Source of the DNA: Parasitella parasitica NRRL 2501 | Lineage: Eukaryota > Fungi > Mucoromycota | DNA length: 64,000 nucleotides | Assembly: GCA_025201805.1 (NCBI GenBank) | Contig: MU619253.1 | Coordinates: 64,202-128,201 of the forward strand | Reading direction: 5' to 3' | Part shown: positions 1 through 64,000 of the stretch, piece after piece | How the letters are laid out: every line of letters begins with the position of its first letter | Position numbering within the stretch: position 1 is the first letter of the stretch | The notes under the pieces: model-generated | Told to the model about the DNA's origin: nothing | The model's database searches: none | The model's input: the letters and a program-made list of their open reading frames with translations, nothing else | Program-made: the position numbers and the translations under genes

Positions 1-3000
1 CAAGCCATGTTGGTGTTAGTGAGCATGTATTTATGAGACCAAAACAGATAGCGAAACTGAATTACTGCGAAGAACGAGTATTGCGACAAGGCTCTTGTCC
101 GTATTTGCAAAGCAAAATGGCGCGGATTATGTTCGATCCGTGTTGCAGCCCGTATTTACCAAGCTGGCTGAAAAACCACTGGAAGAAAGAACCTTTGAGC
201 TGGATCCCTCTAAGGTTGGCAGTGGTGAAGATGTGTCGAGAAACAAACAGAATGTTGTCAACGCTACGGAAATGTTCCTGAATGCCATCTGTGCCTCTGC
301 TAATGAAGCTCCTAAGGCCTTCCGAGAAGTGTGCCATTGCATATTAACATCTGTGCGCGAGCGTTACCCTGAAGCCAAGTATACAGCAGTGGGTGCGTTT
401 ATCTTTTTGCGTTTCTTTTGTCCTGCGATTGTGTCGCCCGAATCCGAAGGTTTAATCAAACCAAACGTTGTTGTATCTCGCGATATGAAGCGTGGACATT
501 TGATTGCTACCAAAGTAATTCAGAATCTCGCCAACAATGTTCTCTTTGGCGCAAAGGAGACGTATATGATTGTGTTAAATGATTTTCTGACGAGCAACAT
601 CTACAAGGTGACAAGTTTCTTGCGTGAGATATCCAACGTTCCCGCTACTATTACTTCTGCCGTCAACGCTACACCTATGGAGCGCACTAATAGTCTCGGC
701 GTCAAAAATGATACCAATAGTGTAGCTAGTGCCGTAAGCGCTGATGATGCTATGCTCGAAGTACGGCCTATGGAAGATAAGGATTACAGCTGCTTGCATC
801 GTGTGTTGTTTGACAATATGGAACGCATTTCAAGAGAATTGACTACGCGTAGGATGCGACAAAATGCAGATCAAGAAAGCGCTGCGCAATGGAAACGACA
901 GTTTGATAAGTTCTCCAATTTATTGGCCCAATTGGGTAGACCACCAGAGATCTCGAAGCAAGAATTCAGCGGATTAAGGAGCTATACATTTGCTGCTGCC
1001 AATCAGTTGTATGCAGAGTTCATGCGCAGAAATAGCCACCGTAGTGTGGAGTCTATTGTGTCCAAAAACATCTTTTACGAAGGTGGTGTCTCCAAATCCA
1101 ACAGACCAGTATTCTATTTCATTGCTAGAAATATCATTGCTGACAGCATTGATTTCGAGTTGATGGTGTATCACATTTTACAGGTAAGCAAACATAAGGC
1201 TGTGCCTGAATTGCAATTAACCGTATGCGGCAGACAATGGAGCGAGCATCCAACAAGAGCTTGGAGCTTGTGATTGATATGACCTTGTTTAGCCCCGCAA
1301 ATGACATCCCCACTCAATATGTCAGCCAAATCATACAGCTTTTGCCCTTTGACGCATCTGATAACATTGCTTCAATCCTCGTTTATAATCCAAACTCGCA
1401 TTTACGCAAATATGTCAAAAAGCTGCCTCGTCCATTATCACACAAAATGACCAAGCGTACATTTTTTGCGGTGACACTTGCTGAACTGCACGAATATATC
1501 AGCCCTAACGAGCTCCGATTACCCAAATCAACCAGTAAGTGCCCCCTCCCCCTCGAAAAACCTTGATGCACTCTTTGCTTAACACAGGAAACGTATATAG
1601 CATCTCTTGACACTGAGCAATGCCATGTCTTTCATCCTGTGAACCGACTGTCTCAGTACAAGGTCAATATCCCCATAACCATCAAAGTCAGTTCTGAATA
1701 TGTCCAGGTGATGACTGTGCGCAAACAAGAGTTTCTGTATGGTGTATCAACTGTCATCAATGATGTGTTTTTAATTTCTGAAATTGACGATATCACCCTT
1801 GTAACCAATACCCGAAATCAAGAAACTGCCAATGAATTCCATTTCAAATATAACAAAGGGAAATCCCAGCATGTATTTACATCCTTGAAACGAGAAGCTA
1901 TCGTAAATGTAAGTTTATGCTCTTTGAGAACATATTGAGGCCTGGACACTAAACAGACAATACAACTAGACAATTCGCCATAATAAAAGAAGATTAGAAA
2001 TGGCCAAACCAAGTAACATGTCAGAAAGAACGATTAGGCCAAACGATGTGCCTGGTAGACTACTCAATATGGCTCTCTTGAATATTGGAAGTGTTGATCC
2101 CAGCTTAAGACTCGCTGCATACAATCTTTTATACGCTATCAGCATTACTTTCCACTTTGAAGTAGGCAATCAATTACTCGATGCAAGGGACCTCTGTCTC
2201 CCTGCCAATAGCACTGCCTTCATAGTCAGTATCAGCGAAAAAATTGCTCAGAATCAGCAAAACCTGACCCTAGAATTTCTCAGCGAGTGCTTTATTGGCT
2301 TCCAAAAATCGAGCGAACCATTGCGATATTTATGCCTAGATTACATGATGCCCTGGTTACCGAATTTATCCAAATTTTGTCAAAACTCGAGTGTGGAGAA
2401 TGACAAAGATATGGCTAAAACAAAGGAAGTATTGCGAAACTTGATTGACTTGACAGTTGCTCGAACAGACGTAAGTTCTAATGGGATTTATAAATTAGAA
2501 TAACTAGCGCTAATTGTAAACTGGTGAATAGATGTACAAGCTTGTGCAAGCCAAGATTTGGAAGACAATCGGTCAAATAGACGATATTCTCAACCTGGTT
2601 TTGGATTCGTTCATTCAGTTTTCCATCGAGAACGGTGTGGGGTCGCCTCAGGCTGAAGCCATGGCGGATACTTTTGTCACGCTTTCCAATATTGCTGTCA
2701 GAGGAAAAGTTGTTGCCAGACTGCGTAAAGTGCTCCAAAAGACATCGTTTAAGCCGTCAAGATCACTTACCGACCACTGGACATGGAATGAAATTGCAAT
2801 TCTGATTCGCTTTGTATTGATGCTTTCCTTTAATAACCGTGGTCCTGTCAAAAGCTACGTTCCTGAAATCTTTCACATCGTGTCTCTTGTTGTTGGTGTA
2901 GGCCCTACCATCATTCGCGCTTCTGTCCATGGACTCGTTGTCAACATTATCCAATCTTTATGCACAACAATGCCAATTCAAGATGCAAATGTAAAGAAGC

Positions 3001-3282
3001 TTCAGTTGGTTTTGAGCGAGATTTCAGATACAAAATACCGTCTTTTGTTTGGGCTATTCAAAACGCATGCCAACGCATTCACAATCAGCCAGGACACTCT
3101 TACTGATGTGTCAGAGCCCATCCCGCTACTTGCTTTGGAGACAATCGTAAATAATTTGTTAGAAGTGATTACATACAGTGCTCCTTCAGTATGTCTTAAA
3201 TGTGGCAACAATTAATATATCATTCAAGATAAAGCCTATTTCCAGTAATGAAGCTTCTGTATGGTTATTATAGATAAAAATT

Positions 3283-3330
<48 letters not shown>

Positions 3331-4646
3331 TCGCTAAATAGTATACTCACTGAATATATATACAATAATATAGACATGGCTAATGCCTGGAGGGCTAGAT
3401 GGATGAGTCTAGTCGCCAGCACTGCATTCCAATTCAACCCTGCCATTCAACCACAAGCCTTTGTTGTTCTCGGTTGTCTTGGAAGAGAAGAGGTGGACGA
3501 TGACCTTTTGTATCAAATATTGGTGGCTTTACGAGGCGCTTTGGCTATCTTCAATGAATCAGACCCCAATCTGGTTCTCAGCATCATGATGTGTCTCAAG
3601 AACATTGTTGAAAGCCTGCCCTCCGATTCTAGATATCTTTTACCCTTGTTTTGGATAGCAATCGCTTTGGTTGAAATCAATAACGGCCCCACTTTTGCCA
3701 TGGCAATCGAATTACTGCTTGCTATTCTTCGTGCGCTTGACGCTGGTGAATATTTTGCTGGTGACAGCGTAGTCGACGTTCTACTTGCTGCTCGTGAGCC
3801 TTTAGCGAATGTTGCCCGTAAACTTGATCGGTTGTGTGGCGTAAACTTTGACACTCACTTTTCGTTTGCTATTGCCAGTATCTTTTTGAAGGGACTACGT
3901 TACAATAATGCCAAGGAAATCATCTTCCAAGGATTAACGACGTTTCTAGATATCGAATGTAAGCATGCGAACAATGCAAATATCGTGGATTCACAGAATC
4001 TGGGTTATCTTGCTGGCTTGCTGCCAATTGCTGTCAAAAACGAGGCACTCAAAGAGGTTTTGCGTTTGGCTGGATTTAGTGATCCTGATTTCAATTTTAT
4101 CGAGGAACATGACAATGGATACGGTGAATTTAGTACAAACTATCAGGGCGTATTCGAGAGACTGGATATCAACGATGAAACATCGGCCCTACTGTTTATA
4201 TCCATGTTGGCTACTCAATTGCAAATGGTTGAGAATACAAACGAGAGACTCTTTTTGTACAGCTTACTCGCTGAGGCTGCTGGCTCAATGCCTGAAATAT
4301 TTTCAGTTGTGTAAGTGTTGGCCTTAAACAACCTCCCTCCTCCCTCAAACTAACCACAACTCTATTATAAATTTTCAGGTATGATGCGCTTCTCCCCAAA
4401 ATGAATCAAATAGTACTGAGTAGCACAAGCCAACCCATTATCGAATCTGTAAAATCGATTCTTTTAATGGCCTGTTCAGATGCTTCTTTCAGTGATGCTT
4501 CTCGCAAAGCCAATCCTAATCAAAAGGCCTTGTTGGAACGTGTTGGTTTCTCAGCGCTCGGTGACCCTACATTTGGTGCAACTTCTATCAATGTTTTACA
4601 AAACGCAAAACTTGCAAGTGAAATTATCGAATTGATCATCGCCTAG
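1..4646 (+). CDS. NF1: Neurofibromin/Ira-like Ras GTPase-activating protein, 3' part (multi-exon; 5' end outside window)
   Basis: RasGAP signature FLRFFCPAIVSP and KVIQNLAN in ORF 95-1273. Sec14-PH-like region follows (GGVSKSNRPVFY; IRPNDVPGRLLNMALLN), then the NF1 C-terminal HEAT-like region (AWRARWMSLVASTAFQFNPAIQPQAFVVLGCL). GT-AG introns link the ORFs; stop at 4644-4646. Confidence 0.93.
3190..3326 (+). mobile_element. Possible 5'-truncated poly(A)-tailed retroelement fragment at an NF1 exon/intron boundary
   Basis: About 94 nt followed by a ~43-A tract. Removing 3190-3326 restores an in-frame phase-1 47-nt GT-AG intron (3327-3373). Confidence 0.4.
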
Positions 4647-5253
4647 ATTGACTTTATCTAAAACTTTATATATTCATATATATACCTTAATTCTTATTCA
4701 TTAGTTGGCTGTTATTGCTGCTTCTTAACATTTTTCATCTTCAAATTTATAAATCACCAAAAAGAATATACATATTATTGTCCATAATTGCATTCTCAAC
4801 AAAAAATGTGATCATCCCGACTTGACGGCGATGAACAAAGAAATCCTAGCATAGAACCCCAAATGAGGCGATATTACTGTGTAGATAGGATATTTTATAT
4901 TCTGTAATCAAATGCGAAAACTGGTCAACCTTTTAAACATTATGAAAAGCATATAGCAATTTTTATAGAGACGTAGTAGGGTATATAGTGAATGGTGCCG
5001 TAATGTGCAACGGCCTGCAAAGAGGATGAATTGCATTAGCATATCTAAAATTTCAATATTTGATACGCTTCAGGGCTTATTCGTATAAAAACGACGACGA
5101 AACGTTATTATGTAAATCTGTGTTTGTAAGCCAACCATGTCCATCTTTCAAATTCTATATGTATGCTGATCTTCATAGCAAAGAGCTTTATAACCACAAA
5201 AAAAAAAGATTCATTTACAAAATATACATACGCTTTAGGGTCAAGCCAGGAAT

Positions 5254-5921
5254 TTAAGAATAATAATCAGGCTTCTTGATATTAACGCCATAGTCAGCCA
5301 ATGCAGCCGTAAGATCTTCCATTGTTAAAACGGTTTTGCGATCCTGCCAATTCACGCTCGAGTAAGTGAATTGATCGTTAGGGTCTTTTTTCGGCTATTT
5401 TACCTTCCCTGACTTCCTATTTCCAGATTGTCTAACCTTGCAATATTGAAATGCATCTGTAGCTATGTCAGCAACAAACTTTTGAGTCGCCAAAGCCAGT
5501 AAACGCTTACTAAAGTAGATCAGATCAATTTACTATGTAGTGGTAGCCTTCAAGGATAGTTTCTTACATTCGAATGTCGTCGCAATCCAATCCAGATTTA
5601 TCAAGATAATAGTCAGAGACTGCATCGGGTATCTATAAATGAAATTATGAGTGCTCCTATGCAGCGACAGGAAGCGTTTGTGCTTACAACAGGCGCGTAA
5701 TTGTCCATCAAAGCAAGAAACTCGGCCATGGTCTTTGATTTCCCTGTGTTGTCTAATTCAAGCCGAGGAACTTCTATCATGGAGGGCTGTGTTGGTGGGG
5801 GAGGCACTTCACTATTGTTATTCAATCTGTTATTCGACGCTCCATGTGTGGGCACTTGGAGCAGATCCAAATTATTGCTGCTGCTGCTGGTGCTGTTGCT
5901 GCTGCCGTTTGCTTCACTCAT
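5254..5921 (-). CDS. TAF10: TFIID/SAGA subunit TAF10
   Basis: Spliced exons give [48 protein letters not shown] and [27 protein letters not shown]. Confidence 0.95.
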
Positions 5922-6561
5922 GATTTCTTGTAATGAAGAAAAAAAAATTGATTACATTGCTAACGTAGTGTTTCCGTCCTGCCTGGTCAAGTCACGTTTA
6001 ACACTGGTTGTAAAGCAAAATCAAACGACCCTGCCCCTTTGAATCAGAAAACAATGAAGCATTTGCACAAATCTCGACCATCCAATTACATATTTTTGAT
6101 GCACAGATTGCTTAATCTATTTATTTATTTTTTTCGATAATTAAAAATAATCAAAATACCTCTGCCGTCTTCATAAAATGCCAGGGCTTACTCATTGCCA
6201 CATCTCCAGCTTTTCTCAGCCCAATGCAACAAAATTAGACAAAAAAAAAGAGGGAAACATAGATACACAGATGTTGCGAAAATGTGCATATAGATATGGT
6301 ATATTGTATCTTTTTAAGTTATTGCTAGTGTACATGAATATACAAGATATTAAGGTCCTCACGTGATATTTAAAAATATATATACTTTATAACATATGGA
6401 AGGCGTTCGTAACACAGATTTATATCTGGGCAAAATGTGAAAGAGGAACCCTTCTTTTCTGTCTCTTCTTTCATTCCTTTCTTTTCTTTTTTTTTTTTTT
6501 CCCAACAATTTTACCAGTTCTATATTTTCACTGTTTAACTCAAATTCTTTCGGGTCTCGTA

Positions 6562-7742
6562 ATGATATCGTCCAATTCAGTGGTTGCAGATGTTAATAAC
6601 AAGACATTACAGCCAGAAGATGATTCAATGTTGCCAATGTATGCTACCATATCTGATGGACCCATCCAAAATAGTAATGTGATGATGGAAAAAACTTCTG
6701 TTCCAGGTTGGTTATACATTCAGACATTATGCAAAATTGTTGACTCTTCTCTTTCGATAGATTTGTTAGTCGAGAACAGTTATAATAGTGGACCCAGTTC
6801 AACCGAAGAAGCCGCATTTCCTCCGACATATGCAGCACTGCCGACAGCTAAACTTGAAGAAGAACCTAATCCATTCGAGCAGAGCTTTGAGAGTGTGGAA
6901 ATGAGTAAAAATCAACAACATCAACATGGTAAAGTGCAAATAATGGAGACATCTTCTATTGACGATGAAAGTGGGTGGATCAGCAATTTGAAATCTGGCA
7001 TTCTACCGCCTCCTATGCTGAGCCGATCAACTAATACAAGCAGAATGGGTAAGTCAACCATTGCTTAATGTATTGTACTGTTATGCTTAATATTGTTATC
7101 TTCATTCTAGTTTACAATTCGACAGTGTCTACATTTGACAATGCATCAGCCATGATGAACCAAACAACGCACGCCGGAAGCCAACAAAAGAGATCAAGAC
7201 AACCTTCTGCTTCAAACAGCTGCTGCTCAGAAGATTCGTCATTCATCATATCAACCCCATTGAAGCCTAAATACAAAAAACCAAGAAAACAAAGGAAACC
7301 TAGTGTGGAACAGCCTGAAGATGAAGAAAAACGAAAGAACTTTTTAGAACGAAATAGAATAGGTAAGAATGTTACACGCTCGAAGAATCTCTGAAAACAA
7401 AAAAGTTACTGACACGAGGCTGCTGTAGCTGCATTGAAATGTAGACAGCGAAAGAAACAATGGCTACAAAATCTTCAAACAAAAGTGGAATTCCTTGCTG
7501 CAGACAACGAGCAGTTTCATATGCAGGCAAATGCATTACGAGATGAGGTTATTCACTTGAAGACATTACTGATGATACACAAAGATTGCTCTATAAATCC
7601 AGCAGCTATCCAGGCTGCGCTGAGTCGACCTATACCTGGTGTCTTTGACCCATCAAACCTCTCTCATTCCGCATTATTAACATCGACTACAAGCTCAAGT
7701 ATGTCTCCACCTCCTTCCAGTAATAAACACACCACGGTCTAA
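6562..7742 (+). CDS. ATF/CREB (Atf1-like) bZIP transcription factor
   Basis: EPNPFEQSF (Atf1 OSM-like motif); basic region EEKRKNFLERNRI|AALKCRQRKKQWL followed by a leucine zipper; several introns. Confidence 0.9.
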
Positions 7743-8815
7743 TCACTCTTTATTAATAAAACTCGTTGTTAAATTTAAAAACTCTTGAGGCTTTTCAGTT
7801 TGTACTATAAATATGATAGAAATTTATGCAAAAAAAATTAACATTGACTCGATTTTTTTTTTTTTTCTTTTACCCCAATGACCTGCTTCCGCAATGTTCT
7901 TAATCATAGAATTTGGAAATTGTGCCTTGATCAAGTTTGGATAGTCGACAAATTGCTTGCGGAAGGGACTTTTTCCACCAGTAATGAATAAAGTAGGTCC
8001 TTGATACAGTCTGGAAACAGGTAAAGGCTCTGTTTCGAATGAGAATCCGCCCAGTTGACTCAGGGCTTGCCCTAAAATGTCAAATGGAATTCGAAACTGA
8101 TAAATGCCTGTGGATCTTGACTTTTTCAAGTTTGTTAGCAGGAACTGACGCACAATTAAATCCGGCTCAAAAGCCTTTAAAATTTCGTCAGCGTCTCTTT
8201 GCCTGGTGAGCTTTCTGGATTGAATATCTCTCATAGCTTGGATGTGATCCGAGTATTCTCGAGTGAGTTGAAGTTTGACGGGTGCCATGTCGACAACTAG
8301 AAGTTTTGATGGAAGCTCTGGGTATCTCAATGAAACGTTCATCACGACTTTTCCTCCCCTGCAATGTTTCATGCTTGAGATTTGACAGGTACTCTGTACA
8401 TCGTGAATCACTTACATGGAATGGCCCATCAACATGGGATTGTCAATATTGTGATCCGTGATGAATCGCAACAGATCATTTCCCATAAGATCGTAGGTAT
8501 GATGCTCATCATGAGGGCTTTCCCCATGATTGCGAGCATCCTATTTAGAACAGGTCAGTGATTTGCTCAAGTCAAATGCGCTTGGGTACTCACGATGGTA
8601 TACACCTCACAGTTACATTGCAAACTGATGGATTTTGCTAATGATCGCCAGTTTTGTTTAGAACCAAATAAACCATGGCATATGATAAGGGGTTGTTTCC
8701 TGGTAATTAGTTTTTCTTGTGTGGGAATATCGTACTTGGTGAACGATAAAGGCACAGATTTGGGAGAAGAAGAATACAATCTTTTAAATTGACCAAGTAG
8801 AATCTTTTTAGCCAT
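7743..8815 (-). CDS. ABHD11-like alpha/beta hydrolase, probably mitochondrial
   Basis: HGLFGSKQNWRSL, DARNHGES, nucleophile motif GHSM|GG across an intron, VVDMAP, catalytic His in AGHW|VQTEKP. Last exon ends INKE* at 7743-7745. Confidence 0.9.
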
Positions 8816-9472
8816 GTGTTGTTCAAAAGATGGAAAAGAGAATGAATAATTTGGCAAACGATTATTTCAGTGTTGTATAATCAATATTGTTGTCGTATCT
8901 TGAAAATGAAAAGAAGAACCATGCTGAAAGTCTGTGCTCTTAAAGAATTCTCTCAATCTCAAGGGATAATTTCCGTCTTTGTTGGTGCTCAATTTCAGAA
9001 AATAAGCAATGCTGTTTAAATGATGGCATTTTTGTTCTGTGGAATACTCAGAAACAAGTGCATTTAAAGATTAATGCTTCTTGGCAGTTTATGCGGAGTC
9101 TTGCAAATCCAAGAAGATGTTGTTACCCCTGGTTTTTACGTTTTTTGTTGGCAAAAAGTATTAAAAGGTTTATTGGTAAAAAAGAAAAAAAAAAAAGAAA
9201 GAACATAAATTTGGTCATATACAGTGTAATTAAATTCATACAAATCAAGGAAAAAGACATAGAGATTATAATGATACATATACAGGAAATAAGCATATAC
9301 TTTAAATAAATGGGAAGAGCATCCCTCGTTGGAGATGATTGTGTTACAAGTTGAATTCTTTGATTTCCAGATGTTCTGTTTCTTTCTCCCAAATGAGTGT
9401 CGAGAGTAATTTGAGACGAATAGAGACGTAGGATAGATAGTGTATGTATATACAATGGTGTTGTTTTTTTAT

Positions 9473-10438
9473 TTATTTTTTTGGTGCTGCTGTTGCTGAA
9501 GCATTGTTTGGTGATCGAGTCGATGTCAAATCCTTCCAAACAAAACAAGAGTTACCAGCGATGTGTGTTTTTGGCTTTCTACCTCTTTTCTTGCGAGGCA
9601 TGTGTAGAATCGTGTCCATGTTTGAGTTGGTAAAGGCATTCATTGCATCATTCATCAAATGTTCGTTATTTGTGTTCGGTAGATGGACAGGCGCATTGTT
9701 GATTCTTTGATCTGCCTGGACCTCTCTTTCTTTCTGCTCTTCAGAGACATGGACATCCCAGACTGTTGGTGCTAAAAACGTCCAGCCACCGTCAAAGTTA
9801 TTTGAATCCCTCGTAGGTGGCCTACCCCTTCTTCTTTTCAAGACGGGCTGGCCAGACGCATCAAACACAATTTGGGTGCTAGGAATTTCATGGGAAGCAG
9901 AGACTGATCGCTGTCTTTGCTTTGGCACTTGCAATTCGTGGTGTAAGGGTGGCGGGGAAGGGGATGCCGACTGAGTAAAGCGTTCATGATGCTGATGACT
10001 ATATGGGTGATGATGATGCGTATATAAATCTTCGCTCAAGGTACGATGTCTGAAAGATTGCAATGGCGGTGCTGATATAGAGGGAAGAGGAGGAGAAGCC
10101 GATAGTATTGAAGCAGAAGACGCAGTTGAAGAAGAGGTGGAGGAGGACGCCGATGGAAAGGGCCATTTATTCAGCATGTGTTTTGGTGATATTGGGCTTG
10201 TTGGCTGTGGAGATGGAGACGGCAGGCGGAGTCTTTGAGGTGGATCATCGCCTTGCAACGGAGGCAGAGAATGGGGAGAATCGATAGGTGATAGTATAGG
10301 TGAGATAATTGAAAGATAGCGTGGTGATTTATCAGAATGTGGTGGTGTCGATGGCAGCAATATAGGCGAGGCAGGCGACAGGTTTAATGCTGGTGGATCA
10401 TGATTATTCGTCAACAGGTTTGAGATGGAAGGCAACAT
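9473..10438 (-). CDS. Pro/Ser-rich protein with two AT-hook-like motifs
   Basis: Single ORF from MLPSISNLL, containing KRRRGRPP and KKRGRKPK motifs. Confidence 0.75.
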   Translation of the reverse strand: MLPSISNLLTNNHDPPALNLSPASPILLPSTPPHSDKSPRYLSIISPILSPIDSPHSLPPLQGDDPPQRLRLPSPSPQPTSPISPKHMLNKWPFPSASSSTSSSTASSASILSASPPLPSISAPPLQSFRHRTLSEDLYTHHHHPYSHQHHERFTQSASPSPPPLHHELQVPKQRQRSVSASHEIPSTQIVFDASGQPVLKRRRGRPPTRDSNNFDGGWTFLAPTVWDVHVSEEQKEREVQADQRINNAPVHLPNTNNEHLMNDAMNAFTNSNMDTILHMPRKKRGRKPKTHIAGNSCFVWKDLTSTRSPNNASATAAPKK

Positions 10439-11844
10439 TGTTGAGGAAGAAAGAAAGAGGGAAAGAGAGAAAAATGTGTCCTTTTGTAAGGTTTGACTTT
10501 GGTACCAAACTAAGAAATTTAATACCAAAGAAGAAGATCGAGAAGGATTCCTCTTGACCAATTAAAGAAAGTTAGGCCCTTTCTGTCGTTTCTTGTACTT
10601 CTCCAATCCAATAATGGTGAAAATTGAAGATCCTCATGTAAGGTAGAGATTTCTTTTAATGTCACCAAATTTCCCAATTAAGCACTAAATATCACACAAG
10701 CAGAACAGGTCTTATTCCTATTAACCATATGGTTTTCAGCTCCAAGATGTTGCTCCTATATTGCAAATTAAAGACACCTGTTTTGGAGGTTGCCATAGCA
10801 ACCTTTTACAGATACGAAAGAAAAAAAAAGATGTGCATCGCTCCACATCACAAACAATATTTCACACACAACAAATAATGGTGCTTTTATAGAAAATTTG
10901 TCAAACAAAAAGTTAACCTCACAAAGAGTGGCGCTGTGTTTTATAGCAATGACAACAAATTAGGGTCTCACGTGGCTATGACCATAATAAATCAAAATAG
11001 AATGAATAGAAAAAGGTAGACGCCTCTCTCTGTTCTATTGATTGAAAATATACATGTAAGAATGTGCATAAAAATGATGTATTATTTAGCTTTTGAGGTA
11101 TCCATCTCTTTTCGATATACATTGCACATTTGAAATATTATTGCATATACCATTTCATTCAGTTCATGTAATTCAACTTTTAATTTCATTTTCTGTACAT
11201 TTAAGAAGAAATTCACTTTAGTAATAAAATGCCCATATTTGTTGTATTTCACCATTTATTTTTAATACATAATTTTGTTTGTGTATATATAGAAAGCGAT
11301 AGTCAGGCAAAACAATTACATTCGTACAAATTGTAAAGTTGTAACCTTTGAGGGTAATATTTGCTTTTGGCAAGAAAGTCAAGTGCTTTTATTATTTATC
11401 TACTAAATCATCTGTAGATCATGCTTTACTACTACCACTAACTTTTATGTCCAAGATCACTGTATCAGCAAATTCACGCTGACCAGCTTGGAAATATAAC
11501 TTGACAACACCTTCATAGCACTTAGTAAAAATACGCGATCAAGAGCAACAAAAAAAGGTATCAACATTCAAGTATTATTTACATCGAATGTATGCAGAGC
11601 GTGCTCTTTTCTTTATACATTTAGAGTAAGTATGGATAGTATAAAAGCGTTATTTGTTTGTTTCGGTAAGGACCAGAACTTCTCCCCCTTGTATTGTAAC
11701 ATCTTTTTTATTTTTAATTGTGTAGCATATCGCCTTCACAACCACCATCACGTCCATTAAATCTCAGCTGTATTCGTGTACATGCTTCTCGTGCTGATCA
11801 CTGTTGTATGAAAACTTCTTTTTTTGATACACAAGTGCCATACG

Positions 11845-12779
11845 ATGTCTACCACTGTGAAATTCACATTGAACGAGTTATTTTCATTTCAGCATAAATT
11901 AAAATCCGAGAAAATACTACAGCAAGGTAATGTACACATTCTAGGGAAGCGATTCTTTTATGCCAATTTAAATTTCACGCACCTAAAGTCGATAAAAGCA
12001 ACCGAAGGCACAACATCTACTTTTCACGGCCGAACGATCCTCGCCATGTGGAGCTGTTTGCAGAAAAGCGGTATCGATGTTCCCAAGGCTACGTAGGCAT
12101 CGTTCGTTGCCATGATTACCAATGTATCGAAGCAATTAAAAAAGGGCTACATCAAATGCCCAATCCAACAACCACGGTTTTATTAGGTGGTTGCTTATTG
12201 AACTCCCTTGATCTCGTTCTAGATAAGGCTGCTACATTGATTATATTATTGAACGCAGGTGATTATGTCCGTCGATCATTCACTGTCAATATGTCATGGT
12301 GTAGGCGAATGTGGGATCTTGCATCTCGAGCGCACATGATATCTCTGACAGGAGTCTATTATTCTGTGTTAGGAGGTGCCTATTGTTCGCTAGGAAAGAG
12401 CAATTTAAAATATGTAAGCATCAGCATGTCCAGCACATCATGTACAAACTGATTCTTGCGATAAACAGGCTTATAAGGCTGGCGCTTTGGCAGTTGAACA
12501 GATCAAATTGGCCAAAATGCTAAAAGACCCGATTTTAGAATGCAAGTGTTGGCTTTATTTCGCGGAAGATTTGATACAATTATACCATGTTGAGAAAGCA
12601 GAAAAGATTATTACGCGCCAAAGGGTATTTGTTGAGCGAAATGGAGATGCAATGGTAAATGTGTGTAAGTGTTGATATGTTTATATGAGACTAAATGCTG
12701 GATATAATAGCTGAGGAGTATGCTGAAGGCTGTAAGTGGCAAACTGAAGATCATCAAACCCAATGTTTGTCGGCAATAA
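11845..12779 (+). CDS. Conserved hypothetical protein, DUF4807-like
   Basis: Multi-exon; SVLGGAYCSLG resembles the DUF4807 STLGG motif, followed by DPILECKCWLYFAEDLIQL. Confidence 0.6.
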
Positions 12780-13203
12780 ATACCCAATTTTAGGTTGTTT
12801 GCCATGACAAAATGCTCGTCAATACCTATTTGCCAATTATGCGATGCTGTCAGTAATAGGAGCTCGAAAAGAAGCTCAGACACAATTTTGGCTCCACTTC
12901 TTCATAATGATAATAAAGGTGCACTATCTATCTGTTGTTGAATATCCTAATATATGGGTTAGTATTTCATTTGTAGGGAATGTTTACCATGATGCAATAT
13001 CCGGTTTATTTGTTCAACAAAAAAAGTGAAATGAGAAGGGAAAGGGGGATGTTCGTTTTAAGAAATAAGTTTATTTCACATAGAGATGCTGAACGGCAAA
13101 CCAGAATTGTATAGCATATAAAATAGCTTGCATTGCTATATTGGTACTTGGTTGTGAAAATGAGACTGCATGTAAACACAGTTGTTGCCTTTGCTGAATA
13201 TAT

Positions 13204-14448
13204 TTATATGATTATACACTTGTCATTGGAAGCCGCTCTAGGATTGTAGACAGACTTTTTCCTATTAGTTCTACCGAATCTTGGCTCTTCCGCCACTGCT
13301 TCTTTATAAGATTGATCTACTATGCTGGTCGGAGGTATCATATAGTGTCCACCATTGCCAGTATCCATCATATAAGGCTGTGGTGTAGCAGGCAACATCA
13401 TCGGTCGAGGATACAACATTGACTGGCGTGGCATAAGATAGACTGGCATTCCTGTAGCTATTGATTTACTAGGTGTTACAGTAGCCTCATTCTTTATCTT
13501 TTTACACGACTTTGATTTATACTTTCTTGGCGTAGGACCCTTGAAAGCCATAGGTCGTTTCGGTTTACTGATAGAAGACTCTTTTTTGGGTACGACGACA
13601 ACATTTCTAGTCTGCCTTGAGGGTAAATCACTTTTTTCCTCTTCGTATTCTCCATTTCGCAAATCTGAAGTCCCTTGTTCTTGGTATCCAACCTCTTGTT
13701 GGCCGTATCCTTGTGATTTGTGGTCTCGGTTACCTTTCCACCAGCCTTTCGGTTTCTCTTCTCTAGGTTTCCAAAATGTAGATCCTTTAATTACTTCCAT
13801 CTGCTGAAGTTGCTTTGGTACAGAAGTATGCGGATTAATGTTTTTCTTTGCATCAGGTAGGTTTTTTCGCTGTTGTGGAATGGGTGCTCTTCCTTTGAAG
13901 TCTCTTCGTGACCAAGTTCTCTGCAAAATGCCCCTCTTTTTTTGAAGAGCGGGCTTCTCTGCTTTTGATTTAGGCTTTGTGTGATGTGATAAAGCAGCTG
14001 CGGCAGTAGATTTTACCAATGCATCAACAGTCATGCCGTTTTCTTTTTCATCAGGTTTGGCAGAGCTAGGAGGTTGCGTGTGGACAGGAACTCGAGCAAT
14101 TTTTTTAACCTTCTCATCAGCGGAGAGGTTTTCATTTACCTGCGACATTGTTGGTACATCTGTTGCTGCTGCATTGCTGTTGTTGAGCTGTGCAATAGAC
14201 AAACCAGACAAAGCAGGACTTAAGGCAGCCATCAATTGTTGTCTCTCCAATAAATCCTTTTGTTGTTGTATCTGCTGTAGTAACAGCCATTCATTATGCG
14301 TATTATTGAATGATGCTGGTGATGAAATGCACGCCAACAGTTGATTCAAAATCTGCTCTTCAGGATTCTGTGATGAAGCTGGTGTTTGTTTGGCGTTCTC
14401 AAATACACTGTTCAACAGTTGTTCAGTGTATTGGTCATAAGTGTTCAT
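13204..14448 (-). CDS. Hypothetical low-complexity Q/K/P-rich protein
   Basis: Open 414-aa ATG-initiated ORF; no recognisable domain. Confidence 0.65.
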   Translation of the reverse strand: MNTYDQYTEQLLNSVFENAKQTPASSQNPEEQILNQLLACISSPASFNNTHNEWLLLQQIQQQKDLLERQQLMAALSPALSGLSIAQLNNSNAAATDVPTMSQVNENLSADEKVKKIARVPVHTQPPSSAKPDEKENGMTVDALVKSTAAAALSHHTKPKSKAEKPALQKKRGILQRTWSRRDFKGRAPIPQQRKNLPDAKKNINPHTSVPKQLQQMEVIKGSTFWKPREEKPKGWWKGNRDHKSQGYGQQEVGYQEQGTSDLRNGEYEEEKSDLPSRQTRNVVVVPKKESSISKPKRPMAFKGPTPRKYKSKSCKKIKNEATVTPSKSIATGMPVYLMPRQSMLYPRPMMLPATPQPYMMDTGNGGHYMIPPTSIVDQSYKEAVAEEPRFGRTNRKKSVYNPRAASNDKCIII

Positions 14449-14762
14449 CTTAATTTAGGTATATAGAAAAGAAAAAGTTTAAGTGTGTCTTTTTGAATAA
14501 CGATATACTAATTACATTGTTTGATTGTGCGCTTTTGTAGACTTCAAATCTCGATTTGGCAATACGAAAACAATTCTTAAGCATTATAATAGCAGGTAGT
14601 ACAGCGTTTTGGGTTGTGCCAATGGTTTACCAGATCACCAAGTTTGCATGATCATCTTTTATTTAAAATATGAGGCGTTCTTTAGCGGTACGGCTGCTGT
14701 AGCATAGGCCAATCTAATATAATGGAACATTGGACCCGTATTTTGTTGAGCATAAAAACTCG

Positions 14763-15952
14763 CTAATAAATTGTCAATTTATACAGCTTCTCAACTGATT
14801 CGATAATTTCATCAATGATAGGATCATAAGCTTTCTCTTTGAGATCTTTTAGAGGAAGATCGATAGAAATTGTCTCCTTTTTTTCTGATAGAAAAACACG
14901 AGCAAAATTCTGTTTTTCAAGATCTTCGAAATCAATCCAATACTAGTTTTGTAAAATGTTAGTAGTCAAGATAAATGGAGTCAATGCTGCGTAGCATAAT
15001 GCACCTTCATTTTTTCTCTGAAATGTTGAAGGGCAAGTTCCTGTATGCTATCGCAATCATCACGGGAGTCCAATTGTTGTTTCTTCATGTCCTTTTTTAC
15101 AAGCTCCTTAACTTGTTCATCAATCTGCCCATCACCTAATTTATCAAGTGTAATCGAATCACCGGATTCTCTTGCGCTTAAATGTCCATTTTCTTTAATG
15201 ATTTCCATTGACTTGATTTTGGTGAACTTTGAGTCAATTTCACAGATAATAAAATTGTTTTCAATACGCTGGAGTTTCCTGATCTTCTTCGCCATTGCCA
15301 ATTGAGTGTCGACAATCAAGATTTTGTCCTCGTGGTCCTCGCTGGAGTAGATTTCAGCCAACTTCAGTGCTTCAAGAAGGTTTCCCTTATATTGAGCTTG
15401 TTGAAGAGTGAAGCAGTATTGAATGTTGGCTAGAGTAACATCGTCATGTTCTCTTCCATTTTCTTTCTCTTTGTGTTCAATTCTTGCCAAGACGTGAGCA
15501 TTGAACGCCTTCAAAAAATCTGCACAACTCTTTATGCCGTCTGGTGAATCTAGCTTGTCTGGCAAGCTTGTAATAGCGTTTGGATATCTTGCTATATTTC
15601 CTCCAATATATACGTCAGGTTTTGAGGAACCAGGGTAAGCAATAGCGGAAGGGATTTTGAAATCATATATGCTTTGACAAGACCTACATAAATAATGCGT
15701 ATTAGTGTTTGAGTGTGGTAACTGCAATAACTAGTGCACTCACCAATAGCCGACAGAGTGTACAGCAATTTGCTTGTCATTGTTTCTATCTTTTTCCCCC
15801 CTTATAGCATAACAGCAGCTAGATTCGGTAGTTCCAAAGTCTTTTGAGTGTTAGTTGAATCATCTTTTTAACGTATCCAATACCATAATAGTCTTACCAA
15901 TTCCAACAAAATACTTGTATTCTTGTTTAGTGGTAGTGTTTGTGTTTTCCAT
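14763..15952 (-). CDS. Degenerate HSPA12/Hsp70-like protein, copy A, C-terminally truncated (~336 aa; possibly a pseudogene)
   Basis: Same four-exon structure as 60437-62839 and ~95% identical by eye; VGI|DFGTTESSCCY phosphate-1 motif. Homology stops at 14777, then KLYKLTIY*. Confidence 0.75.
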
Positions 15953-17177
15953 GTTGATTGTTTTGATGGAGGAAAAAAAAAAGAACATATGACGATTGCA
16001 TGATTTATACAGTTTTTTTTTCTCTACATGTCAACATTCGAGATTCTTTATGCTCTTTTGATGGCAAAAGCATGAAACACAAGATGGCTCATTCTGAACT
16101 CATGAGCCGTAAGAGTACAGTATGCGCCGCCTAAACTGCTGTTTAAAGAATCTGTTACACCTGTTCGTTATTTTATTTCTTATATAAGGGAATGCAAAAT
16201 TCCATACATCAGCAGGCTTCTTTATGACAAAAAGAGATCGGAAAAGACGATCCGGCAAGTGCTATTATTATACATATTAGCATGCGCGTATCATCCTGAA
16301 CTGAGGTTCTTTATCTACACGAAGCTCTATATTAAACAATCCTGAAGAATAGTAATCACAATAAAAGTATCTAAATGAGCGCAGCTCTTATCATGTTTGT
16401 ATTTCTGGTTGCGATGAGACAATGGTATAACAATGTGATGACCACGAGTACAAATGCCTTTCAGTTCTTTATTAAATCGAATGCGCTATTAAGGTTATTA
16501 TTTACAATTTACAATTATTCTAACACACTCAGCTAACCATAAAAAAATAAAGATGGTTTATGTGTCTATTTTTGTTCAGCACAAATCAAAGACTTGATTT
16601 GATGAATGGAAGCAAGTAATCAAATGTTGTTGCAAATGCACGCGGGGTATGAATTGGGATTGAAGAGCCTATCTCATTTTTGTTCGAAATTACCATTTCC
16701 AGAAAAACAATCTTCTTTAAAGAATATTTACAGACCCAAATGAGTAGTTGACGACCAAAAAGGTAATAGTAACAATGGTAGGGCCAAACGTGCTCTGTGC
16801 ACTAGTATTATATAATTGTGAGTTTTATTTATTAAATTGCATCGATATTTTAGAAAAAGCGAGTTTGAAGTTTATTGCGAAAAACTCGAAAAATTTGGTC
16901 TGTAATCTGCAAATGTACATTACCATCATATAAGGACAATATTCTGGAACAAATGCAATTAATGTATACCTTAGTAAAAAACCTCGTTTTTCGACTGAAA
17001 AATTGACTTTTGTCAAATTGGACTTTTCAGACGAGGTACGATAAGGCCAAAATCGAGTTGAAAAAAAGTTTTCCATAAATCTGTAAATTTGCATCAGAAT
17101 GAGTAAGTGGACTGATAGCAATTGTCTAATATGGTTTTGAGTGAAATAGAAGGTCAAAAATCCACTTAAAACAGCAT
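14777..17177 (-). repeat. Dispersed cassette copy A (upstream region plus 5' part of the Hsp70-like gene)
   Basis: Near-identical to 44558-46080 (same strand) and to 59243-61613 (opposite strand). Confidence 0.95.
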
Positions 17178-17417
17178 CTAAGGTGCCAATTTTGTGTTTG
17201 CATAATGTTATGGCATGTTCTTTATTCAAAAATCAGCAATTTTTATATGTACAGTTGTGTATTTATGATTACTTTTAGATAAATCATTGGCATTGTTTGT
17301 AATATCCTGGGAATCGATACAAAAAAGCTACGTTAAAATACTAGCTTTGGCAGAATGATTCAAAGATGGTATTGTTTTGGCCAATTTCAGTTAATAGCTT
17401 TGCAGAGGCAAGCACGG

Positions 17418-20216
17418 TTAGGTTTGTGTAAGGATCAGTCGTTCATGAATGATGATAGTTTTGTTTTGCAATATTGGATTTTTTTGGGATGATTCGATAT
17501 ATGTGAATTCGACCTTGATTGTCGATGAATGGCTCTGGGGAGAAATTTTTACTGTGAGAGGGTACGAGTAGTTCATACAGAAATTTGTCTGAAACCAAAT
17601 TCGTTGCCAATTCGCATCGTTTTCGAGAGAGTTCGAGGTATAGAGCCCTTTTTGAAGCGGTAAGTTTTTAAAACTTGCTTATGATGCATACTCATATGCT
17701 AAAAACCCCTTACCTATGCGGTGAACATCATAGTTATGCAAAACCAATATTTTGCTATATCCCTTGTTAGTCAAGCGATCATCCCTTGACAAGATGATAA
17801 GGTTAAGAAAGCTGCGCGTAACTTTATTCTTGCTGTACGAACTACCATCGTATTCAAATATGCCACTAAACGATCCCTGTTTTACAACGTCCTTTGCAAA
17901 GTATTTAATGCCGTAACTAGCGCTTGATAACTGTGTGTAGTCTCCTCTTCCAAATATCTGTTTTCTACCATTGCGCCAGATTCCTAACGTCTTGCAGGCT
18001 ATCACTGTTTCTCTGCTAAGGAATATAACAAGATTTCTTTGGTGCGTCTGTAAACAATTGTTTAATGACTCCTTAAACATACGACTAACGTGATAATCGT
18101 AGTACGGGTTGCTAGCAAATACATTATTGTCCCAAGTCATGATTAGAGCAGCCACGTTATAAGCTCCAAACATGTCATTTGCAGCAAGACTTGAAACGAT
18201 AGATGCAGCAATCTCCCTTACCGCTGGCTTTAATCCTATCTCAAGCACCAAGCGTTGCGTTGTATTTAAAGAGCATGCGCAGCTGTCACTAATTGAAACG
18301 TTCTGGTACATGTCTATCTCTTTGCCTGAAAATGGGTGTTCATTTTGAAGCTATATGCTGTACATGTCAACTTCACTACAAGTTATACAAAGTCGTTGGA
18401 AAACTCACCCATTTGCTCATCAGCGTCTTAAAATTTGCACTAAAACAGTTGTAACTCTTTGCAGAAGACATTCCATAACTGTGGTTGTCGCAACAGCTAT
18501 TGAGCGCCTCATCATCAAAGTCTAGGGCTTGGTAATGGCTCCAAATTATATCACAGGCTGAATCGAGTATATTTTCTATAACTAGAGTCTCTTCTTGAAC
18601 CGTAAACGTTGCTTTTTGCTCCACGTCTTCAACCAGAGTTTCAGCTACAACCTTATTCAGGATGAATTCGACATGATATCGATAAATATGAGCTTGAAGG
18701 TAGAAAGAATTGGAGGGCAGTAGATCCAGGCTGTGGCAACCATGTTTTAATACTTGAGGAGCTGTATGCCTGTCATCGTTCCATATTATAGGTGGTAAAT
18801 TAGCATTCGCAATCTGGATTATTTTATACGGTTTTTGCATTGCGCCTTCACAAAGCTTCATATCATCAAATACAGAAATAAGCTTATTTTCGCTGTCAAT
18901 CACATTTGCGTCTAATAGTATATCTCTGATTAATCGTTTGTGGAATGGATGGCTTGTCTCGCAGTCAGTATATAAAACAATATCTTGGACTCCTTCAGGC
19001 GAGTCTTTTGCACTGCTGTATTTATCGAGTATTCTTTGGAGCGATCCAAGGCCGTCCTGTATAAACTGTTTGATATTTGCATCATTTAAAATTTCATTGA
19101 TAAACGCACCACAGGTCCACCCTTTGAGGAGTGTTTGCGCTGCTTTGTGTTTGAAGAAATTCGAGTATTCTGAGAGTATTGCGCCAACCTGTAAACATGA
19201 TCCACCGTCCTTGTTCTATAGCATTTGAATTTGTTTGTACATATAGACATACTAGTATACAATACAACTCGATGACAAGAACTTACAGAATCGTAAATAA
19301 TAGCTATACATTTGACAATCTTTCCAATGAGCGCATGTACCGCAGGTTTAATCTGAATTCTACTCTTGGAGCCATCCTTGGTGCCAGTGATCATATTTCG
19401 AACTTTACTATAAATCATTGCATCCAGGCTTGCTAGGGAGATAGATTCGTCGTCTAGGATGGTGGGAGCAAGTAAGAAATCGCTGGATGCTAGCTTTCTG
19501 GAAACAGCAACGAGCTCGTTTGCGCTCTGCATTTGAATGCATATCTGCCTAAAGAACGTTTCGTTTATGTGGCAGAAAAGATATTTTCTTTCCCTCTCGA
19601 ATCTCTTGTTTAGCTGGTTCTGATCTTGTAGATAATTCACCAATCTCTCTAAATACGTCGAGAATATTAATCGATTTTCGTGGTCTTCTTTGGTGATCCA
19701 TCCAGCCGCCGAGAACAAGACTCGTAAGGCACTTTTACGCTTGTCTTCAGTCCATCCCAGCGGTAAACATACGAGAATTTGGCTTTTATCGAATATCGTC
19801 CTGTTGTCTTGTATCAAATCAAGCCTCAGCTCTTCCATAAAGCTAGTTGCTGATGATATTACGCATTTTTGGCGGTTTCCGCTTAGTGATTGGAAATACT
19901 TGGAGAACAGATTTCTCACGAAAATGCCACATTGTTTATTTATGACAGTGCCAACACCAATCTATGCATGTATTACACAAGGAAATATTAAGCTTTGTTT
20001 TGCACAAATAACCCATGTAAGATGATGCCATACGCGTTTTATTTCCTCCATTTCGATCAAGCGATTAGAACTTCGACAAATACGGAGATCTTTATGCTCA
20101 GTAATACCTGCAGAAAGTAGCGCATCAGAATAACCTTGTGTATGATACCAACGCATTTACGACCTACTGATGCATATTACTTGCTCATATTCGTAGTAAC
20201 TCAATAGACCTTGCAT
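17418..20216 (-). CDS. Highly divergent HSPA12/Hsp70-like (actin-fold) protein, multi-exon
   Basis: LVCLPLGWTEDKRKSALRVLFSAAGWITKEDHENRLIF resembles the HSPA12-family TVPAxW...AG.I...RL segment. Later LKPAVREIAASI...ALIM and LSSASYGI resemble the C-terminal part of that family. Catalytic motifs are lost. Confidence 0.55.
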
Positions 20217-20638
20217 GGAAAAAAGGATACAGAAAAAGGATAAAGAACACCCTCGACAAGAACAGATTGTGTTACAAAAGAACCAACGCTGCGTGTGCGT
20301 ATATGTGAAAAGTTATGTTAGTACATCTTGTTAACTCCTTGTTCAAGCTGTTCGATCTGTGGATACATTTGTAGTATCGATGCAGACACCCCATCACACT
20401 CAGCATTAGCATATGAGAGGCGTTCTCAGAACAGGCGATTACACGTTATATATGCAAACAAATGAATCGATTTATTGTCAAATTTTAATGTTATATATCA
20501 TGAAAGGGAATATCTAGTGAAAATTATATAAAGAGATGTATGCATATATAAACATAAAAAGAGTGTAATTTTTTGTCAAGAACAAGAGGTTAATAGGAGT
20601 ATTTACATTATTAGATAGAAAGCGATGATCACTAATCT

Positions 20639-22357
20639 CTAGGTTTGCACACCATAATCCCAAATACGGATTTCACCATGACAATCAGCACTGACAACTT
20701 TGGTGTCACTTAGGGAAACAGACGTAACGGCCGCAGTGTGTCCGTCAAGACAATGCATTGGCAACCCACTTTCGATGTCCCAGAGTTTAAGCGATCCGTC
20801 ATTTGAGCCAGACACCAATCGAAGCTTGTCGTAAGCTAAAGTCCAGATACCCTGAACATGACCAAATAAAGTTTGGAGGCATTCTCCAGTTTCGAGTGAC
20901 CAGACTTTAACAGTATTATCCAAGGAGCCAGAAATGACAACTTGTTCAGACGATCGATCACAATCACTGACGGTGGCACTATTATCACTGGTATTACTAG
21001 AACTGCTTCCACGTCTACGAATTATAGCTACACCATCCTCTTCCTCATCGCTGCTATTGTTTTCAATGGAAGCACGCTGAAACAACGCTGGTTTCTTAGT
21101 CTGCTGTTTGAAAAACCTATGTAGAAAGCCGGGCATACTGGGGATTGCAGTTTGAACAGGTGCCATGTGGCCATTTAGAATACGAGCACAGGAGCGCTTT
21201 TCAAGATCCCAAATACGAATGGAGCCGTCTTCAGAGCTGGATACAAGCGTTGTACTATCTTTCTGGATACTGACATGATTAACCGACTTTGTATGGCCAC
21301 TCAACGTGAAGCATTCACCAGTTTGAAAGTTCCAAATTTTAATAGTGGAATCAGCAGAACCACTGGCTAATATGCGACAATTGAAATTCAAATGAACAAC
21401 TCCATCAGTGTGACCTTCTAGGGTTCGAATGCACTGGCCGGTATGATAGTTCCAGATACGAAGAGTGTTATCCATGGAGCCAGTAACTAGCTTCGTATCA
21501 TCAAATTGGAGAGTACGAATACAGCGTGCATGGCCTTTCAAGGTACGCAAGACCTCTCCAGTCTCCAGATTCCAAACAATAGCAGTTTTATCGTAAGAAC
21601 CAGTGATTAGGATGTTTTGCGCTTCACAGAATTGTAGAGAACTGATACCGGCGCTGTGCTGATTCTTGAAAACTCGACAAGTTACTGTATTGCGTCTCCA
21701 ATTGCGTTCTACAACTAGGCGTTCACTGTAAACGTCTTTCCAAGGACGGCGATCCACACGCTTTGGTGCCGGAGCAGGTTCTTGGCAAGGAGACTCGGAA
21801 CGACCACGCTTACTGACGCGGACAACTTTACGCTTTTGAAGAAGTGGGAGGCCCCAGCCGCATTTTGTGCATTTCTTGTTGATGTGTTGTTCGCACATGC
21901 GATGCCACAGTGTATCATCATCGGCTAATAACTTCCAGTGTCTGCTTACTTGAGCAGCAGCGCAGAGAGAAGATGCATCTAATAAGCTAAAAACTTGCTT
22001 GGTGATTTCGGGTGGAAATACAGCAGTAAAATCGGTGCACAATAGTGGCTTTACAGCGTTGGAAATGTAGGACAGTTGAGGCATGCATGCTGAGGCCAAA
22101 ATCCCCTTTAGGATCAGGAGTCGCTGCTGCTTCGAAGCCTGCTGAAAGATGTTCCAAGCTTGTGATATTTGCGCTTGGTCTTGCTCTGAAAAAGAGTTCA
22201 GTTCCTACGGGCGTATTAGTGGCTGATCTACAAGCTTTTTCTAGCGATTTTTTACCTTTTCTAATTGAAATGCATCGAAATCATCCTTGTTTCTGGTCTT
22301 GATCAACTCAGGGCTGTGTCTGTAGCAATAGGTCGGTACTTTGGCTGTACAATTCAT
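20639..22357 (-). CDS. MET30: SCF F-box/WD40 sulfur controller Met30/SconB
   Basis: N-terminal YCYRH motif, F-box (FPPEITKQVFSLLD), MCEQHINKKCTKCGWGLPLL, multiple WD40 repeats; one intron near 22205-22255. Confidence 0.93.
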
Positions 22358-24029
22358 GGTGAAGAAGTGATGTATTCTAGAAAAAGGAGAGGAAGCCCCA
22401 AATCAATTGAGGTGAGCAAGAAGAAACTTTATTGACTGAACCAACAGAGTTGGTTGTTCCTTTAAATATGCTTGATTTGAAAATATTTGATGAAATGGCG
22501 CAATCCTCCTCAAAAGTCGTTCATTTGATTGGACCTTGATTGTGCCATAGCACTTTACATCCCAGTAGTATTGGCCCCTCTCATGGCTTGAAAACGGCCG
22601 CATTTGCCAATCAGATTGCTTGAATATTTCGTTTTTCTCTATCTTAATCCTATCAAGAGAAAGAGAAAGTGATTCTGCTGGTATCATAAAAAATATCATC
22701 CTCTGTTATGAATGGGGGAGTTTTTTTATTTGTTTTGTAGCACCATACTCTCCGAAAGTTGCGTGCTATATCCTAAAGTATGGTTAGAGTTTGTGCAAGT
22801 ATTGCGACATTCACAGCTGCCAAATGTCAGTTTTGAACGTTGCCAATTATTTCATTTTGGAAGCTCACATTAGGGGAATTTCTAAATACCCCCTAATTTA
22901 ATTATTGAACGCTGAATTTACAATTACTGTCGAAAATATATATTGCACTAGTCCATACATCCGCCATTTCTACAAATTGTTGTTGAAATGGACATTCATT
23001 CAACAGTTTTTTCTCGTTTACCGTCCATGTATTTTATCCTCAAAACCTTTAACACTTCTACTTGGTAGTAGATCAAGTTGCACGTATTAGCTCCAAAAAA
23101 AAAACTTCAATGTCATGTTTTTGTTAGTTGGCCCAAAAGGAGGTGGATTCAACTGATTTGTCTCTTAATCATCTAATACATAAAGACAAGCAGTAGATCA
23201 TTCTTAATTTTCATCTTTGGTGTATGCCTGGGGTTTCCGTGATTTGTCGATCTTGCATTAATCCTGCAATAGCAACGCCCTCAAAACGCATTTATTTATT
23301 GCTCTTGCAGCAAATACCATCTACTCGTGTGGATAAAATATGCCAATCTATTTTACTATGAGTTAGTCCATAACAAGGTCACTCGTGCAAATAATTATAA
23401 TGATCCATTTGCTGTTTTACTGTAGTGAATCCATAATCCATCAACCGCATAAAGGGGCAATCATATTATATATACTAACATTTTATCACAATGAGAAACG
23501 TATATTTGCTTTTTAATCACAAAAAAGCAAGAACAAGTCATCAGCACAATGGAGTCATTGTTTTGATCGAAGGTTATACTCACAAAGAGTTACCCGAGGG
23601 TTTCCTGCAGCGAAGGGACACTCCAAAACAACATAATGAAGCCATTGCAGTAAGATGGTGGTCATAATAAACTAATTAACCGTAGGAAACATAGACTTTA
23701 TTTTTTATGAACCTGGGTGATCTTGTATTATGTTTATATGCGTGAAAATGTGCAAATCAATATGTATGCGCAAGTATAATTTTTTTTGTTACACATATGA
23801 TGCTACCAAGCATTGCTGTAATGATGTAAGTGCCAAGGTAGCACTACCCTTTCTATACTTGCTGTATATACATGATTGTTGTTATTGTTATTGCTCTTGT
23901 TATCATAGTTGTATGTCGTGACATTGTCTGAATACACCTCTTAAAGCGCAAACACAAACATATATATAAGCACAAAGGAATCATCATTTTCGAGTTCTTT
24001 TTCTTTTTGCGACCTTTTTATTATATATC

Positions 24030-24869
24030 ATGTCAAAAAAGCTTCATATTATCATTACAACACTTATTCTTGCAAGTTTCGTTTTGCAAATCTTGACTTT
24101 GGTGGGCAATTTCAATAGTCTACAGTCTGTTTATATTGCTCGGTTCGATATACATCCAGCCACCAATGGTGGCGGCGGGCTCTTCGATAGTTTAATCAGT
24201 AAAGCGACAGACGCTATGCCAAAGTATTTCACAGTGGCACTGTTTATTGCTTGCGAAGGCAAGAGTACAAATGAAACTATCTGCTCACCGGCAACATTCG
24301 GATACAAATTCAGTAAGTATATATAATTTACACAAGCCATTAAATCATAAGCATCAGACACTAAATATACATATCTTATTACATTAGATGGGACAAATAC
24401 CGGCGTTTTGCAGACAGTAGAAAACCAGATTCCCGATAGCGTACATTCTGCATTGACAGGCGTTCAGGTTGCATTCATCCTTTCAGCAATCTCTTGTTTC
24501 ATATTGTTCTGTTACTATTTCTTTCATCATCGAAGTGGCAGTGGACAAGGAAAAAACAAGGGGTATGGACTGCGTCGTATAGTAACAATACTGTTTGTGT
24601 CAGGGATTGCAACTGTTTTCGGTTTAGCAACGTTCATTATTCAAATGGTTATTTATGGTATGCTCAAGAAAGGCGTGGACGTGGTCAAGGACGACCTATC
24701 CGGGGGCATGATTAATAAGGTGGTGACCATTAATACTACACTGGGACCATCGATTTGGATGTCATTAGGGGCATCTGTATCGCTAATTTTCGCTACAGTG
24801 TTGGTAGGCATAAATATATATCGTAGTAAATCAAAAAAAACCACAGGAACAGAAATGACTCTTGTATAA
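24030..24869 (+). CDS. SUR7/PalI-like tetraspan membrane protein
   Basis: N-terminal TM, extracellular loop with two Cys, three further TMs ending LGPSIWMSLGA; one intron. Confidence 0.65.
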
Positions 24870-25059
24870 TTTACTATGTGTAACATTTCAACATGATTTT
24901 ACATTTTTAATTTGTATTGTTACCTCCCAATTACATATTCTATTATTTCTATAAATTAGTATTTATATTAAACTTTTTCATCCTTCTTTTTCTCTTATTT
25001 TTCTCTAAAATAAAAAGTCTGATACTTGACACAATACAACCGCAATAAACAAAGAGGAA

Positions 25060-26265
25060 ATGTTACTGGTTGTCACTGCTGCTCAAAGTAAGTAGCAGTG
25101 TATGTAGTAGTATGTTATGAAACCTAAAATGTCCACTACAGCGATCAACAGCGCTTTAATCACTAGTAGCAACTGTCAGCCAGCCAATTGCGCAACAACT
25201 TGCTCGCCAAGCTGCAGTATCGACCAAGTGTGTACCAAAAAATCAATGACTGATTGTGGTGTATGTCCTGCACTGCTTTGCATGAGCCGAATATCCATGG
25301 GCTTACCTCCTATAGCTAAGACAAACGGCTTTTCACCAAGTGCAGCTCAAAATTCTTCAAATGATACAGGCCCATTAATAGGTGGAATAGTGGGCGGTCT
25401 TGTTGGATTTGGTATAATTTTAGGAATTGGCATTTACTGCTACATTAAAAAGCGCAAGCAAGATAGACTACCATTTGCATTTGCAAGTGAGAATACGTCT
25501 TATTTTGCTCAAAATCAAGAAAAATCTCAACAACAAGATCACTTTCAAATCCCACAGCAGCAAGTGACACCACATCCAGCAGTGATCGCTGCTCTATCTC
25601 AACAATCTTCCATCGTCTCTTCGTCGTCTTCCAAACACCGCGAAATTGCCAATCAGTTACAGCGGCAAAACTCCAAATCGTTCACTATCAGCGCAACTAC
25701 TGCTAGACTGAGCACTATTCAAACACCCCTTTACAGTACAGAAAACAGCTCAAGCAACGAAAAAACTACTTCTACTATTACATCTAGACCTATCACAAGT
25801 AATGTGCCTGAGGAATTCGAATCAAAAGTTCATCTACAAAATAAAAGGATATCTGAAATCCTATATCATAACGCAAGATTATCACAGCAACCACAAATAC
25901 AACATGCACAACCGAGATATTCGGCCTATACGTCAACAGATGAAGATTTCGATAGTGAAGAAGAGGAAGAAGAGGAAGAAGATAAAAAATCGGCATTGTC
26001 CACATCTACAATGCAATCAGATTGGTCGCCACAAACAGCAAAAACAGCGTCTGTGCAGGCGATTCAAGTAGCAAGAGCAAAGCCACAAATCATGCGAGTC
26101 AATTCTGTCAAAAACACAAACGGCCTTAATCGTAGTGAATCTGTCAGGACAATTTTGACAGCCATTGAGCATATTCAAGACCTTCCTTCTACTTCACATC
26201 GTCGTCACAGCGCAAATGAAGATAATCCATTCCAAGATAAACATTCTGATAATACCACTCAATAA
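25060..26265 (+). CDS. Opy2-like single-pass membrane anchor protein
   Basis: Cys-rich N-terminal domain (CQPANCATTCSPSC...VC...CGVCPALLC), GGIVGG-led TM, Ser-rich tail with RAKPQIMRV. Confidence 0.7.
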
Positions 26266-26442
26266 ATAGGAAAAAAAGATGTAACATAATGATTCGTTTG
26301 CTATATTATATTGTAACAAAAAAAGATAGTAGAAATATTTAGCAATTTGTGAGCGGTTTGGATTTTCTGAATTGTGTATGGCAGCGACTGTATGTATGAG
26401 TATCTCTGTATGTGTATTATGTGTTGAAAAGTGATCGGTCAG

Positions 26443-27039
26443 CTATTTTTTACTGGGCTTTTTAGGCTTCTTATCTACTACAGTAGCTGCTCTGGCTGCA
26501 GCAGCAGCGGCGGCCTTAGCAGCAGCAATGTTTTCCGCAATTTCGGCTTTCTTTGCTGCTTTTTTTGCCTGAGCTCTTTCAGCCCGTTGTATTTCCTTAT
26601 TCCTTTGTTTTTCCTCCTCATCCTACACAAGCAAAAAAATTTAAGTCTAAGACTAACTGCCATCAGTCCTATCAGCCAAATCCTACCTGATTCTTTTGTG
26701 CTTGGATTTCATTCAAAAGTTCTTCCTTGAATGGCCATTCATTAGGAATTCCCGGGTCTTTTTTGGTTTCTAATATTGTAAAAGGGTATTTAACACATGA
26801 ATGCTATGCCTCTCTCCCTCTTTCTAAATAAAAGTATGTAACTTACTGTTGTGTTGGCTAGGGTTCTTTTTTGCTGCTCTACGTTCCTTACGCTGATGAT
26901 CTTTGATACGGCCTAATATTCTATGTTTATGCGCAAGACGGACACGCTTACTCTTGATCTCTACAATAAAAGGGACAAATTAAAATAAAAAATCGTATCT
27001 TATAGTCAATGCTATGTTATACTTACTCTTAGGAACCAT
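26443..27039 (-). CDS. Small stand-alone GNL3L/Grn1 N-terminal-domain protein (no GTPase domain)
   Basis: Spliced MVPKK|IKSKRVRLAHKHRI...KKDPGIPNEWPFKEELLNEI, followed by a K/A-rich tail and a stop. Confidence 0.8.
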
Positions 27040-27358
27040 ATTTTAGAAATATATAAAGAAGGAGAGGGTATTAATTTACAAAAATGCTCTTCCAAATGCA
27101 AAAAAACTTAAATGTAGTATAATTAGTCACATTACGCATCGTCTCATGTCAAGCCACTACATGTCTAATTGTAGGTGCCAAACATGAGTCTGTTTGAACA
27201 AACACATCAGAATGATAATATTTCCATGTAACAAAGATTTACCCCATTTATGGCTAGGGCTTAATTTTGAAAATAAACATTCGAGCACTATAAACCTATA
27301 TCACTTGAAAGCAATTTATCTATCATAGAATATCTATAAAGCTAATTGCATGATTTAT

Positions 27359-28643
27359 TCAAGCTAAATCATCTGGTAAATCCAGAATATGACCCATTTT
27401 CTTGACCTTTACAGCTAAATATTTATCCATCTCACTTCTTGGTGTTGATGCACCCGAGGAGAGCACGGGTGAGCCTTCTACATTGTTATGAAGGAATTCT
27501 CTTTTGACCATTGAAGGTGATGGCATGGCACTGTTGGTATTGCTTCCAGTTCCATCACCAACAAGGTCTGTTATGGCCGGTGACGACCATGAATGAGGGA
27601 TCATAGATTGACGCTTGACCACTTTGATGGATCCAAATGACTCCAATTGTTGAATTTTGTCCGGATTGTTGGTTAATAAATGAACGTTGGATAATTGAAG
27701 GTCTTTCAAAATTGCGTTGGCTATACCGTATGTTCTACCATCGGCAGGATGACTTAATAAAACATTAGCAGCTACTGTATCATGACCTAAATCTTGTAAA
27801 TTATACGCCCTAAAAGAAAAGAAATCGAGTTAATTCAGATGCATAAAACAATGCTTAAAAAAGTTGTAGACATGAGCATCTTTAGTAGGAATGAGCCTAA
27901 TACTCGAATCTGGTTGCTAGGTTACCAGCTGTCAAATTCGGGTTGCCATGACACTCTTTCGCAATCACTTACTTTAACTTCTCCATCAAACCAATACCTC
28001 TGCCTTCTTGTCTAAGGTAAACAATAACACCACGACCAGCTTCCTGCATTTGAGCCATAGCGCTATCTAATTGCTCGCCGCAATCACATCGAGCCGAGTG
28101 TACAGTTTCACCAGTAAAGCATTCAGAGTGAATACGAACCATGGGAGGGTCGGGAGATAGTTTCCAATCTTTTTTAGCTTTAGCTTGCTGCTCTTCCAAA
28201 TAAGCTTCTTGATCTTCAGTCAACTTCAATTCGCGGCTTTCGTCTGCTACAACTTCTTGCAGTCTTCCATAATAAGCACCTCTCACAATGCGGTTCATAA
28301 TGGTCTCGTTCTCCCATGTTCTGTCCAATGATTTGGAACGAATATCATTGCCATAGACAATAGCCATGTGTTCTTTAGTATCTTGGTTGTTCTTGTATAG
28401 ATACAAGTACATTTCACCACCTTGGGTAGTAGGTATACGAGCACGTACTTGGCATTGAATCTTGACTTGACTGTCAGGGATAAGTCTGGGAGTTACAGCA
28501 CTTGGAGCATAGACTTGATTCTTTAAAAACTCGATATATTCCTGGATCGTGGGAGGATGATCTTTCTCGGCCTTGTTACATTGTGATGTTGGTGAATTGC
28601 CCACAACGTTCATGCCGAATAATGTAAATAGTGTAGAGCTCAT
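27359..28643 (-). CDS. RIB1: GTP cyclohydrolase II (riboflavin biosynthesis)
   Basis: [54 protein letters not shown]. Confidence 0.96.
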
Positions 28644-29170
28644 TGTAGTATATGTAACTTTATCGAAAAGAAGAGAAAGAGAATATAGTCGTTTATTAAC
28701 GAGTTTATAGATTTATAATTTGTTTACAAGGTTTAGTAAGCTTGATTGAAATTTGTAATCAATTAAATACCCGTTTTTTTAAATGAGAGTGTTGGTAGTT
28801 GCCCTTCTCTGATTTGTCAGACACTGATTTGGTTCTTGATGCTTTGAGGTTTGAAAAAAAAAAAGTTGAACGTAGTCGTGCAATACTATTATATTAATCT
28901 CCAAAGGCAGGAATATATAGACATGTAATACATGACACATCTTTCTGGTTACATGTCGATCTACTTGTGAGATGGTTCCTTTGTAAACAAAATGCTTGTC
29001 AGCTGTTATCCAATGCTTTACAATGCTTGTGATGTCAGCTTTTGGCAATTTTTTTCCACTTAATTTGCGTAAACCTCTCTATATTCCGTTTGTTCTTTAT
29101 ACTAAACTCTATTTAAACTTTACAAGAATCAAAGAAAGGCTGCATATACACTTAATATTTTAAATATACT

Positions 29171-30801
29171 ATGGCTTCCCAACAACAATTAAGGTAAACT
29201 TTGATCAACAGATCTTTATATTTCGTGTTTCTCATGAAAAAAAAAAAAAAACTAGCCACGAAAATGATAATTGGAAAAAGGACCTTGCTCTTCCTCAAAA
29301 AGACTCAAGGCCTCAAACTGAAGTAAATACTACTAGATATTTACAGATGCGCTATGACTAAACAAATTTGCAGGACGTAACTGCCACGAAAGGTAATGAA
29401 TTTGAAGATTACTTTTTGAAGCGTGAACTATTGATGGGAATTTTCGAAGCTGGTTTCGAGAGACCATCTCCCATCCAAGAAGAAGCTATTCCTATTGCTC
29501 TCACCGGAAGAGACATTTTAGCCAGAGCCAAAAACGGCACTGGTAAAACTGCTGCTTTTGTTATCCCTACTCTTGAAAAAATCAACAAGAAAGACAGGAT
29601 TCAAGCCTTGCTGCTAGTCCCAACACGTGAATTGGCACTCCAGACTGCTCAAGTATGCAAAAACCTAGGTAAGCATTTAAATATTCAAGTTATGGTAACT
29701 ACTGGTGGCACCACCTTGAAGGATGATATTATGCGTCTTGGCGAAACTGTGCATGTCGTTGTGGGCACTCCCGGTCGTATCCTTGATTTAGCCTCCAAAG
29801 GGGTTGCTGATTTTAGTGAAGCCTCGACCTTTATCATGGACGAAGCTGACAAACTGTTATCCCCCGAATTTACTCCTATCATCGACCAGTTAATCAGCCA
29901 TTTCCCTAAGGATAGACAAATCATGCTGTTTAGCGCCACTTTCCCCATGATTGTCAAGAGCTTCAAGGACAAGTATCTAGTCAAACCGTATGAAATCAAT
30001 TTAATGGACGAACTGACTTTGCGTGGCGTTACTCAATACTATGCGTATGTGGAAGAAAAGCAAAAGGTGCACTGCTTGAACACTTTGTTTTCCAAGGTAA
30101 GAAAGAACGGTTTAGTGCGCTTTTTTTTTACAAGTGTGTACTAATGTAACTCTAGCTTCAAATCAACCAATCTATCATCTTCTGTAACTCTACGAATCGT
30201 GTTGAACTTCTGGCCAAGAAAATCACTGAATTGGGATATTCTTGTTTCTACTCTCATGCAAAGATGCTGCAAAGCCATCGTAACCGTGTCTTTCACGATT
30301 TCAGAAATGGTGTTTGTCGTAATTTGGTTTGTTCTGATTTATTGACGCGTGGTATTGACATTCAAGCCGTCAATGTTGTCATTAACTTTGACTTTCCCAA
30401 AAATGCCGAAACTTATTTGCATCGTATTGGTCGTTCAGGTCGTTTTGGTCATTTGGGTTTGGCCATCAACCTGATCACTTACGAAGACCGCTTCAACCTT
30501 TACAAGATTGAACGCGAGTTGGGCACTGAAATACAGCCTATTCCTCCAGTCATTGATAAGAGCTTGTATGTTGCACCCAATGCTCTTGAGGACGCCCAGG
30601 TTCAACAGCCTAATCGCCAGTTGGCTATCGCTACTCATCAACAACAACAGCAACGTGATCAAACTCAATATAACAACTATAATAACAGTAATAACCATCA
30701 ACAGCAGCAACAACAAAACAATCATCAAAATGGATATCAATATCGAGGAAATTATAACAATAATGGTCGAGGCGGAGGTCGTCGTCACCAACAGCAAAAT
30801 C

Positions 30802-30866
<65 letters not shown>

Positions 30867-30893
30867 CAAAGAGGTCAATCTTCAAGATCATAA
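29171..30893 (+). CDS. DHH1: DEAD-box RNA helicase Dhh1/DDX6 with Q/N-rich tail
   Basis: [50 protein letters not shown]; introns present. Confidence 0.97.
30801..30869 (+). repeat. (CAA/CAG)n polyglutamine microsatellite in DHH1
   Basis: Direct observation. Confidence 0.9.
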
Positions 30894-31063
30894 TTCAACA
30901 ATTTTTTTATCCAACTGTAAATAAGTTTTTAGAAGATCCCCAACATAGCAGTAAATCTTTATATAAATTTCTCACCTCTTTCTCTCTTCCTCTTCTTTTG
31001 CTTTATTGTGGCAATGAACCGGAAAAATATTAAATGAAAATCCTTATATTCACCTCCACCCCT

Positions 31064-31134
<71 letters not shown>

Positions 31135-31619
31135 NNNNNNNNNNTCATCTAAATTTGCATGTGTGATATGGACTTACGTATCCTATTCTATATTCTGTCG
31201 ATTTGTAAAAATTTGGTTAATTCAATAAATTATTATCACGGCTTTCTCCTTTAACCTTTAGTGAAAATATTTTTCCATCAGAATTAAATGCTTGAATAAT
31301 CTCTGCTACAGTTTGATCTGTAACTATTAATCATATCATAATTTAGCCAATTACTACTTGGCCAGTAACATCCACATACATGGAACATAGTCTACAAACT
31401 AAAAAAAAGGCGAATTATTAAGCTGTACACCCTATCTATTTAACAAATTGTGATTTGCTACACGGCACGAGACTTAAGATATTGAAACACTTTGTTGTAG
31501 CTCATATTGAGCTAACCCTAGCATAATGACACAGTGTATAAATACATTTATAGGATATATTCGTAGCAATAAAGTGTAATTCTGGAGCGGATATATTCTA
31601 CTATTAATGTTGACTCTCC

Positions 31620-32500
31620 TATGCCTGAATGCATGGATCTTCTTCAAACCGACAATGTAACTACTCCACTATGCAGCGATAGACGTCAAGCAAGGGTGTC
31701 TCAAGATATTAAGCGACTTAAGGTTAGGTTGTATGGGGCAACTAGGCTTTCCATGTTAACCCTGAAAAAGTTGGCTTCCAAGGCTGGCGTTTTGAAACGT
31801 TAACTAAAAATGGTGAAAGGGAATTTTGAGTTATTAATCACTTGGGCACAATTTGTTTCCAAATTGAAATCAAAGCATGGCTCTTCTCAGGTTATGGAAA
31901 AGAAGAGGGCGATCCAAAACCTGGACAATATAAAACTAAAACAATTTGGTAATGTTGAAGAATATATTGACGGTTTTTTAGCATTGAAGGATACATTTGG
32001 CCATAAGGAAGATACAATATTAGTTGACTACTTGCTGCATGGTTTTGAAGTAGGTTTGTATGATCCTGTGTATTTAAACATTTCTCAGTCAAAACAAGAA
32101 ATGGAGCAGAAAAATAATTAAGGCTGTTCATTAGACACAACCATATCCAAATATTGTGTTAATAAAATGAACAGCATATTTAAAAAACTTCCTCGCCGAG
32201 TTGGTAAAAACAATCAGTGAAGGGATGTTTATGGTACAGAAATCAAGCGTTTTGGCTATGGCTTCACGCCATATACTTATGCTCACAGAACGTACCAATG
32301 CAAGGTTTATATGCTCTGTTTGAGCACATTGTTTGAAGTATTTTTCTTGTGGATTGATTGCCATGAAACTTGAATTAACCAGACATTACAATGTGCTATG
32401 AACGTTTTTATTCAAATTAACAAAAACTGAGCTGTGTCCATTCACGATATACATACCTTGTATAACAACCTGGACCCTTCTCTCCACAATCCTGCGTTTG
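31620..32500. pseudogene. Degenerate LTR-retrotransposon gag-like remnant next to an assembly gap
   Basis: ITWAQFVSKLKSKH...LKQFGNVEEYIDGFLAL matches the Ty3/gypsy gag pattern (TW..F...L; L.Q..SV.EY...F). It is broken by stops and lies after the N-gap at 31135-31143. Confidence 0.55.
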
Positions 32501-32663
32501 AATAATGTTCTCTACAATTGGTAATGTGACTCCAAGGCCATGCCCGAATCGTATTCAGCCCTGGCTGATAATTCAAAACTCTTAAATAACCATTCTAGCT
32601 TTCTCTTTGTTTTCTTTCCCTTTCCATCTTTCTTTTGCGCCTTCAATACACAAAGTCGTTACC

Positions 32664-32919
32664 ATGTTTCAGAAAATCGTCAACTTTTGGTTCTCAAGCT
32701 TTGTCACCGAGCGTCTCTTAGCAAGTCCCTTGTTCAATCGAATGGCTCAAAAAACACATCACCATGTCTCTAACATTACAGATAAAGGTAATTGGAAACT
32801 TGGAGACATTTGATTTCTCTTTTATTAACTTTTATCTAGGTGCCAAGACGGGTAATGAGTTCATCAAGGCCTTCAAGGAAAACCTTGAGAAGGAGGCTAG
32901 AAATAATGCCAGAAAATAG
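32664..32919 (+). CDS. Small Mrx7/NCBP2AS2-like (probably mitochondrial) protein, ~67 aa, two exons
   Basis: ERLLASPLFNRMAQK resembles Mrx7 LLSSPGFHRFV; intron 32788-32839; ends FIKAFKENLEKEARNNARK*. Confidence 0.6.
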
Positions 32920-33267
32920 AGTAGAAAAAAACAACTGATCAGAACAGAAATACTACTGCGGAACACTCGACACGCTCTGACAACATCCCCTCTCCCCTTC
33001 ATATTTATTTACATTCTTTCTTTACATGTACACTTTTTTTTTGTCTCTTACTTTTTAAACAACAAATACATCTTGGAAGTCTGCGACTTTTGCCAAATCA
33101 ACTGTTTTCGTTTATAAATGTTTGATGATCGGATAAATTTATGAAGTAAACAAGAAGAGAGATACAGAGATGCGAATAGATATTGTGTGGGTAGTTTAAT
33201 TAGTCCAATGAGTGAGTTGATTAAGGAAAGGGTATGAATTATGATACATGGTGGGGGTGGGGTTGGA

Positions 33268-34240
33268 CTACACAATGGCTTCTACACTGGGTTCCGATAC
33301 TATGATTTTCTCCATTTTTCGAGCTCTTGTGAAATCAGAGACAGCCCTCAATATGATAAACCAACCAACAAACATCATAAGGTATGCAATCACATCTGCT
33401 TGAGCAGCATCCTGTCCAACTGTATCATGACCTTCGCCATCGTAGTCAAAATCTTCATCTAATGTGCCTCGACTACGGACGTAAAATCCATATTGAATTA
33501 ATGATACACCCAAACCAGCACGAGCGCCGTCTTTTGCAGCATGGGTTGTGTGCAATAAATAAGTGAGCATAAATCCTACCAACTGGAAACTTGCAGAAAC
33601 TGTAAAAAAAATATCAGTATAGCTGCAATATATCAAGAATCGCTTGTAATGATTTACCCATCAGGTTCCATAAAAAGCTAAAAATACTGCCAACAGGTAA
33701 TCCTTCAACCAGAATCATATCGCCCATGCCAGCAGGCGCAATGATTGTCGTTTGCCAGTAAGGTGGTGTTGCATCAGCTGAAGCCTCCTCATATGTCTAA
33801 AGAGTATCCGAGTTAGCATCCAACATATCCTTCGAAGGTCTATTTCAACTTTACTGGTGGTACTTCTTCCATCTTTGAATCGGACTCAGGTTTAGCCGCC
33901 ATGTTAGAGAACACACCATCATTGGATTGCTGTTGTATGGGGCCACTGCCATAGTGATTAGTACCGGCAGGCATTGAAATAGGCGTCGGTACCAGCTGAC
34001 TGTACTCAGTTTCTAGTAAATTAGTGTCTTCATCTTGTTCGCTAATGTCAAATGTGTCTTCCAAGTCACTTCGTTGTTGCATCATGGCGGAAGATCTAGC
34101 AGTAGTGTTTTGCTCTTCGATGTAATGGTTTTCCTCGTCATGGTTCTCGACGGGAACCTAAGGCTAAAATTAGTATGCGCCTTTTACCATTGCCTGAGCG
34201 TCTTTTATATTACCTGCTCGTATCTATGGTTACTGGACAT
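33268..34240 (-). CDS. BSD2: Bsd2/NDFIP-like Rsp5 adaptor membrane protein
   Basis: NDGVFSNMAAKP, PP|TYEEASADATPPYW, VSASFQLVGFMLTYLLHTTHAAKDGARAGLG. Confidence 0.92.
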
Positions 34241-34550
34241 TTGACACTATCCGTAGTATTAAACTAAAGAAGAAAAGAAAAGCTTAGACAATCAAAGTTT
34301 ATCTGTTTTCTGCGTTTTAGTCTCGGAGCTACTGGCAGTCTCCAATGGAAAAAAAATGCTCCGCGCAGTACTTTACATGCATCTTCAAACCAGATGCCTG
34401 TAACTTAATAATAGGATGCAACAATATTATAAGCCCTTTTCCTGAAAATAGGTGCTACTATCAGAGAAATAGCACCAATCTAGTTTTTTTTTCCGTTTAA
34501 AAATTACAAGTTTATTATTGCATGTTTAAAATGTTTACATATAAATACGT

Positions 34551-36299
34551 CTAGTCTGTTGTTTGGATGACACCTTTGAATGTATGTCGCCCAGAGACAA
34601 ACCAAAAGAAGATGGAAAAGCACATGACAGCTCCAATCATTACAGAGGACCAATTCATGTTTTCAGGAGACACAGGTGAAGCGGATGGGATACACAGAAT
34701 CACTGCAAAGAAACTTGCCCAGACAACACTGATAAAATTAAGAGGCAGCCCAAATTTGCCCAAGTGAAAAGGGCCTTTAGGCATGTCATTTCGGACCCAA
34801 ATAAGGCGGCAAAGCAAAGGCAAGCCGTAAGACACATTGATGGAGATAACAGCAGCACTCATTATAGCTTGCCAATAGACAACAGAGCCAAATGATGGTA
34901 AAATAACAAGAATACAAATGACAAGCTGCACCAGTAAGCAGTTGATTGGGATGCTGCGGTCACCTGATATTTTGTACAAGAATTTGGAGTAGGGCAGTAC
35001 ACCATCGCGAGACAAGCTCCACATGAAATTACCGGCTGCAAGGATTGAATTGCACAGAGATCCGATCTGGGCAACAAGCAATATGACTAGAAAGAAGGCG
35101 GTGACGGCAGGGCTGTTGGTAGCTCTCAAAAAGAAGGTGGCTACTGGCATGTCTGAGGCCAATAATTCATCTATGTCTTGGATCGAGAATAGAGTAGAGA
35201 TGATTAGACCAAAGCCTTGCAAAACGGCACCTACGACACAGATGACAATTCCCCGGGGAGCAGTGGTGGCAGCATTTCGTGTGCCTTCAACGATCTGTGC
35301 ACCACACTCGTACCCGACTAATGCCCATCCAGAGGCCAACAAACCGATTAAGAAGACAAGGCCATTACTCTCATATCCTGTCGAATTAATAAACTCGGTA
35401 AAAACCCATTTTGGTGAGTTATGAGTGGGTGCCATGGCAGGAACGGCGATGACAACGATAAGTGTGCCGATCATTACCCAGACAACCATGAATTTGTTTA
35501 AATAAGCACTAAATCTCAAGCCTAAAATGTTGTAAGCAGTGCAGGCGATTATGAGTCCAATGTAGAGTCCCACAGATGCGCCTTGGGAGTCTACTTGATG
35601 TTCGTTCAGCGTATTGGCAATTGCATAAATGAAATCTGCTGCTGTATAAGCCAATGTCATCACCACTGCAATTAATCCTGTGAGATACGCATAGCCGTTG
35701 ATCCAAGCCATAACTACAATTGGTGATTTAGAAAATGACATGTGCGTAAATATGTGCTAAAAAAAACTTACAAGGGCCCCACTTCTTGCTACTGAGCATA
35801 AGAGACCAAGAATAGACACCACCAGCCAACGGGTAAGCAGATATTACTTCAGACATGGATAGTGCTATACACAAGACAAAAATAGATACGATGAACCAGC
35901 CCCAAAACAAAGCAGCAGGGCCTCCAGCACTAAGGCAAGGTCCAAATGTTACCATCCAACTAGGCAGCACCGCCATTGTTGAAAACGCAAATCCGCATTG
36001 CACGAATAAGCTGATCTCCCTTTTGAACTCTTGTTTATAGCCAAGATCTTGCAATCTCTGAGCGTCGGCATCCAAATGGTTGGTCTCTACATGCGTGATG
36101 TCTACTTTTTCAACAGAGGGCGGCAGGATGTTGTTGTGCACAGATGATGGTTTACTCGTCGCCTATTTTGGTATAAAATGTAGGTCAAGGAACGTCAGTA
36201 AATTCATGCATTGAGCTGCCTTTTGACTCGTGTTGTGTTGAGCTGTAGCAAACAAAAATTGGTTTGAACCATGCGTATATTTACATTTTCATCAGTCAT
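34551..36299 (-). CDS. APC-family amino acid/GABA/choline permease
   Basis: LGYKQEFKREISL, GGPAALFWGW, SEVISAYPLAGGVYSW, SRDG, GPFHLG; about 12 TMs. The first exon (36285-36299) is inferred. Confidence 0.9.
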
Positions 36300-37861
36300 T
36301 TTTATGATTATTACTTGTGGTCAATGTAGATTACAATATTTTAAGCAGGAAAAGTACTTTTTCAACAAAGCAAACCCTCACCCAAAGAAAAAAAAAAGAA
36401 GATAAGAAAAGAAAGCGTATTTATATGCTTTGGGATTACCAAGTATGGCATAACACCAACTCCATGCAGCGTAATTAAATGCAAAATGCCATCACTTTTC
36501 CAAAACATCATGAATTCTCGATATGGCATTTTTGACATCAAAAGATCACATGGTATGCTTGGATTTTTACATTATTTCTTGTTTTAGATGTGAGAGATCG
36601 TATTCATGTTGAACCGTACAACAATCGCTGACAAATATATGTGAGCAGTGATGTGAAAAAAAAAAAGAAAGCAATACATGTTGTACTAGAAAAGTTTGGG
36701 AAAACCATTCTGGAGGGACAAGCCCTTATAGACAGGCAAGAGCCCAAGGGAATAAAAGAGTGCAAGGTAATGTCTCTATCGCACAAGCGTGTGAAGGTTT
36801 ATCACACGGTAAGATTGATTGCAAAAGCTGAACACAAGGATAAATTATTCACACAAAGTTGGATGGTTAACAAACCATTTTACAGCTAAAAATGATGGTG
36901 AGACTCAGAACATCAATGAACTATTATGAATGTCTGAATACCCACACGTATTATAATCTTCATGTTATGCTTTACTATAAAAAGCACGGGTCTGAAAGGA
37001 GTTTTTGTTAGGAATATGATGCACGCACTGCATAAAGACATATTTTTGATCTAGTCTTTCAGATGCTATAACTCATTCATGATTGAAACGAGTCTGCATT
37101 TAAATTGGTTTTCCATTCCAAAGCGTACAAAATTGTCTTGTTTTGGATTCAAGGTTAAATGCAGACATCGTTTAATTACTATAGTGCCAGAGACTTGATA
37201 TTAGACAAACATGTGCAGAAAGAAAGAAGCGATAGACATACACATTGCTGATTATAGTAGCTACATATGTTTTAATCAGGAACGACAGAGATGTTGTTCT
37301 CTGTCCTACAAGCTTCGTTTTGCTGATGTTTAATATTCGTGCAAGGCAGATGGACGGTTCTTATCAAAACAATAGCTATCGCGTATCTAAAAGGAAATAT
37401 AGCAAATAGAATAAATCAAAGCTACATATCTATGCGATTCTGCTTATCGAGCATTCCAAAAATTAATCTTTGCTGTCATTACACTTCTTGTAGGATGGTG
37501 AAATATACCAAAATATGAATAGCAAACAAATGCAAGATTAGGCGGTCTGACAATTTCGCTGCTTGGCTTTTTTTGCCGCTAATTTGAAAGACTCTTACTT
37601 GAAGGTAATTCACGGTAAAACGACTATTATATTGCTAATTTAATAATTTTTCCCCTACGAGTACGTAGCCCAATTAATTCGCGACAATGAGAATCTTTAT
37701 ATAAGCACTGAGGCAAGTGGTATCTATCATGCTTTATCACTATCCCATGGATAAGCATATCATGGAGTGCGCATTTAAAGATTTTCAAACCGAGATGCTT
37801 TAAACTGGTTGGAATCTCACAGTGGGTACAGCAGTTTTTTTTTTTTTTTTTCAATTCCTCC

Positions 37862-39218
37862 ATGTGGATCAACAAGACGATTTCAAGGATATGCGTATCA
37901 AAAGTCCTTAGGAAATTCTGCTACAGCTCACAGGTATGTGTTGAGAAAGCTTATACATATACTCTCGAGTAATTTGATCCCCTTGATACAGGCAGCAGCA
38001 GTTAGTTCGGTAAACTGGAAATATTTTGTTTTTTGAAGGCACAAAAGCTGAAAATGCATATTACTTAGATTCCCAACAATACTTGTCCTGAAACTAAAGA
38101 AAGCCCCATTGTCACCAAGCATTTATTTGACAACTTCGATCGACATCATAACTATCTTCGTATATCCCTGACTGAGCGCTGCAACTTACGATGTATGTGG
38201 GCAGCAATAGTCATGCTGTGTATAATGACCTTTTTCCTTGTATAGGCACGTATTGTATGCCAGAGAGAGGAGTACCACTGACACCAGATAGTCAATTGCT
38301 CACAAAAGATGAGATTTTACGCTTAGCAAGACTATTTGTAAGCCAAGGCGTGACTAAAATTCGCCTGACTGGAGGAGAGCCTACCGTACGTCCTGACATT
38401 GTCGAACTGGTTCAAAATCTAGGGCAGCTTAAGCAGTATGGGCTTAAAAGTCTCGCGATGACTTCCAATGGAATTGCCTTGAAACGAAAGCTACCTGCGC
38501 TTGTAGAAGGAGGCTTGGATACCTTGAATGTGAGCTTGGATACGCTGGATCAGCACTTGTTTCAAGTCATGACGAGGCGAAAAGGGTTTGATAAAGTGAT
38601 CGGAGCCATTGATGAAGCCGTACGGTTGAAAATGCCACACGTCAAGATTAACACAGTAGTTATGCGTGGAGTGAATGATCAGGAGGTGCTGAACTTCGCG
38701 GCATATACAAATAATCACCCGGTAAATGTGAGGTTCATTGAATATATGCCTTTTGATGGGAACAGGTGGAGTCGGGACAAATTGGTGCCCTTCAAAGAAC
38801 TGATTGGACGTATTGAAAGCATGTATGGCAGACTAAACAAGCTGAGAGATGGGATGAATGATACAACCAAGGTAAACACGCAGAGCTTTAAAAGATATCA
38901 GTACGTGCATTAATAGGGGGGCTGCACTAGCATTATCAGATTCCTGGATATCAGGGTAAGCTTGGGTTTATTACATCCATGACAGACCATTTCTGTGGGA
39001 CATGCAATCGTTTGCGAATCACTGCTGATGGAAACATCAAGGTTTGTTTATTTGGCAACGCCGAAGTTTCGTTAAGAGACATGATCCGCCAAGGAAAAAC
39101 TGACGATGAGCTATTGGAAATTATTGGAGCAGCCATCAAAAAGAAGAAGAAGCAGCATGCTGGTATGTTTGAATTGGCCTCTAAGAAGAACAGACCAATG
39201 ATTCTTATCGGCGGTTAG
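37862..39218 (+). CDS. MOCS1: GTP 3',8-cyclase MoaA/MOCS1A (molybdenum cofactor step 1)
   Basis: Putative mitochondrial presequence; radical-SAM motif [13 protein letters not shown]|[21 protein letters not shown]...VCLF; C-terminal RPMILIGG*. Confidence 0.95.
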
Positions 39219-39387
39219 CAATGTGTCTATATATCATTACAACAGTACCCATTTGCATTGTATACAATTTTACACACATAGCCATTAAAACATATTTTTT
39301 TGCTCGCCTATACTGTTGTAATGATATATGACTTTTGACATTCGCAATTGTGGATCTAATCATACTTTTTGTGGATATTTTATCTAG

Positions 39388-39995
39388 TTGCGAGACACAG
39401 TAACAATCCCCTAAAATCCAATCTTCCGTTGTATTTGTTACCATCAGCATTATTGACACGATACAACAGCAGCTCGAGATGTTATTCGACAAAGCCGAGA
39501 CTCACCCACACAGATCCTCAAACAGGCGAAGCAAGAATGGTTTCCGTAACAGAAAAGACCTCCACCAAAAGAGAAGCGAGAGCAATCGGCCGTATCATCC
39601 TCCCAGATCAAGCATACAAGTTGTTGAAAGAAAACCATGTTCAAACTGTCAAAGGCAACGTCCTCACCGTAGCACAAATAGCTGGCATTCAGGCCGCAAA
39701 GACAACCTCAAATTTGATTCCCCTCTGCCACCCGCTTTTGTTGGGTTTGATTGATGTCCGCCTCTGGTTGAGTGATGAAAAGCAAAGTGTCGAGTGTGAA
39801 TCAACTGTCCAAACATCAGGTAAAACGGGTGTAGAAATGGAAGCATTGACAGCTACTAGCGTAGCCTTATTGACAGTCTACGACATGTGCAAAGCTGCCT
39901 CAAAAGAAATGGTGATTGAAGGTATTCGGGTGGTTGAAAAGACAGGCGGCAAGAGTGGCCCATGGAAATCCGCATTTAAGCAGTCTGATGAATAA
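39388..39995 (+). CDS. MOCS1: cPMP synthase MoaC/MOCS1B, expressed as a spliced fusion with MoaA
   Basis: LTH..GEARMVSV, LIPLCHP, GKTGVEMEAL, VYDMCKA, KTGGKSG. In frame with MoaA via intron 39214-39387. Confidence 0.93.
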
Positions 39996-40074
39996 ATCTG
40001 GATGATTCAAAGCCAGGTGCTCCTTATAAAAAGGCATGCGAAATGCTGAAACTGTGTTTCTTTTTTCTTTCAAC

Positions 40075-40240
40075 TAAAATACGGGCGTGAGCAGAGTCGT
40101 GGTATAAGCGAATCTTTATCAATGGGCCTTATCGCGCTACTCATCCCCACGAGCAAGGAAGGCTCGGTATCTTGTATATCGGCTGGTACATTGGCGCTAG
40201 TTATCAATCGGTTTCTTCCAACTGAATGACGCTAAACCAA
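40075..40240 (-). ncRNA. Candidate structured ncRNA of unknown class
   Basis: Relatively GC-rich intergenic block with three hairpins whose G-U pairs work on the minus strand; TATA-like sequence ~25 nt upstream and a T4 tract at the 3' end. Confidence 0.3.
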
Positions 40241-40441
40241 CTGTACGCACAATCAAATCCATATAAATTGAATGAAAACATTTTCGCTATTCCACGGATA
40301 GTGATAGTCTCATTTTTGAGCCATAATTTCCCCTTTGTATCTGAAACCAAATGTCAAATGAATCAGAAAACAAGACAAAAGACAAATGTTTATCTTTAAA
40401 CGTTTATTATGTATTGTTGTATTGTTCAGATGAAAACATTT

Positions 40442-41007
40442 TTACTCTTCGGAAGCAGCAGCAGCAGGCTTCTTTTCATCACCAGTGGCACGAGTGTAGA
40501 TGACTTGAGAGTGGTGACGAGAGACGGCCTTGATCAAACCTTGAGCTTCGAGCTCACGAATGGCAATACGAGCCAAAGAACCGTTCAACTTGAGACGGTC
40601 AACCAAAACTGATTGGGAGATGAGCTTGTAAGTGGGGACTTCCTTGAACAAACGGTCGTAGGTGGGCTTATCGAGGATAACCATGTTGTTGGACTTGTCC
40701 TTGACCTTCTTGGCAGACCACTTCTTCTTGGCCTTCTTACCTCCAGTGCTTGAGCTGGGCTTACTGGCGACGTCTTTCTTAGCCTATTTAATGCACTGTG
40801 TTAATGTTTTGATTGCATGTCCACAAAAAAAAAAGCGTGCAAGAGTAAATCGATAGTTGATTTCATAGAATGGATGTGTACCAAAAGATGATGTTTATAG
40901 CATTCGTCCATCTATCCATCCATCCATCCATTTCACATCTGCCCTCCTGGTACGCTTTCAATTTGGCACTGTTTTGTAGATTGATATGCTGGTGGAATAC
41001 TTACCAT
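40442..41007 (-). CDS. RPS25: 40S ribosomal protein S25 (eS25)
   Basis: ATG, intron 40784-41004, then AKKD...[40 protein letters not shown]. Confidence 0.97.
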
Positions 41008-41441
41008 TGTAGATTTAGAGAAAGAACAGAGATGGGGCTGCTAATGAAGTAGACCCTTTTGTAAATGATGCGACACTCTCTCCCGCCATCTCAGCCTAGC
41101 TTCCTGGCCCACACTCGGTCAAGCGTCGTTTTCGCTCGGAGCATCCTATGTCCGATGATCCAAACAATTATATCGAAAACCCGGACATGTGAAAAGCAAA
41201 CAAATACAACGTCAAAGCATTTACAGTCAAAACCAGATGAATGCGATAACATCCTTAATAAAGCACGGGACTTGCTGCAACTGTTTACGGAATAATAACA
41301 TGTTGTTCTGGGTGTCGCTTTGGAGGACTCGTGTATTATTAAAAGAGCAGCCGGCATCCATTAAGATGGAAGGAGTCTTAAATGGATTCCTTTTTATAAG
41401 TCTGAGCCAAAAGGTTTTTCTTTGGTAATAACCTACAACAA

Positions 41442-42073
41442 ATGGTAGAGCACTTGTACAAGACTTTGGGGCTTCAGTATGGCGCCACCCTTATAGAAAT
41501 CAAAAAGGTTTTTACAATGGAATTATCATGCTTTTTAATTCACACCTAATCCGAACCATTTGCTTTGCTTGCCATTGTTTTTACAGGCCTATCGTTCTTT
41601 AGTAAAGTGTCAAAAAGCAGATTTATGAATCAAACATGGATGAACTAAAAGTAAAATCATAGGCCAAAGAATACCACCCTGACAAAAACAAAGAAGGTGC
41701 TGAAAAGGTACATTGAAGCCCATCCTATTTAAAGCAAACAGCTGATATTCTCTCGAGTTTAAAGAAATCAGTAATGCGTACAGTATACTATGCGATTCAG
41801 AAAAGCTATCCGAATACAAAAGAAAAAACCCTAGTGGAACATCATCTTCGACTTCATCATATACAGGCCCTAATGCCTCTGGATTCGATTTTCCATATGG
41901 CCCTGGATTCTTTACTCACTTTGATTTTGGACCCAACACACAAACACCACCACCACGACCTCGACATACAGAAAATCAAACATCGCCGCCACCGCCACCA
42001 GAGAGGCCACCACGTAAGTGTGTATTGCTCATTGTGATAGTCGCTATTGATCGACTAAATTATTATTATTGTC

Positions 42074-42104
<31 letters not shown>

Positions 42105-43262
42105 CCTATTTTGATATTCGAGCCAATTGCACACTTGAGCTGGATGATATATACAATGGCACAAAAATCAGCGTAGAATACGAAAAAGAAGTATACTGCA
42201 GTGTGTGCAAAAAGTAAGCAAACGGGTCCATGTCTCGTTTTTATAACTGATGAAAATTGTAGTTATAGGAAGCAGCCAAGCTTAAAACGATTTAGAGTGT
42301 GTGAGCGATGTGATGGATCAGGATTGATCAAAAAATACTTGGACAGCAGAAAAGCGCAAACACCAATCCGATGTGTTTTCTGTAAAGGCCATGGTCAACT
42401 AAAGTACTATATTGATTGTAAAAATTGCAAAGGCGCAAGTATAAAAAAATGCAGTGCGACAATCAAAATACCCAAAGGCATTCATGAGGGTCAAACACTC
42501 GGCGTAAAAGATAGAGGTTACACACGGTCCGACAAGACAAAGGGAAACTTGCGTGTTGAAATCAATGTTCTTGATCACCCAGTGTTCACGCGAGAGGGAG
42601 ACAATCTGCGCATTACGGCCAAGATATCCTTGAAAGAAGCCATCATGGGTTTTGCTGACATGAAACTATGCACTCATTTGGACGGTAGAAAGGTGCTCGT
42701 GTCTCAAATGTGTGGCTATACAATCAGACCAAATTCACAGAGACGACTTCCAGGCGAAGGAATGCCAATATACGGCAGTAAGTCAAATTCTTACGGTGAT
42801 TTGATCATCACGTTCGATGTGGAATGGCAAGATACCATACAAATACCGCCATCTAAAGCTGCCAAAGATGCAATCGACAATATGTTTCAAACGGACGAGC
42901 AGAAAAAGAATAGGGAAAATGTAATTGTCATTGATGACGATGAGGATAGAGAAGACTCACCAGCAAACGACAGACAAGTGAGCAATGACTCACCAACGAC
43001 ACAAAGTCCCTCAATGAAAGGAAATGATTTGGGAGAAATGTCTCAAAAATCCGATGGATTAGGCGACACTTCGGTAGGTGCGACCAGTTTCCATAATATA
43101 CTCAGGTTTTATAAACATTATTGCATATGGTAGGAGGACAGTGATGATGTAGAAAAGAGGTTTGAAGACTTTGAGGAGGCAAGGTCTTCGTTTTTTACAC
43201 ATTCTGATGAGGAGGACATGCCGATGAGTGATGCGGCGTCATTTTTAGATGGTTTATTTTAG
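41442..43262 (+). CDS. Divergent type I DnaJ/Hsp40 co-chaperone
   Basis: J-domain spread over short exons (LYKTLGL...EIKK|AYRSL|AKEYHPDKN...FKEISNAY), G/F/P-rich linker, CxxCxGxG zinc motifs, C-terminal HPVFTREGDNL...GEGMP...GDL. Confidence 0.88.
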
Positions 43263-43503
43263 CAAGATTATCACTTGAATAAAGCTATAAGAACCATCAA
43301 AAATTTAAATATGTAGAATGTACAATATGCCTATTAACCTACCACTACTGATTTCACGACGAGCGAGTGGTGAACGTAGAGGTTTATTCCCCAAGACTCA
43401 AAAGCAATTTTCTCATTGTCATACTAGACCATTACAGTCAAAGAGTTCGTAAATAAGTTTATTTTTTCTCATAAAAAGGAATGGGTAATATTAGGTTGGC
43501 GTT

Positions 43504-44842
43504 TTAAGCTTTGCAAAAATTTGTCTGATTCAATGCACCCTTTGCTGCGTCAACATCATTGCTGTTAATTACTACCAAAATGTTTGCTTGCTGTAAATGT
43601 GAATTTTTTGTTTGATACAGGGTATTCGTCAATTCTTCCTTCCAGCCTTCGGGTTGGATCAATACACAAGTCAATTCTTGAATCAGACCTTGTTCGTATT
43701 TCTGGCTCACTTCCTCTCTCATTTTTTGGAACATTTTTCTCTTTTCTTTTCTCAACTCTGAAGCCAAGTGTTTATCGTCTTTCAATGTTTCCAATTTTTC
43801 ATTCAATTCATTGTTCAAGATTTGCAGTTGCTGAGTCATTTTCTTAAGTAATTCCTTTTTGTTCAAATTTCCTCTGATTTTCGCCGTGAAATTTTGTTTT
43901 ACTATGTCAAACTTTTTGTCAAGTCTTTCATTCAGTTTCTGTTCCAAATCTTTCATGAAGGTCTTTTTCCAATTTTGTTTCAATTGCTCCTTGGATTCTT
44001 CTTCGGACTGCTCTTCGGGCTGCTCTTCGGGCAGTTCTTCGGGCAGTTCTTCGGGCAGTTCTTCAGGCAGTTCTTCAGAACTTTTACAAGTTGATTCTTC
44101 AAGCTTTTGATCCGATTCTTGATTTTGAGTTTCGGTCTTCTCCTTGAGTTCTTCCAATTTTTGTTTCCACAATTCATCTTCTACTTCATCTTTCAATGCA
44201 TCCAAGATTTCATTCCAAACCTCTGATGCATCGTTAATGTCTGAGCCTATTTCTTTCTCAATATCCTCCTGCCCTTGGTTCAACTCCTTCTTCAACTCCT
44301 CGTATATTTCAAGACTGGATTCTTTCAAAATGTGGTCCAATTCTTCCAACTTGTCGTCAAAAACTTCATCCGATTCTTCTAGCCACTTTTCAAAGTCATC
44401 TTCCAATGCCACATATTTTGCGTTGATTTTTTCGAACAATGTGTCCTCCAATATTTTGTCCAGTTTTTCTTCCAAATGTTCTTTAGCGCACTCCAAAACC
44501 ATAGTTTGGAGTGTGTCTATCTTTGATTTACTTTTTCTTGCAGATCTTCTAGACCTTGGAAGGGATATTGCAATCATGTACGCTTTGGCCATACCTAAAT
44601 ACAGAATGCATGTTAGTGTTTGAGTCTGGTAATTACAATAACTAGTGCACTCACCAACACTTGACAGAGCGTACAATCCTTTCTCCGTCGTTTATAGCAT
44701 AACAGCTGCTAGACTCGATAGTTCCAAAGTCTTTTGAGCGTTAGTTGAATCATCTTTTTAACGTGTCTAATACCATAGTAGTCTTACCAATTCCAACAAA
44801 ATACTTGTAATCTTGTCTAGTGGTAGTGTTTGTGTTTTCCAT
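43504..44842 (-). pseudogene. Hsp70-like cassette copy B: internal deletion of the ATPase body, with an open coiled-coil ORF retained
   Basis: Exons 1-2 give VGI|DFGTIESSSCY. After IPS the homology breaks (44558) and the spliced frame stops at 44549-44551. Another frame encodes an E/K/L-rich coiled coil of ~350 aa ending NDVDAAKGAL. Confidence 0.7.
43999..44076 (-). repeat. 12-bp tandem repeat encoding (EELP)4-EEQP-EEQS
   Basis: Direct observation. Confidence 0.9.
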
Positions 44843-46490
44843 GTTGATTGTTTTGATGGAGGAAAAAAAAAAAAAAGAACACACAACAATTGCATGATTC
44901 ATATAGTTTTTTTTCCCTCTACATGTTAACATTCGAGATTCTTTATGTTCTTTTGATGGCAAAGCATGAAACACAAGATGGCTCATTCTGAACTCATGAG
45001 CCGTAAGAAGACGAGTACAGTATGCACCGCCTAAACTGCTGTTTTAAGAATCTGTTACACCTGTTCATTATTTTATTTCTTATATAAGGGAATGCAAAAT
45101 TCCATACATCAGCAGGCTTCTTTATGACAAAAAGAGATCAGCAAAGACGATCCGGCAAGTGCTATTATTATACATATTAGCATGCGCGTATCATCCTGAA
45201 CTGAGGTTCTTTGTCTACACGAAGCTCTATATTAAACAATCCTGAAGAATAGCAATCACAATAAAAGTATCTAAATGAGCGCAGCTCTTATCGTGTTTGT
45301 ATCTCGAGTTGCGATGAGACAATGTGATGACCAGGAGTACAAATGCTTTTTAATTCTTTATTAAATCGAATGCGTTATTAAGGTTCCGTAGATAATGTTA
45401 TTATTTACAATTTACAAATATTCTAAACCGCTCAGCTAACCAAAAAAAAAATAAAGATCGTTATGTGTCTATTTTTGTTCAGCACAAAATAAAGACTTGA
45501 TTTGATGAATGGAAGCAAGTAATCAAATGTTGTTGCAAATGCACGCGGGGTATGAATTGGGATTGAAGAGCCTATCTCATTTTTGTTCGAGATTGCCATT
45601 TCCAGAAAAACAATCTTCTTTAAAGAATATTTACAGACCCAAATGAGTAGTTGACGACCAAAAAGGTAATAGTAATAATGGTAGGGCCAAACGTGCTCTG
45701 TGCACTAGTATAATATAATTGTGAGTTTTATTTATTAAATTGCATCGATATTTTAGAAAAAGCGAGTTTGAAGTTTATTGCAAAAAACTCGAAAAAGTTG
45801 GTCTGTAATCTGCAAATGTACATTACCATCATATAAGGACAATATTCTGGAACAAATGCAATTAATGTATACCTTAGTAAAAAACCTCGTTTTTCGACTG
45901 AAAAATTGACTTTTGTCAAATTGGACTTTTCAGACGAGGTACCATAGGGCCAAAATCGAGTTGAAAAAAAGTTTTTCAGAAAACTGCAAATTTGCATCAG
46001 AATGAGTAAGTGGACTGATAGCAATTGTCTAATATGGTTTTGAGTGAAATAGAAGGTCAAAAATCCGCTTAAAACAGCATTTATTTGCTAAAATAAGCCA
46101 ATTTATAGGCCTGACGACATTTATTTGGTCCTTACAGTGGTTAATTAATCAATCATAGGTATTAAAAATATTACATGTAAAGATGAATATAACGACTTTG
46201 TATATATTCATGATTTTATAATAATGAGAACTTATTTTTTGCTAGCAGGCTTCATTCGAAAGTCTTGTTTCATTCACTGCTTGATACTGTTATATTGAAT
46301 ATGTATCGAATATAAAGTGGCAAGAGAGATGGATGTATGATAACAAAAAATAGAGGTATACTGTACTTTAGTGCCATGCTAACCGAGCTTGATAACGGTT
46401 TTGCCAGTTATGTCATTTTTAGTAGAAAACAGTTCTTTCAACAGTGAGGCTTTAGAGCCACCAAAGAGCCGAAGAAACGAAAGAGCTTTG
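44558..46490 (-). repeat. Dispersed cassette copy B
   Basis: Near-identical to copy A up to 46080 and to copy C up to ~46200; weaker similarity to copy C continues to ~46490. Confidence 0.92.
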
Positions 46491-47241
46491 AATCAAACAA
46501 GCCATATTAATTCCTGGCATTTAGTTAGGGTCTTATTTGGGGGTATCGCTATTAGCGCCGTAATTTGAAGCTATAAATTTAAAAGGATGTGCCGCGATAA
46601 AATAAAAGTACAGCACTTGGTCAATAAAAAGTGAGTATGTTTAGAATTCATCATTGGAAATGCGATCAATTCTACAATTTAAGGTTCAAGCGTTCTGACA
46701 AACAAGTATTGATTTGATTTTTTTGTATTGGCATCAAGTGTCTATTTTACAGGCCAAAAAGCTGTGAGGTCAGCCTCTCACAACATTTCAAGAAGGCTGA
46801 TTGCTATTCTTTTTACACGCTGCTCAAAATAACTTTTGGGTTTCGTGAAGTTAGATGTACATCTCAAAGGTTGGAGATGCTGAAGATCCCAGGTATTCCT
46901 TGTGCAAATTTCTCAAGGGATAGACCCAAGTCGATTACTTTATGCTGTATAACCAGTTGCCATGTAAACGCAAAAAAAAAATAAAATAAAATAAAAAATA
47001 AAAGAAAAAAAAAGTGCCATCATATACCCTGGCTCGATCCTCTCAGTATGCTTCAAAAGCACTGTTTCAGCGGTGGCAGCTCTTTGCAAGTTGAACGACA
47101 ATCAAATGATCTCATTGGCTTGTATGAAAAGGGGATCCTCCCTATCCCAAAACCAGAACCAAAAAAAAAAAAAAAAACTGCTTTGACCCACACACAAACA
47201 ATTTTTTTTTTTTTCTATACATAAAAGAAAAAAAAAAAAAA

Positions 47242-49320
<2,079 letters not shown>

Positions 49321-49522
49321 AAAAATTATCAACAGTAGCAACTCTAGACACAATTCCTATTATATACTCCCTTTCTATACATACATAGCCTATTCAATCT
49401 CATGATTAAATTATTCACAAACAAATCAATACAGAAAAATGACAGATTTTTGATCAAGTACTAAACATACTCTACGAGGGGAGATGGCTGAAATTTTTTA
49501 TTGAGAAATAATAAAAACAAGC

Positions 49523-49846
49523 TTAATCAAAGAGACCGAAGCCCATATCGTCATCGGATTCTTCCTTCTCTTCTTCCTTGGCTTCAGCAGCAGGGGCATC
49601 AGTAGAAGCAGCGGCAGCAGAACCAGAAGCAGCAGCGGCACCACCAGTAGGGACAGAAGACATCTTTTCCTTACCCTCGGCAATGAGCTCTTCGATGTTC
49701 TTTTCAGCGAGAGCAGAAGACAAGGAGGAAAGACGCTCCTCATCAGATTCGATACCGACAGAGCTCAAAAGAGTCTTGATATCGGCAGTGGAAGGGTTGG
49801 CCTTACCACCGGCATTGAGAAGAAGATAAGCAGCGAGATACTTCAT
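49523..49846 (-). CDS. RPP2: 60S acidic ribosomal protein P2
   Basis: [10 protein letters not shown]...[13 protein letters not shown]; 5'-UTR intron 49849-49931. Confidence 0.97.
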
Positions 49847-50149
49847 TTCTGCAAAAAAAAACAATTAATCCATCCGTCCCATCCATCGATCCATCCGCCC
49901 ATCCTTTCATGCCCTGGCATGCTCTACTTACTTGATTGATAAACTTGCGTAAGTAACGATTTAACTCCTTTGAGATACGAAACGCTCGGAAGATGCAGAA
50001 AAACGATTTTTGCAACTGGGAGTTTGCTTTTATTCAGCTTCTATGCTGGGACGATGTTTCTTTCTGATGTTGGCCCGAACTTCGAAATAGTGTTCAAAGG
50101 CCGGTGTTAACAGTATTTTAGCCCTTAACTCTTCTGCTCGGTATTCACC

Positions 50150-51748
50150 ATGGACAATTTAACGGATCACCAGAGAGCTATCTTGCAACATTACCAGGTA
50201 AGTAGACTAAAACAACACCCGCATATATTGCATGTGCAGACTAGCAGAGAAATCCAAAAAGAGTAGAACGTATTCTCAAGACAACGCATCATCTATCCGC
50301 ATTCTGCAAGAGAATGATTGGGACGTACAGGTAGGTTGTGGTTGTTCTTGCAGTAATATAAATTCTAATACACGCAGCATAGCTTGCCGAACAAAACTCG
50401 TACCAAAACACAGATCCTCCTTCATCCACTTCAGCATTGTTAGGTCATAGAAACACAGCATCAACAAGAATACCGAATAAACGTCTTCTCTGGATATTCA
50501 TGTGGCCGTTTAGCTTGGCATGGCGTATTATTGGAGGCCTATTTCAATTCACAGGTCGGTATACATTAGATACATTTACATTAAAATTCTTACAAACTCA
50601 TCTTGTTTGGCAGCTCGCTTATTATATCGGCCTTCTATCAGTGCTCCTCGACGAGATGCTCGCACAGAAGCTGACAGATTCCTGCGTGATTTCGAATCAT
50701 CGTATGGAACAACACATCCTGTATTTTTCGGCGAGGGAGGGTATACACAAGCGTTGAGAGCAGCCAAAAAGGAATTAAAATACATGCTAGTGATCTTGTG
50801 CAGCGAAGAACATGACGACAATGACAAATTTTGCAGGTGAGTGCTCGCGGCACCTCTTGTACACCATCTTTGATATTAACAAGGGCCATCAATCCACAAA
50901 GAGACACACTGACAGACATAGATCTTTTGGATTTCCTACATCACCATCAGATCATCACCTGGGGAGGCAACGTGCGATACACCGAAGCATACCAAGTCAG
51001 CAGCACACTGCAAGCGACAACCTACCCGTTTCTAGCCATCATTGCGTTGCAGCAAGCCAATGGAGCCTCTAAAATGTCTGTCATTGACCGTATAGAAGGA
51101 CCTGCCGCCGCTTCGTCCGTCATTCGTCGGTTTGAAAGCGTCGTTGCACGTATTGGGCCATCCTTAGATCGCTTGCGCATGGAGCAAATACAGCGAGAAG
51201 AAGAGCGTCAACTGCGCCAACAGCAAGATCAAGCTTATAAAGACAGCCTGAATGCTGACCAGCGAAAACAAGAGTTATTGGAGAAAAAGAGGAAAGCTGC
51301 CCTGAAGGCTAAACAAGCTCGGGACGAAATGGCTCGCAAACGTAAGCAATACATACAGTACCTTTGCCAACGTACCCTCAAGCAGCCCCTCCCCGCTGCC
51401 ACCGATGCTAAAGTGACAAAAATTAGCTTTCGTTTATCCAACGGCGACCGTGTCATTCGTCAATTCAGTGGAGACGATACGTTGGTATCTTTGTACGAAT
51501 ACATTGAAGCCTACTCTCATATGGATAGCATGGATCATGGCGAAAGCGTTTCGCTGCCCGAGGATTATGTGCATCAATACAGATTTACCATGCACTCGCC
51601 GTTTCCAAAGACTGTATATCTCCCTGATCCAAGCAAAAAGATCATGGACGAAAAGGGCTTATGGCCAAGCGCCACTTTAATTGTTGATACTAATGAAAGT
51701 GACCAAGATCAAGAACAGGACGAGCAAGACATTGACCAAGAAGCATAA
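50150..51748 (+). CDS. UBA-UAS-UBX domain Cdc48 cofactor (FAF2/Ubx2/Ubx3-like)
   Basis: N-terminal UBA-like segment, hydrophobic hairpin, UAS (LQATTYPFLAII), coiled coil, UBX (ISFRLSNGDRVIRQF...SPFPK...GLWPSATL). Confidence 0.9.
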
Positions 51749-51864
51749 GGCTTTANNNNNNNNNNNNNNNNNNNNNNNNNNNNNNNNNNNNNNNNNNNNN
51801 NNNNNAAAAAAAAAAAAAAAAAAGGCAGAAAATGAAATTAATCTATTACATGGGCAGTTAAATA

Positions 51865-54617
51865 TTAGGTAGTGGTAGAAGTGGGTATGGTTTGGTTTCG
51901 CACAATAGCTGGCTGTCCACGTAGACTATTCTTCCTATTCAAGTATAAAATTGCTTCGTCATCTACTAATTCGCCCAAACCGATCAAGTCTGCTAATAAG
52001 CAGCCAGTGCTTGGATCGACGATGGACACATCAGCACCGTTTTGAAACAGGAATTCTGCCATTGAAAATAATCGAGATTTGGCTGCTGTATGCTGACTGC
52101 TTTGGCCACTGCTGTGCGTGCTGCAACCACTACTGCTGGCATCATCAGCGCAGGGAAGATGGATAACGCTAGTGCCGTCTGGACAGTGGGCAGCCGGGCT
52201 GCTACTTGTCTCCCAATCGTCCATGTTACTGCTATCATGTAGAGACGGCGCTAGTAATGCAAAATGCAGAGCATATCTCACAACAAACGCATCTTCTTCT
52301 TTTGGCGGATGTTGCTCAATCTCGAGTGCGCGATCCAAGTACTCATTCCCCTCAACATCGAGCAAAGGAAGCTTGAGTGTAGATGTCTTTCTCTTTTTAA
52401 TGATGGGTATAACATTGCCACTCGGCAGCGGCTCATTGACATTGGCACCTAGTGCGATGGCATAAAGTGCTCTCGGTATATCATTTTGTTCAATAGCGCT
52501 GTGTAGTAGTTTCATTGGATTCAAAGTGGGCACCATGGGCTTGACTAGAGACTTATCGACGTATTTGGTCTGAATGTACTTTAGCTTGGCGTCTCTTGCT
52601 TCTGTTGGAGTGGGCTTACTGATGGCGGCATCATGTAGCTGTGATTCCCATACTGCGTTGGATTTAGCATTCCCAATAGACAGTAGAAGCTGAGCAATAT
52701 CTGGCGTAAAAGATGCGCTGTCCAATGTCAATGATCTCACTTTGGAAATATGAGTGCCCAGACTGCGATGGATACCGGAGCACTCTATACAAAAACGACG
52801 ATTTAGTAGGTACACATCACACAACCCCCCATATGGCTTTTACCTATACAAATTAGTATGCCGAGGTTCAACGAGCACCATTCTGGATTCTTGGTTGAGC
52901 AGTCTGCACAGATAGTATTGGATAAGTCTTGCCTCAATTGCAGCAGTAGGCCTGTATTCGGTGTTGCAGCATCATGCGGATCTTTGGACGAAGAAGGGAG
53001 TGGAGGCGATATAACCAGCTTTTTGTCGCCATGGTGATAAAGATGGTGTTGGCTATGCCTCTTTTTCAAATACTTGTCTTTTGCAGCTGCTAAACCACTC
53101 AGGGCGCCGCTCAGGGATCTTGCTTGTTTCCATGTATTTGACTTTTTCAGGGTGCTTTCGTACCTTAAATCCGTCGAACTGCTCATGCCGTTTAGTAAGC
53201 TGCAGATTGCATTATTAACTGTAGCAATCCAGCTTGATAGTTCCTCGCTTGAGGTTGCCTGGTACATTCTGCGAAAATTAGGAGTGATGATTTCAAAGCA
53301 GAACCGGCGATCGGCATTGCGTGCTTCTCTGACTGTGGCAAACCGCAAGTTAATAGGGTCAATGTGCGTCTCTAGGTGCTTTTTCCAATTGCTGTATTCG
53401 TGAAGATGTCCGTTGCTCAGCACACACCAGTACTTGTGCCAGTTGGTGGCAGAAGACATGTCGAATGAGGGTGTGCTGCTGTTTTTTATAGGCTTGGAAG
53501 GTGCAAATAAGAACCCCTCCTTTTTACGCCCACTGCTATGAATAAAGTGCTGATCCTGCTGTTCTAAATCGCGAATTCCCTTGAATTTGCTCTCTGCTAC
53601 ACCCGATACCTGAATACCTAATCCGATAGAGGGTTCGTGGCTGGTAGATGCCATATCGATATTTGTTGGAGAGGTAGGTGTCTCTAATGATTCACGATTT
53701 GTTGGCGAACTCGGCGCCATGGATGCAGGTGACAGCATGGCGTACAGCGATTTTCTCCTGCTCTTTTCATCGTCTGCGAGATTTGGAGTTGTGTATTTCT
53801 CTACCAGTATTTTTCTCTTTTCGTGTCTTTCTTTGTGCACGACTTTTTGCTCACGGGAAGCCTCGGCAATGATTGTTGCCAGGTGGTCCAGTCCTTGTTT
53901 GTAGGGCTCTAATGTCTTTTGGACGTCTTGGTAGTAGGCATACTGCTTTTCATAGTGATTCAGCAAATGATACATAATCTCTTGCTCTTTTTTTCCACCG
54001 TGGAGATCCCTCAAGAAGGAATAATAGTCGAATCGAACCAAATCAAACTCGCTCTTTTTGCCCATAAATTCAGACTCTGCTTTCTGCTTGATCTTTGTGT
54101 TTCCGGGTGCCTTTATGCTAAGATATCTCGACAAGTTGGAGTAGTATTCCTTGCTGACATCTTCGAACTGTCTTCTCTTTGTATCGACAGTTTTGATATC
54201 CATATCATACAGCTTTTGCAGCGGATTTATGAGGAGGTTTTGCATACAAAAGGACAATCTTTCTTGCTGTTCGTGAAGCTTGGACCAAGTAGAGTCTAGA
54301 TAATGCGTGAATAACGGCTCTGTGAAAGGAGCTTCCTTTAACGATTCGATAAACAGTTTGTCCTGCTCCAGCAAGTTGTTTTTGGCTTCTGATGCTGCGC
54401 TAGCTGATTTGAGAATACGTTTTAAATAAGCTTTCAGTACCCTCGTTCGGCCTTCGTATTCTTTTATAGTCGCTCGAAATAAAGGTCCATCTTCAAGATC
54501 AACTTCTGCACCGCCTCCTCCTCCTGCTGCTGGCTGACGCGGTCGGTTGCTCTCGGAACTTTTCGATTCTGAAACCTCTTGATCAAACGATGAAACGGTG
54601 ATTGGCTGTTCAGTCAT
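51865..54617 (-). CDS. BAR-PH-ArfGAP-ankyrin protein (ACAP/centaurin-beta-like)
   Basis: DGPLFRATI (BAR), KEGFL...DRRFCFEII (PH), CADC..NPEWCSLNLGILICI|ECSGIHRSLGTHISKVRSL (ArfGAP), ankyrin-like FLFQNGADV. Confidence 0.93.
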
Positions 54618-54803
54618 TTTGTCTCCAAGAGAAAGAAGAAGAAATGAAAGAGAGAGAGAGAGAGGGACAAAAAAAGAAGCCGTTTGATTTTTAGTATGTT
54701 GGTTTTTCATGGTTTTCATATAGACTCCGGTTCATTGATTCATAGCGTAAATTAAGGCTCTAAAAACTGCTTTGTCCCACGTTTTTTCTTTCTCTCTCTT
54801 GTC

Positions 54804-55685
54804 ATGTCCAAAGTTATTATTATCACAGGTGCCAGTAAAGGTATTGGCAAAGCTGCTACTTTGCAAGCAATTGGAAAATACAATGCCAAAGTCGTTGCCA
54901 TTGCAAGAAGCAAAGATTTACTGGACCAGCTTGCCAAGCAAGTTGACAAGAAAGATCATTTGGAATATGTTGCTGGGGATGTATGCGATGAAAAAGTAGT
55001 CTATAAAGCTGTCAACATTGCTATTGACAAGTGGGGCCGCCTTGATTCTGTGATTGCCAATGCAGGGTAAGTTTTACCAATGTTATTGTTATGATAGCAA
55101 TTGGGTGACATAACCAGCTTGTAGTGTCATTGAGCCAATTGCTCCTGTTGCTGAAGGCCCTGTTGAAGGCTGGAAGAGACTATTTGATGTCAATGTATTC
55201 TCCATCATTACGCTTGTGCAAGCTGCTTTGCCCTCTCTCCGCAAGTCCAAGGGCTCCATTGTTATTGTGTCTTCTGGCGCTGCTCTCAAAGGATATAAAG
55301 GATGGGGTGCTTATGGCGCGTAAGTGGAACTGTTCTTGTAGTGAAATGACCTGTCAATTGAACTTGATAATGTGCGCATAGATCAAAAGCTACAGTCAAT
55401 CATATTGCAAAGACATTAGCAGTAGAAGAACCAGATGTCACTACTATTGCTCTTCGTCCAGGTGTTGTTGATACTGAAATGCAAGGTTTCATTCGTAGCC
55501 AGGGTGAGCAAGGAATGAAGGAAGATCATGCCAAGTTTACAGAGCTCCATCGCGATGGGAAGTTGGTCCAGCCAGAAGATCCAGGCCATGTTTTGGTCGC
55601 TTTGGCTAATAATCCACCAAAGAAGCTATCTGGTAACATGTACAGTTGGAATGATGAAGAAATGAAGCCTTTCAATCGCTCTTAG
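54804..55685 (+). CDS. Short-chain dehydrogenase/reductase (Irc24/Nre1 benzil-reductase-like)
   Basis: TGASKGIG, ANAG, VSSGAA, catalytic YGA|SK across an intron, RPGVVDTEMQ. Confidence 0.92.
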
Positions 55686-56493
55686 CAGTTTTTTGAACAT
55701 CTACTAAACAGAATTTTGTAAAACAACCGAGGTATTGTTGAACTAGGGTTAATATTACGCCCATCAATTCAAACCCTTGCATGGTATATATTTAATAAAT
55801 TGAGGGTGTTCTTTTTTTTTTTATTGTGTTGCTAGCAAATAGTATATAGTGTTGGATCAAGAGACCTATATTTCCTATTTTTAGTCCTTTTTCATTGTTA
55901 TTATAATATGTACTGAAATGAAATAATCACTAGTACGCCAAGTCTCGGCTCAAGTCGTCGTTTGGGTCGTCATTAACATGGTTGGCGGAAACAGGAAGCT
56001 AAATGAAGCATTTTACATTCAACGTGTTCTTTCCTACAACTGCAATGACAAGGCAATGTTTACAATAAGCGCTTGAAACTCAAATAAACGGAGAGAACAT
56101 CAAGTCGTCTTTTGTGAATGTGATGAGATGAACAAGAGAAGAAAGTGTCTGTTTTACTTTTTACCTGTTTATTGATTTGGCATTGGATACAGTGTCTCCA
56201 AATGAATACTCCCTTTGTAACATTCAGCGATGTATTATTAATATTTACCCTGACAGCTGTTTAGAAGCTTTTTTACTCTCATGATTTACACTTTTTTCGT
56301 ATATCCTTCTCTTAAATAGGGCTTCAGGGCTTTGCTCTTGTTCGATAATCATTGCATTACACCGCACTAAAAACTATTCGCTGATGAGACGACAGTTATT
56401 AGCAAGCAAGCTTTTCTGGGGCTATGTCAAGGAATTCTTGCGTTTGTAATAAAATAACCGTCGTTTTTCTTTATTGCCTCCGCAACGACAGCT

Positions 56494-56970
56494 ATGGCAT
56501 ATCAAACTTCTACTTTTAAAAGTAATGGCCCTCCTCCCTCATACAATCTAGACGAAGAAAAGAACGGCCTTACGTATATAGACAATAAACGATTACAAGC
56601 AATCTGTTCTGAACAAGAAGATCTCTCTGCTGTACCTCAAGTCCCATCCAAAAAGCAGAGAAACGGGTCCCACGAAAGCGCCTCTGATGATCAACGACGA
56701 GTAGGATGTTTGTCACTTTTCTGGTTTGCTGTGATTTGTGACATTGCAGCAACCGTCGTCGCATTGCTAGGGACTATGGGCGCTACTCTAAAATGCAGGT
56801 CCAGCTGTGGTGATGTTTGCGATGGTTGCAACAATAAGTCTAGGAAAGGTCTAATTGCTAGTTTGGTCATATTTGTGATTTTAAGCATCTTTATTGCAGT
56901 ATTTAGACTGATATGCTATTGCTGCAGTCGAAGCAACACAACCCACACAGAACTTTCGCCAAATAAGTGA
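56494..56970 (+). CDS. PPxY/two-TM/Cys-loop small membrane protein 1
   Basis: PPPSY; two hydrophobic helices flanking CRSSCGDVCDGC..RKG. Confidence 0.75.
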   Translation: MAYQTSTFKSNGPPPSYNLDEEKNGLTYIDNKRLQAICSEQEDLSAVPQVPSKKQRNGSHESASDDQRRVGCLSLFWFAVICDIAATVVALLGTMGATLKCRSSCGDVCDGCNNKSRKGLIASLVIFVILSIFIAVFRLICYCCSRSNTTHTELSPNK

Positions 56971-57147
56971 TGTTCTGATGAGAATAAATATCCATGTCAG
57001 GGATGAAGCCCTTTTTATATTGTATAACACAGACGGAAGGTTGTTCTTTTTCATTGGACACTCCAAAGACCCGCCAAGATTTTAAAATTTTGATACAATC
57101 AGCCCAAGGATTTACCCTCTTTTCTCACTTATCTGGTTTGAAAAGAG

Positions 57148-57771
57148 ATGAGTGGACCAAATCATATAAATCAACACGCCGGCAATAGTAGTGATATCTC
57201 CAGACTGACAAGTTCGCTTTCAGAGCAGCCCCAGGGACAGGACGCAGAAAAACACATTGTGTATTTTGATAGTTATGATGCGAGCCCACCTTCTTATGAC
57301 GCAGCACAGCAGGAAGATAGCCCCTATCTACCACACAGCTCAGATGCAGACTTCTTTATGGAGCCACGCGATATCCCTTTAAATCATTGCGAAAATACAT
57401 GCGTGGAACCAGAAGCAAGGCCACTAATGATGGCTGAAAGCCTACAAAATGGCTGCATACCGTCTGCACCATCGCTTGATCAAATGCAAGCTAACACATC
57501 AGAGTCGATGGATACCAAAACGCCTAACAAGAAGCGCAAAATGACGCCGGTTCGTATATTCTTGGCTTGCTGCGTTTGGTTTGCCGGTATTACGTTCATG
57601 TCGGTCAGCTTGTTTGGCTACGAATGCTTTGATGAGTGTGAATCTAATCAAGATTGCGATCGCTGCTTTGGTGGAATCCGCAAAGGAGGGCTTTCTCTTT
57701 TGTATACTATTTTCATACTTGCTTGTATTTTTGCGACTTGGAAAGCTGTTCGTTTTACTCTTACCGTCTAG
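57148..57771 (+). CDS. PPxY/two-TM/Cys-loop small membrane protein 2
   Basis: PPSY, EARPLM; two TMs flanking CFDECESNQDCDRC..RKG. Confidence 0.78.
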   Translation: MSGPNHINQHAGNSSDISRLTSSLSEQPQGQDAEKHIVYFDSYDASPPSYDAAQQEDSPYLPHSSDADFFMEPRDIPLNHCENTCVEPEARPLMMAESLQNGCIPSAPSLDQMQANTSESMDTKTPNKKRKMTPVRIFLACCVWFAGITFMSVSLFGYECFDECESNQDCDRCFGGIRKGGLSLLYTIFILACIFATWKAVRFTLTV

Positions 57772-57871
57772 TATGTATGAATGCTTGACGGAAGCACAAT
57801 TATACCTAATTAGCCGTAGTTTATAATTACAATCCTATAAATTCAGCGTTTTATTTCTTTTCCTCTAAATA

Positions 57872-58507
57872 TCATCTAAACACTGTAAACTTGATAACTT
57901 TCCAAATGATGCACAGGCTAGTCAATATGAAAAAGCTGAAACCTGCTGCCATTAACCCTTTATGGAGCTTTGCTTGACATTGATTACACTCCTCTTCAGC
58001 TTCGCACTGGCTATAACAGTTGATAGTGGCTAACGCTGTTGCCATTAAAGTAATTCCAAATACAAAAATCGCAAACCCCAGGATAACTCTGCTTAGAGAA
58101 CATTGGTGTAATTTACTCAACTTGTTATCTGAAGGGTTGTTTGGCGAAACTTCTGTTTGATTGCCGGGTAGTGATATTGGCATAGTGGTAAATTCATCTA
58201 ACTCTTGCATCAGTGGGGCTGTTTCTGGCTCTGTTGGTGGATTTGCATGGTATGGATCGAGAGGGATCCCTTCCATCGAGTCTGGATGATGTATGCTTAC
58301 TTGTGTGGCACTATGATACGACGGTGGGTTGTCTGCTGTTTTATCGTAGTCATCTATATAAAGTGCATGTTTTTCATTTCTCTGATAAGTGCTACTTGAG
58401 CCCCCATTTGGCTGTAAATGTTCGCTTGCATCGCTGCTTTGTGGCATATTTGTGTTTATGACACTTTCATCTGCATCGCTCCCATTCAAATATGGATTGT
58501 TGTGCAT
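57872..58507 (-). CDS. PPxY/two-TM/Cys-loop small membrane protein 3
   Basis: PPSY, ETAPLM; two TMs flanking CYSQCEAEEECNQC..HKG. Confidence 0.78.
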   Translation of the reverse strand: MHNNPYLNGSDADESVINTNMPQSSDASEHLQPNGGSSSTYQRNEKHALYIDDYDKTADNPPSYHSATQVSIHHPDSMEGIPLDPYHANPPTEPETAPLMQELDEFTTMPISLPGNQTEVSPNNPSDNKLSKLHQCSLSRVILGFAIFVFGITLMATALATINCYSQCEAEEECNQCQAKLHKGLMAAGFSFFILTSLCIIWKVIKFTVFR

Positions 58508-58884
58508 GTTGTATGTAGTGTTTGTGAGAAAAAGAAAGAAAAAAGATTTTGCTCAATCAGGCAGATGTTTCAAATTCTTGGCACGAGTGCTGCCTATAGC
58601 TTTCTTATTACCACCCCGCCTGATGTTCATATCTCCATAGACAAGCTCAAAATGTATTCATAAGGGCAGCATGAAAACCAATTGTTGCATTACATTCAGT
58701 AGATGTAATAATTTCTCTAGTAAGATTTTGAGTTTAGACTCTGATATCACTGATCCAACGAAAATATTTAGCTCTCTATCAAGAAATATTTTGACAGCTG
58801 CAAGTGACAATGTGTGGCAGATTTTTTTTTAATCAAATGTACTCATAATTATTATATAAACTTTCATGACCTAGTTAGCACCTG

Positions 58885-61613
58885 GCTCTTCGTTTCTTTA
58901 TCTCTTTGAAAGCTCACAAGTCCCACTATGAAGGAACTGTTTTCTATATGCTTGAGATGATTAGTGTAAAACTATCACCAAGATCAGCTGATATGTGCCT
59001 TTGCACCTTCATGATGTTTTTACTATCGTACATTCGTCTCTCTTGTCACTTTATTCAAAACTTTCGAATTTAGTCTACTAACAAAAAATAACCTCCCATT
59101 ATTGGAAAATCATAAATATATACAAAGTCGCTTTATTCATCTTTACATGTAATATTTTTAATACCTATGATTGATTAATTAACCACTGTAAGGACCAAAT
59201 AAATGTCGTCAGGCCTATAAATTGGCTTATTTTAGCAAATAAATGCTGTTTTAAGCGGATTTTTGACCTTCTATTTCACTCAAAACCATATTAGACAATT
59301 GCTATCAGTCCACTTACTCATTCTGATGCAAATTTGCAGTTTTCTGAAAAACTTTTTTTCAACTCGATTTTGGCCCTATGGTACCTCGTCTGAAAAGTCC
59401 AATTTGACAAAAGTCAATTTTTCAGTCGAAAAACGAGGTTTTTTACTAAGGTATACATTAATTGCATTTGTTCCAGAATATTGTCCTTATATGATGGTAA
59501 TGTACATTTGCAGATTACAGACCAAATTTTTCGAGTTTTTCGCAATAAACTCAAAACTCGCTTTTTCTAAAATATCAATGCAATTTAATAAATAAAACTC
59601 ACAAATAAATAACACTAGTGCACAGAGCACGTTTGGCCCTACCATTATTACTATTACCTTTTTGGTCGTCAACTACTCATTTGGGTCTGTAAATATTCTT
59701 TAAAGAAGATTGTTTTTCTGGAAATGGCAATTTCGAACAAAAATGAGACAGACTCTTCAATCCCAATTCATACCCCGCGTGCATTTGCAACAACATTTCA
59801 AGTCTTTGTTTTGTGCTGAACAAAAATAGACACATAAACTATCTTTATTTTTTTATGGTTAGCTGAGTGAGTTAGAATATTTGTAAATTGTAAATAATAA
59901 CCTTAAGATTTATTAAAGAACTGAAAAGCATTTGTACTCCTGGTCTTCACATTGTTGTACCATTGTCTCATCGCAACTCGAGATACAAACATGATAAGAG
60001 CTGCGCTCATTTAGATACTTTTATTGTGATTGCTATTCTTCAGGATTGTTTAACATAGAGCTTCGTGTAGACAAAGAACCTCAATTCAGGATGATACGCT
60101 CATGCTAATATGTAAAATAATGGCACTTGCGGATCGTCTTTGCCGATCTCTTTTTGTTATAAAGAAGCCTGCTGACGTATGGAATTTTGCATTCCCTTAT
60201 ATAAGAAATAAAATAATGAACAGGCGTAACAGATTGTTAAAACAGCAGTTTAGGCGGCGCATAGTGTACTCGTCTCCTTACGGCTCATGAGTTCAGAATG
60301 AGCCATCTTGTGTATCATGCTTTTGCCATCAAAAGAACAAAAGAATCTCGAATGTTAACATGTAGAGAAAAAAAACTATATAAATCATGCAATTATTATA
60401 TGTTCTTTTTTTTTTTCCTCCATCAAAACAATCAACATGGAAAACACAAACACTACCACTAAACAAGAATACAAGTATTTTGTTGGAATTGGTAAGACTA
60501 TTATGGTATTGGATACGTTAAAAAGATGATTCAACTAACACTCAAAAGACTTTGGAACTACCGAATCTAGCTGCTGTTATGCTATAAGGGGGGAAAAAGA
60601 TAGAAACAATGACAAGCAAATTGCTGTACACTCTGTCGGCTATTGGTGAGTGCACTAGTTATTGCAGTTACCACACTCAAACACTAATACGCATTATTTA
60701 TCTAGGTCTTGTCAAAGCATATTTGATTTCAAAATCCCTTCCGCTATTGCTTACCCTGATCCCTCAAAACCAGACGTATATATCGGAGGAAATATAGCAA
60801 GATATCCAAACGCTATTACAAGCTTGCCAGACAAGCTAGATTCACCAGACGGCATAAAGAGTTGTGCAGATTTTTTGAAGGCGTTCAATGCTCACGTCTT
60901 GGCAAGAATTGAACACAAAGAGAAAGAAAATGGAAGAGAACATGACGATGTTACTCTAGCCAACATTCAATACTGCTTCACTCTTCAACAAGCTCAATAT
61001 AAGGGAAACCTTCTTGAAGCACTGAAGTTGGCTGAAATCTACTCCAGCGAGGACCACAAGGACAAAATCTTGATTGTCGACACTCAATTGGCAATGGCGA
61101 AGAAGATCAGGAAACTCCAGCGTATTGAAAACAATTTTATTATCTGTGAAATTGACTCAAAGTTCACCAAAATCACGTCAATGGAAATCATTAACGAAAA
61201 TGGACGTTTAAGCGCAAGAGAATCCGGTGATTCGATTACACTTGATAAATTAGGTGACGAGCAGATTGATGAACAAGTTAAGGAGCTTGTAAAAAAGGAC
61301 ATGAAGAAACAACAATTGGACTCCCGTGATGATTGCGATAGCATACAGGAACTTGCCCTTCAATATTTCAGAAAAAAAATGAAGGTACATATATGCTACC
61401 CATCATTGACTCCATTTATCCTGACTACTAACATTTTACAAAACTAGTATTGGATTGATTTCGAAGATCTTGAAAAACAGAATTTTGCTCGTGTTTGTCT
61501 ACCAGGAAAAAAGGAGACAATTTCTATCGATCTTCCTCTAAAAGATCTCAAAGAGAGAGCTTATGATCCTATGATTGATGAAATTATCGAATCAGTTGAG
61601 AAGCTGTATAAAT
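58885..61613 (+). repeat. Dispersed cassette copy C (inverted relative to A and B)
   Basis: Reverse-complement match to 14777-17177 and to 44558-46490. Confidence 0.93.
59179..59700 (+). mobile_element. Possible non-autonomous DNA transposon/MITE-like segment inside the cassette (also ~45630-46144 and, partially, ~16720-17177)
   Basis: Non-coding, A/T-run-rich block beginning TTAA-CCACTGTAAGGACCAAAT (piggyBac-like terminus); only a weak matching opposite end (ATTTGGGTCTGTA). Confidence 0.3.
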
Positions 61614-62839
61614 CAGAATTTGCGGTACATGTAGTCTTGAGCGGAGGTGGGCAGTCAATCTCAGATTATATGAAGCAAAAATTGGAAGAAAAATTGAGCA
61701 AAAGATTGGAAAGAGATGTACAAGAAAAGCTTGACAAAGAATTGAATGAGCTACTGGAACAGGTTAAAGAAACAACAATTAACGAAAAATTGGATGAGGC
61801 GTATGATTGTCTGGTTCAAGAATTGCGTTACTACACAAAAGAGGCAACTAGAAGGAGAATGATCGACAACCAATACTATGAAGCCTTATACAAATTTACT
61901 GCTTTGAAAGACAACTCAAAGTTGCAACACGCATTGAAGAAGGAACTAGATGAAAAGCTGAACGAATTTAAGCGTGATGATACTCTTTTGGCTAGATTTA
62001 CAAAAGGTTTGCGAGCCAAACTACATTCTAAAGAAAACGTGGTTCTCGAGTCAAACAAAGAGCAAAATCAAAACCAACTCGACAATTCTTATTTGGAGGA
62101 ATTGATAAAAGCTATGAAAGGCAGCATCTCTGATACATTGGAGAATATACTTTGCAATATATTCGAGGAACAAGCAGCTGAATTCAGGAACAACTATTCA
62201 GTCAAAGGATCAGACGCAATTTTTGATCAAAATTTGAAAGAGTTTGATCAAAAGTTAAAAGAATTGGGAGGCTTGGATGTCAAAGAAGTCCAAGAAAAAT
62301 TGAAGAAGTACGAACTGGATACAATTCTTGGCCAAAGATTAAAGTATCATTGCGAAATTTTGGGTGAGAAGGAATTGACAGATGGCAACCAGATAGAAGA
62401 TGAATGTGAGAACCCTTACGAACAATTGACCAAAAAAGAAGAGTCGAGAAAAAGATGGGAACGCTTTTACAAGATAAGATTGGAATGCGTGCCAAGACAT
62501 GAATGGGAAGACGAACTGAAAAAATTTGAATGCAATTTCGACAAAGGAAAAATAGAATTGTATGATGATTTCATTGAAAAAAACAAGATGGAATCCGAGG
62601 AAGAATTGGACCTGAAATCGGCAGATTTGAAGGAAGATTTCAACGAACAGCTCTCACTTCTTAAGGAAAGATTTGATAACGAATTGCAAACTTTGAAGCA
62701 CAAAATAGGAATAATGATCAATGAATCGGAACGACAACGAGTCTTGAACGAACGCTTCGCTGAAAATAACATTGTTAGAATAATTGGCGATATATCAGCA
62801 GCTGAAGCCGCAGTAGGCATCTTAACCGCAGAGCTTTAA
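60437..62839 (+). CDS. Full-length degenerate HSPA12/Hsp70-like protein with internal coiled-coil insertion, copy C (~740 aa)
   Basis: Exons 60437-60491, 60549-60645, 60706-61384 and 61448-62839 splice in frame. Motifs: VGIDFGTTESSCCY, KIPSAIAY, YCFT, VVLSGGGQSISDY, terminal AEAAVG. Confidence 0.85.
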
Positions 62840-63049
62840 ATCCTAACTACATAGGCTTAAAATTTCTACGGTTTTACTTCATGCATACGGCACAATACAA
62901 TAAAATTCATTTGAAACCAAATTAGGCATATCTTTTAATCTTCTTCCAAACCTCTTTTCTTATTCCAATTTTGCAAAACATTAGTTTTTCAAATATCTTG
63001 CATGGAAGCCCGATCGAGTAGAGGAAATACGGCATGAAATGGACGAAAT

Positions 63050-63440
63050 GAAAGTGCGCCATTTTGGACAGAGAAAAAACCACAAGCAGTGCTACCAACC
63101 CATCTTTTCAAAAGTGTTTCGCAAATGAGAAGGCTATTCTGAAGCCTATATAATCACTATAACCACCGTTATTGCTAATCTTTTAAGAGGCAACAGCAAT
63201 GAGTGTAAGGGCGTGTAAGTAAAAAATCAGATGTTATAACTCTGCTTTGAGTTGTTCGTTCATGATTGCAAGTTTGGAAAAACTGCTGCAAATAATATCT
63301 CTGGAGCCTATGCCTTTCGTGTTCAAGGCAGTGTTTATCATCTAATGAGATCTTTTTTGTTTCATACAAAAAACATGAGCTCTACTACCCTGGCTTGACT
63401 GAAATTTGCTCTAATACACATCTTTGACGCTGATAATATG
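63050..63440 (+). mobile_element. Helitron Rep/helicase N-terminal remnant (frameshifts and stops)
   Basis: Pieces translate to NPSFQKC, IRCYNSALS, ANNISGAYAFRVQGSVYHLM and KFALIHIFD. These match, in order, the Helitron RepHel motifs P.F..CC, IR.YN.A.SF, G.Y.FRI.G..YH and PKFAQ.YI.D. Confidence 0.75.
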
Positions 63441-64000
63441 TTGAGTAGTTATAGCGTGAATATTATACTCAATTGGCAGTATGATAAATGAATGGATTCA
63501 TTTGAAATGATCACAACAAATGTTATGAGACGCGCGGGACATTTATTTTGACTTTGAGTGAGGTTTACAACTGTAATTGTGTATTAGCGGGACACCATAA
63601 ATGTGAGAGTGTATTAATATATTATCAGGGGGTAAGATCGTTATAAAAGCTTCTAAACGATACTCTTGAGTAGAATGTATATGTCTGAAAGAATATAGGC
63701 AATAAACATAAAGAAAGATTTATTGAATATGTACTTGAAGATGATAACTTTCGATATGTAAAAGATGATAATTTCGATTAACAAAACTGGTAAAATGAGA
63801 AAACGGATCAAGTCCTACTTGGAGATTATATATTCAAATGTAATTTCATTTAGAAGTTGGTCAGGTAATAACATAATAGCATAATTTATTGAATATAATA
63901 AAGGAGGAAGAAGGAAGAAAATAAGAAAATAGATTATTTGTCTGCAAAGATGGAGCCTTGATGTTTGCTCAAGTAGTCAACTGACCTAGCAAGTTGAAGT

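What the first reader, a model, noticed from the sequence alone, without database searches (positions are those of the whole stretch)
60437..62839. Amplifying pseudo-Hsp70 cassette with a variable coiled coil inserted inside the ATPase fold
Seen: the spliced 740-aa protein keeps phosphate-1 (GIDFGTTES) and follows the HSPA12 motif order. However, TVPA becomes TLQQ, EPEAAA becomes DTQLAMA, and phosphate-2 DxGGGT becomes EIDSKFT, so ATP hydrolysis is doubtful. Between the adenosine loop (VLSGGGQSISDY) and a terminal connect-2-like motif (AEAAVG) lie ~365 aa of E/K/L heptad-rich sequence, and there is no substrate-binding domain. Three copies in 50 kb share the promoter and N-terminal exons at high identity but differ strongly in the insert: present, different or absent. 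Inference: a constant nucleotide-binding scaffold plus a variable rod. This architecture is reminiscent of polymorphic non-self-recognition, effector or selfish-element systems, and I do not recognise it from described families.
Basis: partly seen in the sequence, partly recalled or inferred. Interest (0 to 1): 0.8.

Follow-up and report, generated by a model that had tools for sequence, protein, structure and literature searches.

The report
Pseudo-Hsp70 gene with helical insert
A mould-parasitic fungus (Parasitella) carries a real, fast-evolving gene for an Hsp70-type ATPase domain that has lost its catalytic motifs and gained a ~360-residue helical insert. The neighbouring "variant copies" are broken duplicates or a separate paralogue, not a designed variable system.

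Summary
The four-exon model (60437-62839, +) equals the public 740-aa Parasitella parasitica protein BD408DRAFT_480732. Its first ~345 residues are an Hsp70-type nucleotide-binding domain: profile-profile E 2.4e-25 against fungal Hsp70-family proteins; an AlphaFold model of copy B (pLDDT 85.7) hits DnaK/BiP domains. Phosphate-2 and the catalytic Glu motif are replaced. About 360 E/K/L-rich helical residues with weak heptad signal sit inside the helix after the adenosine loop. There is no substrate-binding domain.

The "variable rod / non-self recognition" reading is mostly not supported:
- Copy B stops at a duplication breakpoint.
- A fourth copy on another contig (D, also noted by the scan as s1-685921) has a microhomology-flanked 82-codon deletion.
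- Copy C is a different, older paralogue with a homogenised 5' end, and runs into a stop under A-like splicing.
- True homologues have collinear inserts (90% in D, 36% in the other Parasitella assembly), with dN/dS 0.47.

New here: this gene descends from the N-terminal pseudo-domain of tandem "pseudo-ATPase + ATPase" HSPA12-like proteins conserved across Mucoraceae.

Most likely it is a non-catalytic adaptor of HSPA12-like ATPases (inferred). I class it as a new variant of a known kind, of moderate interest.

The parts
60437..62839 (+). Gene A: intact 4-exon gene (exons 60437-60491, 60549-60645, 60706-61384, 61448-62839) for a 740-aa pseudo-Hsp70 with helical insert
   Evidence: GT-AG splice model is identical to public protein P0002
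60485..60568 (+). Phosphate-1 motif GIDFGTTES (residues 17-25), split by intron 1 at GI|D. The same intron position is seen in the tandem E-type relatives
60980..61168 (+). Degenerate catalytic core: TLQQ (60980-60991), DTQLAMA (61079-61099), EIDSKFT (61148-61168). These replace TVPA, EPEAAA and DAGGGT
   Evidence: hhalign column mapping to canonical Hsp70-family profile; the same substitutions occur in all pseudo-domains of the clade
61634..61669 (+). Adenosine-loop motif VLSGGGQSISDY (residues 340-351)
   Evidence: aligned with ..GG.G.S.YL of E-type and canonical relatives
61670..62764 (+). E/K/L-rich all-helical insert, about 350-365 residues (352-716). It is placed inside the helix that follows the adenosine loop (YMKQKL ... 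RVLNERFAENN)
   Evidence: AF2 secondary structure shows about 13 helices at low confidence. Composition and weak heptad signal. No internal repeats. No paralogue elsewhere in the genome except copy D
62765..62836 (+). C-terminal return to the ATPase fold: last strand and helix, NNIVRIIGDISAAEAAVGIL..
   Evidence: local alignment to tails of E-type pseudo-domains, shuffle p 0.003-0.017
59056..60436 (+). Upstream region shared with copies B, C and (from 59690) D. It holds a ~430-bp dispersed repeat at about 59320-59746 and promoter blocks conserved in the other Parasitella assembly (60067-60175)
62840..63526 (+). 3' flank shared only with copy D (94-95%). The A-D homology ends within ~30 bp of where a dispersed repeat begins (about 63496)
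14763..17180 (-). Copy B: a segmental duplicate of the promoter plus codons 1-332. The homology ends at 14777, then come 4 foreign codons and a stop (CDS 15952-14763, 336 aa, P0003). It lacks the adenosine loop, the insert and the tail
43504..46267 (-). Copy C: a 5' module (46267-44558, 87-91% to A/B) joined to an unrelated helical ORF that ends in the family's C-terminal motif. With A-like splicing the frame hits TAG at 44551-44549. Only a distal acceptor (after ..aaaaag, about 44531) would keep the frame

Best explanation
Gene A encodes a Parasitella-specific, non-catalytic Hsp70-type (HSPA12-like) nucleotide-binding domain.

Origin (shown):
- It descends from the N-terminal pseudo-ATPase domain of tandem 'pseudo-domain + active domain' proteins conserved in Mucoraceae.
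- It lost the second, active domain.
- It acquired a helical insert of about 360 residues inside the helix after the adenosine loop.
- The lineage is kept by weak purifying selection, so it makes a functional protein.

The copies in this genome (shown): recent segmental duplication and 5' homogenisation spread the promoter and first exons. Only A is intact. B is truncated, D has an 82-codon deletion in lobe II, and C is an older paralogue with a converted 5' end.

Mechanism (inferred): the dead domain works as an adaptor or regulator. It pairs through its conserved former active-site face with active HSPA12-like ATPases, in trans as its ancestor does in cis. The helical insert serves for self-association or tethering.
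For: Fold and homology:
- hhalign probability 99.7%, E 2.4e-25 over 301 columns against canonical fungal proteins. Those proteins pass Pfam HSP70's threshold.
- AF2 model of copy B (95% identical): pLDDT 85.7, pTM 0.78.
- Top Foldseek PDB hits are all DnaK/BiP/Hsp70 nucleotide-binding domains, E 4.5e-11, probability 1.00, TM 0.57.

Dead motifs are shared by the whole pseudo-domain clade. The homologue in the other assembly has also lost the GGG of the adenosine loop and carries an insertion in phosphate-1.

Origin:
- In a maximum-likelihood tree, A/B/D plus the other assembly's copy form a clade (SH-aLRT 100).
- That clade nests inside the N-terminal pseudo-domains of tandem proteins (95-100) and lies apart from their active domains.
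- The tandem type occurs in Parasitella, at least 8 Mucor species, Thamnidium and Pilobolus.
- The intron positions GI|DFGT and ..MK|Y are shared.

Restriction: an exhaustive HMMER scan of 1.84 billion representatives gave only 15 hits, and the insert-bearing ones are all from Parasitella.

Selection: A versus the other assembly's orthologue has dS 0.94 and omega 0.47 (bootstrap 0.35-0.58). The domain gives 0.35 and the insert 0.56. Both ORFs are open and collinear.

Damage in the copies. Recent pairs show relaxed constraint: A-B omega 1.2; A-D insert 1.15.

Possible partners exist: at least 10 loci of canonical HSPA12-like domains in this genome.
Against: - No expression, binding or localisation data exist, so the adaptor role is inference by analogy.
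- The full-length AF2 model is poor (pLDDT 55, pTM 0.30). Docking of the C-terminal tail back into the fold and the shape of the insert are therefore not shown.
- Phosphate-1 and the GGG loop are intact in A, so residual nucleotide binding cannot be excluded.
- omega around 0.5 is weak constraint.
- dS near 1 is close to saturation.
- The tree used a quick search and has long branches.
Confidence: 0.55

Rival explanations
1. One reading: a polymorphic non-self-recognition, effector or selfish cassette, in which a constant scaffold carries a hypervariable rod that determines specificity. In this fusion-parasitic fungus the setting could be hyphal fusion with hosts.
For: - The family is restricted to Parasitella.
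- It evolves much faster than its tandem relative: 56% (domain) and 36% (insert) identity between assemblies, against 82%.
- It is not syntenic between the two assemblies.
- Copy number differs between them.
- The insert evolves faster than the domain.
- A- and C-type genes share a 5' module and lie head-to-head in the other assembly.
Against: - Inserts of homologues are collinear and under purifying selection (omega 0.56).
- A versus D insert is 90.5% identical against 93.9% for the domain, so there is no hypervariable contrast.
- The differences between copies come from truncation, deletion and paralogy.
- There is no HET, NLR, toxin or secretion signal.
- No terminal repeats or transposase were found.
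Confidence: 0.08
2. All copies, A included, are non-functional relics of a decaying duplicated gene fragment, and the open frame of A is fortuitous.
For: - Three of the four copies are visibly damaged.
- Recent pairs show omega of about 1.
- The catalytic motifs are gone.
- No curated family matches.
- No expression evidence is available here.
Against: - A 2.2-kb frame stays open and collinear in two lineages separated by dS of about 0.94.
- omega is 0.47, with a bootstrap upper bound of 0.58.
- Splice sites are intact.
- Promoter blocks are conserved between assemblies.
Confidence: 0.12
3. It is still a nucleotide-dependent machine: an atypical ATPase or ATP-binding switch whose helical insert moves with the nucleotide state.
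For: - Phosphate-1 (GIDFGTT) and the adenosine GGG loop are intact in A.
- From general knowledge, some atypical Hsp70s such as Ssz1 bind ATP without needing hydrolysis.
Against: - The glycine loop of phosphate-2 and the catalytic Glu position are replaced in every member of the clade.
- The orthologue in the other assembly has additionally lost the GGG loop and has an insertion in phosphate-1. Nucleotide binding is therefore not a conserved requirement.
Confidence: 0.08
4. A structural or cytoskeletal role: the actin-like domain polymerises or caps filaments, and the helical insert bundles them. HSPA12-like ATPases play no part.
For: - It has an actin-like fold.
- It has a long helical region.
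- Sequence blocks at the former cleft are strongly conserved, which could be an interface.
Against: - The nearest structures are Hsp70 domains, not actin, ParM or MreB.
- Ancestry lies within Hsp70-family tandem proteins.
- The heptad signal is weak.
- There is nothing direct in its favour.
Confidence: 0.07

Closest known systems
HSPA12-type atypical Hsp70s (animal HSPA12A/B and the fungal 'Hsp70 family / actin-like ATPase' proteins such as P0015, P0016 and the Trichoderma proteins P0040-44)
   Same: - Same domain fold and motif order.
- No classical substrate-binding domain.
- Detectable homology: phmmer E 1e-5 to 5e-4; hhalign E 2.4e-25.
- Lineage-specific multi-copy families: at least 10 loci in this genome.
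   Different: - The canonical members keep TVPA, EPEAAA, DAGGGT and GGFG, and they pass Pfam HSP70. Gene A has lost the first three and fails Pfam.
- A lacks the beta-rich C-terminal extension of the fungal members.
- A carries a helical insert of about 360 residues.
Mucoraceae tandem 'pseudo-domain + active domain' Hsp70-like proteins (P0005 of this genome on contig C24; P0023-P0030, P0007)
   Same: - The N-terminal pseudo-domain carries the same replacement motifs (TLQH, D.Y.AMAKY, CD.D..Y).
- Intron positions are the same.
- A nests within this clade.
   Different: - A is free-standing, with no second active domain.
- It has the helical insert.
- It evolves much faster: 56% identity against 82% between the two Parasitella assemblies.
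- It is confined to Parasitella.
Non-hydrolysing Hsp70-superfamily partners: Ssz1 of the ribosome-associated complex, and Hsp110/Sse1 (from general knowledge; a RAC structure, 5mb9, is among the fold hits)
   Same: These are Hsp70-fold domains that act as partners or regulators of an active Hsp70 rather than as chaperone ATPases themselves. They are the model for the proposed adaptor role.
   Different: - Those proteins keep the nucleotide-binding motifs and a substrate-binding-domain-derived part.
- They are ancient and slowly evolving.
- None has a helical insert at this position.
Actin-like-fold proteins with inserted domains (for example FtsA subdomain 1C, or the diol dehydratase reactivase insert; from general knowledge)
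   Same: A foreign module is inserted into the fold without destroying it.
   Different: - The insertion site is different.
- Those inserts are globular, not a long E/K/L-rich helical region.
- Those proteins are bacterial.

Membership tests
Hsp70 / actin-like ATPase nucleotide-binding domain (fold level) | Three-dimensional similarity to solved Hsp70 nucleotide-binding domains | tested here: met
   AF2 model of copy B (95% identical to A): pLDDT 85.7, pTM 0.78. The best Foldseek PDB hits listed are Hsp70-superfamily chains (DnaK, BiP, Hsp70 and relatives); best E 4.5e-11, probability 1.00, TM 0.57.
Hsp70 / actin-like ATPase nucleotide-binding domain (fold level) | Sequence-profile homology to bona fide Hsp70-family proteins | tested here: met
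   hhalign probability 99.7%, E 2.4e-25, 301 columns. The targets pass Pfam PF00012's gathering score.
Hsp70 protein family as curated (Pfam PF00012) | Score above the gathering threshold | tested here: not met
   No PF00012 hit for the exons or for P0002, P0003 or P0004, even at E up to 1. phmmer and a profile search against PDB sequences were also blank.
Catalytically competent Hsp70 ATPase | Phosphate-1, phosphate-2 (D.GGGT), catalytic Glu (EP.AAA) and adenosine GG loop all present | tested here: not met
   Phosphate-1 and the GGG loop are present in A. Phosphate-2 reads EIDSKFT and EPEAAA reads DTQLAMA. The orthologue P0004 also lacks GGG.
Canonical Hsp70 chaperone | Substrate-binding domain and lid after the ATPase domain | tested here: not met
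   The protein ends at residue 740, directly after the last helix of the domain. No such domain was found by Pfam.
HSPA12 subfamily | Closer to animal HSPA12A/B than to other Hsp70 clades | not tested
   No HSPA12A/B reference sequence or CDD model was available by reference. 'HSPA12-like' rests on motif resemblance recalled from memory, and on homology to fungal proteins that sources call Hsp70 family or actin-like ATPase.
HSPA12-like fungal proteins | Beta-rich C-terminal extension after the domain (..R..YG.. onward) | tested here: not met
   It is present in P0015, P0016 and the tandem proteins and absent from A.
Mucoraceae tandem pseudo-domain + active-domain proteins | Pseudo-domain signature motifs and phylogenetic placement in the N-terminal-domain clade | tested here: met
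   Alignment. The tree gives SH-aLRT 95-100 for nesting (quick search, long branches noted).
Mucoraceae tandem pseudo-domain + active-domain proteins | Second, canonical ATPase domain in the same polypeptide | tested here: not met
   A has no D.GGGT-bearing second domain.
Classical coiled coil | Sustained heptad periodicity of hydrophobic residues | tested here: inconclusive
   The mean best-register score is 0.326 against 0.268 in shuffles (sd 0.023). Only 8% of 28-residue windows exceed the 95th percentile, as in the ATPase domain. AF2 predicts about 13 helices of 6-45 residues with breaks, at low confidence.
Polymorphic recognition / incompatibility systems | Hypervariable, positively selected specificity region between conserved flanks; known HET/NLR/toxin modules | tested here: not met
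   The insert is collinear, with omega 0.56 between assemblies. A-D insert is 90.5% identical against 93.9% for the domain. Pfam finds no such domain. Population-level polymorphism is not testable here.
Transposon cargo (Helitron or other) | Terminal repeats or hairpin ends, target-site duplications, a transposase/Rep gene, many copies | tested here: inconclusive
   There are only four copies, with different endpoints. One weak 18-nt inverted pair was found. Dispersed repeats lie at the flanks (about 59320-59746, and from 63496 on), but the unit itself is not dispersed.

The most novel reading that the evidence does not exclude
A-type and C-type genes together form a Parasitella-only, rapidly relocating two-gene module. 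They share a promoter and 5' exons, lie head-to-head in the other assembly, and each carries its own helical region that is about 35% conserved. The module would act during hyphal fusion with host moulds, in non-self interaction or host manipulation, with the helical regions as specificity surfaces mounted on a dead Hsp70 fold.
Probability: 0.07. Interest if true: 0.75.

Novelty: new variant of a known kind. Interest (0 to 1): 0.4.

Why it matters
It is a clean natural example of a pseudo-enzyme made from the Hsp70 ATPase fold. The fold tolerates a helical insert of about 360 residues in lobe IIA, and the gene has been kept by selection in a fusion-parasitic fungus.

The ancestry is more broadly useful. 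Mucoraceae conserve tandem 'dead domain + live domain' HSPA12-like proteins, and I found no paper on them in four literature searches. HSPA12-type proteins have no agreed mechanism. A conserved cis-pairing of a dead and a live domain, plus a free-standing dead domain, gives testable handles on whether these ATPases work as domain-domain pairs.

For the scan, it shows that the 'variable cassette' pattern here is duplication debris plus paralogy.

Tried and rejected
- Pfam on exons and whole proteins: nothing above noise for A-type.
- phmmer and a pseudo-domain profile against PDB sequences: only chance helical hits.
- Word-based search with copy D: only the three proteins of this genome, because helical words swamped the candidate list.
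- The same search with copy C's helical ORF: nothing, not even a self-hit. C is therefore probably not annotated, and the blank is uninformative.
- ESM Atlas look-alikes of the insert: no usable feature hit, and structural rows all at TM 0.27 or below.
- Internal repeats in the insert: none, so an origin by tandem repeat expansion is not visible.
- Terminal inverted repeats around the duplicated unit: one weak 18-nt pair, not convincing.
- Full-length AF2 model of A with 13 sequences: pLDDT 55, so I used it for secondary structure only and did not send it to fold search.
- DnaJ gene beside copy C: considered as a functional neighbour and rejected, because the other assembly's locus has no DnaJ.
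- Literature searches for fungal HSPA12-like, tandem or pseudo-Hsp70 proteins: nothing relevant.
- The B-D dN/dS value is invalid (forced alignment across the deletion) and is not used.
Full report
**Organism and gene model.** The window is fungal: short GT-AG introns with CTAAC-type branch sites and about 38% GC. Protein names returned later identify it as Parasitella parasitica, a mucoralean fusion parasite of other moulds.
- The four-exon model 60437-60491, 60549-60645, 60706-61384, 61448-62839 translates to 740 aa.
- I did not submit a self-joined sequence to any search, fold or family tool. The joined translation was made only inside scripts, to check the frame and to compare sequences locally.
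- The word search with copy D's uninterrupted ORF returned the public protein P0002 (BD408DRAFT_480732). It is letter-for-letter my model. All later whole-protein steps used that database id.

**Fold and motifs.** Curated libraries do not see the protein. Pfam and PDB sequence searches are blank, even with a family profile. Homology is nevertheless firm.
- An exhaustive phmmer scan of 1.84 billion representatives with copy B's product (P0003, the ATPase part only) found 15 proteins. Among them are canonical fungal Hsp70-family proteins at E 1e-5 to 5e-4, and these pass Pfam HSP70's threshold.
- A profile of pseudo-domains against a profile of canonical ones gives probability 99.7%, E 2.4e-25 over 301 columns.
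- An AlphaFold model of P0003 with 35 aligned relatives reached pLDDT 85.7 and pTM 0.78.
- Its best PDB matches are all DnaK, BiP or Hsp70 nucleotide-binding domains (E 4.5e-11, probability 1.00, TM about 0.57).
- So the actin-like/Hsp70 fold is confirmed, and the catalytic glycine loop and Glu position are gone.

**The insert.**
- Relatives without an insert read ..GT.SNLQYMKQRLNAIASNVIIVSNDDLSSAHGAV...
- In A, YMKQKL (351-356) opens the insert. ..RQRVLNERFAENNIVRIIGDISAAEAAV closes it and aligns with the same stretch (shuffle p 0.003-0.017). The insert therefore sits inside the helix after the adenosine loop, in lobe IIA.
- It is 42% E, K and L, has almost no proline, and is predicted entirely helical in about 13 helices with breaks. 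The full-length model is poor, however (pLDDT 55).
- Heptad periodicity is only marginally above shuffles.
- It has no internal repeats, no other paralogue in the genome, and no look-alike in the Atlas.

**The copies.** Self-comparison and a whole-genome search give four 5' modules.
- B (17180-14777, minus) is 95% identical to A up to A's position 61613. It then reads four foreign codons and a stop. It is a duplicate cut at the breakpoint, not an 'insert-less allele'.
- D (contig C1) shares 59690-63526 with A. It has lost 309 nt, which is 82 codons plus intron 3, between two copies of a 10-nt direct repeat, GATTGATGAA. This removes most of lobe IIB and part of IIA.
- C (46267-44558, minus) shares the promoter, exons 1-2 and 12 codons of exon 3. 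With A-like splicing it then meets TAG at 44551-44549. The long helical ORF downstream is in another frame and is not alignable to A's insert. It does end in the family's C-terminal motif.
- In A, the homology with D ends within about 30 bp of where a dispersed repeat starts (about 63496). A 430-bp dispersed repeat lies upstream at about 59320-59746. No transposon ends were found.
- Recent pairs show no constraint: A-B omega 1.2 (3 synonymous against 15 non-synonymous changes), and A-D insert 1.15. This fits redundant copies in decay.

**Ancestry.**
- On contig C24 a 1004-aa gene (P0005) encodes two Hsp70-type domains in tandem. The N-terminal one carries the same dead motifs (TLQH, DSYTAMA, DVDSKY) and no insert. 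It is joined through a GI|DFGT intron to a canonical one with TVPT, NEPEAAA and DAGGGT.
- This tandem type is conserved in both Parasitella assemblies, many Mucor species, Thamnidium and Pilobolus.
- In a maximum-likelihood tree of single domains, the insert-bearing proteins form one clade (SH-aLRT 100). That clade nests among the N-terminal pseudo-domains (95-100), far from the active domains (quick search, long branches).
- Catalytic death therefore predates the gene. The novelty of A is that it became free-standing and gained the insert.

**The other Parasitella assembly.**
- P0004 (748 aa, GCA_000938895.1) has the same architecture.
- Against A, the domain is 56% identical. The insert is 36% identical, but collinear with few gaps.
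- dS is 0.94 and omega 0.47 (bootstrap 0.35-0.58). The domain gives 0.35 and the insert 0.56.
- For scale, the tandem protein is 82% identical between assemblies, and flanking Sec24 and peptidase DNA is 74-82% identical. The two 'P. parasitica' genomes are thus deeply diverged, and the A-type gene evolves several times faster than its relative while still under purifying selection.
- P0004 has also lost the GGG loop.
- It is not syntenic with A or D.
- Head-to-head with it lies an orthologue of copy C's helical region (33% identity, E 9e-28), interrupted by an assembly gap.
- So A-type and C-type inserts are two old lineages. C's 87-91% identity to A/B in the 5' part must reflect recent homogenisation.

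**Interpretation.**
- Shown: a real, selectively maintained gene for a dead Hsp70-type domain with an internal helical insert, derived from a conserved tandem protein, plus three damaged or chimeric relatives.
- Inferred: it acts as a non-catalytic adaptor that pairs with active HSPA12-like ATPases (at least 10 loci in the genome), as its ancestor presumably does in cis. The insert would serve self-association or tethering.
- The strongly conserved replacement motifs at the former cleft argue for a retained interface or ligand site rather than decay.

**Limits.**
- No expression data were available.
- No HSPA12A/B reference was available for a direct subfamily test.
- There is no reliable full-length structure.
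- dS is near saturation.
- The word search for copy C was blank and is uninformative.

Noticed in passing
G000:C24:217500-224500 (L009 about 5730-2420, minus; L004): A 1004-aa gene (P0005) encodes a dead Hsp70-type domain fused through a GI|DFGT intron to a canonical HSPA12-like domain plus a beta-rich tail. Orthologues of about 950-1050 aa occur in Mucor species, Thamnidium and Pilobolus. I found no paper on this tandem architecture.
   Followed up: partly
window 41600-43133 (+): A DnaJ-type gene (DnaJ_C plus zinc-finger domain) lies convergent to copy C, about 370 bp from its stop. It is not adjacent in the other Parasitella assembly, so this is probably coincidence.
   Followed up: partly
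window 59320-59746 and 63496-64000: Two dispersed repeat families flank gene A. One is a ~430-bp element with at least 10 diverged copies at 66-87% identity. The other starts at about 63496 and has at least 10 copies at 87-91%. The A-D homology ends where the second begins.
   Followed up: partly
window 62840-63496: The stretch flagged elsewhere as a Helitron remnant matches only copy D's 3' flank in the whole genome (94%). It does not behave as a dispersed element.
   Followed up: partly
L011 (GCA_000938895.1 LN732826) versus G000 contig C75: The two assemblies labelled Parasitella parasitica differ by 18-26% at the DNA level in Sec24 and a subtilase gene, and the locus is rearranged. They look like distinct species-level lineages.
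   Followed up: partly
L011 6025-6380: A ~350-bp element next to the C-type gene of the other assembly has more than 20 copies (about 67-70% identity) scattered over G000 contigs. It is probably a small non-autonomous transposon.
   Followed up: no
G000 contigs C3, C208, C111, C10, C24, C80, C184, C40, C6, C14: At least 10 further loci encode canonical HSPA12-like domains, including an apparent head-to-head pair on C80. Several matches contain stop codons that may be introns or breaks.
   Followed up: no
window 47140-49320: There are long homopolymer and dipeptide coding repeats (poly-Q over 60 residues, His-Asn repeats) in and next to a C2H2 zinc-finger-like ORF.
   Followed up: no
P0009 (ENA metagenome protein, 2157 aa): It matched residues 25-56 of the query in 16 separate stretches. 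This suggests a repeat protein built from a short segment resembling the first beta-hairpin. I did not examine it.
   Followed up: no
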